Shown one piece after another: positions 1 through 64,000 of a stretch of DNA of 64,000 nt. A program made the translations under genes and the position numbers. The DNA lies in assembly GCA_043820105.1 (NCBI GenBank), contig JBDREC010000039.1:1-64000 (forward strand). The letters run 5' to 3'. Source of the DNA: Pseudomonadota bacterium (GTDB lineage Bacteria > Bdellovibrionota_F > JAHFAK01 > JBDREC01). How positions within the stretch are numbered: the first letter of the stretch is position 1; every line of letters begins with the position of its first letter. Below the pieces are notes generated by a model. The model ran no database searches, was not told the DNA's origin, and saw only the letters and a list, made by a program, of their open reading frames with translations.

Positions 1-207
1 TCTGATAGCCTTTAACAAAGTTGGTCTTCGTCTGCTTACATGATCAACATTTAAAGCTAGAGCCATCTGCTCATAAAAATCTATTACAGAACCTGATCCT
101 GCAATAAGCGGTGCTTCATAAATTTTACCATTAAGCTTAAAGGTGCGATCTTTTTTTACACTTCTTGTTTCTTCTTTTATAAAATCAGGCAAGTGTGAAA
201 GGCTTAG
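1..207 (-). pseudogene. Probable remnant: DDE transposase C-terminal segment fused in frame to an ExeA-like AAA ATPase segment; runs off the window edge
   Basis: Hand translation LSLSHLPDFIKEETRSVKKDRTFKLNGKIYEAPLIAGSGSVIDFYEQMALALNVDHVSRRRPTLLKAIR. RSVKKDRTFKLNGKIYEAP resembles Mu/IS481-type transposase C-termini; DFYEQMALAL resembles the partner ExeA-type ATPases. Confidence 0.4.
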
Positions 208-1206
208 TTAAAAGGTTAAATCTTCGTCACTAATTTCTTCTTTAGTAACTCCTCGCCTGGATCCTATTTCTTCGACTAGTCCTTTGGCGTCAGGGTGGGC
301 GGGGTCAAGCTCTAGTGCCATATTGCATTCTAATTCGGCTTTAACCAGATTATCGATTTCAAAATATGCTACGCATAAAAAGAAGTGTGCTTCAGCGTCT
401 GTTCTGTCAATTTCAATGGCTTTTATAATGGTTGGTATACCCTTTTCATAATCGCGCATTGCTATATAATTTTCGCCTAAATGATAATATGCATCATATA
501 AATTCGGAGCAAGTTCACTTGCTTTAATAAAGGCCTTGTTTGAATTATTAAAATCTCCAAGTCCTTTATTTGCAAGCCCTAAGCCCATATGAAAATCAGG
601 GACATCTGGTATCTCAGAAATTAATTCCTCAAAAATCACCTTAGCTTCTTCTAGCTGTCCCTTTTCTAAATGAGAAAAGGCAAGCTCTGCTCTTTCAAAA
701 GAAGTATCATAAATCATATTCATAATTAATTTATGATATTTAAAACCCACTAAAGCGCCTACAACTAAAACAGAAAGGACAAAAAGCTTAAGAATTGAAA
801 GCCCATTTTTCTTTTTTGGGCTAACTTTATTAATTCTTTCTTTTTTTACTTTTTTGGTTTTACTTTTAAATAAGCCAGAAAATAATGCTTTTTTCTTTTC
901 TTTAGAGCTTTTTATTTCATGTATTTCAAAAGACGTCTCACCAATAAAAATTCTATCTCCTGGAATAACAGGAATTTCCGTAATTTTTTTCCCATTAACC
1001 ATTACTCCATGTGAAGAATTTTCATCTTTAAGCACAAGCTGTTTGCCTCTAAAATAGAAGGTTGCATGTCTTCTTGAAACTTTAGAGTCACGAATAGCAA
1101 TGTCATTGTCTGAGGATCTTCCAATTGAATATTTGGTGTGTTCCAATTCAATGGGAAATTCAATAGCATCAACACCTGGTTGATAGATTTTCAGAAGGTA
1201 TTTCAT
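208..1206 (-). CDS. FHA domain / transmembrane / TPR-repeat protein
   Basis: N-terminal FHA motifs IGRSSDNDI, VSRRHA, SSHGVMVNG; one hydrophobic helix; C-terminal TPR-like helical repeats (AYYHLG, AHFFLCVAY). Confidence 0.85.
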   Translation of the reverse strand: MKYLLKIYQPGVDAIEFPIELEHTKYSIGRSSDNDIAIRDSKVSRRHATFYFRGKQLVLKDENSSHGVMVNGKKITEIPVIPGDRIFIGETSFEIHEIKSSKEKKKALFSGLFKSKTKKVKKERINKVSPKKKNGLSILKLFVLSVLVVGALVGFKYHKLIMNMIYDTSFERAELAFSHLEKGQLEEAKVIFEELISEIPDVPDFHMGLGLANKGLGDFNNSNKAFIKASELAPNLYDAYYHLGENYIAMRDYEKGIPTIIKAIEIDRTDAEAHFFLCVAYFEIDNLVKAELECNMALELDPAHPDAKGLVEEIGSRRGVTKEEISDEDLTF

Positions 1207-1453
1207 GTTAGAGTTCCATTTTATTTTTTCAAGTATTATTATACAAATAAAAAATTAAATTAAAACAAAAATATGTAACCTAAATATTGCTGAGCCTTTA
1301 TATTTCAATATCCCAATATTCCAAACTTTCAGATTCTTTTAAAAATCTATTGATTTATCAAAGTATTTATTATTAAAAGAACATTCGATTGATTCTGATA
1401 ATTTTATACTGAATCAAAATGATTATTTTTATTCATTGGAGGTTTTTAAAAAA

Positions 1454-3370
1454 ATGCTTAAACAGATGAGAGAAAATGCTAGTTCCTGGATAATAAAAAT
1501 TTTATTTGGATTTTTAGTTTTAACCTTTGTTTCATGGGGCGGTTATTCTGGAATAAAAGGCTGTGGTTCTAAAGAAGGCGCTATAATAGTAGATAAACAA
1601 GTTATTTCCCAGCAAGAATATAAAGAAAGATATATGCGAGAACTTGAAAGACAAAAGATGATGTTCCCAAAAGCCTTTTCAGGAGAAATGCCTAAATATA
1701 TCGAAGAAATGCTTAAAAAGAATGTGCTTGAACAAATGACAAATGAAATCTTACTTGGGGAAATGGCTCAAAAGCTTGGCATTTCAATTTCTAAAGAGGA
1801 AGTAACAAACATTATTAAAAATATTGATAGCTTTAAAAACAAAGAAACAGGCCAGTTCGATATAAGTTTATATAAACGGTTGTTGCAGTATAACAGTCTT
1901 ACTCCTCAAGAGTTTGAGGGACAACAAATGTCTTTACTGGAAAGACAGAGAATTATTAATCTTTTTCAAGGTGGAATAATTCTTACTGAGAATGAAATAA
2001 AAGATGCCTATGAAAGTGAAAACCACAAAGTAATTCTTTCATATTTAGAATTAGATCCAAATAATTTTGAGTATCAAGGCAAGCTTAACGATGATGAGTT
2101 AAAAAGTCTTTATGAATCATCAAAAACATCTTTTCAGTTGCCAGAAGAACGAAAAGTTAAATATATAATATTTGATACTTCTGAAAACTTTGATTCAGCA
2201 AGCTATGAAGAAGATGAAGCATTTACATATTTTGAAGAAAAAATAAAAGAAAACGTAGAAAGCAAATGGCAAAAGAAGCTTAGTTTAGTTTCAAGAATTT
2301 TTGTTAAAACGGCAGAAGATGAAGCCGCCAGAACTAATGAGATTTTAGGTCTATTAAATTCTGGAGAAGATTTTCATAAAGTCGCTGTGCAAAGCTCTGA
2401 TGACTATTACGCTGGTAATGGTGGAAGATTGGGCTATCTAACTGATGATGACATAAAATTAAAATTCACCCAAGAAGCCCTTCCTATTGTTAACGCTACA
2501 AAAATTAATACTTATTCAAAACCTATTAAGACCTCAAGAGGCACATATATTGTATTAGTTGAAGATAAAATAAACGCAGGGGATGTAAGCTTTGCCAGAT
2601 TGAAAAATGTAGTTGATTATGATCTGAAACTTCAAATAGCATCTGAAAACATTCAATTAATAGCAGAAGAAGCAAGTGAACTCATTAAAATGCCTGAAGA
2701 AACACTAGAGGCGTATGCAAAGAAAAATAAAATGAAAATATTTGAAAGTTCCTATTTCTCAAAAGAATCAAGCAATGATAGGATCTTTCAGGCAAAGCCC
2801 ATTATTTCTAAGCTATTTACACTCAGCAAAGAGGATTCTTCTGAGGCCTTAAAAATCAAGGCTGATTTATTTGTTATAGCTCAAATTGCTGACATAAAAG
2901 CTCCAATAATTCCAGAATTTGATATCGCAAAAGACATGGTAAAAAAAGAACTAATAAAAAACAAGTCCCAGCAAATGGCTAGTGATAAAGCAGAAGAACT
3001 TGTAAAAGAGCTTGCAAACAATAAACCCTTTGAAGATATTTTAAAAGAAAATAAGCTTATAGCAAAAGACTCTACTGAATTTGGACAAAGCGAAAATGGA
3101 TATATACCAGGACTTGGAAAGGCTGATGACCTCATGAAGCTTGCTTTTGCGACAGATGAAGGTGCGGCAATAAAGAAAAGTTTTTTGATTAATAATAAAT
3201 ACGTAATTGCAAAAGTTAAAAAAGTAAGCAAACCTGATTGGGCTAAATTTGAAAGTGAAAAAGAAGAGATTTCAACACGCCTTACAAGTTCAAGAAAAAA
3301 CCTAATAGTATCCAGTTGGCTTAAATCTCTTAATGATGAAGCAGATATCAAAGTCAACATAGATATCTAA
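1454..3370 (+). CDS. ppiD: PpiD/SurA-N-domain periplasmic chaperone, parvulin-type PPIase
   Basis: MLKQMRENASSWIIKILFGFLVLTFVSWG N-terminal anchor typical of PpiD; rotamase-like DFHKVAVQSSDD..GGRLG; ATG 1454 chosen after GGAGG. Confidence 0.8.
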   Translation: MLKQMRENASSWIIKILFGFLVLTFVSWGGYSGIKGCGSKEGAIIVDKQVISQQEYKERYMRELERQKMMFPKAFSGEMPKYIEEMLKKNVLEQMTNEILLGEMAQKLGISISKEEVTNIIKNIDSFKNKETGQFDISLYKRLLQYNSLTPQEFEGQQMSLLERQRIINLFQGGIILTENEIKDAYESENHKVILSYLELDPNNFEYQGKLNDDELKSLYESSKTSFQLPEERKVKYIIFDTSENFDSASYEEDEAFTYFEEKIKENVESKWQKKLSLVSRIFVKTAEDEAARTNEILGLLNSGEDFHKVAVQSSDDYYAGNGGRLGYLTDDDIKLKFTQEALPIVNATKINTYSKPIKTSRGTYIVLVEDKINAGDVSFARLKNVVDYDLKLQIASENIQLIAEEASELIKMPEETLEAYAKKNKMKIFESSYFSKESSNDRIFQAKPIISKLFTLSKEDSSEALKIKADLFVIAQIADIKAPIIPEFDIAKDMVKKELIKNKSQQMASDKAEELVKELANNKPFEDILKENKLIAKDSTEFGQSENGYIPGLGKADDLMKLAFATDEGAAIKKSFLINNKYVIAKVKKVSKPDWAKFESEKEEISTRLTSSRKNLIVSSWLKSLNDEADIKVNIDI

Positions 3371-3392
3371 ATAATAATTTTTTAGGTTTATT

Positions 3393-3986
3393 TTGAAAAA
3401 GCATATAAAAAGCCTGCTTATAATTTCATCAATAATATTTATTTGTTTAATCTTCTTTTCTGTTTCCTTTTATAGTTTTCTAAAGCGTATAGATTCATAT
3501 GATTGTGTTGAAAGCAAACCAGAAGGATTAATTGTTGTTTTAGCAGGAGGACCAGGAAGAATCCATAAGGGCCTATCTGTTCTTTCTAATTCAAAACAGT
3601 CTATTCTCGTTTTATCAGGAGTTGGAGAAAATTCCAGTCTTAAAGACATAGTAAATTCAGCAGGCTATAACAATCCAATTCATGAAAAACAAATAATTAT
3701 TGATAGGACCTCTAAGTCTACATATGAAAACGCCATTGAGGTTAATAAAATATTAAGCCTATATCACTTTTCTAATATTACTATTATTACCTCAAATATC
3801 CATATGCCCAGATCACTTTTAATTTTTAGGAAGCTTTTACCTGATAACATAAAAATAGATAGTCATCCTATCTGCGAATATGATGGCAAACTTGCTTCTT
3901 TGTTTTCAAATAAATTAAAATGGTCAGTTATTTTTTTTGAATTTATCAAATATTATCTTTTTAAAATTAAGTTTCTCTTTTCATAA
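3393..3986 (+). CDS. YdcF/DUF218 family protein
   Basis: IVVLAGG, LVLSG, SKSTYENA, ITSNIHMPRS motifs. Confidence 0.85.
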   Translation: MKKHIKSLLIISSIIFICLIFFSVSFYSFLKRIDSYDCVESKPEGLIVVLAGGPGRIHKGLSVLSNSKQSILVLSGVGENSSLKDIVNSAGYNNPIHEKQIIIDRTSKSTYENAIEVNKILSLYHFSNITIITSNIHMPRSLLIFRKLLPDNIKIDSHPICEYDGKLASLFSNKLKWSVIFFEFIKYYLFKIKFLFS

Positions 3987-4005
3987 AAACACTTAACAAT
4001 TAATT

Positions 4006-4021
4006 TGGCACCAAATTTGCA
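4006..4021 (+). promoter_or_regulatory. sigma54 (-24/-12) promoter
   Basis: TGGCACCAAATTTGCA: GG-N10-GC, about 48 bp upstream of the 4069 ORF. Confidence 0.75.
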
Positions 4022-4068
4022 CTGTATAAGCAAAGACTGAATTTAAAATTCCCATAAAGGGGGCAAAA

Positions 4069-5985
4069 ATGAAATTTTTAACAAAGCACAACTATCTGTT
4101 TTCATGCAAATATATACGATTTGCCTTATTATTTTTAATCTTATTTATACTAAATTTTTCCTCTATTTTTGCGAATTTTTTGTCTCACTATGAAGAACAA
4201 AATGCGGCATGTGATTTTGGGAAAAAGGGGCTTGAAAAGTTTTATAAAGTGTCGAATTCTGGAAAATATCATCTGACTTATTGGAAAACAATCTCACAAC
4301 ATGATCTAAGTGCTTATCTAATAAAAGCAGATTTTAATAAAGATGAAAACTGGGATAAGTGTATTAAACCAGGCTTAGCATATCTATACCTCGATGCATG
4401 GCTTTGGCAAGTATATCTAGAAAACAAGGCTTCTGAAAATCCTGAAAATTCAACTTATAAAAAGCAAGCCAGGCAAAATGAAGAAGGTTTAAAATACTAT
4501 GTTACACCTCTATTTTATAATGCTTTCCATGAAAAAGATGGTCATTTATTAAAAGTTTCTGAAATAAAACAAAGTGAAATCAATATTCCCAACAGTATGG
4601 AGACATCAGTTACAAATAGAATATTAAACATGTCTGATGAGCTTACTGAAATTGACTTAGTGCTAATGGATGCATGTGAAGCGCTCTCTACCTGCACAGA
4701 CCTTGTAAGCTTCTTCAAAGCAAATCACCAAGTGATTTTAAAACCAGAAGAATCAAAACAGCATTTGCCAGAGTATGATCCTCTAGGCTTAGATCACGAA
4801 AAAGAATTAATGACAACAATAGAAGATTCTAATGAAGAAGATATCTATGGAATACAAATTGAAAAAGTTAACACCAATAATTCAGAAGAGATTTTGGAAA
4901 AAAAGGCTGAAGCCAAACCCATAGAAAACACACAAGCTGCTGAACAAAAGCATTTTGAAGATACTATAAACTTGGCAGACTCTTCTCTTCATTTGGAAAT
5001 CTCTGATGAATCTTATTTCTATACTTCTCAGCTAATGTTAAATTGGATAAGAGCTTATAACCCAGAAATGGCGCTTGCATTTATTGACATAGTGTCATTG
5101 GTTAAAAACTATAGTGATGACAAAATCAATCACCCCAAAAATGCATTTTTAGCCCTTCTGCTATATAACAAAACACCTCTTGACCTAGAAGAAGTGTGTC
5201 TTGAAAAAAATCTTAACATCTATGATTGCACCTATACATTTCTGGCTGCATGGGATCTAAAGTATATTTATGCTAATAACTTTATAAATAATGATCCTGG
5301 TTTTAACAGAGAAGAAATACTTTTTACTTTTAACAGGAAAATAGTATTAACATGGTTAGGTTTATGCAGTGAAATAAATGAAAATCTTGCTGTAGCAATT
5401 ACTGAAAATTTAAGCCTTTTAACAGACAGTTTTTATGACTTTGCCTCTCAAGATCTTCGAGGGGAAAGTTGCAATAATTATATGGAAATCGCAAAGCTAA
5501 AAATTCATTTTAATGCTATACACAGATGGAATGAAAAAGAGTTTATTCAGGAAGTGTATATTGCAGGCTATAACCCACACAAAGACTATAATCAAGATTA
5601 TACAAGACAAAGGATTGTAGATAAAAAAGATGACAAAAAAGTAGTTATCATTGAAAACCAGCCGGTTTCTACTCCAGAGGAAACAAATAGCAGTGATAGC
5701 GACATAGAGAAAATAAGACTTTGGTTAAAGGAATATGGATCGTATAATCCAGAACTTAAAGAGACAATATTACGTGCTTCAGGTGAGTTTACTAAAACCA
5801 ATAACTTGATGGAATATGTAGCAGATGAAGGCGATGGTTTTATTAGATTAAATGACGATTTCTATGCATATTTAGTAGCAGAAGATATTGAAATTGAAAA
5901 ATTAAATACACAAGGAAAAGACCAATATCATAAGATAACTGCTCAAACCATATATGATAAATTTGTTTCCTATTACCTTTTCTAA
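4069..5985 (+). CDS. Hypothetical exported protein (638 aa)
   Basis: Long ORF with AAGGGGG SD and signal-peptide-like N-terminus; no recognisable family. Confidence 0.7.
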   Translation: MKFLTKHNYLFSCKYIRFALLFLILFILNFSSIFANFLSHYEEQNAACDFGKKGLEKFYKVSNSGKYHLTYWKTISQHDLSAYLIKADFNKDENWDKCIKPGLAYLYLDAWLWQVYLENKASENPENSTYKKQARQNEEGLKYYVTPLFYNAFHEKDGHLLKVSEIKQSEINIPNSMETSVTNRILNMSDELTEIDLVLMDACEALSTCTDLVSFFKANHQVILKPEESKQHLPEYDPLGLDHEKELMTTIEDSNEEDIYGIQIEKVNTNNSEEILEKKAEAKPIENTQAAEQKHFEDTINLADSSLHLEISDESYFYTSQLMLNWIRAYNPEMALAFIDIVSLVKNYSDDKINHPKNAFLALLLYNKTPLDLEEVCLEKNLNIYDCTYTFLAAWDLKYIYANNFINNDPGFNREEILFTFNRKIVLTWLGLCSEINENLAVAITENLSLLTDSFYDFASQDLRGESCNNYMEIAKLKIHFNAIHRWNEKEFIQEVYIAGYNPHKDYNQDYTRQRIVDKKDDKKVVIIENQPVSTPEETNSSDSDIEKIRLWLKEYGSYNPELKETILRASGEFTKTNNLMEYVADEGDGFIRLNDDFYAYLVAEDIEIEKLNTQGKDQYHKITAQTIYDKFVSYYLF

Positions 5986-6054
5986 TTTGAATCTTGCTTT
6001 TTAAGTCTTAAGTGTTATGTGGTAAGTTATAAGCCATGAACCCAAGGAAAACCC

Positions 6055-6699
6055 ATGATAGCACTTGAAATTGAAATGAATAAACTTTTCAGACACTTTG
6101 GTTTTCAATTATCAAAAAACCAAATCTCCATGTTTGCAAAATTCCATGATATTTTATTGCAGGAAAATAAAAAAATAAATATAACGCGTCTTCATCGCTT
6201 TGAAGATATTGTAATTAAACATTTTGTGGATTCGATTATTATTAACCGTCACGTCTGGCTACCTAATAATTTAATGGACATTGGCACAGGTGGCGGATTC
6301 CCTGGAATTCCTTTAAAAATTGTCACACCAAAATTAAATCTTACCTTAGTTGAACCTGTTTTAAAAAGAGTAAATTTTTTGAAATTAGTCAGAAAAGAAC
6401 TAAACCTTAACAAGGTAAATATTATTGGGAAAAAAGTAGACCTAGACTTTTCATATCCTGCTGAGGGAATTGTAACACGAGCATTTAAATCCATTGACCA
6501 TACCTTGAATATTGTTAGCAGGTCTTTACAAGTAGGAGGCAGAGTCTTTTTCATGAAAGGACCAAAGGCTGATGTAGACCTGGCTTCAATTACAAATGAA
6601 ACTAAAAAGATTTTTTCTATTGCCAGCGATGTTTCTTATGAACTTCCAAACACAAGCTATAAAAGAAGAATTATTGTGTTTCAAAAGGAGTGGGAATAA
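6055..6699 (+). CDS. rsmG: 16S rRNA m7G527 methyltransferase RsmG (GidB)
   Basis: INITRL, KHFVDS, DIGTGGGFPGIPL, VTRAF, MKG motifs. Confidence 0.92.
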   Translation: MIALEIEMNKLFRHFGFQLSKNQISMFAKFHDILLQENKKINITRLHRFEDIVIKHFVDSIIINRHVWLPNNLMDIGTGGGFPGIPLKIVTPKLNLTLVEPVLKRVNFLKLVRKELNLNKVNIIGKKVDLDFSYPAEGIVTRAFKSIDHTLNIVSRSLQVGGRVFFMKGPKADVDLASITNETKKIFSIASDVSYELPNTSYKRRIIVFQKEWE

Positions 6700-6710
6700 T
6701 TTATTGCCGC

Positions 6711-6730
6711 TTGCTAGTTGCTAGTTGCTG
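6711..6730. repeat. Heptamer tandem (TTGCTAG)x~3
   Basis: ttgctag ttgctag ttgctg between rsmG and the pseudouridine synthase gene. Confidence 0.55.
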
Positions 6731-6747
6731 GTAATAATGAGAATACT

Positions 6748-7542
6748 ATGCCTAAAAAGAGAATATATTATTGGCTTTCAAAGTCAGGAAAAATAAGAAC
6801 AAGAAAAGAAGCAGAAAAGCTTATTAATGCTGGCAGAATTTTGCTCAATGGAAACAAAATCAAATCCCTGGAACTTCACATAGATCCTAAAAAGAAAAGA
6901 CTTACTCTTGATGGAGAAATCATTAAAATTAAAAAGGATAAAATATATATTATAATCAATAAACCTGAAGGTATAATTTCTTCTAAAGTAAATGCAGGAA
7001 AGCAAAAATCAGTCCTAGACCTTATAAAAACAGATAAGATAATAAGCGAAGAAATTAAAAACACCCTCTTTCCTGTTGGAAGGCTTGATCTGAATAGCTG
7101 CGGTCTTATGTTAATTACTAATGATGGTACTTTAGCTAATAAAATTCTAAAACCTGAAAACAAAATAAACAAAACATATGAAGTAAAAATAAAAGGCCTG
7201 CTTGCTCAAAGCCATATAGCCAAGCTTGAAAATGGAATTGAAATTATTCTTGAAAAAAATGGTATAAAATCAAGCTATCAAACGCAAGCATGTACAGTTA
7301 GAAATGTGACTAAAAATGAAATTAATAAAACAACTTCTTGTGAGATTATAATTTCCGAAGGTAAGAAAAGACAGATACGAAGAATGTTCAAAGCTTTAGG
7401 TTATGAGGTTTTTTTGCTTAAGAGAATAAAGATAGGAGGAGTGGAGCTTGGAAAGCTTGCGTTTGGGGAATATAGAATTATGACATGTGAGGCAATTGGA
7501 AAAATAATCAATAATCAATTTTCAATTTTCAATTATAAATGA
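6748..7542 (+). CDS. rRNA pseudouridine synthase, RsuA/RluB family
   Basis: S4-like N-terminus, NKPEG, catalytic PVGRLD, GLMLITNDG, EGKKRQIRRM; ATG 6748 preferred. Confidence 0.9.
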   Translation: MPKKRIYYWLSKSGKIRTRKEAEKLINAGRILLNGNKIKSLELHIDPKKKRLTLDGEIIKIKKDKIYIIINKPEGIISSKVNAGKQKSVLDLIKTDKIISEEIKNTLFPVGRLDLNSCGLMLITNDGTLANKILKPENKINKTYEVKIKGLLAQSHIAKLENGIEIILEKNGIKSSYQTQACTVRNVTKNEINKTTSCEIIISEGKKRQIRRMFKALGYEVFLLKRIKIGGVELGKLAFGEYRIMTCEAIGKIINNQFSIFNYK

Positions 7543-7568
7543 AGATTTTTTTCAGCTGATTAAGCGAA

Positions 7569-8774
7569 TTATTTGTTATTTAATTTTGCAACAAGTCCGG
7601 CATAAAAGGCAGCAGCAGCTGACAAATCAGATACTCTACACTTTTCATTTGGAGCGTGAGCTTCTTTTTCATCGCCAGGACCAAAACCCAATGTTGGAAT
7701 ATTATACATTCCAGCAGTAGCTACACCATTTGTAGAAAAAGTCCATTTATCAACTTCTGGTTCTTTATCAAAAAGGTTTTTATACGAAAGAACTGCTTGC
7801 TTTAACCAATCAGAATCTTCATCCATTATCCAGGTTGGAAAATATTTTTCCATTCCAAATTCTTTTCCTGTGTAAGCTTTGCCTTCATAATACAAAACCT
7901 TTACTTCGGCATCTTCATATCCTGCGCGTGCTGCAGCTTCTTTTAGCTCAGCCACTGAGCTTTCAAGATTTTCACCAACTGTTAGTCTTCTATCAACTTG
8001 AACTGTAGCCCCGTCAGGAACAGCGCATTGTGAAGGTGAGGTAAAAAAGAATTGTGAGGCTGTAATTGTACCCTTGCCTAAAAAGGAATGATCTTTTAAT
8101 CTTTCATTTAATTTTTCTATTTCTAATAAAATCCTGGCCATTTTGTAAAGGGCATTGTCACCGCGTTCAGGCGCTGAACCGTGGCAAGATAATCCTTTGA
8201 CTGAAACAGTCATTTCCATTCGACCGCGTTGTCCTCTGTGAATTTTTAAACTCGTTGGTTCTGTTGAGACAACAAGCTCAGGTTTTACATTTTCTTCAGT
8301 TATTAAATAGTGCCAGCACAAACCATCACAATCTTCTTCCATTACAGTTCCAGTAAATAAAATTGAATACTCATTATTTAAATCTAGTTCTTTAATTATC
8401 TTCGCTGCATATACCATTGAAGCCATACCTGCTTTTTGATCAGATGTTCCACGACCCCAAACATATCCATCTTTAATTTCACCAGAGAAAGGATCCGAGT
8501 CCCAAAGACTTTCGTCCCCAGGATAAACAGTATCAATATGAGCATCAAAAGCTATGACTTTTGGACCATTACCTATTCGGCCAATAATGCTTCCAAGGGC
8601 ATCAACTCTAACCTCATCAAAACCAATTTTTTCCATTTCTGCTTTAATTGTAATAACAACATCTTGCTCTTTGCTTGAAAAAGATGGTGCTTGAATCATT
8701 CTTGATAAAAATGAAGCTATATCAGTTTCATATTTTTGAGATAAATCTAAAATTTGTTTATATATTATTGTCAT
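7569..8774 (-). CDS. ygeY: YgeY-family M20 metallo-hydrolase
   Basis: FDAHIDTV, GRGTSDQK, VMEEDCDGLCW, GQRGRME, SCHGSAPERGDNA, WTFSTNGV match YgeY. Confidence 0.85.
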   Translation of the reverse strand: MTIIYKQILDLSQKYETDIASFLSRMIQAPSFSSKEQDVVITIKAEMEKIGFDEVRVDALGSIIGRIGNGPKVIAFDAHIDTVYPGDESLWDSDPFSGEIKDGYVWGRGTSDQKAGMASMVYAAKIIKELDLNNEYSILFTGTVMEEDCDGLCWHYLITEENVKPELVVSTEPTSLKIHRGQRGRMEMTVSVKGLSCHGSAPERGDNALYKMARILLEIEKLNERLKDHSFLGKGTITASQFFFTSPSQCAVPDGATVQVDRRLTVGENLESSVAELKEAAARAGYEDAEVKVLYYEGKAYTGKEFGMEKYFPTWIMDEDSDWLKQAVLSYKNLFDKEPEVDKWTFSTNGVATAGMYNIPTLGFGPGDEKEAHAPNEKCRVSDLSAAAAFYAGLVAKLNNK

Positions 8775-8783
8775 TTTATTCTC

Positions 8784-9167
8784 CTATGGTGCTATAGCTA
8801 CAACTTCAATTTCGATTAAAGCATCCTTTGGTAGTCTTGAAACTTCAACAACAGCTCTAGCAGGTTTTGATTTATTAAAATAAAGGCTAAAAAGCTCATT
8901 TACTGCTACAAAATTTTCAAGGTCCGTCACATAAATAGTAGCCTTTAGGACATTTGCAAGGGATGATCCAGCTGCATCCAAAATTTCTTTAACATTATCA
9001 AAGGCCCGTCTAATATGAACCTCAATATCTCCTTCAACCATCTCACCAGTTTTTGGATCAAGAGGAATTTGCCCAGATGTAAATATTAAATTTCCACACC
9101 TAATAGCCTGAGCATACGGACCAATAGCCTGAGGAGCATTCTCAGTATTTATAGTTATTTTTTCCAT
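8784..9167 (-). CDS. ridA: RidA/YjgF/UK114 reactive intermediate deaminase
   Basis: APQAIGPYAQA, SGQIPLDP, PARAVVEVSRLPKDALIEIE. Confidence 0.9.
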   Translation of the reverse strand: MEKITINTENAPQAIGPYAQAIRCGNLIFTSGQIPLDPKTGEMVEGDIEVHIRRAFDNVKEILDAAGSSLANVLKATIYVTDLENFVAVNELFSLYFNKSKPARAVVEVSRLPKDALIEIEVVAIAP

Positions 9168-9175
9168 GTTTTCTC

Positions 9176-9227
9176 CTTACGACTTAAAACTTACGACTTA
9201 CGACTTACAACTTACGACTTACGACTT
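9176..9227. repeat. Heptamer tandem (CTTACGA)x~7
   Basis: cttacga cttaaaa cttacga cttacga cttacaa cttacga cttacga, abutting the ridA SD. Confidence 0.9.
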
Positions 9228-9360
9228 CTTTACCCCAATTCTCAAAAGTGTCAATAATTTAGTAGAAGCATATTTTTTTGTTGCCTAAAAAATTGTTATT
9301 TGCTTACATATCAAACCTTGAAACATGTAAAAATAATAACTTTTAAAAAAGGTTTTTCAA

Positions 9361-10275
9361 ATGGTTGATGACAAAAAAGATATTCATGAACAGACCGTTT
9401 TTAGGCGCAAAGAAGACTTGATCCCAACAGATAAAGACAGAGAACCAGTTTTTATAATCATACTAGGTGAAGAAGTTGGAAAGGTATACAGAATAAAAAG
9501 AGATAAACCAATGATCATTGGAAGAGCAAAAGATGTAGACATAGTCATGAATGACATTGGTATATCCAGAAAACATGCTCAAATTGCTTTTACTGGAAAT
9601 GGCCAGCTAGCTATTTTTGATTTAAATTCAACAAATGGCACATATGTAAATGGTGAAAGAGTATCAGAGCAAGAATTAGCTGATGGTGACAAAATTCAAA
9701 TTGGTTCTGCTGCAATTATAAAGTTCAGCTATCAAGATATGCTTGAAGAGTCTTTTCAGAAAAACCTTTATCAGTCAGCTACAAAGGATGCTTTAACTGA
9801 AATATATAATAAAAAATTCTTCATAGATGCTATTACAAAAGAACTTAGCTATTCATTAAGAAGTGATTTTCCTTTGTCACTAATTATTTTTGACATAGAT
9901 CATTTCAAAAGAATAAATGATACCTGGGGACACCAGGCAGGAGACCATGTACTAAAAAAACTTGCTCGACTTATTCAAGAACAAATTCGTAAAGAAGATG
10001 TTTTCTGTAGATATGGTGGAGAAGAATTTACACTTATTCTTAAAGGTAAAAATGCAGAGCACGCGATATTAACAGCGGAAAGACTTAGAAAAATTGTAGA
10101 TGCACATAAATTTTCATTCGAAGACAAAGAAATTCCACTTACAATTAGTCTTGGAATTGCAACACTTACAAAAGAAGATAAGTTCCCTACTCCAGATGAT
10201 ATGATAAAAGAAGCTGATAAATTTCTCTATCAAGCAAAGGAAGCTGGAAGGAATAGAAGTGAGTATAAAAAGTAA
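9361..10275 (+). CDS. FHA-GGDEF diguanylate cyclase (DgcB-like architecture)
   Basis: FHA motifs IIGRA, ISRKHA, STNGTYVNG; GGDEF domain with DIDHFKRINDTWGH and RYGGEEF; RKED I-site. Confidence 0.9.
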   Translation: MVDDKKDIHEQTVFRRKEDLIPTDKDREPVFIIILGEEVGKVYRIKRDKPMIIGRAKDVDIVMNDIGISRKHAQIAFTGNGQLAIFDLNSTNGTYVNGERVSEQELADGDKIQIGSAAIIKFSYQDMLEESFQKNLYQSATKDALTEIYNKKFFIDAITKELSYSLRSDFPLSLIIFDIDHFKRINDTWGHQAGDHVLKKLARLIQEQIRKEDVFCRYGGEEFTLILKGKNAEHAILTAERLRKIVDAHKFSFEDKEIPLTISLGIATLTKEDKFPTPDDMIKEADKFLYQAKEAGRNRSEYKK

Positions 10276-10285
10276 AGAAGACAAC

Positions 10286-10615
10286 ATGCGTCCATGGGGA
10301 TTTTATGAAATCCTATCTGACAAAGAAGATCATAAAGTCAAAAGAATTACCGTTTATCCAGGAAAAAGATTATCCCTCCAAAGACATCAAAAAAGGTCAG
10401 AGCATTGGTTTATAGTACAAGGATATGGTGTTGTTACTCTAGATGACCAAAAAGTCACAGTTTCAAATGGTAAAGCCATTGACATACCAGTTACAACAGC
10501 CCACAGAATAGAAAATTCTGGCCAAAAAAACCTGGTTTTTATAGAGGTTCAAACAGGATCGTATTTTGGAGAAGATGACATCCAACGACTAGAAGACGAT
10601 TTTGGAAGAGCATAA
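10286..10615 (+). CDS. Cupin protein, mannose-6-phosphate isomerase type II C-terminal domain
   Basis: RPWGFY, LSLQRHQKRSEHW, IEVQTGSYFGEDDIQRLEDDFGR. Confidence 0.9.
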   Translation: MRPWGFYEILSDKEDHKVKRITVYPGKRLSLQRHQKRSEHWFIVQGYGVVTLDDQKVTVSNGKAIDIPVTTAHRIENSGQKNLVFIEVQTGSYFGEDDIQRLEDDFGRA

Positions 10616-10738
10616 AATAAGAGGCAAATATATCCCAATTTTAATACTTTTAATAAAATAATTCATATCTTTAACATAAAATTACGCGCCTCCAGATATA
10701 AGTGCTTAATTTAATTAATTATTTTCATTCTGTACAAA

Positions 10739-10754
10739 TGGTATCCATTTTGCT
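10739..10754 (+). promoter_or_regulatory. sigma54 promoter
   Basis: TGGTATCCATTTTGCT (GG-N10-GC) upstream of the 10821 ORF. Confidence 0.65.
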
Positions 10755-10820
10755 TTTATATAAAATACTTAATGAATAATAGATAATTTTTATATATAAT
10801 TGGAGATGGGTTATAACTTT

Positions 10821-13178
10821 ATGAAATGTAAGTTTTTTTTAGCATTAGTTCTAATTCTTATAATTTCTTTCTGCACTATTTCTTATGCAAACCTAGTTGA
10901 AATATTATTTGAAAGTCCAGAAGAATTGCCCAATTTTTATATTTCAGAAATGGAAGAAAACACAAAACTTGAAGGCATAAAACTAAATGGTTTTTTTGAA
11001 AAATATCAGCAGTATTTTACGATAGCAGATGATGGCCAAATATATTTAAAAACAACATTATCAAAAGAAGCTCTTGAATCTTTAGAAAAGTTAATTGGCT
11101 ATTCAAAGATTCAAAATGAAGTGCACAGATATACTGTAATTTCAAACATCTGGAAAGAAGACATTCAAGATAGGTATTACTATTCAGCTTATCATATTCA
11201 AAGAGAAAATGAGCTTACCTTTTATGAATGTTCTGATTCAATATTTGACAAGTTTGCACTTCACTCAAAGAAGTTATTTATCAATCCAATAATTGATGCA
11301 ATTGGAGAAGGTTATGAACAAAGAAACAAGGCAAGACAAATATTAATTGAATACTTGATCGATAAAAAATGTGATACCTACAACGAAGCATTGGAACTTT
11401 TAAGAAAAAACCAGCCCTTGCTTTATGAAAAATTGGGAACAAATGATTCATCAGATACAATAAACTTTTCACAAGACATTGGAATTAGCTGGATGACTTT
11501 TTTAAGTGAATTAACGCGAGCAAAAAACTATTCAGCCCTACAAGAAGTAATTGAAGAACATATCCTTAGCAAAGAAATAGATAATATTGTAACTGCCTTT
11601 ATAGAAAATAATAATGAAGAATATGTAAAAATCATTCAAAATATTGTTGATTCAGATTTAGCACAAAACCTATATGAACAATACGAAGAAAGACAGTGTC
11701 TTTATGAAATAAAATACAAGGAAAACTGGTCACCTGACGATATCGAAAACCTGGTAAATATAGAATTAGATAAAAGCATAAGACGCAAAGTTTTTTTTGA
11801 AGGCGTAAAGGCTGGCTTATTGAAACCCATACACTTTAGGGGTGATTTGTTTTTTAGCGCTCAATCAAAAAGGCAAGCTTGGCAAGTTTATAAAGAGGCT
11901 TTCAACCCAGAAGAATCTATTCTTCCATGGAACTGGTCAACAGAAACAATAGACAACACCGTTCAAACGCTAGGAATGGCACTGCTTCCAGTAGGAGCCT
12001 CAATTGCAGCCACTAGCGTATCAAGGCAACTTTTCTCAAGCATTCTAAAAAATTATATAAAGAAAAAAGCAACGCGGGATTTTCTAATAAAGCGTGCCTC
12101 GTTAGCAGTTGGAGCTCTTACTTTTTCTGTAGCCAATAGTGCTATGTATACTCCTATTGTAGGAAAAGCAGCATGGAATCATTTTATTGAAACATCGATT
12201 TTTATGTATTTAATTGGCGAAAGTATTGCTCTAACAGCATTATCCACTGAATTTCTAGCTCGTCCTTTTTCAAAAATCATACCTAATAACATAATAACAA
12301 ACACTGTAAAACATACAGCAAACCTTTCAATTGAATCAGCTGTTGTGCTAGCCCTATCTGAAATCCCAATTTGGTCGCAGAATGATCATAACAGCACTTA
12401 TTTAAAAAAATATACACAGATACTTTTGTTTTTACTCGAAATTAAAATATTTGCTCTAAGTCTAGATCCATATATTAAAGGTTTAATAAGCGAACCAATA
12501 AAAGAACCTGGTCAAAAGAGAAGAACATTTATTGAAGAAGAGGACCTGCCCAGGCTGGACTCAGATGAGCAGCCAACTCGTAGATTTGAAGATAAAATTC
12601 CCCATTGTCCATTGTTAAGCGAACTCCCAAGCTATGTAGTAAGAAAAGGCTCATTTTCTGATACAAACCCTACTATCAAGGGTACAGAAAAAGTAGTTTC
12701 AGGGGTTGATAAAATTTTTGGAAGACAAGATCTTGACCCAAGACAACTTGTGTTGCAGCAAACGCATAATAAAAGTCCACTACCCCTTGAAAGAGCTCTC
12801 CGTTTAAGGCAAGAGCTTATTGACAATGGATTGGATGCACGTTTTCAAAGAGAAATTGTTGGAAGAGGAATTGTCCAAGGTGAAGAAACAGTTAGTTTAA
12901 TAGTAAAAAGAAACAAATACCATGCTCAAACCTCTGGCAGAACAATAATGATTGATTTCAATGGAACCCCTGAAGCTAGAGTTATCCAAGAAGAAACCAC
13001 TGAAATAATTAGAATTTTAAAAGAAAATAAAATAACACTAATTCATTATGAAATAGAAATAACTGAAGATGGTCATGTAAAAATCGCTGATCCCGAACAA
13101 GTTATAATTGGAACAGAACCTACAGAGATTGATCTTGAACCCCTTGAATTACTTATAGAGATGGTGAGTGTTGAGTAA
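10821..13178 (+). CDS. Hypothetical exported protein with a hydrophobic helical middle and a possible kinase-like C-terminal domain
   Basis: Signal peptide MKCKFFLALVLILIISFCTISYA; several hydrophobic helices at about aa 390-555; C-terminal EDGHVKIADP. Confidence 0.65.
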   Translation: MKCKFFLALVLILIISFCTISYANLVEILFESPEELPNFYISEMEENTKLEGIKLNGFFEKYQQYFTIADDGQIYLKTTLSKEALESLEKLIGYSKIQNEVHRYTVISNIWKEDIQDRYYYSAYHIQRENELTFYECSDSIFDKFALHSKKLFINPIIDAIGEGYEQRNKARQILIEYLIDKKCDTYNEALELLRKNQPLLYEKLGTNDSSDTINFSQDIGISWMTFLSELTRAKNYSALQEVIEEHILSKEIDNIVTAFIENNNEEYVKIIQNIVDSDLAQNLYEQYEERQCLYEIKYKENWSPDDIENLVNIELDKSIRRKVFFEGVKAGLLKPIHFRGDLFFSAQSKRQAWQVYKEAFNPEESILPWNWSTETIDNTVQTLGMALLPVGASIAATSVSRQLFSSILKNYIKKKATRDFLIKRASLAVGALTFSVANSAMYTPIVGKAAWNHFIETSIFMYLIGESIALTALSTEFLARPFSKIIPNNIITNTVKHTANLSIESAVVLALSEIPIWSQNDHNSTYLKKYTQILLFLLEIKIFALSLDPYIKGLISEPIKEPGQKRRTFIEEEDLPRLDSDEQPTRRFEDKIPHCPLLSELPSYVVRKGSFSDTNPTIKGTEKVVSGVDKIFGRQDLDPRQLVLQQTHNKSPLPLERALRLRQELIDNGLDARFQREIVGRGIVQGEETVSLIVKRNKYHAQTSGRTIMIDFNGTPEARVIQEETTEIIRILKENKITLIHYEIEITEDGHVKIADPEQVIIGTEPTEIDLEPLELLIEMVSVE

Positions 13179-13218
13179 ATAAATAAATTTTAACATAACA
13201 ACTAGATAAAATAATGGC

Positions 13219-13350
13219 GTGTTACCAGAAAAAATAAACACAAAACTAAAACAAGAACTTGATTGGATATTAGAAATGCAAAACACTGCTGATGGCTTTG
13301 GAACCTGGGACAAAGAACCAATTCCTTGTTTTTTATGGTCTATAAAATAG
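13219..13350 (+). pseudogene. Fragment resembling a squalene/terpene cyclase QW-repeat segment
   Basis: Hand translation VLPEKINTKLKQELDWILEMQNTADGFGTWDKEPIPCFLWSIK*; LDWILEMQNxxxGFGTWD resembles the cyclase WLLSMQNxDGGWGAFD motif. Confidence 0.4.
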
Positions 13351-13405
13351 TTTATTAGTTTTTATTTTCTTGTCAAAATCAAGATGGTGGAAGGAAAATA
13401 ATAAT

Positions 13406-14677
13406 TTATTCTGAAGAATATACAATCTTGCCATCAACAATAGTATAGCAGACCTTACCCTTCATTTTTTTCCCAACAAATGGTGAGTTTTTTGATTTTG
13501 ATTTAAAATTATTATCAGAAATTTCTAAGGCACAGTCTTTATCAAAAATACTAATGTCAGCGCAAGCTCCAACATCAATACCGTTGTTTTCAATATTCAT
13601 GATTTTGCATGGATTAAATGACATAAGTTTCGGAATCATTTCAAGCTTTATTACATTTTTTTCAACAAGATCTAAAGCAACATTTAAAGCTGTTTCAAAG
13701 CCTATCATTCCAGGGTTTGCAAATTCAAACTCAAGCTTTTTTTCGCGCTCAGCGTGTGGTGCATGATCTGTAGCAATTGCATCAACAGTTCCATCTCTTA
13801 AACCTTCATACAAAGCCTCTCTATCAACAGATGTTCTTAAAGGAGGATTAACCTTGAAGTTTGTATTAAAGCTTTTTAATTCTTCATCAATAAAATAAAG
13901 ATGATGAGGAGTAACATCACAAGTTATATTTAAGCCTCCTTTTTTAGCCTGCCTAACAAGCTCCACAGATCCGGCTGTACTCATATGAGTAATGTGTACT
14001 TGGCAGCCAGTTAATTTTGCCAAAGCAATTTCGCGTGAAACAATAATATCTTCACAAGCATTTGGACAAGGCTTAAATCCTAAGTAAGTTGAAGTTAAGC
14101 TTTCATTCATTGATGTGTTGGCACTTAAATTAGTGTCTTCGCAATGGCAGATAACCGGAAGATCAAAACATTTTGCATATTCCATGCCACGCCTCATGAG
14201 TCGTGCATTCATTACTGTTTTGCCATCTTCTGAAACAGCTACTATGCCTGCTTTTTTCATGTCACCATATTCTGATAAAACTTCTCCATCCATATTTTTA
14301 GTAATTGATCCAACCGGAAAAAGTCTAACACCGCATGCTTCGGAGGCTCTATCCATAATATATTTAGTAACCGCCGCATTATCATTAACTGGATTAGTAT
14401 TAGCCATGCAAGCAACTTTTGTAAAACCGCCAGCAGCTGCAGCATACAAACCACTTTTAATTGTTTCTCTATATTCAAACCCGGGTTCTCTTAAATGAGC
14501 ATGCATATCAAATAATCCCGGAATAGTGTATAGTCCTTCAGCTTCAACAACCTTAGCATCCGCATCAACAATAGAATTTTCAATTTGATTGATTTTTCCA
14601 TCTTCAATTAAAATATCTTTTTTAGAAAATGAATTATCATTTAAAAACACACTTGAATTTTTAATAAGCAACTTCAT
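13406..14677 (-). CDS. pyrC: Dihydroorotase (type I)
   Basis: DMHAHLREPG, CDVTPHHL, KVNPPLR, IATDHAPH; follows pyrB. Confidence 0.95.
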   Translation of the reverse strand: MKLLIKNSSVFLNDNSFSKKDILIEDGKINQIENSIVDADAKVVEAEGLYTIPGLFDMHAHLREPGFEYRETIKSGLYAAAAGGFTKVACMANTNPVNDNAAVTKYIMDRASEACGVRLFPVGSITKNMDGEVLSEYGDMKKAGIVAVSEDGKTVMNARLMRRGMEYAKCFDLPVICHCEDTNLSANTSMNESLTSTYLGFKPCPNACEDIIVSREIALAKLTGCQVHITHMSTAGSVELVRQAKKGGLNITCDVTPHHLYFIDEELKSFNTNFKVNPPLRTSVDREALYEGLRDGTVDAIATDHAPHAEREKKLEFEFANPGMIGFETALNVALDLVEKNVIKLEMIPKLMSFNPCKIMNIENNGIDVGACADISIFDKDCALEISDNNFKSKSKNSPFVGKKMKGKVCYTIVDGKIVYSSE

Positions 14678-14687
14678 TTTTTCTCCA

Positions 14688-15638
14688 TCATATTAGACTC
14701 TTGTTCCCTTGTTCCCCTGCGCTCTTGTTCTCATTATTCAAAAGATACAAACACGCCATCCTAACAGCAATCCCATTTGTAACCTGATCCAGAATAACTG
14801 AGTTTTTAGAATCCGCAACATCTTCTGATATTTCAACGCCCCTGTTAATAGGACCCGGGTGCATAATTACAATATCTTTTTTTGCCTTTTCAAGTTTTTG
14901 AGAATTAATCCCAAAATAGTTTGCATATTCTCTTAAAGAAGGAAATAAAACTTCTCCAAGTCTTTCCATCTGAATTCTTAAAAGCATTATTACATCAAGC
15001 TTGCCTATTATCTCATCAATATTATAACAAACCTTAACTCCAAGTTTTTCTACCTCACAAGGGATCATGGTTGGAGGACCTACTAAAGTAACATTAGCTC
15101 CCATAGTTGTTAATCCATAAATGTTGGATCTTGCTACCCTACTATTTGCTATGTCTCCAACTATGGCTATATTAATCCCTTCAATTTTTCCCAGTTTTTC
15201 TTCAATAGTAAGCATATCCAGAAGTGCTTGCGTTGGGTGTTCGTGCGCTCCATCTCCTGCATTTAAGACTGACGCGTATGTATACTTGGCAATGAAGTCA
15301 GCAGAACCAACAGAAGAATGTCGAATTATAAAAAAATCAGGATTCATTGCTTCCATTGTTTTTAATGTGTCATAAAGTGATTCACCTTTAGTTGTAGAAG
15401 ATGAGGACATAGCTAAATTAATAACATCAGCAGATAAACGCTTTGCAGCTAAATCAAAAGAAGATCTTGTTCTGGTAGAAGGTTCAAAAAATAAATTAAC
15501 AACTGTCTTTCCTCGCAAAGCAGGAACCTTTTTAATCTGCCGAGTCCCAATTTCCTTCATTGATTTGGCAGTATCAAGAATTTCACGTATTTCTTCTTTT
15601 GAAACATACTGAAGGCCAGTTAGGTCTTTTCTGTTCAT
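14688..15638 (-). CDS. pyrB: Aspartate carbamoyltransferase catalytic subunit
   Basis: FFEPSTRTRSSF, NAGDGAHEHPTQALLD, MHPGPINRGVEI. Confidence 0.96.
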   Translation of the reverse strand: MNRKDLTGLQYVSKEEIREILDTAKSMKEIGTRQIKKVPALRGKTVVNLFFEPSTRTRSSFDLAAKRLSADVINLAMSSSSTTKGESLYDTLKTMEAMNPDFFIIRHSSVGSADFIAKYTYASVLNAGDGAHEHPTQALLDMLTIEEKLGKIEGINIAIVGDIANSRVARSNIYGLTTMGANVTLVGPPTMIPCEVEKLGVKVCYNIDEIIGKLDVIMLLRIQMERLGEVLFPSLREYANYFGINSQKLEKAKKDIVIMHPGPINRGVEISEDVADSKNSVILDQVTNGIAVRMACLYLLNNENKSAGEQGNKSLI

Positions 15639-15654
15639 TTAATCTCCAAAAAAA

Positions 15655-15678
15655 CGTACAGCGTACAGCGTACGGCGT
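15655..15678. repeat. Heptamer tandem (CGTACAG)x3
   Basis: cgtacag cgtacag cgtacgg cgt between pyrR and pyrB; related arrays at 26378-26408 and 47801-47826. Confidence 0.7.
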
Positions 15679-16200
15679 TTAAATAACGAAGACTTTGTTA
15701 TCTTTGTCTTCTCCGAAGACAACCTTTACATTATCTGTTTTTATTGTTGTTATTTCTTTGCCTACATAATCAGGTCTAATTGGGAGTTCATGGAAACCTC
15801 TGTCAATAATTACTGCTAGCTGTATTGAATCTGGTCTCCCAAGGTCAATTAGTGCATCAAGGGCAGCTCGAGTTGTTCTTCCAGTAAAAAAAACGTCATC
15901 TATTAAAACAATGTTTTTCTTATCAATTGAAAAATTTATTTCGGTTTTTAATAAAACAGGTTGCTCATTTTTTAGAGTTAAATCATCTCTATATAAATTA
16001 ATATCAAGGTAGCCAAGATCAACTTCTTTAGCCTCTATGCTAGCTATTTCAGAAGCAATTGCATCAGCTAAATTAGTTCCACCTTGGCGAATACCAACAA
16101 TTGCTAGATTTGAAGAACCTGAATTTTTATCAATAATTTCATGAGCTATTCTTTTAATAATTCGATCTAGATCTTGAGAATTAAGAATTATTTTTTCCAT
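15679..16200 (-). CDS. pyrR: PyrR pyrimidine regulator / uracil phosphoribosyltransferase
   Basis: RIAHEII, LDINLYRDDL, LIDDVFFTGRTTRAALDAL, DRGFHELPIRPDYVGK. Confidence 0.95.
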   Translation of the reverse strand: MEKIILNSQDLDRIIKRIAHEIIDKNSGSSNLAIVGIRQGGTNLADAIASEIASIEAKEVDLGYLDINLYRDDLTLKNEQPVLLKTEINFSIDKKNIVLIDDVFFTGRTTRAALDALIDLGRPDSIQLAVIIDRGFHELPIRPDYVGKEITTIKTDNVKVVFGEDKDNKVFVI

Positions 16201-16300
16201 ATAATTTTCCTAGGATAGATGTAAGGTTAGAAGTTATATATATTTTAATGCAAAGATAAGTCAATTAAGTTTTGATTAATTTTAGGATTGATTTTGATAA

Positions 16301-16355
16301 ACATGCGAGAACTTAAGAGAAACGAAGGTATCTTTTTTCATAAGCTCTCGCATGT
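16301..16355. other. Strong inverted repeat (15-bp stem, one mismatch) between pit and pyrR
   Basis: ACATGCGAGAACTTA...TAAGCTCTCGCATGT. Confidence 0.7.
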
Positions 16356-16589
16356 ATCTTGTAGCCACGACTAAAAAGCCTGTGTAATTGATATATAATT
16401 ATGCATATCTAAAAAAATATACAGCTACTAAACTGTTATCTATTATAATCTCTACCACACAATTATACAGTGCAAAAACAATACCAAATACAAAGGTCAA
16501 GACATCAGAGCTATTGTATTGATATTATGGGACTTCTCTAAATAAGGGCATTGGCTTTAAAGTAAAAATTCCTATTCATGGTAATTAAT

Positions 16590-18044
16590 TTACCATTTAT
16601 GAGAATTTTCATATAAAAAGGAAGATATTTGCCTGGCTCTTTCTTGATCATTGATAAGCTTAAAAAGCTGCCTTTCAAGCAGCCATCTATGATTATAAGT
16701 ATGTTTTTTTAAACTTAAAAGAAGGGTTTTCTCGGAAGGACTCAAGAAATCTTTTGCAAAATTTTCTTTTTTAATTGCCTCTTGTGCTAACTTGATTTTT
16801 TCAAATTCGCAGAATTTTTTTATTTCCTCAAAATATTCTTTTTTAAAACCATCTGTCTTTTTAATAGTATTGTATAGTGTTAGCTCATTTTTAAATTTGC
16901 TTCCCTCATATTCCTTAAGCTGACCTGCAAAAGGCATTTCATGAGATTCAAGTTCAATAATTGAAGCCTTAGAAACAAGATAAGAAATCGGTTTATACAC
17001 AGGTTGCATAAAAACATTTTGCATAATAAATAATAAAACAAATGAAACAACTCCAGCAATAATTGGTGTTGCTACCCATCCAGCACTAATTTTTCCAATG
17101 ATAGACACATTAATATTTCTTCTACACTTTATAATCCCTATTCCCAAGACAGCTCCAACAACGGCTTGAGAACTTGAAACTGGAACCAGGGGAAATGAAG
17201 GTAAATTCATAGAAATTAGAAAATCCTTAAGACTTTGAGATGCAAATAAGAATAAAACAAGAGAAGATGAAAAAACAACAACTAAAGCATTTACTGAATT
17301 TAAGCTAAAAATACTAGAGCCAACTGTACTCATTACCCTTTTTGAATAGGTAAAAACCCCAACAGCTATGGCTATTCCACCAAGCAAGAATAAGGTATGA
17401 ATACTATCAAAAGTAAAAAGATTAAACACATTCACTTCAGGAAAGGGTGATACTGGCACAAAAACACCCATAACATTTGCAATATTATTAGCACCCAAAG
17501 CATATGAACCAAAGGCTCCGACAATTATTAGAGCCCATCTTATCAGAAAATCAAGCCACAAAAGATGAATCTTTATGTGCTCAATAATAAACTTCATAAC
17601 AACATAGGAAACAGAGGCAAATATAGCAGCCAGGATTGGACAGAATACCCAGGTTGACACAATTTTTATCAAAGATGCCTGGTCTGTTAGAAAACCTGCA
17701 TAAAAGTTCCATCCAATGATGGCACCAACTATTGCCTGAGATGTTGATACAGGCAACATTAGCCTTGTCATCCAAAAAACTGAAAATGCAGCAGCAAAGG
17801 CAACAATAAAGGCTCCTCCAATTTCATTTATTGATCCAAGTTTACCATAAGTATGAGAAGCTCCGGCGCCACTGATTACAGCACCAAGAATTAAAAAAAC
17901 TGAACAAATAATGGCTGCTGTTTTAAATCGCAGCATCTTTGAGCCAACAGCAGTTCCAAAAACATTGGCCGCATCATTGGCTCCCAAAGACCATCCTAAA
18001 AATAGTCCTGAAGAAAGAAAACAAAAAGCAGCTATAATACTCAT
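16590..18044 (-). CDS. pit: PiT-family inorganic phosphate transporter
   Basis: GANDAANVFGTAV, PVSTSQA, GANNIANVMG, PVSSSQAVVGAV signatures; soluble C-terminal extension. Confidence 0.9.
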   Translation of the reverse strand: MSIIAAFCFLSSGLFLGWSLGANDAANVFGTAVGSKMLRFKTAAIICSVFLILGAVISGAGASHTYGKLGSINEIGGAFIVAFAAAFSVFWMTRLMLPVSTSQAIVGAIIGWNFYAGFLTDQASLIKIVSTWVFCPILAAIFASVSYVVMKFIIEHIKIHLLWLDFLIRWALIIVGAFGSYALGANNIANVMGVFVPVSPFPEVNVFNLFTFDSIHTLFLLGGIAIAVGVFTYSKRVMSTVGSSIFSLNSVNALVVVFSSSLVLFLFASQSLKDFLISMNLPSFPLVPVSSSQAVVGAVLGIGIIKCRRNINVSIIGKISAGWVATPIIAGVVSFVLLFIMQNVFMQPVYKPISYLVSKASIIELESHEMPFAGQLKEYEGSKFKNELTLYNTIKKTDGFKKEYFEEIKKFCEFEKIKLAQEAIKKENFAKDFLSPSEKTLLLSLKKHTYNHRWLLERQLFKLINDQERARQISSFLYENSHKW

Positions 18045-18047
18045 ATT

Positions 18048-18695
18048 TTAGATTTCCCTTTTTATAGCTGAAACAGATAGACGCTCACAAACTTCCTGGG
18101 CTTCATCAGAAATACTAGCGATACTTTCAGCAAAGTATTTTAAATGATTTTTTCTGGCGAGATCATCAATCACGCCTGATTGGTATATCTTTTTGAAAAT
18201 GACCAGGCCAAGATTATCAGCCTCTGATTCATAAAAATCTACTTTATTAATGTAATTAGTTGTAAGTTTATTATCTTTAAAAAAAGCAATATCAGCTTTT
18301 ACCAAAGCATGAACTGCATTACTAGAAGCCTGAGCGAGTCTTAAGTAATCATCTTTTAAACAATCAGGAATATTAGGTCTTTCTATGTCAATTTGAAAAC
18401 TAACCTGTTTTATTTTATCCAAAATATTATCCGTGTTTTCTAATAATCCAAGCACATCACCACGAGATTCTGGAATCAACATTTCTGAATAAAGCTGAAA
18501 ACGAACTTTTCTTCTCATTTCATCAGCCTGGTGCTCTAATTCTGACACAGCCTTTAATCTGTTTTCCAATTCAGGAAAATCGCCATTTAAATATTCTTTT
18601 ATTATTTCAGTGAAGTGCAATGCCCCTTTATCCACATTATCTAAAAACCCATCAATTTGAGCCTCAAGCACTTTAAGTTTTTTGAATAAAGACAT
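18048..18695 (-). CDS. DUF47 phosphate transport regulator (PhoU-like)
   Basis: LEHQADEMRR, YESEADNL; immediately upstream of the PiT gene. Confidence 0.88.
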   Translation of the reverse strand: MSLFKKLKVLEAQIDGFLDNVDKGALHFTEIIKEYLNGDFPELENRLKAVSELEHQADEMRRKVRFQLYSEMLIPESRGDVLGLLENTDNILDKIKQVSFQIDIERPNIPDCLKDDYLRLAQASSNAVHALVKADIAFFKDNKLTTNYINKVDFYESEADNLGLVIFKKIYQSGVIDDLARKNHLKYFAESIASISDEAQEVCERLSVSAIKREI

Positions 18696-18799
18696 ATAAT
18701 ATTCCTATCTTTTGTTTTTTTAAATCTATAGAAAGATCATTATCATATTTGTAAAAAAAGTAAATATATTATTTTATTATAAGAAATTATTGTAATGTT

Positions 18800-20863
18800 T
18801 TATCTTAAATCAACTATATCATTAATTGTTACATCATTAATATTGAGGAAAGTTGGATCTTGGTCGTCATATTTTGAATAACCCCAGTCTATGAAAGTAC
18901 CATCTGTGAACATAAAAGCAGATCCATAAAATTCTGTGATTTCTTTTTCAAAACCAAAGTCAATTGCTTGGCTGATATCACCATATGTTGCTTGAAGATA
19001 GGAATCGCCAAAGTTTCTAAAACTTCCATCTTCAAATTTAACCATAAATACATATCCACCATTTTCAATTTCAATTGCCTTAGTATCTACTGAAAAATCA
19101 ACACTTATTAGATTATCACCCATTTCACCTGCTTCATCACCGATTATTTCGCCTGCTTCAAAAGCTGGATTTAAATGACTAAAGGTATTTCCTCCCCAGC
19201 ATTTTACTTCACCACTATCAAGCACAGCACATGTTCCAAAAACACAGCCAGCAATATCTACAACTTTTTTATTTTCACCAAGATTAATGTATGCTAATAA
19301 ATCGCCCATTTCACCCGCTTCATCGCCTCTGTGATTATTATCTTCATATCCAAGTTGTCCATATCCATTGTGTCCAAAACATTTCAGCTTGCCATTTTCA
19401 AAAATTGCACAAGTGTGACCACCAAAGCCTTTAAGCTTAACAACTTCACTGTCAGAGCCAAGGTCAACTAATTGAGGTGTAGTAATACTGATTTCTGAGC
19501 TTTCAACGCCAACCTGACCAAACTCGTTATAGCCCCAGCACATAACTTCATTCTTGTCCAATACCTTATTATAGGTTAAGGCACAGTTATTCCAGCTAGC
19601 TCCAACTGAGATTGCTTGTCTTGCTTCACCAAGGTCAATAGCTGGAAGCTTATCACCCATTTCACCATCATCATCGCCTCTTGTTTCATAATCACCAAGA
19701 CCGAGTTGACCAAAATCATTCATTCCCCAGCATTTGAGATCGCCATTATCTAAAATTGCACAGCTATTATAAGAAGGAGCATTAATATATAAGGCATATC
19801 TATCTGTTCCTAAATCAATTTCTGAATATTCATAAACAGGATCTGCATTTCCAAGACCTGCTTCACCGTAATTATTTTCACCTTTACAATATGTTTTTTT
19901 ATCAACTGTAGCGCAATTATAGCCAAAGTTTTTAACTTCGATTTTTGATAAAATTGAATCGCCAATTGGCATAATTTCTGACAATTGAATTTTAAGTTTT
20001 GCAATAGATAAGGCACCTTGACCATCTTTAAATTCAAAATTTAGAATTAGCATTGAATCATTATTTAAGTCCACATCTGCCATATTAATTTTAGAACTAA
20101 AAGAACAAAAATTAAATGCATCATCAATGTTAAGGTCAAAGTCAAAACTATTAAAATTATATGCACTTATTTCAATATCATTTAATTTTTTATTTTCATC
20201 TACAGAGTAAGATGTTTTTAAAGATTCTTTAATAAGACATAAATCAGAACCATTTGAGTCTATGGCTTGCAATGCGTTCGGATATAGCTTTATTTCTAAA
20301 ACACCATTTTCTGAATAATTAGTAGCAATTAGATCTTCATTAAAGAAAACATCAGCTGCATCATTGATAAGAACTTCAGTTGAAACATTTGAATCTTGTG
20401 AAATAATTGTTATTTCAAAACCATCTTTATTCCTATTAACTTGAATTTCAACAATCTTTTCTTCTTGAAAGATATCTTCTTCTATTTGAGCTGAACCTAG
20501 CTCTTTTTCGCCATCTTGTAATGTTGCACTAAAAGTAGTTTTTCCATAAGGAACTTGAAAATCTGTACTAACTTCTGAACTTTCATCAGAAATATCTTCT
20601 ATAATAGCAGAATCCTCATATTTTTCATTTTTAACTTCAATAATTAAATCAAAACTTTCAATAATTTCAGATCCACTATTAAATGTAGTAATCATTTTAA
20701 CCTTTGAAACAGCATTTTTTTCATTTTGATCATTCACTTCTTTATTTCCTGAATCTAAACAAGAGTTTAAAATCATTGAAAATACAGTAATAATGATAAT
20801 TGGTAAAATTGAACTGATTTTTTTTAGGTTTAAATACCTTTGGTTTGTACTTTTCTTCATCAT
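18800..20863 (-). CDS. RCC1-repeat lipoprotein
   Basis: Lipobox ILNSC; repeated KCWGxNxxGQLG and RGDxxGEMGDxL units. Confidence 0.85.
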   Translation of the reverse strand: MMKKSTNQRYLNLKKISSILPIIIITVFSMILNSCLDSGNKEVNDQNEKNAVSKVKMITTFNSGSEIIESFDLIIEVKNEKYEDSAIIEDISDESSEVSTDFQVPYGKTTFSATLQDGEKELGSAQIEEDIFQEEKIVEIQVNRNKDGFEITIISQDSNVSTEVLINDAADVFFNEDLIATNYSENGVLEIKLYPNALQAIDSNGSDLCLIKESLKTSYSVDENKKLNDIEISAYNFNSFDFDLNIDDAFNFCSFSSKINMADVDLNNDSMLILNFEFKDGQGALSIAKLKIQLSEIMPIGDSILSKIEVKNFGYNCATVDKKTYCKGENNYGEAGLGNADPVYEYSEIDLGTDRYALYINAPSYNSCAILDNGDLKCWGMNDFGQLGLGDYETRGDDDGEMGDKLPAIDLGEARQAISVGASWNNCALTYNKVLDKNEVMCWGYNEFGQVGVESSEISITTPQLVDLGSDSEVVKLKGFGGHTCAIFENGKLKCFGHNGYGQLGYEDNNHRGDEAGEMGDLLAYINLGENKKVVDIAGCVFGTCAVLDSGEVKCWGGNTFSHLNPAFEAGEIIGDEAGEMGDNLISVDFSVDTKAIEIENGGYVFMVKFEDGSFRNFGDSYLQATYGDISQAIDFGFEKEITEFYGSAFMFTDGTFIDWGYSKYDDQDPTFLNINDVTINDIVDLR

Positions 20864-20907
20864 GTTCCTCCTTGAAATTTAATGCTGCAAACTTGTTAAT
20901 TATATAT

Positions 20908-20923
20908 AGCGAGCTTTGTGCCA
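20908..20923 (-). promoter_or_regulatory. sigma54 promoter
   Basis: Minus strand TGGCACAAAGCTCGCT (GG-N10-GC), about 45 bp upstream of the RCC1 gene. Confidence 0.6.
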
Positions 20924-21072
20924 AAAAAGGTGTCGCATTTTATGCTAAAATTATAGTCACTTACGATTTTTAATTATATTAAAAATGAAAGAATCTGGCT
21001 TTTTGTAAAAATTATTTTAAATTCGTAAAGAACTAGAATTAACAAATTGGTTTTATGCATTTTGAAGGGGAA

Positions 21073-21107
21073 ATTTTGGATTTTGAATTTTGGATTTTGG
21101 ATTATAA
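21073..21107. repeat. Heptamer tandem (ATTTTGG/A)x~5
   Basis: attttgg attttga attttgg attttgg attataa. Confidence 0.75.
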
Positions 21108-21656
21108 ATTCAGAATGGGTCCAATTCATTTTAAAAATTGTTATTGAGATTAAGAGCAGACTTAAGAAAAAAAAACAAGACGACCTTGCAAGTATCATAT
21201 TTCTAAGTAAAAGAGTTGTTAAGCTTCATATATTACTGATAATATTGGGAACTTCCCTTTAAACATAGAGTTGGGAAATTAATTTATTTTCTAAGCTAGC
21301 TTACTTAGGCCTTTTCTTATTATATCAATTTCAGATATTTTTAGTTTGGCCTTTAAATATTTTTTTAAGCATCATTGAATCCTATAATTAAACATAAAAA
21401 TATTATATCACATGTTTTTTATTATGTAACTACATAAAATAATGAAATTAAATTAAATTCTATAAAATCAATAGAATAATATGGTCTTCTATTTTTGTGG
21501 TTTGTTGTATTCAGGCTTTTTGTTGATAGCTTGGACTCTAACAATCAAGAACGCAGCCTTTAGCATGATAGACAATAATGTCTGTTTTTAGTTTATTACA
21601 CTAAAACCAGCGATGTAACTGATTGAACATATTACAATAAAACAATTGCCAAGCTT

Positions 21657-21672
21657 TGGTACACCTTTTGCT
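21657..21672 (+). promoter_or_regulatory. sigma54 promoter
   Basis: TGGTACACCTTTTGCT (GG-N10-GC) upstream of the protease gene. Confidence 0.7.
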
Positions 21673-21719
21673 ATATTAAATTAATGAAAGACTTGCTTTG
21701 GAATCAAGGAGGGTAAAAC

Positions 21720-23699
21720 ATGAAAAATATCATTCTTATTACTATTTTTTGCCTACTAATTGGGTGTACTTCTGAAGGCTATCGAGAATTCTTACAAAAT
21801 GCTAATGGAAATGAAGACCAATCAGATAGTGAACTTGATTTTGATAAAGACTTTAGCTTAATGGAATTTGAAACAAGATCCAGTACTTTTTCAGAATCAT
21901 CTTTTCTTTTAAATAAGGAAAATTTTGATATTTATTCTTCAGAAGATGTTATATTTAGTAAGCAAAAAAAGGCAGAACCTGAAATTCGTACTACACGAAA
22001 ACATGCAGGCTATTATTTATCTGATCAAAAATATGAAAATAGTTATAAATTTAAAGAAGCTGATTTCTATAGTGATATGCTTACCTGTTCAGATGTTCAT
22101 GATGAAGAATCAGTAATTACTAAACTAAGTATTGAAGAAATTAGCTCAGGAAAATTTAATAAAGCTAATATGTCATGTTCAACTTTTGATTTTGAAGATG
22201 GAAGTATCAATAATAATCAAGAGTTAAGTTCTGACTATTTTTTTAATATGAACAATTCAGGGGATAACTATTATTCTGAGTTTCCTGATGGATATGTTAC
22301 TGCAATTAAGTTTTTTTTCTCATACACAGGGATTGTGGATTTCCAGCTAATGGGAACAAGTGCAGAGAGGGTTCTTGGTCAAAACACTCATAATGACAGT
22401 GGATACCTGGCAACAGGTAGAGGTGTTGATTATAGAAGTACTTATTATACTCCTACTTGTGCTCTAGGATCAGTGATGACAGGTTTACAATTTGGCTATA
22501 GAACCAATAATAATTCAACAAAAGCCAATATTACAGAAATTTATTGGGAGTGTACTTTTTTAGGTTATGCTGGAACACGAATTCGAGTTTCAGATACTAA
22601 AGAGTTTCCTTTTAATACAATTGCAAGGGTTCATAAAGAGCACTTTGCAGGTACAGCATCACTTATTAGTCCATACGCTGCATTAACAAATGCTCATGTT
22701 GTATACAGCAGAGGAAACGGGAAATACCATACAGAATTACTCATTAAACCTGCTATGACTAAAGTGGGTAATTATTTACTTAATCCCTATGGTGTACGAA
22801 CCTCTTTGTATTCAAAGACAAATGATAAATGGGTTGATTCTGAAACAAATGCAGAAGAGGTTGATTATGGAGCTTTATTGTTCGCATGTGCATTTGAAGA
22901 AATTTCAACATATATGCCCCTTGTTTTTGACTCTGACCCAAACTATATCCATCTTTCGGGGTATCCAGTTGAGGAGGTTTCAGATGAATATTATCAATAT
23001 TACAGTGAAGGCGATGTCATTATAAAAGAAGAAAGATTAATTTATTACAATGCTGTTTCCAGTGGAGGTGCCAGTGGATCACCTGTATGGCTTGAGCAAA
23101 ATAGAACCAAGCAAAGAATCGTTGCTGTAAATAGAGGTTCTAATGATATTCACGGCGGACAAGGGGTAAGACTAACTTGGCAAAATGAAGATCTGATTTT
23201 ATCCTGGATGGAATGGCAACCGACTTTTGCTGAAAAACTCTCCCAGGATTGCCCTCAAAAACCTGTGCATATTACAAATTGGGAAGAATTAAAAAAGCTG
23301 TTTGTAACTACACATAAAGATAAATTAATTTCAAGCGATGATTTAAAGCTTGGAAAATTATCTGACACTAGTGGTGCAACTTCACACGTTAAGGTTGCTC
23401 AATACATTGAAAATAATTTATATGTTTGGGAAGAATATACATTTAAAAATAATGATAATGACGATAAAATTTTTGTAAAAATGCTTAAGCCAGAAAAAAA
23501 GATTTTGGAAACAGAAGAAGCTCGCGTTTTACTTTCAGCTTCCAGACAATGGATTGACCAAAAACCAAGTGGCGAGCATGCTTTGCTTGAAGAAATTGAT
23601 GAAAAAGAAGAGTTTAAAGCTTTTCAGGTGCAAATGAATTATGGTTTTTTAAGTAAATCTCTTGAAAAGGATTCTTTAATTGATGAAGAGGCGGATTAA
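21720..23699 (+). CDS. Lipoprotein with a trypsin-like (V8/glutamyl endopeptidase-like) serine protease domain
   Basis: Lipobox LLIGC; triad motifs ALTNAHVV (His), DYGAL (Asp), GASGSPV (Ser); AAGGAGG SD. Confidence 0.82.
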   Translation: MKNIILITIFCLLIGCTSEGYREFLQNANGNEDQSDSELDFDKDFSLMEFETRSSTFSESSFLLNKENFDIYSSEDVIFSKQKKAEPEIRTTRKHAGYYLSDQKYENSYKFKEADFYSDMLTCSDVHDEESVITKLSIEEISSGKFNKANMSCSTFDFEDGSINNNQELSSDYFFNMNNSGDNYYSEFPDGYVTAIKFFFSYTGIVDFQLMGTSAERVLGQNTHNDSGYLATGRGVDYRSTYYTPTCALGSVMTGLQFGYRTNNNSTKANITEIYWECTFLGYAGTRIRVSDTKEFPFNTIARVHKEHFAGTASLISPYAALTNAHVVYSRGNGKYHTELLIKPAMTKVGNYLLNPYGVRTSLYSKTNDKWVDSETNAEEVDYGALLFACAFEEISTYMPLVFDSDPNYIHLSGYPVEEVSDEYYQYYSEGDVIIKEERLIYYNAVSSGGASGSPVWLEQNRTKQRIVAVNRGSNDIHGGQGVRLTWQNEDLILSWMEWQPTFAEKLSQDCPQKPVHITNWEELKKLFVTTHKDKLISSDDLKLGKLSDTSGATSHVKVAQYIENNLYVWEEYTFKNNDNDDKIFVKMLKPEKKILETEEARVLLSASRQWIDQKPSGEHALLEEIDEKEEFKAFQVQMNYGFLSKSLEKDSLIDEEAD

Positions 23700-23759
23700 T
23701 TGCAAAAAAAATTAATCCTCGGAAAAAACACAAGACGAACGTTTTAATATTATTATTTT

Positions 23760-24746
23760 TTAATCAAGATTACCAACACCTAGTCTTGAACCATTGTCAG
23801 ATAGGGCAATGTCAGCAATGGCAGCAACAATAATTTTCTTCAATTCCTGAATGCTTGATTCATTATCTTCATCTCTCATTTCTTCACCAACATGCTCAAA
23901 AAAATCAAACACAATTTCATAAACAACGGAAGAAGTTGTTGCCATGTATCTAGAAACAGGCTTTGAATGATCCCTTAGCATCAACTGACTTGATAAAAGG
24001 GCTCTTGGCCAGTAGTGGTATTCTTTTTGTTGTGAAACTTTCTCTATATGCTGAACAGGTACATTTCTAATATTTGGAAATCTTTGAGAAAGGATTCCAG
24101 CCAGATAATCAGTTCCATCCCATTTCTTTAAAATTTCTATCATTTCTGAATTTGCAGAAGCTATTTCTAATTGTGATATGATTTGACCTAAACCACCATG
24201 GCTTGCATTTGGAATTGAACTAATGAAAATTGCCAAAGCAAGGTTATTTTCAGTTGCGTCCATAATAAGATCAAAAACAGACTCAATCATTATTTCTTCT
24301 TCTGTTCCTAGGACATCTGCAATAATTGCATCAAGTCTTTTTAGTGCTGGCAGATATTCATTACTATTATTAATGAGTTCATTAATAATAAAATTAACAG
24401 TCATTGTACAACCCGCTGCAATTTTTGAAGGATTGCTTTTTAATGGACAAAATGGAGATGCAACTTCCATAACATCCTTAACAAGTTTTTTGCAACCAAA
24501 CTCCACACTTCCAATACCTACATTTATAGGACAAAATAAAAATAATAATTTTTCAACGTAATCAAAAATATTTTTATAAACAGGAATATCAACTTCTTCT
24601 TCAAGGGAGGCGCTTTCTTTTTTGATAACTCCTTGGCTATCTTTATGTGGTAAAATTAGATCTTGCTCACCTGGCTCTTGTGCCATAATGAAATTTGGGA
24701 AGGCAAAAATAGAGAAAATGACAATACATAATAGAAACCTTTTCAT
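23760..24746 (-). CDS. Hypothetical exported protein
   Basis: Signal peptide MKRFLLCIVIFSIFAFPNFIMA; AAGGAG SD; no family recognised. Confidence 0.7.
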   Translation of the reverse strand: MKRFLLCIVIFSIFAFPNFIMAQEPGEQDLILPHKDSQGVIKKESASLEEEVDIPVYKNIFDYVEKLLFLFCPINVGIGSVEFGCKKLVKDVMEVASPFCPLKSNPSKIAAGCTMTVNFIINELINNSNEYLPALKRLDAIIADVLGTEEEIMIESVFDLIMDATENNLALAIFISSIPNASHGGLGQIISQLEIASANSEMIEILKKWDGTDYLAGILSQRFPNIRNVPVQHIEKVSQQKEYHYWPRALLSSQLMLRDHSKPVSRYMATTSSVVYEIVFDFFEHVGEEMRDEDNESSIQELKKIIVAAIADIALSDNGSRLGVGNLD

Positions 24747-24854
24747 AGCTAACTCCTTATCAATTTATACTGTTTCTAATGTTTATTGTGATATCCCTTG
24801 TTTGAGCCATTGAATGTAAAAAACACAAAGCTTTTACAGATATTAGTATAAATT

Positions 24855-24870
24855 TGCAAAGAGTGTGCCA
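24855..24870 (-). promoter_or_regulatory. sigma54 promoter
   Basis: Minus strand TGGCACACTCTTTGCA. Confidence 0.75.
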
Positions 24871-25023
24871 CTGCTTGCTAGGCGTAACATATCTTTAAAA
24901 AACAGGCACTTGTAATGCCTTGCGGTTTTTTTTGTTTTTTGTCTGTGTGCTGATTTTTTCCAATTGACGAAGCATGATAAACTCAGTACGACAAAGAGAA
25001 GTCTTATTTTAATTGGGAGAAAA

Positions 25024-26370
25024 ATGCTAAATAGGATTTTTAATTTCTATAAAACAGGTGAAAACAAGCCTTTATTTTCTGATGATCAAAATAAAATTAA
25101 AAAGGTTTATGAGCAAAAACGCTTAAGCGTTTTTCTTACTATTACAATTGGTTATGGTCTTTTCTATCTTTGTCGCCTTAGTTTTTCTGTGGTCAAAAAG
25201 CCCCTGCTTGACGCAGGAATCATGAATGCTGAAGAAATGGGAATTATTGGATCCGGGCTTTTTATAAGCTATGCCGTGGGAAAACTGCTTAACGGATTTC
25301 TGGCAGACAGAAGTGATATTCGAAAGTTTATGTCAACTGGCTTAATGATTTCAGCGATTATGAATTTACTGCTTGGGTTGACAACATATTTTTGGTTCTT
25401 TTTAATAATTTGGATAATTAATGGCTGGTTTCAATCAATGGGCTCTGCTCCTAGTGTTGTTTCTATTTCTCACTGGTTTAGTAATAAAGAAAGAGGAACC
25501 CGTTATGGTATCTGGAGCATCGGGCATAGCCTTGGAGAGGGTTTAACCTTTATAGGAACAGCCACCCTCGTGTCATTGCTGGGCTGGAGATTCGGTTTTA
25601 TTGGGCCAGGCCTTGTTTGCATTATTGTGGCTTTACTGATGCTGCTTTTTCATGCGGATAGACCACAAACCTACGGATTGCCACACATTTCTGATTATAA
25701 AAAGGATTACAGCGCGCTATCATCTGGGAAAAAATCAACAGGAAAACTTCAATTAGAAGTTTTAAAAAATCCATATATCATTATTTTGGGATTTTCTTCT
25801 GCCCTTATGTATGTCGCGCGATATGCTATTAATAATTGGGCTATTTTGTACATGCAGGAAGCAAAAGGTTATGAGCTTATAGCCGCTGGCTCTATTCTAT
25901 CCGCCTATCCAATTATGGGTCTGCTTGGAGCAGCTTCCTCTGGGTGGATTTCGGATAAATTCTTTAATTCAAAAAGAAACATTCCAACTTTACTTTATGG
26001 CCTTTTGCAAGTTTCAACTCTGATAATGTTTTTTATAATTCCCCCAGGGTATCAATATCTTGATATGATCGCATTGTCATTCTTTGGCTTTGCCCTTGGC
26101 GGGCAATTGGTTTTTATCGGGGGTCTGATAGCAGTCGATATTTCTTCGAAAAAAGCAGCTGGAGCAGCCATGGGTGTAATCGGAGTGTTTAGTTATATAG
26201 GAGCTGCAATCCAAGACTGGATCAGTGGACATTTAATACATGCAAGCAAAATTATAATAAATGGAAAAGATGTATATAATTTTGACAGCGCATTTTACTT
26301 TTGGATAGGAGCATCTATTGTTTCTTTGATTCTTGCCTGTTGTGTTTGGAACGCAAAGGCTAAAGAATAG
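25024..26370 (+). CDS. MFS transporter, OPA (GlpT/UhpC) family
   Basis: YLCRLSFS, YAVGKLLNGFLADR, NGWFQSMG, ERGTRYGIWS; about 12 TM helices; ATG 25024 after GGGAGA. Confidence 0.88.
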   Translation: MLNRIFNFYKTGENKPLFSDDQNKIKKVYEQKRLSVFLTITIGYGLFYLCRLSFSVVKKPLLDAGIMNAEEMGIIGSGLFISYAVGKLLNGFLADRSDIRKFMSTGLMISAIMNLLLGLTTYFWFFLIIWIINGWFQSMGSAPSVVSISHWFSNKERGTRYGIWSIGHSLGEGLTFIGTATLVSLLGWRFGFIGPGLVCIIVALLMLLFHADRPQTYGLPHISDYKKDYSALSSGKKSTGKLQLEVLKNPYIIILGFSSALMYVARYAINNWAILYMQEAKGYELIAAGSILSAYPIMGLLGAASSGWISDKFFNSKRNIPTLLYGLLQVSTLIMFFIIPPGYQYLDMIALSFFGFALGGQLVFIGGLIAVDISSKKAAGAAMGVIGVFSYIGAAIQDWISGHLIHASKIIINGKDVYNFDSAFYFWIGASIVSLILACCVWNAKAKE

Positions 26371-26454
26371 CTTGTAACGTGCGGCGTACAGAGCACAGCG
26401 TACGGCGTGGGGGAGGGGAAGATACAAGACGAATATTTATCCCATCCTTGCTGA

Positions 26455-27837
26455 CTACAGCAAAGAAAGCCATTTTTTCATTTGATCAAGCGCTAGATTT
26501 CGAGCTTCTTTTGTTTCTTTTGAATCAAAAATATTTGCCTTTTGATAGTCAGAGGCATGGATTCCATTTTTGATAATAAAGAGTTTTAGACTGGAATTAA
26601 TGTTAAAATCTTCTTCATTAATGCCAAGAGCTGTCCACGGATCATTAGTTCCATTTATAAATAATATATTTGCATCTTCTGCTTCCAGGATACTTTGATA
26701 ATAAACTTTATTAAAAGAAACAGTGTCAACTGGTTCAGAAATTCCAAATAAATCATAGCATACATCTTGATAATAATTTAAGTTATTATATTTTGATTTT
26801 GACCTTTTAGAATCAAAACTACTGGGAATATAAAAATATGCATATTCAGTGCAGCATTGATAAAACCAGGCTCTGGATCCAACAAAATTTTCATAAATTT
26901 GAGGATTTGGATCACTTGCATTAACTAGATATTGAATATCCATATTAAAACTCATTAATTTCAGTAATATTCTTGTAAGTTCCAGCAATCTTTTAAAGGC
27001 TTTCAATTGATTCTTAGCTGAAAAAGTGGAGCAAAGTAAACCTGTTTGGCCAAGCTGAAAAAGTGTGCTATTAACTGTTGAAACAAACTCAAGCAAATCA
27101 AGGGGAGTTTCTATTTTATCTAGTTTAAGCTCTGCTGTTATGTTTCTAAATCCTGCTTCTGTTTCTATTTCTTCTTCAAGAAATGAAATAAAAAAAAGAA
27201 TATCTTCCTGGCAAGACGACCCTATAATTTCAGTCATAATTTCATCATATTCAATGAAATCTGTTTTAGCCTTCACAGGTGCCGAAGAGGCTATTGCTCC
27301 AACAACCTTTTCAGGATACAATGCCCTATAGTAAGCCGCCAGGTTTCCTGCATATGAAGCCCCAAAAGCAATCCATTTTCCTTTGATCTTTTGCGTTTCA
27401 GAAATGTAATCTTGAGCAGCAGCCAAATCCTTTAAAGCTTGTTCAGTATTAAGATATTGCAGGCTATTTAAATCCAAAATTCCATAAGGAATGCTTTTCC
27501 CATAATGTCTATGCTCAAGAGCCACTACATAAGCTTTTAGCTTTTTGGCATAATAAGAAGCAGAAGACATTTTGATAGCCTTTTTATTGCAAACCATCTC
27601 TCCACCAATCAAATAAATAACAGGCGAATTTTCAGATTCAGCGTATGTTTTATCAATATAATATCTTTGACTGAAAACATCTCTTTTAAAAGAATTATGA
27701 TCTATTTGTTGATCCATTTTATATTCTACTATTTTTTGAGGAAAAGTCAGGGCATAAAAGGGAAGTACGATAATAAAATTCAAAATGATAAAAATCATTA
27801 GATAGTTGTTATTTCGTTTTTCATTCATTGTTTTCAA
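26455..27837 (-). CDS. Peptidase S28 family (prolyl carboxypeptidase-like), exported
   Basis: QQIDH, FSQRYY, LEHRHYGKS, EQALKDLA, FGASYAGNLA, ASSAPV, NGTNDPW, HASD. Confidence 0.9.
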   Translation of the reverse strand: MKTMNEKRNNNYLMIFIILNFIIVLPFYALTFPQKIVEYKMDQQIDHNSFKRDVFSQRYYIDKTYAESENSPVIYLIGGEMVCNKKAIKMSSASYYAKKLKAYVVALEHRHYGKSIPYGILDLNSLQYLNTEQALKDLAAAQDYISETQKIKGKWIAFGASYAGNLAAYYRALYPEKVVGAIASSAPVKAKTDFIEYDEIMTEIIGSSCQEDILFFISFLEEEIETEAGFRNITAELKLDKIETPLDLLEFVSTVNSTLFQLGQTGLLCSTFSAKNQLKAFKRLLELTRILLKLMSFNMDIQYLVNASDPNPQIYENFVGSRAWFYQCCTEYAYFYIPSSFDSKRSKSKYNNLNYYQDVCYDLFGISEPVDTVSFNKVYYQSILEAEDANILFINGTNDPWTALGINEEDFNINSSLKLFIIKNGIHASDYQKANIFDSKETKEARNLALDQMKKWLSLL

Positions 27838-27952
27838 GGTTATTCTCCTCTGTTATAAATATTAATATTTGTATGATTAGTTTAGAATGCCCTAAAATTG
27901 GTTTGTTCATCATTGCAAAAAAGATTACAAAGTAATGAGACCTGTTTTTGTT

Positions 27953-27968
27953 TGCAAAGAATATGCCG
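27953..27968 (-). promoter_or_regulatory. sigma54 promoter
   Basis: Minus strand CGGCATATTCTTTGCA upstream of the S28 peptidase gene. Confidence 0.6.
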
Positions 27969-28229
27969 CAGTAAAATGTTGAAGCAAGCGAATAACATTA
28001 AGGGCTTAAAATAATATTGCCTTTTGTTTTGTGATTATAATGGTGTAAAAAGAGGCTTTTTAGAGTCAAAATATCTCCAGGAGATTTATGACAGACATAG
28101 CATTCATGCATTGAAAAGATTATATTGATTTATAATTATTATAGATTAACTTAAAGGTAAGGCAGATAAAAATTAATTTATAATGATATATGCATAAAAA
28201 GTGTTTATAATATTAGAGAAAGGTTTTTA

Positions 28230-31200
28230 ATGAAAAAAGAGTATAATAATTTTTCCTTTAAGTTTATTTTAGTGTTTCACCTTCTTTTTTTGCCTCTTTT
28301 CGCTGAAAATTCAGATGTTTGCTCTAATGAAAAACTCTTTTTAGAAACCATGAAACCCAAACAAGAAGCTCTTGAAAATACAGAGACCATTTTAATAAAT
28401 CTTCTTGATAACAAGTTAAATGAAAAAATACCGATTAATTTGATTTTTTTCATTAATCCTAAAAATCCGGAAGACGTTGCAAATAGAATCACTGAATTGG
28501 AAAATGAAAGCCAAAATTATGATATCTACAAGGATGTTTTTTTCAAAGAAATTCATGGCTGTCAAAACAAGAACAAAAAAATAAAAACAAAACTTAATGA
28601 ACTGGTTCTGTTGCAAAAAAACATTATTGAATTAAAACTCAATTTTTTAAAAATCCCGCTTGATAAAAGAATCGAAATTATAGATTTAAATTTCCAAATA
28701 TCGGCTCATTCCGAAACGAGCAAAAAACTATCAGATGTAAAAGAAGATGCAATACAACGTATTTCAGAGGCGGATAAAAATATTGAAGAGGCACGTTCAA
28801 AAATTCAGTTGTCAATCCCCAGCAATTTAAAAGAATTAATTTATCAACAAAATATTTTAGAAAACCTTAGCAAAGAAATTGCAAAACTAAGTCTCGAGCT
28901 TTCAAATAAGTTAAATGATAAGACCATATATTATAATGACACACTAGACAAGCTCATAAAAATTGATAAACAACTGAACAAGTCCTTTGTTAGTCTTAGT
29001 GATATGAAATTGCTATATTATGACATAACTAATATCTGGAGAAGTTTTGTCGATAAAGCATCTGCCTATCTGGACCTTCAAAAAAACTTCCTGCCAATAC
29101 CGGAAATACCTCAAAAGCCTAATGCTTTACTTTCAGAATTAAAAGATAATGTTGAGGTTAATAACTATAATACCACTTTTGCTAAATTAGAAAAAGAAAG
29201 ATCCTCCCTTGCCAATTTGCAACTTGAACTGTATGAGCTTGATAAAAACAATTATTATGATCTTTTACTAAAAGTAAATCGCTCCAGATCCCTTATGCAT
29301 CAACGCATAATAAAATATAATTATTCCACAATATACAATATCCTGGATATAGATTATGTTAATGATTTAATTCGAGAGATTAGAATAGTTCCAAACAGAT
29401 ATATTGCCTTATTTCTTAGCAAATATCTGGAAATTAAAAACCTGGTTAGTAGTGGTTTTGATGGGATAATAAAAATAGTTTTTCAACTTGTTCTTTTATT
29501 ATCAATATTGCTAATTCCTTTTGGAATATATTATTCAGCTAAAATTGGCACGACCTTTTTAGATAGTATGCGCAGTAATATAATAAGAAGTCGCAATATA
29601 ACAAAGTTCTCTTCCTTCCTGGCCTTATGGATTCAAAGAATAAACGTATATTTACCCTGGATAATTATTCTGATAGGTTTAAGTTTCATTAAGAATATTA
29701 TAAAAACCACAGCTTTTGCAGGGATTGAGACCTTCCTCCCTTATTTTTGTTTTTATGTTTACTATAGAGTGCTAAAATTATTTTTAGCCACAACAATAAG
29801 CAAAATATCAATTGATAGTAATAAAAAAACTTATATTACAATTAACAAAGAAATAAAAAAAACAACTCATTTTCTTGGGATTATATTTCTTATATACGTA
29901 TCGATACTGTACACGGCTGAATCCATTATTGGCAAAGCTCTTATTTATAACATTGTAAATAATATAATGTTCTTTATCGGATATTTTGTAATATCTTTTG
30001 CTTTTGTTCCCTGGAGAGACGAAATATCTTTTCATCTATTAAAATTTGTTCCAGATAAAACAAAAAATATTATTGAAAAAACAATTAAATCAAAATTATT
30101 TATTCTCTTTGCTTTTTTATATCTATTAATAATTTTTGCATATTATGTTTTCCAAAGAACCGCTGAAAAAATGGGAGAGTTTGATTTTTCCAAAAAAATA
30201 TCTGCAAAATTATTTAGAAGAAAACTTGAGACTGCAGCAAAAAATATCCACTCAGATATTAATAAAACACTTCCGGAAGATTACATTTCGATATTTAAAA
30301 CATATGAATCCCTGGCAGATAATTTCCTTGTTAGTATTAAAAATGATTTAACTGATAAAATTGAATCTCAAATTGAAAACTGGATAAATGATAAAAGCGA
30401 AGAAGATTCAATTGCACTATATGGTGAGAAGGGTTCTGGCAAAAGCACTCTTTTAAGATCTGTCAAAAACAAATATAGCAAACTAAATATTGTTTATGCT
30501 GAAATTACAGAAAAATTAACAACCAAGAACCAGGTCTTGTCATATTTCGAGGATTTATTGAGTATTCCTTTAAAAAAAGAGGGGGTTGCTGAACTAGTAA
30601 GAACCGACACAGAACGAAAGAAAACCTTGATAATAATAGATAACGCGCATAATTTATTCTTATCTAAAAGAAAAGGGTTTGATGGATTTCACACCTTTAT
30701 TGACTTGATAAATGCACAAACCCAAAACATTTTTTGGTTAGCCGCTTTTAATAATTACAGTTGGTTTTACCTTGTTAGTGTTTTTGGCAAGAACAGATAT
30801 TTCCGACTGGCTCTAAAAATGCCACCCTGGTCTGAAACAGAACTTAAAACAATGGTTATGACCAGACATCAAAATACTAATTATTCCCTGAAATATGATC
30901 CTATTTTATACGCAACAGGCAAAGCCAGTTCCTTTAATCAAAATAATTTAATAGAAGAAAAGTTTTTCAGACTGCTCTGGGAGCAATCTGATGGAATTCC
31001 AAGAGCAGCTATAAATATATGGCTTTCATCATTAAAGCCTTCTTATGGAAAAATAATACAAGTAGGCCTTCCAAAAGAAACAAACAAAAATATCTTTTCC
31101 ATTTTGGCGGATGAAATATTTTTTGTATATGCAGCTATTATCAGACATGAAAACATCTCTACTTATCAAATAATTGAAACAACCGACATGCCTGAAGGAA

Positions 31201-31340
31201 CAGTAAGATACGCTCTAAAATATGGCATTGAAAACGGCTTTTTAACTAAAACAGATAAAGGAGTTTATAGAATTAACTCTGAATGGTCTAAAGATTTATG
31301 TAAACTATTAGAATGGAAAAATTTAATTTATGGATACTAA
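28230..31340 (+). CDS. Large membrane protein: periplasmic coiled-coil, multi-TM region and C-terminal P-loop ATPase
   Basis: Signal peptide; TM block; Walker A GEKGSGKST and Walker B LIIIDNAH; overlaps the downstream mscS start. Confidence 0.75.
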   Translation: MKKEYNNFSFKFILVFHLLFLPLFAENSDVCSNEKLFLETMKPKQEALENTETILINLLDNKLNEKIPINLIFFINPKNPEDVANRITELENESQNYDIYKDVFFKEIHGCQNKNKKIKTKLNELVLLQKNIIELKLNFLKIPLDKRIEIIDLNFQISAHSETSKKLSDVKEDAIQRISEADKNIEEARSKIQLSIPSNLKELIYQQNILENLSKEIAKLSLELSNKLNDKTIYYNDTLDKLIKIDKQLNKSFVSLSDMKLLYYDITNIWRSFVDKASAYLDLQKNFLPIPEIPQKPNALLSELKDNVEVNNYNTTFAKLEKERSSLANLQLELYELDKNNYYDLLLKVNRSRSLMHQRIIKYNYSTIYNILDIDYVNDLIREIRIVPNRYIALFLSKYLEIKNLVSSGFDGIIKIVFQLVLLLSILLIPFGIYYSAKIGTTFLDSMRSNIIRSRNITKFSSFLALWIQRINVYLPWIIILIGLSFIKNIIKTTAFAGIETFLPYFCFYVYYRVLKLFLATTISKISIDSNKKTYITINKEIKKTTHFLGIIFLIYVSILYTAESIIGKALIYNIVNNIMFFIGYFVISFAFVPWRDEISFHLLKFVPDKTKNIIEKTIKSKLFILFAFLYLLIIFAYYVFQRTAEKMGEFDFSKKISAKLFRRKLETAAKNIHSDINKTLPEDYISIFKTYESLADNFLVSIKNDLTDKIESQIENWINDKSEEDSIALYGEKGSGKSTLLRSVKNKYSKLNIVYAEITEKLTTKNQVLSYFEDLLSIPLKKEGVAELVRTDTERKKTLIIIDNAHNLFLSKRKGFDGFHTFIDLINAQTQNIFWLAAFNNYSWFYLVSVFGKNRYFRLALKMPPWSETELKTMVMTRHQNTNYSLKYDPILYATGKASSFNQNNLIEEKFFRLLWEQSDGIPRAAINIWLSSLKPSYGKIIQVGLPKETNKNIFSILADEIFFVYAAIIRHENISTYQIIETTDMPEGTVRYALKYGIENGFLTKTDKGVYRINSEWSKDLCKLLEWKNLIYGY

Positions 31341-32136
31341 TAATATAAAAAACATTACAGAAATAACAGATTTCCTTAAATTTGATAAGCTCGTATATTT
31401 TTTTCTTGGGATTATTCTGCTTATCTTTATTTCAAAAGGATTAAGAAAATTAGGAGAATCTCTACACAATAAATTTCCGGCAAAAAGACTTGTTATTCTT
31501 CAGGTAATGACCATTTCAATTTTTTCAATATACATTTTGGGAGCTATTGTGCTCTTTTATGGAGTTATAAATCCATCAAGAGAGATGATGTTAGCAATTG
31601 GAGGTTCTGCAGCTGTAGCGATTGGTTTTTCATTAAAAGATATTGTTGCATCGATAATTTCCGGATTAATCCTTCTTTTTGATAAACCTTTTCAGGTTGG
31701 AGACAGGGTGAGTTTCGGCAATTATTATGGTGAAATTAAGTCCATTGGTTTGCGTGCAGTAAGGCTATGCACTCTGGATGACAGTCTTGTAACAATTCCC
31801 AATTCCAGATTTATTAATGATACTGTGGCTTCATCAAACGCCGGAGCTCTTGATATGATGGTGGTTGTTAATTTTCATGTTGCCTTAGATACAAAATTGG
31901 ATTTAGCAAAAAAATTAATTTATGAAATCATAGTAACAAGTAAATACGCATATTTAAAAAAAACCGTCACCATAACCATTGATGAAGTTGAGATCGCAGA
32001 AAGACTCGCGATTAAATTAACAGCCAAGGCGTATGTTTTAGATGTTAAATATGAAAAAGCTTTCCAGTCAGATATTGTATTAAGAGTAAGTGAGGAATTC
32101 AAAGAAAATAACATCAAAAGACCTACTGTTAATTAG
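31330..32136 (+). CDS. Small-conductance mechanosensitive channel (MscS family)
   Basis: AVAIGFSLKDIVASIISG, DKPFQVGDRV, IGLRAV, VTIPNS. Confidence 0.9.
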   Translation: MDTNNIKNITEITDFLKFDKLVYFFLGIILLIFISKGLRKLGESLHNKFPAKRLVILQVMTISIFSIYILGAIVLFYGVINPSREMMLAIGGSAAVAIGFSLKDIVASIISGLILLFDKPFQVGDRVSFGNYYGEIKSIGLRAVRLCTLDDSLVTIPNSRFINDTVASSNAGALDMMVVVNFHVALDTKLDLAKKLIYEIIVTSKYAYLKKTVTITIDEVEIAERLAIKLTAKAYVLDVKYEKAFQSDIVLRVSEEFKENNIKRPTVN

Positions 32137-32296
32137 GTTGTTTTTTAAGATAAAACAATACTATTTATCTGATTTTAATCATAACAGGAAGAAAAAAACA
32201 AGCCAACCCTTATTCGTTTATTCAATGAAATGTCGCACTTATAGCTTTTGCCTATTCTTAAGTTCTTGTTATGATTGAGGTAGTTTTGCCTGAATT

Positions 32297-32312
32297 TGGC
32301 ACTGAATTTGCT
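32297..32312 (+). promoter_or_regulatory. sigma54 promoter
   Basis: TGGCACTGAATTTGCT. Confidence 0.75.
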
Positions 32313-32352
32313 AATAAGGTAATATTGTAGTTATCCAGGCAATGGGTATATT

Positions 32353-32574
32353 GTGAACAAACAGAAATTAAAACTAATCTTATTCTTTATCTTAATCTTT
32401 ATTTTAAACTTGTCCCTTCCAATCACGATCAGGCAAGCTTTTGCTGCATATCCTATGTTTGTTGGATGTGGAGTTCGGCATATTGGTTATGAAGATGGCC
32501 GTGAAATAAGCGTTGCTGAGGATGTAAGTTCAAATATCCTGGTACTAAAAAGTAAAAATTGGGGGAATAGATAA
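32353..32574 (+). CDS. Short signal-peptide ORF, possibly a truncated beta-propeller (SBBP-like) remnant
   Basis: Signal-like N-terminus ending QAFA; GYEDGREISVAEDVSSNILV resembles one SBBP blade. Confidence 0.35.
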   Translation: MNKQKLKLILFFILIFILNLSLPITIRQAFAAYPMFVGCGVRHIGYEDGREISVAEDVSSNILVLKSKNWGNR

Positions 32575-32576
32575 AA

Positions 32577-35255
32577 GTGTTGGAACTTAAAAGAATAATA
32601 ACATTTCTCATCCCTGTCTTATGCTTTAGTTTTTTCTCAATACAGGCAAGCCAGGATTGCCTGAACCTTTTTTCTTTTACTATTCTAAACGCAGAAAGAT
32701 CAAATTTAGAGCAAAGGTCTTTAAATGCTACTATCCAGACAAGAATTACTGCTTCAGGTGCCTTTAATGATGCTCTTGGCAACAGTTTTTTTAGACCAAT
32801 TTTTGCAGATCATCCAGTTGAAATTGATTTGCTTCAAGGTGTGATTGTAGAAGTAAGGATATTTGAAAAGTCAGATGACATGCCTAATATTTTTAAAACA
32901 AAGCCTATAAAGAGAATTGAGTTCAAGCTTTTTATTAATGAAAATGGTCAATTGGCATCTTCTTTTGAGAATAATTATAATCGTGATTCAATGAAAAATG
33001 GGATTATTCTACGCAGGTTAATTGGCAAATCTTTGCACTTTGATTATCATAAATTTTGGGGAAGCTTTGAAGTTGCTTCAAATAGCGTGGTAGCGATAAG
33101 ACTTAAAGATGGTCAGGTTCTTAGAGCTGATGTTCTTGATGTTCAAAATATTAAAGATGCTTTAAGCATAGACATGAATAAAGAGAACTCACATATAATC
33201 ATGAGCAGAGATTATTCACTTGTCTATAACAGGCATGGAAGTTTAGTTAGGTCTGACATGTCCCCCCCTAATGCCGGTGAAATGGCAGGCTTTGATTTGC
33301 ATACTGCAATAGTCCGTCTTGGAAAGCATGGCGAGCTTTATTTGGGAGAAAGGAATATTGCAAGATTTAATAACTTTGAAATGCATATTGCAGCTGTTAA
33401 AATTTTGAATGGTTTTGTTGTTGAGGTAAACATATTAAAAGTTAAGAACACCTATGACGTTAAAAAACCAGGTTCAATTGATTCACAGCTGGCAGATAAT
33501 GGAAAAAGGGAATTTGCTTTAATTTACGATATTAATGGAAACTTAATTGAAACCCAAACAAAACACTCAACTAACAGCTTGGAAGGTCATGTGAAAATAG
33601 ACGGAAGAACCATTATTACAAGGCTAAGTGACAGTGGTCGCCTTTCTATTGCAGCTCTTGGATATAATCTGGAGTTTGCAAATCATAAGGCTGGGATCGT
33701 TGCTATTAAATGCCGGAATGGGGTCATTTGGGAGCTCGACTTTTTAGATGCCACACATATTTGGAACATTAAAGATTTAGATGATATTGAAAGACATATA
33801 AAAAAAGATGAAAATGGCCTTGAGATTGGAAGACAATTTTTCAGACTGGTTTGGGATAGAGATCAAAATCTGCTTGGATCTTTTTACACACATTCCGGAA
33901 GGATTACTCCACGCTATGGCAATAATGAGGGGCCCATTACCTTAGCTCCAGATATAAATGCCCAGGAGATCTTCACAAGAAAAGCTAAAAAATATTTAGC
34001 AGATGATGAAAGCGCTTCATCTCCTGCTATTTGTCCACCAAAGATGATAATTATGGATTCAATACCCATCAAAACGTCTGATGCTATAAGTGACAAAGAA
34101 TTATCAACCCTGAATGATATTACAATCAGGACCTTTCTTAAAGAAAATGGAATGCTGAACCTTGGGGGAGAGCATATCTTCCAGAGAAAGAACTTGAGCA
34201 AAAATCCAGTAGAAATCGATATTATTCAAGGTGAAATCATAGAAATTAGAATTTTTGAAATAGCAAGTGCATCTGACTCTGCCTTTTTATCCTCTCCAAT
34301 CGAAAAAGTAGAATTTTCACTTGCCTTTGATTTTGAGGGCAACTTTTTGAGAACTTTTGGATCAAGATTCTATGGTTTTAATAAAAGCTTTCAAGGAACC
34401 ATAATTACAAGATTAAAAAACAGAAGCAGTGAAATCGCAGGCAATAACCTGGGAACCTTTGAAGAAGCGTATGCTTCTAATTTAGTAGCAGCGAGATTTC
34501 AAAATGGAGTGCTTATAAGAACAGATGTTCTTGATTTAAGCAAAATCAAAGAAGCCCTTGATTTAAAGCCACAGGAGCAGGAAGCTCATATCTTGGATTC
34601 CAGAGAATACATTCTTAATTATAATACAAGGGGTGAATTAGTAGCTTCTTACACTCACCAATCATCAATAACAATGGCAAGGCTTGAAACCTTTGAATCA
34701 AATATTCTTGTATTAAGATTAAACGATGAAGGCTTAATCCGAATAGGCAAAAAAGATGTTTTGAAAAAAAGGTGTTTTGCAAATAGCCTGGCTGCTGTAT
34801 CAATTACAGATGGTGTTGTGACATTGGTAAGAATTTTGAATATTGAAAAGCCTTATGATTTAGATGACATAATAAAGCTTAACAGACATGTTGTAGAGAA
34901 TGGAAAAATTGAATTCTACCTGGTCTGGGATATAGCTGGAAGATTAATTGATTCTTTTCAAAGCCTTTATCCAGTTCCCCAAAGGCTTTGGTATATAAAT
35001 GGAGTTATAAGTGGAAATTTATTTGTGGATTCACATAATGGCTTTATCTTCAGGGGAGTTCGTTATTCTTTTGGAACAAAAGAAGATTATAGTGGATACC
35101 CTATTAGCAAAATACAGTTTTCAGAACCAAGAAGGCCAGGCCAAATAACAAGTTTTGTAATCTTTGATGAATCAAGCAAAGAAGAGGTGGTTGTCTGGAC
35201 AGATGATATAGTAAGAAAAGATTTATCGAGCATTGGCAATGGTATGATAAATTAA
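32577..35255 (+). CDS. Hypothetical exported protein built from diverged ~90-aa repeats
   Basis: Signal peptide; duplicated blocks PVEIDLLQGVIVEVRIFE / PVEIDIIQGEIIEIRIFE and recurring EFxLxxDxxGxLI. Confidence 0.7.
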   Translation: MLELKRIITFLIPVLCFSFFSIQASQDCLNLFSFTILNAERSNLEQRSLNATIQTRITASGAFNDALGNSFFRPIFADHPVEIDLLQGVIVEVRIFEKSDDMPNIFKTKPIKRIEFKLFINENGQLASSFENNYNRDSMKNGIILRRLIGKSLHFDYHKFWGSFEVASNSVVAIRLKDGQVLRADVLDVQNIKDALSIDMNKENSHIIMSRDYSLVYNRHGSLVRSDMSPPNAGEMAGFDLHTAIVRLGKHGELYLGERNIARFNNFEMHIAAVKILNGFVVEVNILKVKNTYDVKKPGSIDSQLADNGKREFALIYDINGNLIETQTKHSTNSLEGHVKIDGRTIITRLSDSGRLSIAALGYNLEFANHKAGIVAIKCRNGVIWELDFLDATHIWNIKDLDDIERHIKKDENGLEIGRQFFRLVWDRDQNLLGSFYTHSGRITPRYGNNEGPITLAPDINAQEIFTRKAKKYLADDESASSPAICPPKMIIMDSIPIKTSDAISDKELSTLNDITIRTFLKENGMLNLGGEHIFQRKNLSKNPVEIDIIQGEIIEIRIFEIASASDSAFLSSPIEKVEFSLAFDFEGNFLRTFGSRFYGFNKSFQGTIITRLKNRSSEIAGNNLGTFEEAYASNLVAARFQNGVLIRTDVLDLSKIKEALDLKPQEQEAHILDSREYILNYNTRGELVASYTHQSSITMARLETFESNILVLRLNDEGLIRIGKKDVLKKRCFANSLAAVSITDGVVTLVRILNIEKPYDLDDIIKLNRHVVENGKIEFYLVWDIAGRLIDSFQSLYPVPQRLWYINGVISGNLFVDSHNGFIFRGVRYSFGTKEDYSGYPISKIQFSEPRRPGQITSFVIFDESSKEEVVVWTDDIVRKDLSSIGNGMIN

Positions 35256-35278
35256 AGACACCTTGGGAATTCTCTGAA

Positions 35279-35330
35279 AAAAAACACAAGACGAACCTTT
35301 AGGGAAAAAACACAAGACGAACCTTTAGGG
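35279..35330 (+). repeat. Perfect 26-bp tandem duplication of a REP-like motif upstream of the RAYT
   Basis: AAAAAACACAAGACGAACCTTTAGGG x2. Confidence 0.85.
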
Positions 35331-35452
35331 AAATGTCTAATTTCCAGAATTCATAAGAAAAAATAAACCTTCTAATTAAAGTCGATATCTGTTTTGTCTC
35401 TAATTGTCGCAAATAATTAGTTTTTTGGGTTTGTGTATGTTTCAAGCAATAA

Positions 35453-35468
35453 TGGCAGCATTTTTGCA
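35453..35468 (+). promoter_or_regulatory. sigma54 promoter upstream of the RAYT
   Basis: TGGCAGCATTTTTGCA (GG-N10-GC). Confidence 0.55.
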
Positions 35469-35529
35469 TATTGTTTTTCATTATTCATTAAAATGTTAAA
35501 AACATAAAAGTAACATAAGGAAAAACCCA

Positions 35530-36285
35530 ATGCCGTATCTGCCAAGAAGAACAATAACAAAGGAAAGCAATATATTTCATATTACCTGGCAGTTTCATAA
35601 CAAAGATTGGTTTTTCAGTGAATATTGGGCCAAGCATGTTTACTATAGTTTAATGCTAACTTGCTCGGCACTATTTAATATTAATGTTTATTGTTACGCA
35701 TTTATGGATTCGCATGCACATTTTATTTTTCAATCGGAAGTACCTGAATTTATTTCAAAATTATTTCATAAAATTCATACAATATTTGCAATTGCATTTA
35801 ATAAAAGAAATGGCCGACGGGGACAAGTTTTTATGGATCGATTCAAGACAATTCCTATAAAGAGTGAAAAAGAATTACTTAGAGTGATGGCTTATATCGA
35901 TCTTAACCAAAAAAGAGCAGGCAAGGTAAAACATCCAAGACAAAACAAGTTTTCATCTTATAAGCATTATGCCTTGGGAATAAAAGATGAGTTAATAACG
36001 GAAGTAAAGGCTTATCTCGATATGGGGATTAATAAAAGCTTAAGGCAAAGAACATATAGAAAATTAATAGAATCAAAACTAAAAACAGATTGGGAAAAAA
36101 AGATGCAATATTCATCTGAATGGGTAATTGGAGATATTTCATGGGTAGATACAGTAAGCAGAAAACTTAGGGCCATAATGAGGGACAAAAGGGATAAATG
36201 GAAGAAAGGATATAAAGAAAGATTTGGAATGGATCCAAGTGAAATGCATAAATTAATGAGACAACTTTCAATAATTGCCAAATAA
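35530..36285 (+). mobile_element. REP-associated tyrosine transposase (RAYT, Y1_Tnp HUH family)
   Basis: FHITWQ, YAFMDSHAHF (HUH), RRGQVFMDRFK, YIDLN (catalytic Tyr), RAG..FSSYKHY. Confidence 0.85.
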
Positions 36286-36492
36286 AATGTTAAGATTAAG
36301 CAAGTCAAAGAAAGGGATTATCTAAAATATCAATATTATATAATGATTTTTTAAAATAGACTGAATTAAAATAAGAATCCAAAATCCTGATTTTCAAAAA
36401 GCTTCAAATCTAAAATTAGTCATATTATTTGGGTCTTTAGGTCAAAAAGCTCATTTTTTTCATATAGCGTAGTAAATTGTTTAAAGAAAAAT

Positions 36493-36516
36493 AAAAGGGT
36501 CGTCTTATGATTTTTT
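36493..36516 (-). repeat. Inverted copy of the CAAGACGA motif downstream of the RAYT
   Basis: Reverse complement AAAAAATCATAAGACGACCCTTTT. Confidence 0.6.
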
Positions 36517-36578
36517 ATCTTTTTATTAACAACAGGTTAGTCATGATTCCAATTCTGCCTATTCCCATCTGTTTCTGT

Positions 36579-36603
36579 CTGTTTCCATGGAGTCTGTGAT
36601 AAA
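36579..36603 (+). repeat. Repeat A, copy 1 (upstream of the pilin)
   Basis: CTGTTTCCATGGAGTCTGTGATAAA; 23/25 identical to 38947-38971. Confidence 0.85.
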
Positions 36604-36661
36604 AACGTGATAAAAAATGATATGATAAATGTTGTGATTCTTAGATAGTTAATTATTGCTA

Positions 36662-36677
36662 TTTTTTTTTTTTTTTT
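36662..36677. repeat. Poly-T16 tract upstream of the pilin
   Basis: 16 consecutive T between TTGCTA (36656-36661) and AATAAT (36680-36685). Confidence 0.8.
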
Positions 36678-36743
36678 GAAATAATTGTCAGTCTGTATGT
36701 GGGTAGGCAGCAATGTTTAATTTTTAAAAAAGAGGAGACCACT

Positions 36744-37259
36744 ATGAAAAAGAAAGGTTTTACACTAGTCGAACTAATGATCGTTGTTGCGATCATCGGA
36801 ATCTTGGCAGCAATTGCTATTCCAAGTTTTATGGCTTATATTAAGAAGTCCAAGAAATCGGAATTAAATGTAATGGTAAATGGAATTTTTGCAGCAGAGA
36901 CTGACTATACTATCGATAATGCAAAATTTCATGCTTGTTACCCATCTGTTCCAACTGATGATGTGAATGTTCTTAGTGGAAATAAACTGTCTGGATCTCA
37001 AGCAGCATTTGCCAATGATACAAATGGTTTTAAAATTATAGGCTATGTTCCAGATCAGGATACATATACAGGAGCACAGGTAGACTGCACCAATGGGACC
37101 AACAATCCAACAATGAAGTGTACTATACTTTTATTTCAGGACTTGGATGATGATGGTAATAGAGGTGATTATCTACAAGTAATTAGAAGAGCAAAATCAG
37201 AGACAGGAAATACTTGGAAATTAGGAAGTCTAACAGAAAATCCGAGCTTTATTGATTAA
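36744..37259 (+). CDS. Type IV pilin (class III signal peptide)
   Basis: [43 protein letters not shown] motif in the globular part. Confidence 0.92.
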
Positions 37260-37299
37260 TAAAAGATGGCGTCCAAGAAACTAGCAAAAATGTGTCACC
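37257..37299 (+). repeat. Repeat B, copy 1 (begins at the pilin stop codon)
   Basis: TAATAAAAGATGGCGTCCAAGAAACTAGCAAAAATGTGTCACC; 42/43 identical to 38972-39014. Confidence 0.9.
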
Positions 37300-37398
37300 T
37301 GCTTTTCATAGACACGTCACTTACTGTTTTCATGAAGTATTGTCTTGGGTTTTTAGTTTGAGTAGAAAAGAAAAAATATAGCACGGAGGTAAATAGAA

Positions 37399-37614
37399 TT
37401 ATAAAAGATCCTTGTATTTACACTTAAAAGCATTAGCTAGCTTAAACAAAACTCTTAGGGTTGTATTTGTTTTCCCTGTTTCAATTTTTTGATAATGCTT
37501 ATAGCTAATGCCATAGTCTTCCATATCTTCCTGGGTCAATCCTGCCTTTAGCCTCAATTTCTTAATATTTTTACCTGCTTGTATTGGGAACTTATCTTCT
37601 TTTTTCATTTGCAC
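37399..37614 (-). CDS. XRE-family helix-turn-helix regulator
   Basis: GKNIKKLRLKAGLTQEDM, YQKIETGKTNTTLRVLFKLANAF. Confidence 0.85.
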   Translation of the reverse strand: MQMKKEDKFPIQAGKNIKKLRLKAGLTQEDMEDYGISYKHYQKIETGKTNTTLRVLFKLANAFKCKYKDLL

Positions 37615-37771
37615 CTCATAAATCTTACAATTATAGCTACACTCCGGGAGGTAGTATTTTAAAATAATGCAATAAAATCTACTTGCAAAAGCAAATAAAA
37701 AGAGCTATGATTGCATTTAGTGCCACAAGTGCAAATAAGCTGGTTTTTATTTGCAGGAAATGAGGAATATT

Positions 37772-38905
37772 ATGGATATAAAAGAGTTTATTTCTGGAAA
37801 TTATAGGAATCAATATAAATATAAAAGTTTTCTGCCGCAATATGTTGATATTAGATGGGAAATGAGTGACAGTAATTTGCTTCATTTGCTCAGTGAAGCA
37901 GATATTAAACTTGGGGAATTAAATGCATTCTCTCAATTAATTCCAGATATTGATTATTTTATTAAAATGCATGTGCATAAAGAGGCCACAACCTCAAGCT
38001 CAATAGAAGGAACTGAAACCAATATTAAGGATGCATTACAAAAAAAGGAATTTATTGATCCTGAAAAGAGAGATGACTGGTTAGAAGTTCAAAATTATAT
38101 TAAAGCAATGAATGGAGCAATCATTCAATTAGAGGAATTGCCCCTTTCAAATCGTCTATTAAAGAATACTCACAAAACACTTTTACAGGGTGCAAGAGGC
38201 AAAAACAAAATGCCAGGTGAATTTCGTAATAGTCAAAACTGGATAGGAGGGGCTACCTTAAGTGATGCAGTTTTTATTCCTCCCCATCAAGATGATATAG
38301 CAATACTAATGTCAGACTTTGAAAAATTTATAAATAATGAAAATTATCCTATTCCACATCTAATTAGAATTGGTATTGCGCATTATCAATTTGAAACAAT
38401 ACATCCATTTTTAGATGGAAATGGAAGAATTGGACGTTTATTAATTACCCTATACTTGGTTAGCAAGGGGCTGCTTTTGCGACCAACGCTTTATTTGTCG
38501 GAATTTTTTGAAAAGAATAAAAATCTTTATTATGATAATCTTAATAGAGTTAGAACTCACAATGAATTGACACAGTGGTTGAAATATTTTTTGGTTGGAA
38601 TAAAACAGACAGCTCAAAACTCTATTGAAACATTTCAATTGATAATTAAACTAAGAGAAAAAGTTGAAAATCATGATATTTTATTGCTTGGAAAAAAATC
38701 AAAATTAGCTCAAAAATTTGTTCATTATCTGTATGGAAAACCAATTGTTGATAGCAAAGAAATATCAAAAGAATTTTCCATTAACCCCTCAACTACTTCA
38801 CGCTTGATTGAAGATTTTATTAGATTAGGGATTCTAAAGGAAATTACTGGAAATAAAAGAAATAGAATATTTATTTTTGAAGAGTATATTAAGTTGTTTG
38901 AATAG
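37772..38905 (+). CDS. Fic-family protein with N-terminal inhibitory motif and C-terminal HTH
   Basis: HPFLDGNGRIGR catalytic motif; TSSSIEGT matches (S/T)xxxEG; ATG 37772 after GAGG. Confidence 0.92.
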   Translation: MDIKEFISGNYRNQYKYKSFLPQYVDIRWEMSDSNLLHLLSEADIKLGELNAFSQLIPDIDYFIKMHVHKEATTSSSIEGTETNIKDALQKKEFIDPEKRDDWLEVQNYIKAMNGAIIQLEELPLSNRLLKNTHKTLLQGARGKNKMPGEFRNSQNWIGGATLSDAVFIPPHQDDIAILMSDFEKFINNENYPIPHLIRIGIAHYQFETIHPFLDGNGRIGRLLITLYLVSKGLLLRPTLYLSEFFEKNKNLYYDNLNRVRTHNELTQWLKYFLVGIKQTAQNSIETFQLIIKLREKVENHDILLLGKKSKLAQKFVHYLYGKPIVDSKEISKEFSINPSTTSRLIEDFIRLGILKEITGNKRNRIFIFEEYIKLFE

Positions 38906-38946
38906 AAATGTCATAAGGCGCCACGTCACTTGCGGTTTTTTCCCAC

Positions 38947-39014
38947 CTGTTTCCATTGAGTCTGTTATAAATAATAAAACATGGCGTCCAAGAAACTAGC
39001 AAAAATGTGTCACC
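38947..39014 (+). repeat. Repeat A copy 2 abutting repeat B copy 2 (empty-site-like)
   Basis: CTGTTTCCATTGAGTCTGTTATAAA|TAATAAAACATGGCGTCCAAGAAACTAGCAAAAATGTGTCACC. Confidence 0.88.
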
Positions 39015-39063
39015 CACTTTTTGAGAAGAGGTGGTAGTTAGGGTGAATATGGTAAAGGAAAAT

Positions 39064-39093
39064 AAAAAAGCCAAGCAATTTTAGCTTGGCTTT
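39064..39093 (-). terminator. Intrinsic terminator downstream of tRNA-Leu
   Basis: AAAGCCAAGC-N7-GCTTGGCTTT stem followed by a T-run on the minus strand. Confidence 0.7.
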
Positions 39094-39212
39094 AAATCTT
39101 TGTTTGAGTGTGAGTTTGAGTATTGGGGGATAAAATTTTTTTATCCATCTTTTTTTCAAACCCATTACCCAAACACAATACTGTAAAATTTTTGCGAGAG
39201 CAAAAAATTTTA

Positions 39213-39294
39213 TGCCGAGAGTGAGACTCGAACTCACACGGGTCTCCCCACACGGCCCTCAACCGTGCGCGTCTACCAATTCCACCATCCCGGC
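39213..39294 (-). tRNA. tRNA-Leu (GAG)
   Basis: GCCGGGATGGTGGAATTGGTAGACGCGCACGGTTGAGGGCCGTG...GAGTTCGAGTCTCACTCTCGGCA; anticodon GAG, long variable arm, CCA not encoded; follows secG. Confidence 0.95.
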
Positions 39295-39340
39295 TTATTA
39301 AAACTAGTTCTAGGTCTAGAGCTAGCGCTAGTTCAAATTC

Positions 39341-39748
39341 TTACTGACCTTCGTCTTCTGTTTCAGCTTCTTCAATAGGTGACTCAACTACAGGTTCTGT
39401 GCTTGCTTCTTGGCTTGCTTTTGCTTCTTCTGGTTCTGCGGCTGCTTTCATGCTTCCTTCAGGAGGAACATTGTCAGCAGGGGCGGTTACGCTATCAAGT
39501 AAGGAAGGTTCTACTTCTGATGATGAAATGTGAGCTAGAGTAATCGAAGTAATCATAAAAACGAGAGCTGCGCTAGCTGTAATTTTTGTCATTATGCCAA
39601 CACCACCACTTGTTCCAAACAAAGTTTGACTTGAACCGCCACCAAAGGCAGCCCCAATATCAGAACCCTTGCCTGATTGTAGCAAAACTATTAATATTAA
39701 ACAAAAAGCAACAAATACATGCAATATTGTAATTAGGGTCGCTATCAT
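39341..39748 (-). CDS. secG: Preprotein translocase subunit SecG
   Basis: LIVLLQSGKGSDIGAAFGGGSSQTLFG; tpiA-secG-tRNA-Leu synteny. Confidence 0.93.
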   Translation of the reverse strand: MIATLITILHVFVAFCLILIVLLQSGKGSDIGAAFGGGSSQTLFGTSGGVGIMTKITASAALVFMITSITLAHISSSEVEPSLLDSVTAPADNVPPEGSMKAAAEPEEAKASQEASTEPVVESPIEEAETEDEGQ

Positions 39749-39820
39749 GGTAATTTCCTTGCAAATTATAAAAAGTGTGCACTTCTATAGAAAATGATTT
39801 CAAAAAAGACAAGCTTTTTT

Positions 39821-40579
39821 TTAGTCAACACTTTGGACGATTTTAGCAAAAGAATCAGGATTTAGGCTCGCTCCACCAACTAAAGCACCATCCACGTTTT
39901 CCATTGATAGTAAATCTTTAGCATTTGTGTCTTTTACAGAGCCCCCGTAAAGGATTCTTGTTTTATCAGCTAAAACTGAACCAAACATGTCTCCATAAAT
40001 TTGCCTAATAAAGGCATGGACGCGTTCTGCATCATCTGGAGTTGCTGATTTGCCGGTGCCAATGGCCCAAACTGGTTCATAAGCTATTACAATTTTATCA
40101 AGCTGGAAGGCTTGTAATGCTTTAAAGCATTCTCTAATTTGGACTTCAACAACCTCAAAGGTTTTGTTTTGTTCGTATTCTTCAAGGGTTTCCCCAACAC
40201 AAACAATTGGAATAAGATCAAATTCTAAACAAGCGTGGATTTTTTTATTTATTGTATCATTGGTTTCACAGAAATACTGTCTTCTTTCTGAGTGACCTAA
40301 GATAACATATTCCACACCAATATCTTTAAGCATTGGTGGCGAAACCTCACCTGTAAAGGCACCTGATTCTTCCCATCCCATGTTTTGAGATGCTACTTTA
40401 ATGTTTGTTTCTGCGAGTGCTATGCCAACAGAATTAAGTGCAATATAAGATGGTGCTACAATTACAGTTGCATTTGCTTTGCCTGATAAAGTTGCTTTAA
40501 GGTTTGCAACAAGCTTTATAGCTTCAGGGATTGTACAGTTCATCTTCCAGTTTCCAGCAATAATAGGTTCTCTTTTCAT
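39821..40579 (-). CDS. tpiA: Triosephosphate isomerase
   Basis: IAGNWKMN, LGHSERR, AYEPVWAIGTG, LYGGSV, LVGGASL; start 40579 after AGGAG. Confidence 0.97.
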   Translation of the reverse strand: MKREPIIAGNWKMNCTIPEAIKLVANLKATLSGKANATVIVAPSYIALNSVGIALAETNIKVASQNMGWEESGAFTGEVSPPMLKDIGVEYVILGHSERRQYFCETNDTINKKIHACLEFDLIPIVCVGETLEEYEQNKTFEVVEVQIRECFKALQAFQLDKIVIAYEPVWAIGTGKSATPDDAERVHAFIRQIYGDMFGSVLADKTRILYGGSVKDTNAKDLLSMENVDGALVGGASLNPDSFAKIVQSVD

Positions 40580-40598
40580 TGTGTGTTCTTCTCCTTTT

Positions 40599-42134
40599 TT
40601 ACATGCCTGGTATTGGTAAAGCGGCCATAACTGATTTAAGATCTTCATCTGTAAAGTGGATTCCGCCACCTACAAAGAAATCATATGGGGTATCCCACCA
40701 ACCATTTCTTAAAAGATCATCAACACCAGCAGTTAATAGTATATTTTTCCATAAATCAATATTTAGAAAAGCCCTTACATGGGGCCTTGTTTCTCTTGAA
40801 AAATCAAAAGCATCAACAGAAAGGTAGAAATGATCATCAAATAAATAATAATCAAAACCAACTCCACCTTCTGATCTTATAACACCAAATCTAATATTAA
40901 AATCATAAAATCTTTTTGCAAACTGCACTGAAAAAGTAAACGCATCATCTCTTGTTGAGGTTCTTGTTGTGATTGGAGTGCCATCATCAACAGTAATGGT
41001 GTTTTCGGTAACCATTTCATCACCAAGGGGTTCATCAACAAATTCTATAAGAAAAAACTTGTCAGGTCTTGGTTGAATTTTTAGTTGAACATAGTTTTGA
41101 AGTTCTTGCGTGTCTGTTAACAAGAATTCACCCCTATAACCAATACTTGTTTCAATTCTGTTTACAGTTTCAATAAAGGTATTAACTCCATCAATAGTGG
41201 TTTCAAGCTTTTCTACAACAGCCTCATCAGATAAAAGCTTTCCAATGGTACCTTCTCCTCTTTCAACTCGTTCCATTATTCCTTTTAAGGAAGCTAAAGA
41301 TTGCTTAAGATCACTTGTTGCTTCTTTGACGTTTTGAACAGAGGAATTAATTCTTTCATCACTTGATCCAATAACATCATTTAAGTTATGCGAAATTTCT
41401 TCAAAGTTACCAATAATGTGATTTATTGCTTTAATGTTTTCACTAGACATATCGCGAAGATCTTTTGTGAAAAGCTCGACATTTGTGGCAACATTAGTAA
41501 TTTTTTCATCACTTTTTTTTATGGATTGATGAAGATCTGCCATCATGTCTTGGATGGAAACTGTTATGTTTTTTAAATTTTCAAGAATGTCAGGAACAGT
41601 TGAGCTAAGAATTTCAACCTTTAAAACACTAACCAAGTTATTAGTCATTTCTTCAATATTTGAAGCAATTCTATCAAACTTTGGCATCATTTCACCAACA
41701 TCACTAAAACGATTGAAAATTTGGTCTAGCTCAGAAAAAGAGTTCGTGTTTTTGATTATGCCTCTGTCTGGGATGATGTGGTTAGTATCAGTTCCCAGGG
41801 AAAGTTCAATAATTCTTTCACCCAACAAACCCTTGTCTCGAATTTGAAGTCTAGAATCACGAGTTATTATTATTTTAGGATCAATTCCAGCAAGAGTGAG
41901 CCGTGCTTTACCATTATGAAGTTTTATATCAGCAACATAACCTGTCCTAATACCAGCGATCATAACAGGTGTTTTCATAATAATACCAATGATATTTTCA
42001 AAGTCTGCGTAGTAGGTATGACCCTGTGATCCGAATAATGGAGCATCATTAACTCTGGCTGACATATAGGCGATTCCAACAATACCAGCAATAACAACGA
42101 TTCCAACTTTTATTTCGCTTGTTAGCTTTAGCAC
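40599..42134 (-). CDS. mlaD: Long MCE/MlaD-family protein
   Basis: N-terminal TM and MCE domain (PVMIAGIRTG, KGLLGERIIEL), long helical region, GEGTIGKLL, beta-rich C-terminus. Confidence 0.85.
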   Translation of the reverse strand: MLKLTSEIKVGIVVIAGIVGIAYMSARVNDAPLFGSQGHTYYADFENIIGIIMKTPVMIAGIRTGYVADIKLHNGKARLTLAGIDPKIIITRDSRLQIRDKGLLGERIIELSLGTDTNHIIPDRGIIKNTNSFSELDQIFNRFSDVGEMMPKFDRIASNIEEMTNNLVSVLKVEILSSTVPDILENLKNITVSIQDMMADLHQSIKKSDEKITNVATNVELFTKDLRDMSSENIKAINHIIGNFEEISHNLNDVIGSSDERINSSVQNVKEATSDLKQSLASLKGIMERVERGEGTIGKLLSDEAVVEKLETTIDGVNTFIETVNRIETSIGYRGEFLLTDTQELQNYVQLKIQPRPDKFFLIEFVDEPLGDEMVTENTITVDDGTPITTRTSTRDDAFTFSVQFAKRFYDFNIRFGVIRSEGGVGFDYYLFDDHFYLSVDAFDFSRETRPHVRAFLNIDLWKNILLTAGVDDLLRNGWWDTPYDFFVGGGIHFTDEDLKSVMAALPIPGM

Positions 42135-42149
42135 ATTTATTCCTTATCT

Positions 42150-42234
42150 TAAGTCATAAGTCATAAGTCATAAGTCGTAAGTTAAAAGAATATTCATTTT
42201 CCCTTACGACTTATCACTTACTACTTACGACTTA
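42150..42234. repeat. Inverted heptamer arrays (TAAGTCA)n / (CTTACGA)n
   Basis: Five TAAGTC(A/G)-type units, spacer, four to five CTTA(C/T)NA units; includes the mlaF TAA stop. Confidence 0.88.
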
Positions 42235-42960
42235 TAACCTGCTTCTTGCTAAAAACTCTTTTACAGGTTTTAAGTCAGATTTTAAAATCTGAGCTGGGGT
42301 TCCTGTTTCAATTATGCGCCCATCATATAGCATTGCAATTTTATCTGCAATCTTAAAAGTTGATGCAATATCATGACTAATGACAATAGATGTTACATTT
42401 AATTCCTTTTTTGTGTTAACAATTAAATCATCAATTGCATCTGACATAATGGGATCTAATCCAGTTGTTGGTTCATCATAAAGAATAATCTGAGGCTCAA
42501 GAACAATGGCTCTTGCAAGCCCTACCCTTTTTCTCATGCCTCCGGATAATTCACTTGGGTAGTTATGATCAATGCCTTTTAAACCAACAAGATCTAATTT
42601 TTGCCTCACAATATCCTTTATTTTAGACTCTTTATATTTTGTATGTTCTTTCAATGGAAAAGAAACATTTTCATAAACTGTCATAGAATCAAAAAGTGCT
42701 GCGTCTTGAAATAAATAACCAAAATTTTTTCTGATGTTTTTTAATTCAAAAGAGTTCATTTTTGTAAGCTCATGTCCATCAATTTTGATGCTGCCTTGAT
42801 CAGGTTTTATTAGTCCAATGAAGTGCTTAACAAGTACAGACTTTCCCCCACCAGATGCACCAATTATAAAAGTAGTTTCACCCTTAATGCAATTTAGATT
42901 CACTCCTTTTAAGACTTTTTTTTCTCCAAAGGATTTATGTAGGTTCAATACTTCTATCAT
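42232..42960 (-). CDS. mlaF: ABC transporter ATP-binding protein MlaF
   Basis: GASGGGKS, FQDAALFDSMTVYENV, LSGGMRKRVGLARA, YDEPTTGLDP. Confidence 0.9.
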   Translation of the reverse strand: MIEVLNLHKSFGEKKVLKGVNLNCIKGETTFIIGASGGGKSVLVKHFIGLIKPDQGSIKIDGHELTKMNSFELKNIRKNFGYLFQDAALFDSMTVYENVSFPLKEHTKYKESKIKDIVRQKLDLVGLKGIDHNYPSELSGGMRKRVGLARAIVLEPQIILYDEPTTGLDPIMSDAIDDLIVNTKKELNVTSIVISHDIASTFKIADKIAMLYDGRIIETGTPAQILKSDLKPVKEFLARSRL

Positions 42961-42971
42961 TTGTTAAATTC

Positions 42972-43045
42972 GTATTAAGTATTAAGTATTTAGTATTCAG
43001 TATTCAGTGAAAAAACTGAATACCGAATACAGAATACCGAATACT
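42972..43045. repeat. Inverted heptamer arrays (GTATTCA)n / (GAATACN)n
   Basis: Five GTATTHA units, 6-nt spacer, four GAATAC units; overlaps the mlaE TAG. Confidence 0.9.
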
Positions 43046-43808
43046 AAAACAATAAAGATGTTAATATATAATCAGCCACTAAAATCAAAACAGAAGATAA
43101 CACAACTGCTTTTGTCGTTGATTTTCCCACTCCAAGGGCGCCTTTTTCTGTTCTAAGGCCATTATGACAACAAACAATTGCTATAATGAATCCAAAAAAC
43201 ATTGATTTAAATAATCCGTCAGTAATATCTTTAACATCAACCATCCATTCAATATAATCAAAAAATATACCTTCTCCTATTTCAAGCATTCCAACACCTA
43301 CAAGCCAGGCTCCAAAGATGGCGATGAAATCAATGATGCCAACTAAAATAGGCATCATTATAGTTGCCGCGATAACTCTTGGAACAACTAAATAGCTAAC
43401 TGGCTCAACAGCCATTGTATTTAATGCATCAATTTGTTGGGTTACTTTCATTGTTCCAATTTGAGCAGCCATAGCTGACCCTGCTCTGGCTGTGATCATA
43501 AGAGCAGCCATAACTGGACCAAGCTCTCTAAAAACTGCCATAGCAACAACTGAGCCAACTGTACCTTCGGCTTGAAAACGCATAAAAACACGCCCTGTTT
43601 CAAGGGCAAAAACCATTCCTGTAAAAAAACCAGTTAGAATTACAATGAAGATTGAGTTAGCTCCAATATTTTCCATTTCACTAAAAATTAATTTTAATCT
43701 AAATGGAGGTTTGACGGCACATTTGAAAAAGGTACCAGTAGTGATTGCAAGCCTGCCTGCTTCATCAAGAAAATTTATTAATGTCTTTTTTAAAAAAGAT
43801 ATTATCAT
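43044..43808 (-). CDS. mlaE: ABC transporter permease MlaE
   Basis: RELGPVMAALMITARAGSAMAAQIGTMKVTQQIDAL, VVPRV, GVGKSTTKAVV. Confidence 0.92.
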   Translation of the reverse strand: MIISFLKKTLINFLDEAGRLAITTGTFFKCAVKPPFRLKLIFSEMENIGANSIFIVILTGFFTGMVFALETGRVFMRFQAEGTVGSVVAMAVFRELGPVMAALMITARAGSAMAAQIGTMKVTQQIDALNTMAVEPVSYLVVPRVIAATIMMPILVGIIDFIAIFGAWLVGVGMLEIGEGIFFDYIEWMVDVKDITDGLFKSMFFGFIIAIVCCHNGLRTEKGALGVGKSTTKAVVLSSVLILVADYILTSLLF

Positions 43809-43814
43809 TATTAC

Positions 43815-44915
43815 CTATATAAATGTTCTAGGAATATAATCTCTAAATAAGGTTAAAATCTCATAAGGAATAGTGTCGCATTTTTCTGCGATGTCATAGG
43901 CTGTGATACTCTTATTCCCATCTTTTCCAAGCAAGGTAACTGTGTCACCAATTTTTACATTTGATTTTGATACATCTAGCATCATCATGTCCATGCAAAT
44001 ATCACCAACTATTGGGTAAAAACTTTCATTTATTAAAACTTGTCCATAGTTTTTATATGTCCTTAAATAACCATCAGCGTAGCCAATAGGGACAACTGCT
44101 ATTTTTGTGCTTTCTTTTACACTATGCCTTCTGTTATAGCCAACTGTCATTCCTGGTTTTACTTCCCTGATAGAAACAACTTCTGTTTTTACTTCCATAA
44201 CAGGCTTCAGGTTTTGTTTGCTATATTCAATGGAACCTGCATATCCATAAAGTGATAATCCAACTCTAACCATGTCACAATGTGCATCAGGATGATAAAT
44301 AGTTCCTGAAGAATTTGCAAGGTGCGTGATTATGTGTTCACCAAATTTATGTTTTATAGTCTTGGCCATATCGGAAAAATATTCAATTTGTCTAATTGTG
44401 TCTTCTGATCTTGAATCAGGCATGTGTGACATTAAGCCAACAATATTAATTCCAGATTCATTACAAATATTGAAAACCTTTTCAATTTCATCTGTTGAAA
44501 AACCAAGACGATTCATTCCAGTATCAAGCGTAAGATGGACATTGATCTTAATATTTAATTTATCAACTAGTTGGTGCAGATTATGAAAGGTTTCGTAGTT
44601 ATAAATAGAAATAGTTATATTGTTTTTTGCTGCTATTTCTAATTCGTCTTTGTGTACAGGTCCAATGACTAGCATTGGCAAGTTAATATCATTTTCTCGC
44701 AGAAAAACCGCTTCACTTGCTGAATGCAAGGCAAGGTAAGCAATGTTTTGCTTTTCTAAAACCTTACTAATTTCCACAAAGCCATGACCATAGGCATTAT
44801 CCTTAACAACTGCCATTATTTTAACATCACTTGCTAGCTTATCTTTAATATAATAGAGGTTATGTTCAATGTTGGAAAGCTTAATTAATATTCTGTTATA
44901 TTTATTTATGGCCAT
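43815..44915 (-). CDS. alr: Alanine racemase
   Basis: AVVKDNAYGHG, DTGMNRLG, HLANS, PIGYADG, ICMD, TIPYE. Confidence 0.95.
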   Translation of the reverse strand: MAINKYNRILIKLSNIEHNLYYIKDKLASDVKIMAVVKDNAYGHGFVEISKVLEKQNIAYLALHSASEAVFLRENDINLPMLVIGPVHKDELEIAAKNNITISIYNYETFHNLHQLVDKLNIKINVHLTLDTGMNRLGFSTDEIEKVFNICNESGINIVGLMSHMPDSRSEDTIRQIEYFSDMAKTIKHKFGEHIITHLANSSGTIYHPDAHCDMVRVGLSLYGYAGSIEYSKQNLKPVMEVKTEVVSIREVKPGMTVGYNRRHSVKESTKIAVVPIGYADGYLRTYKNYGQVLINESFYPIVGDICMDMMMLDVSKSNVKIGDTVTLLGKDGNKSITAYDIAEKCDTIPYEILTLFRDYIPRTFI

Positions 44916-44928
44916 TTAAATTACCTGT

Positions 44929-45372
44929 TTATAAGCAGTTAATGCTACCTTCTGTTATATAAAATATTGTTTCATAAGTTCCAAGAATTAAAAGCCACTT
45001 AACCACAAAACCTTGCAGCAAGGAGCTCTCTTCTGTTGTTATAGTATCTTCATAACTCACTGTTTGTGTTGGAGTGATATAATCCACTGCAAACAAAGAA
45101 TCAAGTTCTTCTTTTGTATATTTTATTGTTTCTATAATATTTTCTTCATTACTGTCATAGATGGTTTTTGTGCCGTGGATAAAAAATAAAACCTCACCGT
45201 GAACTTCTGACAGCTCAATTTCATAAGTACAAATGGCTTGATTATCTGTAGATGTAAAGCTAACACTACCTGCATCAAAGCTTGATTCGACTGTAGTGTA
45301 AACTGGCAATTCAGTTTCGCAAGCCACTAATAAAAATAGTGAAAAAATAGTTATTAAATTATGAGTTAAGTT
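44929..45372 (-). CDS. Hypothetical lipoprotein
   Basis: Lipobox LLVAC; start uncertain (45372 or 45390). Confidence 0.55.
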
Positions 45373-46336
45373 CATTTTTAAAATAAGCAATTGTTGCTTC
45401 TAATCCCTTTTCTAGTTCAATTGTTGGTTCCCAGTTTAATATGTTTTTTGCTCTTGAAATGTTTGGACAACGTTGTTTGGGGTCATCTAATGGAAGTTCT
45501 TTATATACAATCTTTGAAGAGCTCTTTGTTATCTCAATTACCAGGTTTGCAAGTGTTAGCATGTCAAACTCTTTTGGATTTCCCAGGTTGACAGGGTAAT
45601 GAATATCATTCTTATCACAAACTTTGTCTTCCTGTGTTTCCATAAGCGCAATCAGACCCCTGACTAAATCATCAACAAAACAAAATGACCTTGTCTGCCT
45701 ACCATTACCATAAATAGTGATATCTTCATTTTGCAAAGCCTGACAGATAAAATTTGAAACAACCCTGCCATCATTTTGTGCCATGTTTGGACCATAGGTG
45801 TTGAAAATTCTAGCGATACGAATATCCACATTGTTTTGTCTGTGATAATCCATCATCAAAGTTTCAGCGACACGCTTTCCTTCATCATAACAACTTCTAA
45901 TGCCAATTGGATTTACATTACCACAATAGCTTTCTTCTTGTGGATGCACAGTGGGGTCTCCATAGACTTCAGAAGTAGAGGCCTGCAAGATTTTTGCATT
46001 TGTTCTTTTTGATAAACCAAGCATGTTTATAACACCGGCTACACTTGTTTTAATCGTTTTAATGGCATTATGTTGGTAATGTATTGGAGACGCAGGACAC
46101 GCTAGATTATATATCTCCTCAACTTCTATTAAAATAGGATGAATAATGTCATGTCTTAGCAATTCAAAGCTTGGATTATTCATCAAAGTTTTGATATTAG
46201 CTTTTCTTCCTGTGAAAAAGTTATCAAGGCAAATTACTTCATAATTTTTTTCCAGAAGTTTTGCACAGATATGAGATCCAATAAAACCAGCTCCACCAGT
46301 TACTAATACGCGTTTTTTTTTATGGTAATTAAGCAT
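45359..46336 (-). CDS. UDP-glucuronate decarboxylase family (NAD-dependent SDR)
   Basis: [61 protein letters not shown]. Confidence 0.92.
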
Positions 46337-46349
46337 TTAAAATATTCCC

Positions 46350-47135
46350 TTATTGTTTCTTTTCTATTAGTTCCTTTGATTCGTTATCCCGACTGGCCAT
46401 GTAGACCATTTTTTCAGCTACTCTTTTTGCAATTTCTTCAAATTGCTTATCAGTATTTATATTTTTACTTAAATCAGCAGGTGGCGAAAATAGCTTTTTA
46501 GAGATCTTTAAGCCAGGTTTTAAGTCAATGCTTCCAAGCTCAGTTAATAAATTTTTTGATTTATCATGTGCAAAGCATGGGATGTTTTGACTGCCTTTAA
46601 AAACATATGTTTTTACTTGTTCTACTTCATATCCTGAACACGAAAGCATGATATCGTTTTCGTTTAAATCTGCTTTCTTTTCCTCGGTTTTGTATTTTTT
46701 TGTAAGAAAATCCTTATCTGACAGAGTGCTTATTTTGTGACCCATATCTTCAGCTAATAAAAAACCAAACCTTTCAAGGTTAGCTCTAATCTTTTTCTTT
46801 TTTTCTTCGTCAAAATCTTTCAGTAAAGGATCAATAAACTTTTTGGGGTTGTCCTGCTTAATTCCTGTTTTGCCTATTATATCAATGTACCAGATATATT
46901 CATCTGTGATTATTTGCAAGGTGTGGGATTCAAAGGTTGCCTTTTCTTTTCTTATTTGAGTTTTTCTCTCAATTCTTCTGCTTGTATCTGAAATGTATAT
47001 TGTTTGAGTACCTGTTTCATTTCCATTGATTTTATAATGTATTATTGCTTCGCTCAAATCAGGATTTTCAATTGTTTTAGAAAAAACGAAGGAACTAATC
47101 AATAGTGAGATTATAATAATTAATATTTTCATCAT
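46350..47135 (-). CDS. Hypothetical exported protein
   Basis: Signal peptide MMKILIIIISLLISSFVFS after GAAAGG; start reassigned from 47240. Confidence 0.6.
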   Translation of the reverse strand: MMKILIIIISLLISSFVFSKTIENPDLSEAIIHYKINGNETGTQTIYISDTSRRIERKTQIRKEKATFESHTLQIITDEYIWYIDIIGKTGIKQDNPKKFIDPLLKDFDEEKKKKIRANLERFGFLLAEDMGHKISTLSDKDFLTKKYKTEEKKADLNENDIMLSCSGYEVEQVKTYVFKGSQNIPCFAHDKSKNLLTELGSIDLKPGLKISKKLFSPPADLSKNINTDKQFEEIAKRVAEKMVYMASRDNESKELIEKKQ

Positions 47136-47236
47136 ATCTAACCTTTCAATCCTTATTTTCTTGTGATTAGTAACGTTTTCGAGCACGTGTACGAGCAAGG
47201 TCCTCTCTCGTTTCTTGCCAGCAACTAAGCAACCAG

Positions 47237-47770
47237 TCACCCCTTTACAACACCCAGGGGAATCACTTTCGCCACTTTCACAGCTATTTGAGAATCATGA
47301 ATTACATCAATAACATTTACTACGTCTTTATACGCTTCTGGCATTTCTTCTGCAAGTCCTTTTTGACTTTTTGATCCAACACCACTTGGAACAGCTGAAA
47401 AAATCTTATAAATTATATCTTCAATGTGCTTTTCTATTTCTTCTTTATGTATATTGGTTTTTAAAAAACGTACTCCACAATTAATATCATAACCCACACC
47501 ACCTGGCGAAATTATACCTTCATTTAAATCAAAGGCAGCTACTCCGCCAATTGGAAAACCATAGCCAGAGTGAATGTCCGGCATTGCAAGGCTGTGTCTT
47601 ACAATCCCTGGAAGACAGGCTACATTTGCCACCTGTTCTAAACAATTATCACCTGCAATATCTTTTTCAAGCTTGTGATTTGCATAAATAATTCCATCAA
47701 CATTCATTTTTCCTTGTTTGGGAATAATTAAACGGTTTTTATCAAGTCTTTTGCAGGTGATTGGTGGCAT
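47237..47770 (-). pseudogene. rtcB: RtcB RNA ligase with a large in-frame internal deletion
   Basis: N-terminal MPDIHSGYGFPIGGV and GYDINCGVR joined directly to C-terminal LAEEMPEAYKDV...VVKG; only 177 aa. Confidence 0.8.
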
Positions 47771-47908
47771 TTAGTTTTTTCAATAATTAATATAAAAAAA
47801 GCGTACAGAGTATAGCGTACAGCGTATGAATGATTTTAATAATAGTGGCTCGTTTTTGCAAGGAAATAAGTTGTTTACCAGGATTTAGTTGTCTCTGGGA
47901 TTCGCTTT

Positions 47909-48799
47909 TTATTCAGTTTCAATGATAGTAAGATTAATATACAAGGCTCCAATATTGATTGATTGCTCATTAAATAAAAGTATTGGAAACTTGAAGTTGC
48001 CAGCGTCAGATGTATAGCTCAGTGAAAGAATATAATCTCCAGAATCATTTTTATCAATTGTACAAAAAGCTGGAAGGGAGTTTGATTTTATAATATAGCT
48101 TACATCTAAATTTGAAATATATTCTGATAAATTGATTGTCTCATCTGCTTGCTCTGTGCCTTCAAGGCTTAATCTCGTGATTTGAGCAGTATCTAAGACA
48201 GAGTAATTTACAAGTAATCCATCAGTGATTTCCTGGCTAGTAATTGATGCTGTTGGAGCTGCATTTTCTGAACTTGCATCATCTGAAAAGCTAATTTTTC
48301 CAAGCTCAAAGTTATTATCACTTGATGAGAATTTTACAGTGTATCTTGAAGCGGAGTTTAAGGTTCCCAGGTAATAATCCTCATCTCTGGTTTCTATGTA
48401 AAATTCTATCATATAAGTTACTTCTGGGAAAAGATATAATTCAAAATTACCGTCTTCATTGTCTTGTGCTGAAACAGCGTAATTTTTAACAGTTGTTACG
48501 TTTAATGTCTTTAATTCAGAATCTTGTGTGACAGGTGTTAGGCTAATATTTATTTCCAAATCTTCAGGTGCGATGGTATCAAAATATCTTGATAAAAAAG
48601 AGTTTCTTAAAACAAGATTATCAGCTGGTGTTAGTAAAAATTGATCTATAATTTCTTGATGATTTAAATTCCCAGAAACAATTATTAAATTATCTTCAGC
48701 TGCTACTGCAGCATGGATAGCAGTTTCAATATCATTATTTCCACATGAGCAAAGAATGACTAGAATAAGAAGTGATAGGAGGGCTAATTTTTTTATCAA
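47909..48799 (-). CDS. Hypothetical lipoprotein
   Basis: Lipobox LCSC after a hydrophobic stretch; GAGG SD; TTG start. Confidence 0.65.
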   Translation of the reverse strand: MIKKLALLSLLILVILCSCGNNDIETAIHAAVAAEDNLIIVSGNLNHQEIIDQFLLTPADNLVLRNSFLSRYFDTIAPEDLEINISLTPVTQDSELKTLNVTTVKNYAVSAQDNEDGNFELYLFPEVTYMIEFYIETRDEDYYLGTLNSASRYTVKFSSSDNNFELGKISFSDDASSENAAPTASITSQEITDGLLVNYSVLDTAQITRLSLEGTEQADETINLSEYISNLDVSYIIKSNSLPAFCTIDKNDSGDYILSLSYTSDAGNFKFPILLFNEQSINIGALYINLTIIETE

Positions 48800-48841
48800 G
48801 TTTTACCTCAATCTCTATAGTAATAGGTTATATGCCTTTTC

Positions 48842-48857
48842 TGCAAGTAATATGCCA
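48842..48857 (-). promoter_or_regulatory. sigma54 promoter
   Basis: Minus strand TGGCATATTACTTGCA. Confidence 0.7.
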
Positions 48858-48981
48858 CCTTGTTGCCATAATATGTGCAATGAAATCAGCTGCTTATCTT
48901 TTGTGTTTTGCGGGATCTGCGGATTTATTTACTAATAATAATTATTATATGTGTACTTATTGTCCCATCTAATTTATTCTA

Positions 48982-49058
48982 ACCACTTACCACTTACCAC
49001 TTACCACTTACCGCTTACCACTTACCGCTTACCACTTACCACTTACCACTTACCACTT
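48982..49058. repeat. Heptamer tandem (ACCACTT)x11
   Basis: Nine ACCACTT and two ACCGCTT units, just past the aminotransferase stop. Confidence 0.95.
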
Positions 49059-49061
49059 CTC

Positions 49062-50258
49062 TCACCTATACTTCTTTATAAACCCAGCCAACTTCTCATA
49101 AGAATCTATCAGAATTTCCTCATTGGGTAAAAACACAATTCGAAGGTGCTTGCTATTTTCTTTTTGCCCAAAGCCTGAGCCATGGACAGTTACCACTCCT
49201 GTTTCTTTAATTAAACTTTCAACAAAAGCCTTGTCATCACAATTAATTTCAAGTTTTGGAAAAGCGTAAAATGCGCCTTCTGGTTTAACACAACTTATTC
49301 CATCAATTGCATTTAGCATTTCATAAGTAAGGTTTCCACGTCTTTCTAATTTTTCTAAAGTGTCTTTTAAATGAACAGGTTCCATTTCAAGGGCAGGCTT
49401 AATTGCAAACTGCATTGGATGGTTAGCACAAAGTCTAGCTCGCGATAGTTTTTGAATTGCAGCGATATAATTTTCAAGTTTTTCATAATTGCCAGAAACA
49501 ATTCCCCAGCCAATTCTCCAGCCAGGAGCCAAATAGGATTTTGAAAGGCCGTTAAAAGTAATTATTGGTGCTTCATCTGATAAGGATGCTGTTGAAATAT
49601 GTGTCTTGCCTTCAAAGATAAGCTTTGAATATATTTCATCACTAAAAATAACTAAATTATTTTCCATGGCAAAAGCTATTATTTGTCTTAATGTTTCTTC
49701 TGGATAAATTGCGCCTGTTGGATTGTTTGGATTAATTAAAACAATTCCTTTTGTTTTTGAATTTATTCTAGATTTTATATCTTCAATGTCGGGAAGCCAT
49801 CCATTTTCTTCATTTAAATAATAAGGATTTATTTCTCCACCAAATTTAATTATTGTTGCTGAATAAAGAGGATAGCCAGGATATGGAATTAATATATTTT
49901 CACCTTCATTTAGTAAAGCTGCAAAGCTTAAGTCAATAGCTTCAGATCCACCATTTGTGACAAAAATATCCTGAATATTATCTATTCCCATCTTGCTTGC
50001 ATCATTTTTTATAGCTTCAACAGCTTGGCTTGTTCCTTCTGAAGCTGAATAGCCATTAAAGTTTTTTGACATGGCTTCTGTTACAGCATTTCTTAAGTAT
50101 TCAGGAGTAGCAAAATCATATTGCATTGGATCACCAATATTTAGATATAATAATTTTTTGCCGGATTTTGCAGCTTCTTTTGCAACTAAAACAATGTCTC
50201 TAACTGCGTATTCGATGTTTTTGGTTCTTTTTGCTGGGGTAATTTTATTAGATAACAT
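49062..50258 (-). CDS. PLP-dependent class I/II aminotransferase (AlaA-like)
   Basis: IEYAVRD, LNIGDP, INPNNPTG, SDEIY, NGLSKSYLAPGWRIGW, PEGAFY. Confidence 0.9.
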   Translation of the reverse strand: MLSNKITPAKRTKNIEYAVRDIVLVAKEAAKSGKKLLYLNIGDPMQYDFATPEYLRNAVTEAMSKNFNGYSASEGTSQAVEAIKNDASKMGIDNIQDIFVTNGGSEAIDLSFAALLNEGENILIPYPGYPLYSATIIKFGGEINPYYLNEENGWLPDIEDIKSRINSKTKGIVLINPNNPTGAIYPEETLRQIIAFAMENNLVIFSDEIYSKLIFEGKTHISTASLSDEAPIITFNGLSKSYLAPGWRIGWGIVSGNYEKLENYIAAIQKLSRARLCANHPMQFAIKPALEMEPVHLKDTLEKLERRGNLTYEMLNAIDGISCVKPEGAFYAFPKLEINCDDKAFVESLIKETGVVTVHGSGFGQKENSKHLRIVFLPNEEILIDSYEKLAGFIKKYR

Positions 50259-50274
50259 TTTAATCTCCTCTTTA

Positions 50275-50305
50275 AAGTGGTAAGCGGTAAGTGGTAAGTG
50301 GTAAG
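50275..50305. repeat. Heptamer tandem (AAGTGGT)x4, reverse complement of the 48982 array
   Basis: aagtggt aagcggt aagtggt aagtggt aag. Confidence 0.9.
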
Positions 50306-50309
50306 AATG

Positions 50310-50382
50310 GTATTCGGTATTTAGTATTCGGTATTCAGTTAAGAATAATAACTGAATACTGATAAACAGAATACTGAATACT
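50310..50382. repeat. Inverted heptamer arrays (GTATTCG/A)n / (GAATACT)n
   Basis: Four units, spacer, four degenerate reverse units; directly after the tRNA-Arg 3' end. Confidence 0.85.
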
Positions 50383-50388
50383 AAAAAA

Positions 50389-50462
50389 CACGCCCGGCAG
50401 GATTTGAACCTGCGACCTACTGATTAGAAGTCAGTTGCTCTATCCAGCTGAGCTACGAGCGC
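50389..50462 (-). tRNA. tRNA-Arg (TCT)
   Basis: GCGCTCGTAGCTCAGCTGGATAGAGCAACTGACTTCTAATCAGTAGGTCGCAGGTTCAAATCCTGCCGGGCGTG; anticodon TCT. Confidence 0.95.
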
Positions 50463-50522
50463 ATAATACTAATTCATTTGGAAAAGACAAATAAGGTTTC
50501 AGTAAATTAAAGTCAAGAAAAA

Positions 50523-50570
50523 GTGAACAAGGGAACAAGAGCGCAAGGGAACAGGGGAAGAGGGGAACAA
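50523..50570. repeat. Octamer tandem (GGGAACAA)x~6
   Basis: gtgaacaa gggaacaa gagcgcaa gggaacag gggaagag gggaacaa; related array inside the pyrB 3' end (14698-14732). Confidence 0.7.
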
Positions 50571-50578
50571 AAAGCAAA

Positions 50579-50620
50579 AAAAAAAGGAAAATCCTTTTGC
50601 AATAAGGAACTTCCTTTTTT
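50579..50620 (-). terminator. Probable intrinsic terminator after the HU gene
   Basis: AAAAAAAGGAA..TCCTT..AAGGA..TTCCTTTTTT imperfect hairpin with T-tracts on both strands. Confidence 0.5.
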
Positions 50621-50648
50621 AAAATTCTTTTTAAAACCTTTTATCAGC

Positions 50649-50930
50649 TTATAATTTTTCTTTATAAGTTGAAGAAGGTTTAAAAGTAACAGTATTTCTT
50701 GCTTTGATCTTGATCTTGTCGCCAGTTTGTGGATTTCTACCAGTTCTAGCTTTTCTTCTTTTTACTGTCCAAGTTCCGAATCCTGGATAAGTAAATCTTT
50801 TTGTCTTTTTAAGACCTTTTCCAAGTTCTGTGAAAGTTGAGTCAACGATTTCATTAATAAGAACTTTGCTCAAGCCTTTGTTTTTGCTTAAATTCTTATA
50901 CAATACATCGATTAATTCAGCCTTTGTCAT
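50649..50930 (-). CDS. hup: HU-family DNA-binding protein
   Basis: MTKAELID, GFGTW, RKARTGRNPQTGDKIKI, FKPS; GGAGG SD. Confidence 0.9.
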   Translation of the reverse strand: MTKAELIDVLYKNLSKNKGLSKVLINEIVDSTFTELGKGLKKTKRFTYPGFGTWTVKRRKARTGRNPQTGDKIKIKARNTVTFKPSSTYKEKL

Positions 50931-51170
50931 GGATACCTCCGAGTTAAAATTGTTAACAAAGTACAAAGTTTCTAAACCTTAAGCTAAAGGGTGTCAAGAG
51001 AAAACAAGCCCTAGAGTGCTTATTTTTATTGTTTTTGCTTGGCTTCTGCTGTAACCTAGCTAAAAAGGGCATTTACAGGCAATAACATAACAAAAGATAA
51101 TTTATTTTCTTTTATTGATTCAATTTATATTTTTATTTAAGATAATTAAAATTAAAAAAATGGAGTTAAT

Positions 51171-51359
51171 ATGCCAATAGTTAGAATAGAAGGACCCAAA
51201 TTTAAAAGCCTTGATCACAAAAGAAAAATGGTGGAAAAAATTACAGAAACCGTTTCGGAAATATTTGAAATGCCAAAAGAAACTGTAATTGTTATTTTAA
51301 AGGAGCTTGAGAAGGAAAATGTTGGGCTAAGTGGTAAGCTGGTTGTTGATAGGGATTGA
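51171..51359 (+). CDS. 4-oxalocrotonate tautomerase family protein
   Basis: N-terminal catalytic Pro (MPIVRIEG), 62 aa, ENVGLSGKL. Confidence 0.85.
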   Translation: MPIVRIEGPKFKSLDHKRKMVEKITETVSEIFEMPKETVIVILKELEKENVGLSGKLVVDRD

Positions 51360-51361
51360 TT

Positions 51362-51670
51362 TTACTGATTTTCTTGAGTTTTTTCTTTAATTAAATCCTT
51401 TATTTTATCTGCTGTTTTTTCATCTTTAATTTCATTTAAAGTTTCTTTTGCTTTGTCAGTTGAGTCTTTTAAGGTTTCAGATATTTTTTTCATACCTTCC
51501 TTTTTAAGTTCATTTGCTTCAATAATTATTTTTTCTGTAATGTTTTTTTGTTTCACAAATGACCTGAGATGATAAAAAATTACCTTATCATTTATTGGAA
51601 TATTTAAAAACGCAAATGTTAGCACAACAGTAATTGTTAGTTTAAGTAATGCTATTGGAAGCTTTAGCAA
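51362..51670 (-). CDS. Hypothetical membrane-anchored protein
   Basis: GGAGG SD, TTG start, N-terminal hydrophobic helix. Confidence 0.55.
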   Translation of the reverse strand: MLKLPIALLKLTITVVLTFAFLNIPINDKVIFYHLRSFVKQKNITEKIIIEANELKKEGMKKISETLKDSTDKAKETLNEIKDEKTADKIKDLIKEKTQENQ

Positions 51671-51687
51671 GATTCCTCCTTGTTAGT

Positions 51688-51738
51688 TGCTTGATGCTCG
51701 ATGCTTGATGCTCGATGCTTGATGCTCGATGCTCGGTG
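51688..51738. repeat. Heptamer tandem (GATGCTC/T)x~7
   Basis: Alternating GATGCTC and GATGCTT units upstream of the 51670 SD. Confidence 0.88.
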
Positions 51739-51772
51739 TTTTAATGTCTTATAAAACTATTAAGCATTATTT

Positions 51773-52252
51773 TCATGCTTTAAGATAATTAACCAATCCA
51801 CCAGCTTCAATTATTTTTAGTACAGAATCTGGAAACGCTGCAAATTTATATTCTTTTCCGTTTTCGGTTTTTATTATACCCTCTTTAATATTAATTTCAA
51901 TATTTTCGTTTTCATTGAAGTTGTCAACAAGCTCAGGGCACGAAATAGCGGGCAATCCTTCGTTTATGCAATTTCTATAATATATTCTTGCAAAGGATTT
52001 TGCTATTATAAATGAGACCCCTGAAAGTTTTAAGCATTTAACAGCCTGCTCACGAGATGAACCACAACCGAAATTTTTACCTGCGATAATAATATCACCA
52101 TTTTTTACATTCCCTGCGAACTCTGGGTCTAAATCTTCCAAAGCATATTTAGCCATTTCTGATTCTTCTGTTACAGTATAAGTATATTTTCCAGCAAAGA
52201 TTACGTCAGTGTTAACATCATCACCGTATTTCCAAATTTTACTGTTTTTCAT
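51773..52252 (-). CDS. leuD: 3-isopropylmalate dehydratase/homoaconitase small subunit
   Basis: YGDDVNTDVI, GKNFGCGSSREQA, SFARIYYRNCINEGL. Confidence 0.85.
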   Translation of the reverse strand: MKNSKIWKYGDDVNTDVIFAGKYTYTVTEESEMAKYALEDLDPEFAGNVKNGDIIIAGKNFGCGSSREQAVKCLKLSGVSFIIAKSFARIYYRNCINEGLPAISCPELVDNFNENENIEINIKEGIIKTENGKEYKFAAFPDSVLKIIEAGGLVNYLKA

Positions 52253-52272
52253 GCCAATCTTCTCTATTTATT

Positions 52273-52342
52273 GTATTCAGTATTCAGTATTTAGTATTCA
52301 GTAAATACAAAACCGAATACCGAATAGTGAATACCGAATACT
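52273..52342. repeat. Inverted heptamer arrays (GTATTCA)n / (GAATACC)n
   Basis: Four plus four units between leuC and leuD; overlaps the leuC TAG. Confidence 0.9.
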
Positions 52343-53594
52343 ATTTAACATTTCTCGGATCTTCAATCTTTCCACTAAGCGCACTCGCTGCTACTGTTTC
52401 CGGACTTGCCAAATAAACCTCAGCTTCCTTACAGCCCATTCGTCCTTTAAAATTTCTGTTAGCTGTTGATAAGCAAATTTCGCCTGGAGCAAGTGTGCCT
52501 TCATGAGCACCTAAACAGGGACCGCAGCCTGGATTCATTATTACAGCTCCAGCTTCTGAGAGAACCTGGATTGTTCCATTTTTTAAGCAGTTTTGAAATA
52601 CCAGGTTTGAAGCTGGGAAAATTAATAGCCTGATATTTTTATTTATTTTTTTTCCTTTTAATATTGCAGCTGCTTTTAAAAGATCGTCTTCTCTTCCGTT
52701 TGTGCAAGTGCCTATTAAACCTTGGTGAAATTCAAGACCTTTTTTTTCTGAAACTTTTAAAACATTGTCTACAGTATGTGGGCAGGCAAGCATTGGTTCT
52801 ATTTCATTTAGGTTATAATACAGTTCCCTGGCATAAGCAGCATTCTCGTCAGGGACCATTATTTCAAAATCCAATTTGCCAATATTTTTAAAATAATTTA
52901 AAACCTCATCATTTGGAGGGAAAAAACAGTTTTTTGCTCCCATTTCAGCAGCCATATTTGCAATTGTCATTCTATCTGAGATTGAAAGATTATTAAGACC
53001 TTCACCAAAAAATTCTACAGACATGTAATCAGCTCCATCTGATCTGATATCTGAAATTATTTTTAATACAAAATCTTTAGCGCTTACCTTTTTTTGAAAA
53101 TTTCCTGACACAATAATTTTCATTGCTTCTGGAACCTTTAACCAGAGTTCTCCTGTTGCCCAAATTGCAGCTGCTTCTGTTCTGCCAATCCCAGCTGAGA
53201 AACTTCCAAAAGCTCCATAGGTTGTTGTATGAGAATCTGAACCAAGAATTAATGTGCCTGGCAGCGCAAAGCCTTCCTCGGGCAGAACCTGATGGCAAAC
53301 ACCTCTGTTAATATCAAAAAAATTAGTGATTGCCTGTTCTTTTACAAACTCTCTTGCCTCTTTGTGGTTTTGGGCATATTTTTCAGTTGCAGCTGGCACA
53401 CAATGGTCAAGTATTATCACAATTCTTTCAGGATATTTTACTTTTTCAACCCCAATTTTTTTAAATGTTTTGCTAATAGCGCTGGAGTTGTCGTGGGACA
53501 TAATGAAGTCAGGTTTTGCAATTACAATATCCCCTGCTTTTGCATCAATTCCTGTTTTTTTACTAAGAACTTTTTCAGCAAATGTTTTTGGCAT
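52341..53594 (-). CDS. leuC: 3-isopropylmalate dehydratase/homoaconitase large subunit
   Basis: SHDN, LDHC, GVCHQV, GSDSHTTTYGA, IGTCTNGR, PGCGPCLG, STANRNFKGRMG. Confidence 0.88.
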   Translation of the reverse strand: MPKTFAEKVLSKKTGIDAKAGDIVIAKPDFIMSHDNSSAISKTFKKIGVEKVKYPERIVIILDHCVPAATEKYAQNHKEAREFVKEQAITNFFDINRGVCHQVLPEEGFALPGTLILGSDSHTTTYGAFGSFSAGIGRTEAAAIWATGELWLKVPEAMKIIVSGNFQKKVSAKDFVLKIISDIRSDGADYMSVEFFGEGLNNLSISDRMTIANMAAEMGAKNCFFPPNDEVLNYFKNIGKLDFEIMVPDENAAYARELYYNLNEIEPMLACPHTVDNVLKVSEKKGLEFHQGLIGTCTNGREDDLLKAAAILKGKKINKNIRLLIFPASNLVFQNCLKNGTIQVLSEAGAVIMNPGCGPCLGAHEGTLAPGEICLSTANRNFKGRMGCKEAEVYLASPETVAASALSGKIEDPRNVK

Positions 53595-54171
53595 ATTCCT
53601 TCCTTTTTAAACGTTCAACTCTTATAATTGCACAGATATCTTCGGCTGCTTCTTTAACTTCTGCATTTTCTACACAATAGTCATATTTGTCAATATAACT
53701 CAGTTCTTCTTTTGCTATATCTATTCTTTTTTTAATGACCTCATCTGAGTCAAGATTTCTAAATCTTAATCTTTTTTCTAAATCCTCAAAACTTGGAGTT
53801 AAAATATAGATTAAAATTGCATTTGAATATCTTTTTTTAATATTCATTGCACCTTGAACATCTATATCCTTTATAATATCGTATTCGCCTTCTGAAATTT
53901 CTTTTAAGGTTGTTTTGGAGCTTCCATAGGAGTTGCCATATACATTTGCATGTTCTAAAAAATCATCTTCAGCTATTTTTTTTTGGAAATTTTCATTTGA
54001 TAAGAAAAAATAATCTTTCTTGTCTGTTTCACCTTCTCGCATAGGTCTTGTTGTGTGAGTAATTAGACGGCGAAGATTTTTTGATTTTTTTAAAACTTCA
54101 CTAATAACAGTTGTTTTTCCAGCACCTGACGGGGCTGAGATTACAAAAAACAAGGGATCTTTATTCAACAT
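53575..54171 (-). CDS. gmk: Guanylate kinase
   Basis: SAPSGAGKTT, HTTRPMREGE, DIDVQGA; start 54171 preferred. Confidence 0.95.
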   Translation of the reverse strand: MLNKDPLFFVISAPSGAGKTTVISEVLKKSKNLRRLITHTTRPMREGETDKKDYFFLSNENFQKKIAEDDFLEHANVYGNSYGSSKTTLKEISEGEYDIIKDIDVQGAMNIKKRYSNAILIYILTPSFEDLEKRLRFRNLDSDEVIKKRIDIAKEELSYIDKYDYCVENAEVKEAAEDICAIIRVERLKRKEYAKNIC

Positions 54172-55036
54172 TTTGAATCTGCTCCTTGATTTTTTCAAGC
54201 TCACTTTTAATGAAAATAACATGAGATGAAATGTCAGCTTCTCTTGATTTTACTGAAAGCGTATTAAACTCTCTTTGCAGTTCTTGTAGCAAGAAATCTA
54301 CTTTTCTGCCAACGTCACCTTTTGCTTCTATGAATTCATCAAATTGAGCAAGGTGACTTTTTATTCTGGTGATTTCTTCAGTGATATCTGCCTTATCTGT
54401 AATATAGGCTATCTCCTGATTAAATCTTTGTTCATCAATATCTACATCAGTTAAAAGTTTGCTTATTCTATCTTTAACTTTTTGAGTAAGCTTATTAAGC
54501 ACTTCATCTTTTTTGCTTTCAATTTCAAGAAGTCGTAAAACCACATTTTCTTTGTGTTCTAATATGTCTTTTTTTAGATTTTCTCCTTCGCCCTGCCTCA
54601 TTTTATTTAGGCTTTTTAGGGTTTGCTCAAAGAGCTCGGCAAAGGCTTCAAAATCTTTGTCAATATATCGATTATCCATCTCTTGAAAATTATTTAAAAA
54701 GCCTGTTACATGATCAATTTTAACCTCGTCTTCAAGATTGCATTCAGCCTTTATACTTTTTAAGCCTTCAAGATAGTCCTTTATTGCTTTTTTATGAGCA
54801 TCAGAAAAATATTTTGATTCAATATTTTTTTCAATATTCAAAAACACATCAACCCGACCTCTGCTTAAATGCTTTTTAACAAGTGGAATTAACTGGTGTT
54901 CCCAACGCGAATAAAATCTGGGCAGTTTAAATTTCAAATCAAGATACTTGTTATTCACAGTTTTAATTTCCAAATAATAATTGGAACCATTGATAAGTTT
55001 TGATTCTTGTGCAAATCCTGTCATACTTGTAAACAT
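54161..55036 (-). CDS. yicC: YicC/YloC family endoribonuclease
   Basis: SMTGFA, EIKTVNNKYLD, DITEEITR, GRKVDFLLQE, EKIKEQIQNVE. Confidence 0.92.
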   Translation of the reverse strand: MFTSMTGFAQESKLINGSNYYLEIKTVNNKYLDLKFKLPRFYSRWEHQLIPLVKKHLSRGRVDVFLNIEKNIESKYFSDAHKKAIKDYLEGLKSIKAECNLEDEVKIDHVTGFLNNFQEMDNRYIDKDFEAFAELFEQTLKSLNKMRQGEGENLKKDILEHKENVVLRLLEIESKKDEVLNKLTQKVKDRISKLLTDVDIDEQRFNQEIAYITDKADITEEITRIKSHLAQFDEFIEAKGDVGRKVDFLLQELQREFNTLSVKSREADISSHVIFIKSELEKIKEQIQNVE

Positions 55037-55053
55037 AGTACACCTTTGGGTTA

Positions 55054-55123
55054 GTATTCAGTATACAGGATTCGGTATTCAGTTTTATTCTTTGCTGAAT
55101 ACTGGCTACCGAATACAGAATAC
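55054..55123. repeat. Inverted heptamer arrays (GTATTCA)n / (GAATACN)n
   Basis: Four plus four degenerate units between DUF4416 and yicC. Confidence 0.82.
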
Positions 55124-55132
55124 AATAGTTAG

Positions 55133-55666
55133 TTAACTTTTATTTTTTTTTAATTCAATGTAATAATCATTCCTAACTTCTTTAAAAAAATCAATTGTCT
55201 TTTTATATTTATAATCTGGATAAGTCCATTCTAGGGTGTCAAATGAGTTGTGCCTGTATATTAAAGTTGTTTCTACCCAAACCCTGTTTCCAAGCAAAAC
55301 CCGATGAGCAAAGCCTTTAAATGTGCTTAACACAAGGTTGTGTAAGGTGATATAACCAGGGTCAATGTTGATGCTTCTTTTTTCTTCTTTGGAAAAAGAT
55401 TGCTCAATTTCATAAGAAAGATATTTCAGATCTATTACTTTTAGATTGTCAAATAAACCTTCAAATATAATAAAACTTCTTTTTAATGAAGCTCCCATTT
55501 CTTTTTCATAATATGAAGTTTGATCAAATTCAAATAGGGGTGATATTTTTTGAATGTTTGTAAATTTTTCTTTTAAGAGGCAAATGCATTTTTCAAACTT
55601 TTCCTTATCCTTATATATAATGCCTGCAAAAAGTTTAACTGGATCTGGGTTATATGGGTGTGACAT
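55133..55666 (-). CDS. DUF4416 family protein
   Basis: TSYYEKEMG, RSINIDPGY, LSTFKGFAHRV, WTYPDY; position before yicC-gmk. Confidence 0.85.
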   Translation of the reverse strand: MSHPYNPDPVKLFAGIIYKDKEKFEKCICLLKEKFTNIQKISPLFEFDQTSYYEKEMGASLKRSFIIFEGLFDNLKVIDLKYLSYEIEQSFSKEEKRSINIDPGYITLHNLVLSTFKGFAHRVLLGNRVWVETTLIYRHNSFDTLEWTYPDYKYKKTIDFFKEVRNDYYIELKKNKS

Positions 55667-55670
55667 AAGT

Positions 55671-56801
55671 TTACTCGATTTCTAAATTTTTATGATAATT
55701 ATTAAGGTTTTCACATCCCTTGTTTTTTATATAAACGAGATCTTCAATTCTTACTCCACCAATATCTTCATAATAAAGGCCAGGTTCAATTGATGTTATG
55801 TTTCCCTTTTCTAAGCGAGGTCCATTGGCATTTATAATAGGTGTTTCGTGGATCTCAAGACCAATTCCATGCCCAGTTCCATGAAAAAAACCTTGATAAC
55901 GATCATTTATCATGCCTGTTTTAAAACCTTGAGAGTCAAAAAATGCAAGAATTTTTTCATGAAGCCTTTTACTTTCAAGACCATCATGAATTTGATCAAT
56001 GGCCATTTCTTGAGCATCTCTAACAGTTTGATGCATTTTTTTGAGCTCTTTTGAAGCTTTTCCTTTGACAAAGGTTCTAGTCATATCTCCGAAATAATTA
56101 TTAATAAACGATTTTGGAGCTATATCAAAAATGATTGTTTCATTTGCTTTTATTGGACCAGATCCCGAAAGATGAGGAAAGGTTGAGTCATTTCCACAAG
56201 CAACAATCATGTCTTCACAAAACATACCCTTTGAAAACAAGTGCCCATTAATAAGGGTTTTAAGCAGCTCACTTGTTACAATTTCACCTTCATAAAGTAT
56301 ATTGCCGTTCTCGATGCGTGAAGCTTTTAATAAATTTTCAGCTTTTAATAAAGCTTCCTCAATTATAGTTTGGTTTTCTTTTATAATGCATTTTTCAGCT
56401 TCTTTTTTTATTTTTCTTGCTTTAAAAAAGGGTATATCCTTATTTATTGTTATGCTAAAGCCATTTTCTTTTAGTGTGTTAAAGGTGCTTAAATTAAAGA
56501 TTTCAGGAATAATTAGATCTTTAATATTGTTATCCTTTAAAAAGGCCATAATAGCAAAAAGCTCAGGATCATGGCTTTGTTTTGTATTATATGATTCGAT
56601 TAAATTATTTATCACCAGTACTTCATCAACACTTGATTCTTTTTTTGCCCTTCCTTCCTCAATTGTCCTGGTTATATAATAAGATTTGCCATTAAAAGAT
56701 AAATATTCGCCAGGGATTTCTGTTAAAAAATTGGTCGCATAAAAAAGATCCGGGTCTTTTTTGGAGGAGCCAATTAGTAGTATTGCGGTGTTTGTAGTCA
56801 T
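55671..56801 (-). CDS. M24 Xaa-Pro aminopeptidase family
   Basis: FPHL, DIAP, GDMTRT, HGTGHGIGLEIHE, IEPGLY, GVRIED. Confidence 0.92.
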   Translation of the reverse strand: MTTNTAILLIGSSKKDPDLFYATNFLTEIPGEYLSFNGKSYYITRTIEEGRAKKESSVDEVLVINNLIESYNTKQSHDPELFAIMAFLKDNNIKDLIIPEIFNLSTFNTLKENGFSITINKDIPFFKARKIKKEAEKCIIKENQTIIEEALLKAENLLKASRIENGNILYEGEIVTSELLKTLINGHLFSKGMFCEDMIVACGNDSTFPHLSGSGPIKANETIIFDIAPKSFINNYFGDMTRTFVKGKASKELKKMHQTVRDAQEMAIDQIHDGLESKRLHEKILAFFDSQGFKTGMINDRYQGFFHGTGHGIGLEIHETPIINANGPRLEKGNITSIEPGLYYEDIGGVRIEDLVYIKNKGCENLNNYHKNLEIE

Positions 56802-56821
56802 CTATATTTTCTTTCTTTTCA

Positions 56822-56858
56822 TTAATTATTAATTGTTAATTGTTAACTATTAATTATT
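56822..56858. repeat. Heptamer tandem (TTAATTR)x5
   Basis: ttaatta ttaattg ttaattg ttaacta ttaatta. Confidence 0.6.
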
Positions 56859-56996
56859 TTTAAAACCTCTATTTAAGATTGCAGCGATTTTAACAAGATA
56901 TCCCTTTAAATAATCAATACACTTTATTTAAACAATTGACAACTATTTCTAATCTGTATAGGTAATTTTTTCAATTTCATTGTTTAAGGGTTTGTT

Positions 56997-57416
56997 TTGA
57001 TAGAATTAATTCCAAGCGAAATTTTGATTCAGTTTATTTTGTATTTTATTGTATATATAGTTATATCCAGGCTTGTATTTAAGCCAATACTTAGGATCAT
57101 TGACTCCAGAAGAAAGCTTATTGATGGAAACCTGGCTAAAGCAAAAGAACTTGAATCCAAAATTGATGAAAAAATTACTCTTTATGAAACTCAGATAACT
57201 AAAGCTCGAAAAGAAGCTGTATCAAGAAAATCTACTATTGCACAAGAAGGATACTCAATTCAATCTGAAAAAATAAATAAAGCAAAAGAGGAAGCAAAAA
57301 AAGAAATACTGGAATTTAACAATAAACTTGAACTTGAAATAAACAAGGCTTCAGAAGAAATTCAAAAAGAAGCCATTATGGTAGCTGAGATGCTGGAAAA
57401 CAAGCTGAATGTTTGA
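56997..57416 (+). CDS. ATP synthase F0 subunit b'
   Basis: N-terminal TM, FKPILRIIDSRR, coiled coil; first gene of the atp cluster. Confidence 0.85.
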   Translation: MIELIPSEILIQFILYFIVYIVISRLVFKPILRIIDSRRKLIDGNLAKAKELESKIDEKITLYETQITKARKEAVSRKSTIAQEGYSIQSEKINKAKEEAKKEILEFNNKLELEINKASEEIQKEAIMVAEMLENKLNV

Positions 57417-57469
57417 GAATGTTTTTTTTTGGCATGCGCACGTTAAAGGTTTAAGGATGATGAGAAAAA

Positions 57470-58039
57470 ATGAAAAATAGTAGCTTAAAAATTGTGATTT
57501 TATTTTTGCTAATCAATCCTATTCTTTTGTTTGCTTCAGTTAGCAATGAAGAACATGGATTTAATATTAAAGCATTTGTTTTTGCATTAATAAATTTCTC
57601 TATATTTGTTGGAGTAATTTTTTATTTTACTAAGAAAAAAATTATTCAAGGATTAAAAGATAGAAGCCTTAAAATCAAAAAAGAAATAGAAACAGCTACA
57701 AAACTTAAACAAGAAGCATTGGAAAAATTTGAAGAATATGATTCCAAGCTCAGTTATATTGAGACTGAAATTAATAAAATAAGCCAAGATTCTGAAAATG
57801 ATGGTCTGTTATTTAAAGAAAGGCTTGCTCAGGAAGGTGATAAAATAGCTAAAAAAATAATTTCAGATGTTGAAAGCTCCTGTGAAAACGAATTAGCAAA
57901 AGCAAAGCTTGCCATTAAAGCTGAAATTTTAAGACTAGCAGAGGCTAGTGTAATTGATAAAATGACCAAAGATTCTAAGGCTTCAGATGAAGACATAATG
58001 AATTTGCTAAATAAGGAGAAGCTCTTTGATAACAAATGA
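57470..58039 (+). CDS. atpF: ATP synthase F0 subunit b
   Basis: INFSIFVGVIFYF, LKDRSLKI, coiled coil. Confidence 0.85.
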   Translation: MKNSSLKIVILFLLINPILLFASVSNEEHGFNIKAFVFALINFSIFVGVIFYFTKKKIIQGLKDRSLKIKKEIETATKLKQEALEKFEEYDSKLSYIETEINKISQDSENDGLLFKERLAQEGDKIAKKIISDVESSCENELAKAKLAIKAEILRLAEASVIDKMTKDSKASDEDIMNLLNKEKLFDNK

Positions 58040-58565
58040 TATTGCCAGACGATATGCAAAGTCTTTATTTTTAATAGGGCAAGAAGATCAAACTTTTGAT
58101 ATGTTAAAAGAGCAACTTGTTGACCTTGAAGCAATATTTAATGATAATTCTGTTCTTTTGAAAACTCTTGATTCTCCGATTATCGAAAAAGAAGTTAAAA
58201 AAAATATTATTATAGATCTTTGTGATAGCATGAAGTTATCAGATGAAATGAAATCCCTTTTACTCTTACTTGAAAAAAACAAAAGAATAAGCTTTTTCTC
58301 TGATATTACACGGGGATTTTGCTCTATGATTGATGCCAAAGAAAATATTGAAAGAGTTACAATCTTATCAGCAAAAGAATTAAACCAAGCATTTAAAAAT
58401 AAAATAACTTCATATTTAGAAGAAAAATTAGGCAAAAAAGTTGTTAGCACCTTTTCAATAGATAAAAAATTAATTAGTGGTTTGAAAATTCAAATTGGGA
58501 CAAAGGAGCTTGATACATCTACCTTTGCTCAATTAAATCTTTTAAGAAAAAAAGTTATAAAATAA
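58026..58565 (+). CDS. atpH: ATP synthase delta subunit
   Basis: IARRYAKSLF, IDKKLISGLKIQIG. Confidence 0.9.
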   Translation: MITNDIARRYAKSLFLIGQEDQTFDMLKEQLVDLEAIFNDNSVLLKTLDSPIIEKEVKKNIIIDLCDSMKLSDEMKSLLLLLEKNKRISFFSDITRGFCSMIDAKENIERVTILSAKELNQAFKNKITSYLEEKLGKKVVSTFSIDKKLISGLKIQIGTKELDTSTFAQLNLLRKKVIK

Positions 58566-58583
58566 TTGTAATGGAGCCAAAAT

Positions 58584-60092
58584 ATGCAGATTAAAGTGGA
58601 TGAAATCTCTCAAATTATTAAGCAACAGATAAAAGATTTTGACAAGAAAGTTGTATTAAGCGAAACAGGTAGTATCGTAACAATTGGTGATGGTATTTGC
58701 AGAGTTTATGGTTTAGAAAATGCTATGTTTGGAGAACTTCTAGAATTTCCTGGGTCAACTTTTGGACTAGTTTTGAGCTTAGAAGAAAATAATGTTGGTG
58801 TTGCTATTATGGGCGACTCAATTCATATCAAAGAAGGTGATACTGTAAAGAGAACAGGAAAGATTATCCAAGTTCCAGTAGGTGAAGAGCTTTGCGGCAG
58901 GGTTGTTAATGCTCTTGGTCAACCAATTGATGGTTTATCAGAACTTAAAACAGATAATTATCGTCGGGTTGAACTTAAAGCTCCTGGAATTGTTGACAGA
59001 AAATCGGTTCATGAGCCACTTCAAACTGGGTTAAAATCTGTTGATTCTATGATTCCAATTGGAAGAGGCCAAAGGGAATTGATTATTGGTGATAGGCAAA
59101 TCGGCAAAACCGCAATTGCTATTGATACAATTATTAACCAGAAAAACACTGATGTTTATTGTATATATGTTGCTATTGGCCAAAAACAATCAACGGTAGC
59201 TAGTGTAGTTGACAAATTAAAATTCTACGGAGCAATGGAATACACCACAGTTGTTACCTCTAATGCCAACGATCCTGCTCCATTGCAGTTTATCGCTCCG
59301 TATACCGGTGCTACAATGGGCGAATATTTTAGAGACAATGGAAAGCATGCTTTAGTTATCTATGATGATTTATCAAAGCACGCGGTTGCTTATAGACAAC
59401 TATCATTGCTTTTAAGAAGACCACCAGGGCGAGAAGCTTATCCTGGTGATGTTTTTTATCTGCACTCACGCTTATTAGAAAGAGCAGCAAAGATGAGTGA
59501 TGAAAGAGGAGGTGGATCCTTAACAGCTCTTCCTATTATTGAAACTCAAGCCGGTGATGTTACAGCATATATTCCAACTAACGTAATCTCTATTACTGAT
59601 GGTCAGATTTATCTTGAACCATCCCTTTTTTATTCCGGAATTAGGCCAGCAATTAATGCTGGAATTTCAGTATCACGTGTTGGGGGTAGCGCCCAGATTA
59701 AAGCCATGAAACAAGTTGCAGGATCTTTAAGGCTTGATTTGGCGCAGTTCAGAGAACAAGAAGCCTTTGCTCAATTCGGCAGTGACCTTGATCCTGTTAC
59801 TCAAAAACAACTCGAAAGAGGTCGAAGGCTTACTGAAATTTTAAAGCAAGGACAATATGTTCCATGTGCTGTTGAAAAACAAGTTGCTATAATTTACGCA
59901 GCTATTAATGGATATACAGATAAGGTTGCTGTTGAGAAAATAAAAACTTATGAGCAAGATCTTTTAGAATTTCTTGAAAATAAGCATAAAAATATTCTTG
60001 ATGAGATTACAGAAAAGAAAGTCTTGGATGATGATCTAAAGAAAAAGCTTAATTCAGCTCTCGAGGAATTTTCAAAGAAATTTAATGGATAA
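58584..60092 (+). CDS. atpA: ATP synthase alpha subunit
   Basis: [31 protein letters not shown]. Confidence 0.98.
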
Positions 60093-60106
60093 TAAAGAAT
60101 AAAATT

Positions 60107-60973
60107 ATGGCGAATCTTAGAGATATAAAAAATAGAATTGTTAGCGTAAAAAAGAGTGAAAAAACTACTCGCGCCATGAAAATGGTATCAGCTGCAAAAC
60201 TTCGAAAAACGCAGGAAAGGCTAGATAGATTTGCTCATTATGCTGATGCTTATGAAGGCAGCAAGAATAGTCTTATGAGAAGAATTGGCCTTGATTTCAG
60301 ATCAATCTTTTTTGACAAAAGAAATGTGAAATCTGAGGCTGTCATTCTTTTAACCTCTGACAAAGGTTTATGCGGTAGCTATAATTCAAATTTAATTAAA
60401 AAATTTGATGACTATATTTCTTCTAATCATGCTGTTGCAAAAAGATTGATTTATACAATAGGAACAAAGGGTTTTGATTTCTTTAAAAAAAGATTAGAAA
60501 TTAATGAAAATTATGAAAAAGCTTCTTTTTCAAGCATCCCAGAGATTCTAAAATTATCAAATAAATTAAAAGACTTGTTTTTAAGTAAGGAAATTGATCA
60601 GGTTGTTTTTATTTTCAATAACCTTATTTCAAAATCCCGCTCAGAAATAGCCTTAAAAACTCTTTTACCTGTTATTATAGAAGAAGATGAAACAAAAGAT
60701 ACAGCCAAATTTGCTGTGGATTATATTTACGAGCCTTCAAAGGCTGAATTAGTAGATAATTATTTTTCAAAATATGTTGATGTGCAATTTGAAAGATTTA
60801 TTTATGCATCAATGGCTTCAGAGAATTTAGCAAGAATGACCGCGATGTCCATTGCATCTAAGAATTGCGAAGAATTGATTGGCGCATTAACATTACAATA
60901 TAATAAAGCAAGACAAGCTTCCATTACAAAAGAACTTCTGGAAATTATCGGAAGTGCTGAGGCGATGAGGTGA
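60107..60973 (+). CDS. atpG: ATP synthase gamma subunit
   Basis: AMKMVSAAK, SDKGLCG, YNKARQASITKEL. Confidence 0.96.
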   Translation: MANLRDIKNRIVSVKKSEKTTRAMKMVSAAKLRKTQERLDRFAHYADAYEGSKNSLMRRIGLDFRSIFFDKRNVKSEAVILLTSDKGLCGSYNSNLIKKFDDYISSNHAVAKRLIYTIGTKGFDFFKKRLEINENYEKASFSSIPEILKLSNKLKDLFLSKEIDQVVFIFNNLISKSRSEIALKTLLPVIIEEDETKDTAKFAVDYIYEPSKAELVDNYFSKYVDVQFERFIYASMASENLARMTAMSIASKNCEELIGALTLQYNKARQASITKELLEIIGSAEAMR

Positions 60974-60986
60974 GGAGTGGTTTTTG

Positions 60987-61057
60987 GTATTCAGTATTTA
61001 GTATTCGGTATTCAGTTTTTATAACTCACTGAATACTAAATACAGAATACTGCATAC
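60987..61057. repeat. Inverted heptamer arrays (GTATTCA)n / (GAATACT)n
   Basis: Four plus four units between atpG and atpD. Confidence 0.88.
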
Positions 61058-61086
61058 AAATTTAAGAATAATTTTGTTTTAATTAA

Positions 61087-62505
<1,419 letters not shown>

Positions 62506-62508
62506 ACC

Positions 62509-62901
62509 ATGCTTTTAAAAATTGTAACTTCTGAAAAACTTATATTTGAAGGTGAGGTAAAAGAGCTTTCAATATCAACTGACCTAGGGCAAGTTACTAT
62601 CTTAAAAGACCACTTACCACTTTTTGCTAAACTAAAACCATCAATTCTATCTTTTGTTGAGCATAATAAAACTTCTAAAATTGTTGTAAACACTGGATTT
62701 CTTGAGATGGAAAATAACCAGATAAATATTATGACTTCACAAGTAGTTTCAGAAGAAGACGAAATCGATTCAGCTAGCAATCAAAATGAACTTAAAAATA
62801 TTTATAATACGCTTGGTAATGAAGGATATTCCAATGATAATATTGAGGAGCTGCTTGCGTTGAAAGATTATTTGGAAGCTATAATTGAATTGAAGAGTTA
62901 A
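62509..62901 (+). CDS. atpC: ATP synthase epsilon subunit
   Basis: LKIVTSEK, GQVTILKDHLPL, GFLEM; follows atpD. Confidence 0.88.
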   Translation: MLLKIVTSEKLIFEGEVKELSISTDLGQVTILKDHLPLFAKLKPSILSFVEHNKTSKIVVNTGFLEMENNQINIMTSQVVSEEDEIDSASNQNELKNIYNTLGNEGYSNDNIEELLALKDYLEAIIELKS

Positions 62902-62903
62902 TT

Positions 62904-63479
62904 TTATTGTCTTTTCTTAACCTGTATCTTTAATTTCCCATCTTCAACATGCACATTATATTTAACCCCTTGATTTTTAAATTTTTTCTCGAGATCAATT
63001 ACCTTGTGCCTTAAAGCCTGATCGAATTTAACAAAATCAAGATTATCAATGTTTTGCCCCTTTGCGAGGCGGTGGTTAACAATATCATTGTAAAGCTTCA
63101 TCGCATGTTTTTTATCTCTAACATTGTAACCTTCACGGGATCGTCTTTTTTCTTCAAGCAAGGCCTGTTCTTGCTGTTTTTGTCTAAAAAGCTCTCTTTT
63201 ATAGGTTCCATCAAGAATTTGTTTTTGAATTTTATCCCAGTGTGTTTTGAAGGTTAGATACTTTGCTTTTATCATTCTTAGTTTAAACTTTAGGGAGGTG
63301 CTTTGAAAGTAAATATTGTCAATGCGCCGAAACTCTCTTTCAATTCTATCTCGTTCTTCTAGGGGTTCTCTAAATTCAAGACCAATAAAATATTTTTCAT
63401 AACTTATTTTAAGGCCACCTATTGCTTCTTCAAGCCTAATAATATCTTTTTCAATTGCTTTTTTATCTGTTAGTGCCAT
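62904..63479 (-). CDS. MXAN_5187 C-terminal-domain-like protein
   Basis: LKISYEKYFIGLEFREP, WDKIQKQILDGTYKR, VHVEDGKLKI match this deltaproteobacterial family as recalled. Confidence 0.7.
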   Translation of the reverse strand: MALTDKKAIEKDIIRLEEAIGGLKISYEKYFIGLEFREPLEERDRIEREFRRIDNIYFQSTSLKFKLRMIKAKYLTFKTHWDKIQKQILDGTYKRELFRQKQQEQALLEEKRRSREGYNVRDKKHAMKLYNDIVNHRLAKGQNIDNLDFVKFDQALRHKVIDLEKKFKNQGVKYNVHVEDGKLKIQVKKRQ

Positions 63480-63568
63480 GGGGTAAATATTATAAAATGT
63501 TAGGATAAAAGCAAGATAAAATGATAATGGCGAGGTAAGAAGTGGTTTTTATTAATTCGACTACTTCA

Positions 63569-64000
63569 TTAATTGCTTTGTAGGTCCACTACATAGCCAA
63601 GTGGTGAATAATCAATTGCTGAATCCACCATACCAATTACCGCTCTTGTAAGTTCAGAATCAAAGTCACCAGTGTGCTGTGAGCCGTCAGCTTCGGTTAC
63701 TTTTCCTTGGCCCTGTGGCACACCACTTACAAAGGTGCCTGTCCATTGTGAGCCATCATTAAGTGTTATTGTTCCCTGGCCGTTTGGTTTGTCATCTTTG
63801 AATTGTCCTTTGTATTTTCGGCCTTCTACTAGGGTAGCTGATCCAAAACCATTGGCTCTACCATCTCTAAATTCTCCTTGATATTGTCGACCATCGCCAT
63901 ATGTCAAGGTTCCTTGTCCGTGGTAAGTTCCATTCGCAAAATCTCCAGAATAAGTAAATTCTTTAACCTTAAGAACACCTTTGCCGTGTTGCTTGCCATC
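63569..64000 (-). CDS. MORN-repeat protein (5' part outside the window)
   Basis: Repeated YxGxFxxGxxxGxG units; the frame stays open to the window edge. Confidence 0.85.
   Translation of the reverse strand, partial: DGKQHGKGVLKVKEFTYSGDFANGTYHGQGTLTYGDGRQYQGEFRDGRANGFGSATLVEGRKYKGQFKDDKPNGQGTITLNDGSQWTGTFVSGVPQGQGKVTEADGSQHTGDFDSELTRAVIGMVDSAIDYSPLGYVVDLQSN

Follow-up and report, generated by a model that had tools for sequence, protein, structure and literature searches.

A pilin gene between two short repeats

Does a type IV pilin gene that sits between two short repeats, A and B, with the same two repeats lying joined further downstream, mark a cassette system through which pilus genes are exchanged? 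The locus raising this question was analysed within a window of 64,000 nt, taken from a metagenome assembly of 113 contigs (3.8 Mb, 92.9% complete). The host is a candidate-phylum bacterium, whose phylum is represented by only four species genomes in the collection searched. A sequence-only reading of the window had proposed an array of cassettes, with a RAYT or other recombinase inserting, excising or swapping pilin genes at A|B sites, and had named a local duplication followed by a deletion as the alternative; the latter is close to the explanation preferred here, whereas the cassette array is not supported. The repeats and the pilin gene are arranged as follows:

36563-36603, plus strand: repeat A, left copy, with its core at 36579-36603 (sequence comparison)
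36744-37259, plus strand: type IV major-pilin gene, 171 aa, one of 26 full-length paralogs (Pfam N_methyl)
37257-37306, plus strand: repeat B, left copy, starting with the pilin stop codon
37313-37330, plus strand: repeat C, left copy, 16/18 identical to 38922-38939
38922-38939, plus strand: repeat C, right copy
38940-38971, plus strand: repeat A, right copy, with its core at 38947-38971
38972-39021, plus strand: repeat B, right copy, abutting A

The A cores are identical at 23 of 25 positions (36579-36603 and 38947-38971) and the B copies at 42 of 43 (37257-37299 and 38972-39014), as first described, and the B match is longer than first noted, extending to 37306 and 39021 with 47/50 positions identical. 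The right-hand copies abut directly, with position 38971 the last of A and 38972 the first of B, and lie 1.7 kb downstream of the pair bracketing the pilin gene. The segment absent from this site corresponds to 36604-37256 (653 nt), and the pilin stop codon, TAA (37257-37259), doubles as bases 1-3 of B. In a search of the entire assembly, the B pair had an E value of about 5e-16 to 1e-15 and the A pair one of 0.004-0.007; local alignment of the A region gave a score of 50, versus a maximum of 39 in 300 shuffles. A is extended leftwards by TTCCCAyCTGTTTC, common to both copies, and its left copy contains a 10-nt tandem duplication. Wider homology upstream of A was considered and rejected, the extra aligned columns having about random identity. 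The description of the pilin segment as a precisely bounded cassette is borne out for the repeats and their positions but overstates the sharpness of the borders, as the A|B junction is located in AT-rich sequence. Beyond a 4-nt gap, the sequence following the left A matches the opening 12 nt of B at 10/12 positions, and weak similarity also links the final 13 nt of the pilin gene to the 3' half of A.

The third repeat, C, was absent from the earlier description. With it, the flanks become composite, the left one reading A-pilin-B-C and the right one C-A-B, with a 1.6-kb XRE-Fic module between them. A, B and C are non-coding flank sequences. When folded as DNA on both strands and compared with 200 shuffles, the left A, left B-C and right C-A-B regions displayed no single-strand fold beyond the shuffled sequences (z-scores of -1.19 to +2.20); the folding energy of the left A is 0 kcal/mol, and B forms only a 6-bp stem with a 19-nt loop (-3 kcal/mol), without covariation.

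Occurrence of the repeats in the genome

The proposed array of A|B sites has no counterpart elsewhere in the 3.81-Mb assembly: A is present in two copies, both at this locus, to which C is also confined, and B, with 11 full copies and two relics genome-wide, is never again found beside A and mostly follows non-pilin genes. The 11 copies of B differ from the consensus pattern by at most 3 mismatches (reversed control, 0), and the same 11 were recovered with nhmmer at E <= 1e-11, together with the two relics. They are spread over 8 contigs without forming one array, and 8/11 lie no more than 210 nt after an ORF on the same strand (two pilin genes, the Fic gene and five unrelated genes). B is a lineage-specific dispersed intergenic repeat family with a unit of about 50 nt; its pattern was found in none of the three other genomes among the four species genomes of the phylum, and gave no match in the public collections metagenome_contigs and genome_contigs. 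The two copies in the window carry variants found in no other copy (GTGTCACC where the others have GCCACC) and are, therefore, each other's closest kin, a relationship that local duplication predicts. The A..B segment as a whole is not a repeated unit, because matches to pilin paralogs begin at 36714-36744, at most about 30 nt before the ATG, and end by 37200, inside the pilin gene and well inside A..B, and because the 458 nt upstream of the gene (36286-36743) have no other match in the genome.

Two regulatory roles for B were examined and rejected. As a reverse-strand sigma-54 promoter, B has a GG-to-GC spacing that is one base short and a GC that is not conserved, and the 208 strict sigma-54 promoter-pattern matches in the genome all lie more than 600 nt from any B copy. 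A general role as an upstream activator site was dismissed because sigma-54-like promoters follow B, at about 70 nt, on contigs C63 and C29 only, and these two loci are paralogous.

B might instead serve small accessory segments as a site of attachment or recombination, the XRE-Fic module being one that integrated there and brought A and C with it, but this seems distinctly unlikely. Direct copies of B do bracket a 1.66-kb XRE-Fic segment; two copies on contig C80 bracket 296 nt with a hairpin and a 32-codon ORF, and a degenerate second B lies 107 nt after the first on C1. Four B loci adjoin toxin-antitoxin-like or DUF4143 ATPase genes, with HEPN/MNT, DUF6036 and DUF4143 genes as neighbours on C79, C1 and C29. 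However, comparison of C29 with C63 reveals an ATPase gene between the stop codon and B without duplication of B, none of the B loci examined has a recombinase gene, the inverted repeat in B is only 6 bp long, and B was not found outside this genome in the collections searched. The presence of A upstream of the pilin gene would also be left unexplained.

The RAYT-like gene and its own repeats

The putative agent of pilin exchange, an HUH/Y1 gene described as lying about 300 bp upstream, was confirmed 293 nt before A, as part of a self-contained unit:

35279-35330, plus strand: left inverted repeat of the RAYT-like unit, two perfect tandem 26-mers
35530-36285, plus strand: RAYT-like Y1/HUH transposase gene, 251 aa, extended at the C-terminus by about 100 aa (Pfam Y1_Tnp, NCBIfam REP_Tyr_transpos)
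36494-36516, plus strand: right inverted repeat of the RAYT-like unit, ending 62 nt before repeat A

The product matches Pfam Y1_Tnp at 23.3 bits (cut-off 23) and NCBIfam REP_Tyr_transpos at 46.3 bits, below the cut-off of 80 but over model positions 3-146 of 146, and is a candidate member of the RAYT family. H62, H64 and Y122 are invariant among four RAYT-like paralogs. The left arms (35278-35300 and 35305-35326) are 86-87% complementary to 36494-36516, and these bracketing repeats are unrelated to A and B. Own inverted repeats also accompany 4/6 other RAYT-like paralogs examined. The bracketing repeats constitute a small family (15 pattern matches versus 4 in the reversed control), and sequences like the flanking repeats of the RAYTs occur in other pilin intergenic regions (contigs C35, C7 and C19).

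A REPIN consists of two inverted REPs served by a RAYT (PMC3337134). The unit in the window resembles REP/REPIN-RAYT systems in having a Y1/HUH RAYT-type gene with intact HUH and Tyr residues, bracketed by short inverted repeats. It differs in that these repeats are not A or B, and in that the genome has 13 RAYT-like loci, versus averages of 1.3-1.8 copies per replicon reported for RAYT groups (PMC5581495). A and B were rejected as REPs themselves, as they have no palindrome or hairpin and are direct repeats, both of them downstream of the RAYT-like gene; their copy numbers (two for A, 11 plus two relics for B) led to the same rejection. The 653-nt segment was also rejected as an IS200/IS605-type element, having no hairpin at its left end; the ORFs listed for it are the pilin gene and a 58-codon minus-strand frame overlapping that end.

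It is highly improbable that pilus variation arises through insertion, excision or swapping of pilins at A|B by the nearby RAYT or by a recombinase acting with it. The catalytic HUH and Tyr residues are intact, repeats resembling those that flank the RAYTs lie in the three pilin intergenic regions mentioned above, RAYT-like genes are located within 1 kb of a pilin gene at 3/13 loci (random mean 0.22, P ~0.0009, for loci that may not be independent), and an analogue has been published for another multigene family (bioRxiv 10.1101/2020.03.09.984088). Nevertheless, A and B are not palindromic, the repeats inverted around the RAYT are different ones, A has two copies and pairs with B nowhere else, and the A..B segment is not repeated. 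B, intact or as a relic, lies within 300 nt of only 3/26 pilins, identical stretches common to pilin paralogs reach no more than 27 nt, and a prepilin motif was found at 0/80 metagenome loci with homologs of this RAYT, searched over flanks of up to 4 kb. Among the matches listed in the literature search, no paper on a RAYT-pilin link was found.

The pilin family and known systems of variation

The gene at 36744-37259 belongs to the type IV major pilins, taken here as proteins with a class III signal peptide, an N-methylation motif and a hydrophobic N-terminal helix; it scores 37.5 bits for N_methyl (cut-off 21.2) and 37.4 for TIGR02532 (cut-off 16.3). Its best NCBIfam match is to Myxococcus-type PilA, at the N-terminus only. 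The assembly contains 26 complete major-pilin genes, versus 1, 2 and 5 matches in its three relatives. None of the 26 is truncated, and each has both a start codon and a ribosome-binding site; ten of them also possess a sigma-54-like promoter of their own. The literature search yielded no paper on multi-paralog sigma-54 pilin families. Matches to pilin relatives in other species genomes span only the N-terminal 30-120 residues.

Antigenic variation between pilE and pilS in Neisseria is associated with a 3' Sma/Cla repeat and an upstream G4. The family described here is similar in its many pilin copies, in the short repeat 3' of some of them and in the G-rich tracts upstream of some (G18 and G19). 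It differs in that every copy is full-length, with ten carrying their own sigma-54-like promoter, and in that B follows only 3/26 pilins and occurs mostly after other genes. Compared with 19 core paralogs, this pilin gene has no exact match longer than 27 nt, and the N-terminal codons are only 85% identical at the DNA level; there is, therefore, no sign of ongoing pilin gene conversion. Conversion of the pilE/pilS type was rejected on the absence of truncated silent copies (26/26 full-length) and on the 27-nt limit. Integron attC cassettes are resembled in another respect, as a short repeat lies directly behind the stop codons of successive, unrelated genes and B has toxin-antitoxin-like neighbours. 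The best match to the integron integrase model TIGR02249 in the 92.9%-complete assembly reached 84 bits, against a cut-off of 265, and a cassette array of this kind was rejected, with no integrase above the cut-off, no extended inverted repeat in B and copies scattered over 8 contigs.

A probable scar of local rearrangement

The stretch between the two flanks, and that leading to the neighbouring tRNA gene, contain the following features:

37399-37614, minus strand: XRE-type HTH gene, 71 aa (Pfam HTH_3, 49 bits)
37751-38905, plus strand: Fic-domain gene, 384 aa from the first start codon (Pfam Fic_N 81 bits, Fic 66 bits)
39067-39093, minus strand: terminator-like hairpin with a T-run, behind tRNA-Leu
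39213-39294, minus strand: tRNA-Leu, anticodon GAG

The Fic-domain gene matches the NCBIfam Fic adenylyltransferase model at 169 bits, below its cut-off. The 3' end of tRNA-Leu(GAG) faces the right site at a distance of about 190-200 nt, as had been described. Integration of an island at this tRNA was rejected, with no direct repeat of the tRNA 3' end at a far border and no integrase: the tRNA-Leu sequence recurs in the window in nothing beyond a 12-nt match, and no integrase was found among the ORFs of the 14-52 kb region examined. An Rfam search of 35000-39400 (E <= 1) returned only the tRNA and two chance matches to microRNA models. At the one locus examined from the same order (G002), tRNA-Leu is followed by a peroxiredoxin-like gene (named without a family search), and the region is therefore not conserved.

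The A/B/C pattern is, on balance, probably a scar left by a single local rearrangement, or by a small number of them, in a pilin locus that is rich in repeats and prone to recombination, rather than a mobile cassette. The composite flanks bracket the XRE-Fic module in a variable stretch between the self-contained RAYT-like unit and tRNA-Leu. By one route, the flanks of the pilin gene would have been duplicated and the gene then lost from the second copy, perhaps by recombination or slippage; a route for such a deletion is offered by short, AT-rich direct repeats found at each end of the 653-nt segment, where it borders A and B. By the other, the XRE-Fic segment may have come in along with a duplication of the flank sequence. 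Such a history requires two or three events, and we infer both their order and the absence of present-day exchange.

The events could also have run in the opposite direction, a C-A-B unit having come first, in at least two copies around XRE-Fic, and the pilin gene with its 140-nt leader having been inserted once at the left A|B by a route not involving the RAYT. The 3' flank of the closest paralog (contig C97) contains a single contiguous stretch resembling the final part of C, then A, then the beginning of B (score 38, shuffle maximum 34), which hints that the abutting A|B state may be ancestral and the pilin inserted rather than deleted. The likeness of the first 12 nt of the segment to the first 12 of B (10/12) could be that of an imperfect target duplication, although it lies in AT-rich sequence and has a chance probability of ~0.03 by a rough estimate allowing for offsets. 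A single insertion is nonetheless unlikely: the 653-nt segment has no terminal inverted repeats, hairpins or recombinase gene, no other pilin lies between A and B in the assembly, and the pilin leader is unique in the genome. The rearrangement scar remains the preferred reading, and the A/B pair, an ordinary scar on present evidence, is not to be counted as a new route to pilus variation.

The locus in independent assemblies

Four groundwater runs from two studies were compared with the locus, and three of them contain pieces of it, assembled into short contigs at a depth of about 2x; their contigs cover neither 36396-36669 nor 38862-39135. A 256-nt contig from an independent run is identical to 37273-37528, which supports the B-C-xre joint, and its start falls approximately at the point where k-mers depart from the shared portion of B. 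The only two joints listed, both in run X4, were set aside as cross-matches, given their short sides (21 and 31 nt) and 88% likeness. That the assembler joined or duplicated sequence at a 34-nt exact stretch of B, such that the right A|B site is not real, is extremely improbable. The 113-contig metagenome assembly does break at pilin genes in many contigs, with many RAYT-like and pilin genes at contig ends, and the left A and the right site lie outside the independent contigs. However, the copies differ by point changes (2/25, 3/50 and 2/18), which collapse or chimera would not create, and the contig from the other run matches exactly and starts as expected if both contexts of B exist there.

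Pilin loci across the genome

One element of the proposed RAYT-pilin connection survives at the level of the genome, as RAYT-like genes lie near pilins more often than expected by chance. Copies of B (3/12) and the rare long homopolymers of this genome (3/9) are also found near pilin genes far above random placement, again for loci that may not be independent. Some non-random process therefore acts at pilin loci, given the enrichment of all three.

In the marine picocyanobacteria, prochlorosin (procA) genes lie near TnpA_REP more often than by chance, according to one preprint, the authors of which added after submission that causality was not established (bioRxiv 10.1101/2020.03.09.984088). 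The two systems are alike in having a large gene family near RAYT-type genes, with conserved N-terminal and variable C-terminal regions, and in the extra C-terminal domain carried by the RAYTs. They differ in that the procA system comprises many facing gene pairs at a fixed distance with a conserved intergenic region, whereas the three RAYT-pilin pairs here have differing distances, orientations and RAYT subfamilies (24-43% identity). By this analogy, RAYT-type single-strand transposases might have helped to spread and diversify the 26-member pilin family, as proposed for prochlorosins, with A|B as the insertion or excision footprint of one pilin and the pilin loci as a dedicated variation system; this is distinctly doubtful. 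Such a system would bring together RAYT units and the B repeat with arrays of inverted heptamers and homopolymers prone to slippage.

The wider interest of the genome lies in its 26 complete major-pilin genes and in the concentration at these loci of RAYT-like genes, rare long homopolymers and a lineage-specific repeat, which make it a candidate in which to study how a large family of genes for surface filaments is assembled and switched. One homopolymer lies directly upstream of the pilin gene in the window:

36656-36685, plus strand: sigma-70-like promoter match TTGCTA-18-AATAAT (consensus match only), with a T16 spacer (36662-36677), 67 nt before the pilin start

Phase-variable promoters, such as those of Bordetella fimbrial genes, have a homopolymer between -35 and -10. 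The T16 tract is similarly placed, in the 18-nt spacer of the only sigma-70-like match directly upstream of the pilin, a likeness based on the consensus match.

Repeats at the pilin locus

The window lies on contig C39 of an assembly of 3.81 Mb, with 113 contigs and a G+C content of 32% (other contigs are designated C1, C19 and so on, and are distinct from repeat C). The genes around the pilin are as follows.

Features of the pilin locus
32577–35255: ORF of 892 amino acids, no family match
35530–36285: RAYT-like Y1/HUH gene (family match)
36744–37259: type IV major-pilin gene (family match)
37399–37614, minus strand: XRE-type HTH gene (family match)
37751–38905: Fic-domain gene (family match)
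39213–39294, minus strand: tRNA-Leu(GAG)

The tRNA gene is followed by secG (Pfam), an ORF that we take, by eye, to be tpiA-like, and mla-type genes. The sequence-only reading described two short repeats flanking the pilin gene and recurring downstream, and this description was accurate: repeat A (36579–36603 and 38947–38971) is 23/25 identical between copies, and repeat B (37257–37299 and 38972–39014) is 42/43 identical, or 47/50 once extended. The pilin stop codon forms the start of the left B, and the 653 nt separating A from B on the left are absent on the right, where the two repeats abut at 38971/38972. Neither match is due to chance (against the whole assembly, E ~1e-15 for the B pair and 0.004–0.007 for the A pair, for which the local alignment score was 50, versus a shuffle maximum of 39). 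A third repeat, C (37313–37330 and 38922–38939, 16/18 identical), was overlooked in that reading, as was the fact that the two composite flanks (in the order A-pilin-B-C at the left site, C-A-B at the right) enclose the XRE-Fic module.

The locus is a rearranged, repeat-rich pilin flank, and the balance tips slightly towards a scar left by one local rearrangement, or by a few. The flanks of the pilin may have been duplicated, with the gene then lost from one copy; alternatively, the XRE-Fic segment may have arrived along with duplicated flank sequence. Against this reading, the 3' flank of the closest paralog contains a single stretch resembling A and the start of B, so that the events may have run in either direction. 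Also overlooked was the nature of the borders: the A|B joint is surrounded by AT-rich sequence, the 12 nt directly after the left A are similar to the opening 12 nt of B, and the final bases of the pilin gene are similar to the end of A. These borders are compatible both with a deletion across short direct repeats and with an insertion that created a short target duplication. That the pilin entered an A|B site in a one-off event appears unlikely. In the sequencing runs that contain the organism, where it is represented by short contigs with a depth near 2x, no contig spans the left A or the right site; one contig matches positions 37273–37528 exactly, supporting the B-C-xre joint. Mis-assembly is highly improbable.

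No support for a pilin cassette bounded by A and B

The window gene belongs to a set of 26 full-length pilin paralogs (31 matches in total in the assembly). If A and B bounded a mobile unit, as had been proposed, then these paralogs should share the A-to-B segment, and they do not: DNA similarity begins 0–30 nt before the ATG and stops inside the gene, and the 458 nt upstream of the window pilin are unique in the genome. Repeat A has no further copy in the assembly beyond the window pair, and none of the other pilins has it; only weak look-alikes occur near two other pilin genes. B or a relic of B lies within 300 nt of only three of the 26. A cassette mechanism is not supported.

B is a dispersed repeat, with 11 copies within three mismatches of the consensus, versus none for a reversed control. 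The same 11 copies were recovered with nhmmer (E <= 1e-11), together with two relics, one 107 nt after B on C1 and the other on C103, 158 nt downstream of a pilin and with an internal deletion. Eight of the 11 copies lie no more than 210 nt after a same-strand ORF, encoding two pilins, the Fic protein of the window and proteins of 1458, 1732 (PP2C domain), 367, 720 and 259 amino acids. B is conserved in sequence around an 8-nt variable centre, has a stem of only 6 bp without covariation, and has no Rfam match. Searches for B gave no match in the other three genomes of the phylum, in metagenome contigs or in a species-genome collection; no close relative is present in the collections searched. 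The variants common to both window copies are absent from every other copy, which fits a local duplication.

B might also serve for the attachment of small accessory segments, a reading to which we give little credence. Pairs of B copies enclose the XRE-Fic module in the window and, on C80, a segment of 296 nt; B also adjoins toxin-antitoxin-like and DUF4143 genes on C79, C1 and C29; however, comparison of C29 with C63 indicates that the inserted ATPase gene caused no duplication of B. These two loci (C29:40402–41708 and C63:4535–4800) are paralogous. B directly follows the stop codon of a PP2C-domain gene on C63, whereas an opposite-strand DUF4143 AAA-ATPase gene sits exactly between stop and B on C29, and both have a sigma-54-like promoter about 70 nt after B. 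On C80 (20682–21100), the two B copies are in direct orientation and the sequence between them contains a terminator-like hairpin as well as an ORF of 32 codons that has a good ribosome-binding site; genes for a sigma-54 activator and a histidine kinase are nearby.

The RAYT-like gene and features clustering near pilins

The exchange of pilins at A|B sites by the RAYT, as first suggested, is improbable. The RAYT-like protein retains the HUH histidines and the tyrosine and covers the whole NCBIfam RAYT model, with a score below the cut-off. Y1 transposases of this kind generally require hairpin folding in their substrates, and neither A nor B folds as a single strand. On either side the gene has inverted repeats of its own (35279–35330, made up of two tandem 26-mers, versus 36494–36516; 86–87% complementary), which stop 62 nt short of A. 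Of the six other RAYT-like paralogs examined, four likewise have their own flanking inverted repeats (C103, C29, C108 and, with a short 9-nt repeat, C74). No prepilin motif was present in 80 metagenome loci with homologs of the window RAYT (23–47% identity; flanks of up to 4 kb). The assembly yielded no integron integrase above the cut-off, and no tRNA-end direct repeat was found.

Immediately upstream of pilin genes there are two more RAYT-like genes, at C103:119206–120523 and C108:40521–42373, each with its own flanking inverted repeats; the C108 gene is interrupted by a stop codon. The flank repeat of the C103 gene (GTGCCAGGCGA...) recurs after pilin genes on C19 and C7.

Random placement indicated an excess near pilins of RAYT-like loci (3/13 within 1 kb, mean 0.22 expected, P 0.0009), B copies (3/12 within 300 nt, C1 relic left out, P 0.00005) and the nine longest homopolymers of the genome (A/T of at least 13 or G/C of at least 9; 3/9 within 500 nt, P 0.00005), figures that are overstated if paralogous loci are non-independent. 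The three pilin-adjacent RAYTs are only 24–43% identical to each other and do not, therefore, represent one duplicated block. The nearest published parallel is the association of TnpA_REP with prochlorosins, for which the authors themselves leave causality open (bioRxiv 10.1101/2020.03.09.984088). The three homopolymers lie 67–372 nt upstream of pilin genes (window 36662–36677, C30:37081–37098 and C36:6299–6317). A sigma-70-like promoter match ahead of the window pilin has the T16 tract as its spacer; the others, upstream of two other pilins, are a G18 and a G19, the latter at a contig end.

The pilin family

What merits a further look is the whole pilin family, with 31 matches here versus 1, 2 and 5 in the three other genomes of the phylum. 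Twenty paralogs have an identical N-terminal protein stretch in common, with variable C-terminal parts. Mean identity over their first 120 nt is only 85% and the longest exact match of a paralog to the window pilin is 27 nt; these are therefore old, complete genes that evolve separately, rather than silent donors. A sigma-54-like promoter lies within 450 nt of 10 of the 26 pilins, and four of these 10 have, further upstream, a GTGACA-N5-TGTCAC palindrome that looks like an enhancer-binding-protein site (150–320 nt upstream of pilins on C19, C30, C108 and C88). The window pilin has neither this promoter within 450 nt nor the palindrome.

Example loci are C19:1311–3192 (three pilins in tandem), C35:166–1376, C4:35329–36605 and the window gene, and many paralogs lie at contig ends. 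An opposite-strand tRNA-Leu (CAG) at C19:3545–3628 adjoins the end of the three-pilin array, an arrangement identical to that in the window. Tandem repeats of 7 nt, with a heptamer that differs between loci, form long inverted arrays that separate the leader from the ribosome-binding site of many paralogs (C35, C19, C103, C79, C54, C84, C88 and others). Tandem 8-nt repeats (GRGAACAA/GAGCGCAA) occur in 5' leaders at 116 places in the genome, often directly before ribosome-binding sites (for example, C108:41151 and window 14714 and 50525); they are not pilin-specific, with only 4/116 within 1 kb of a pilin.
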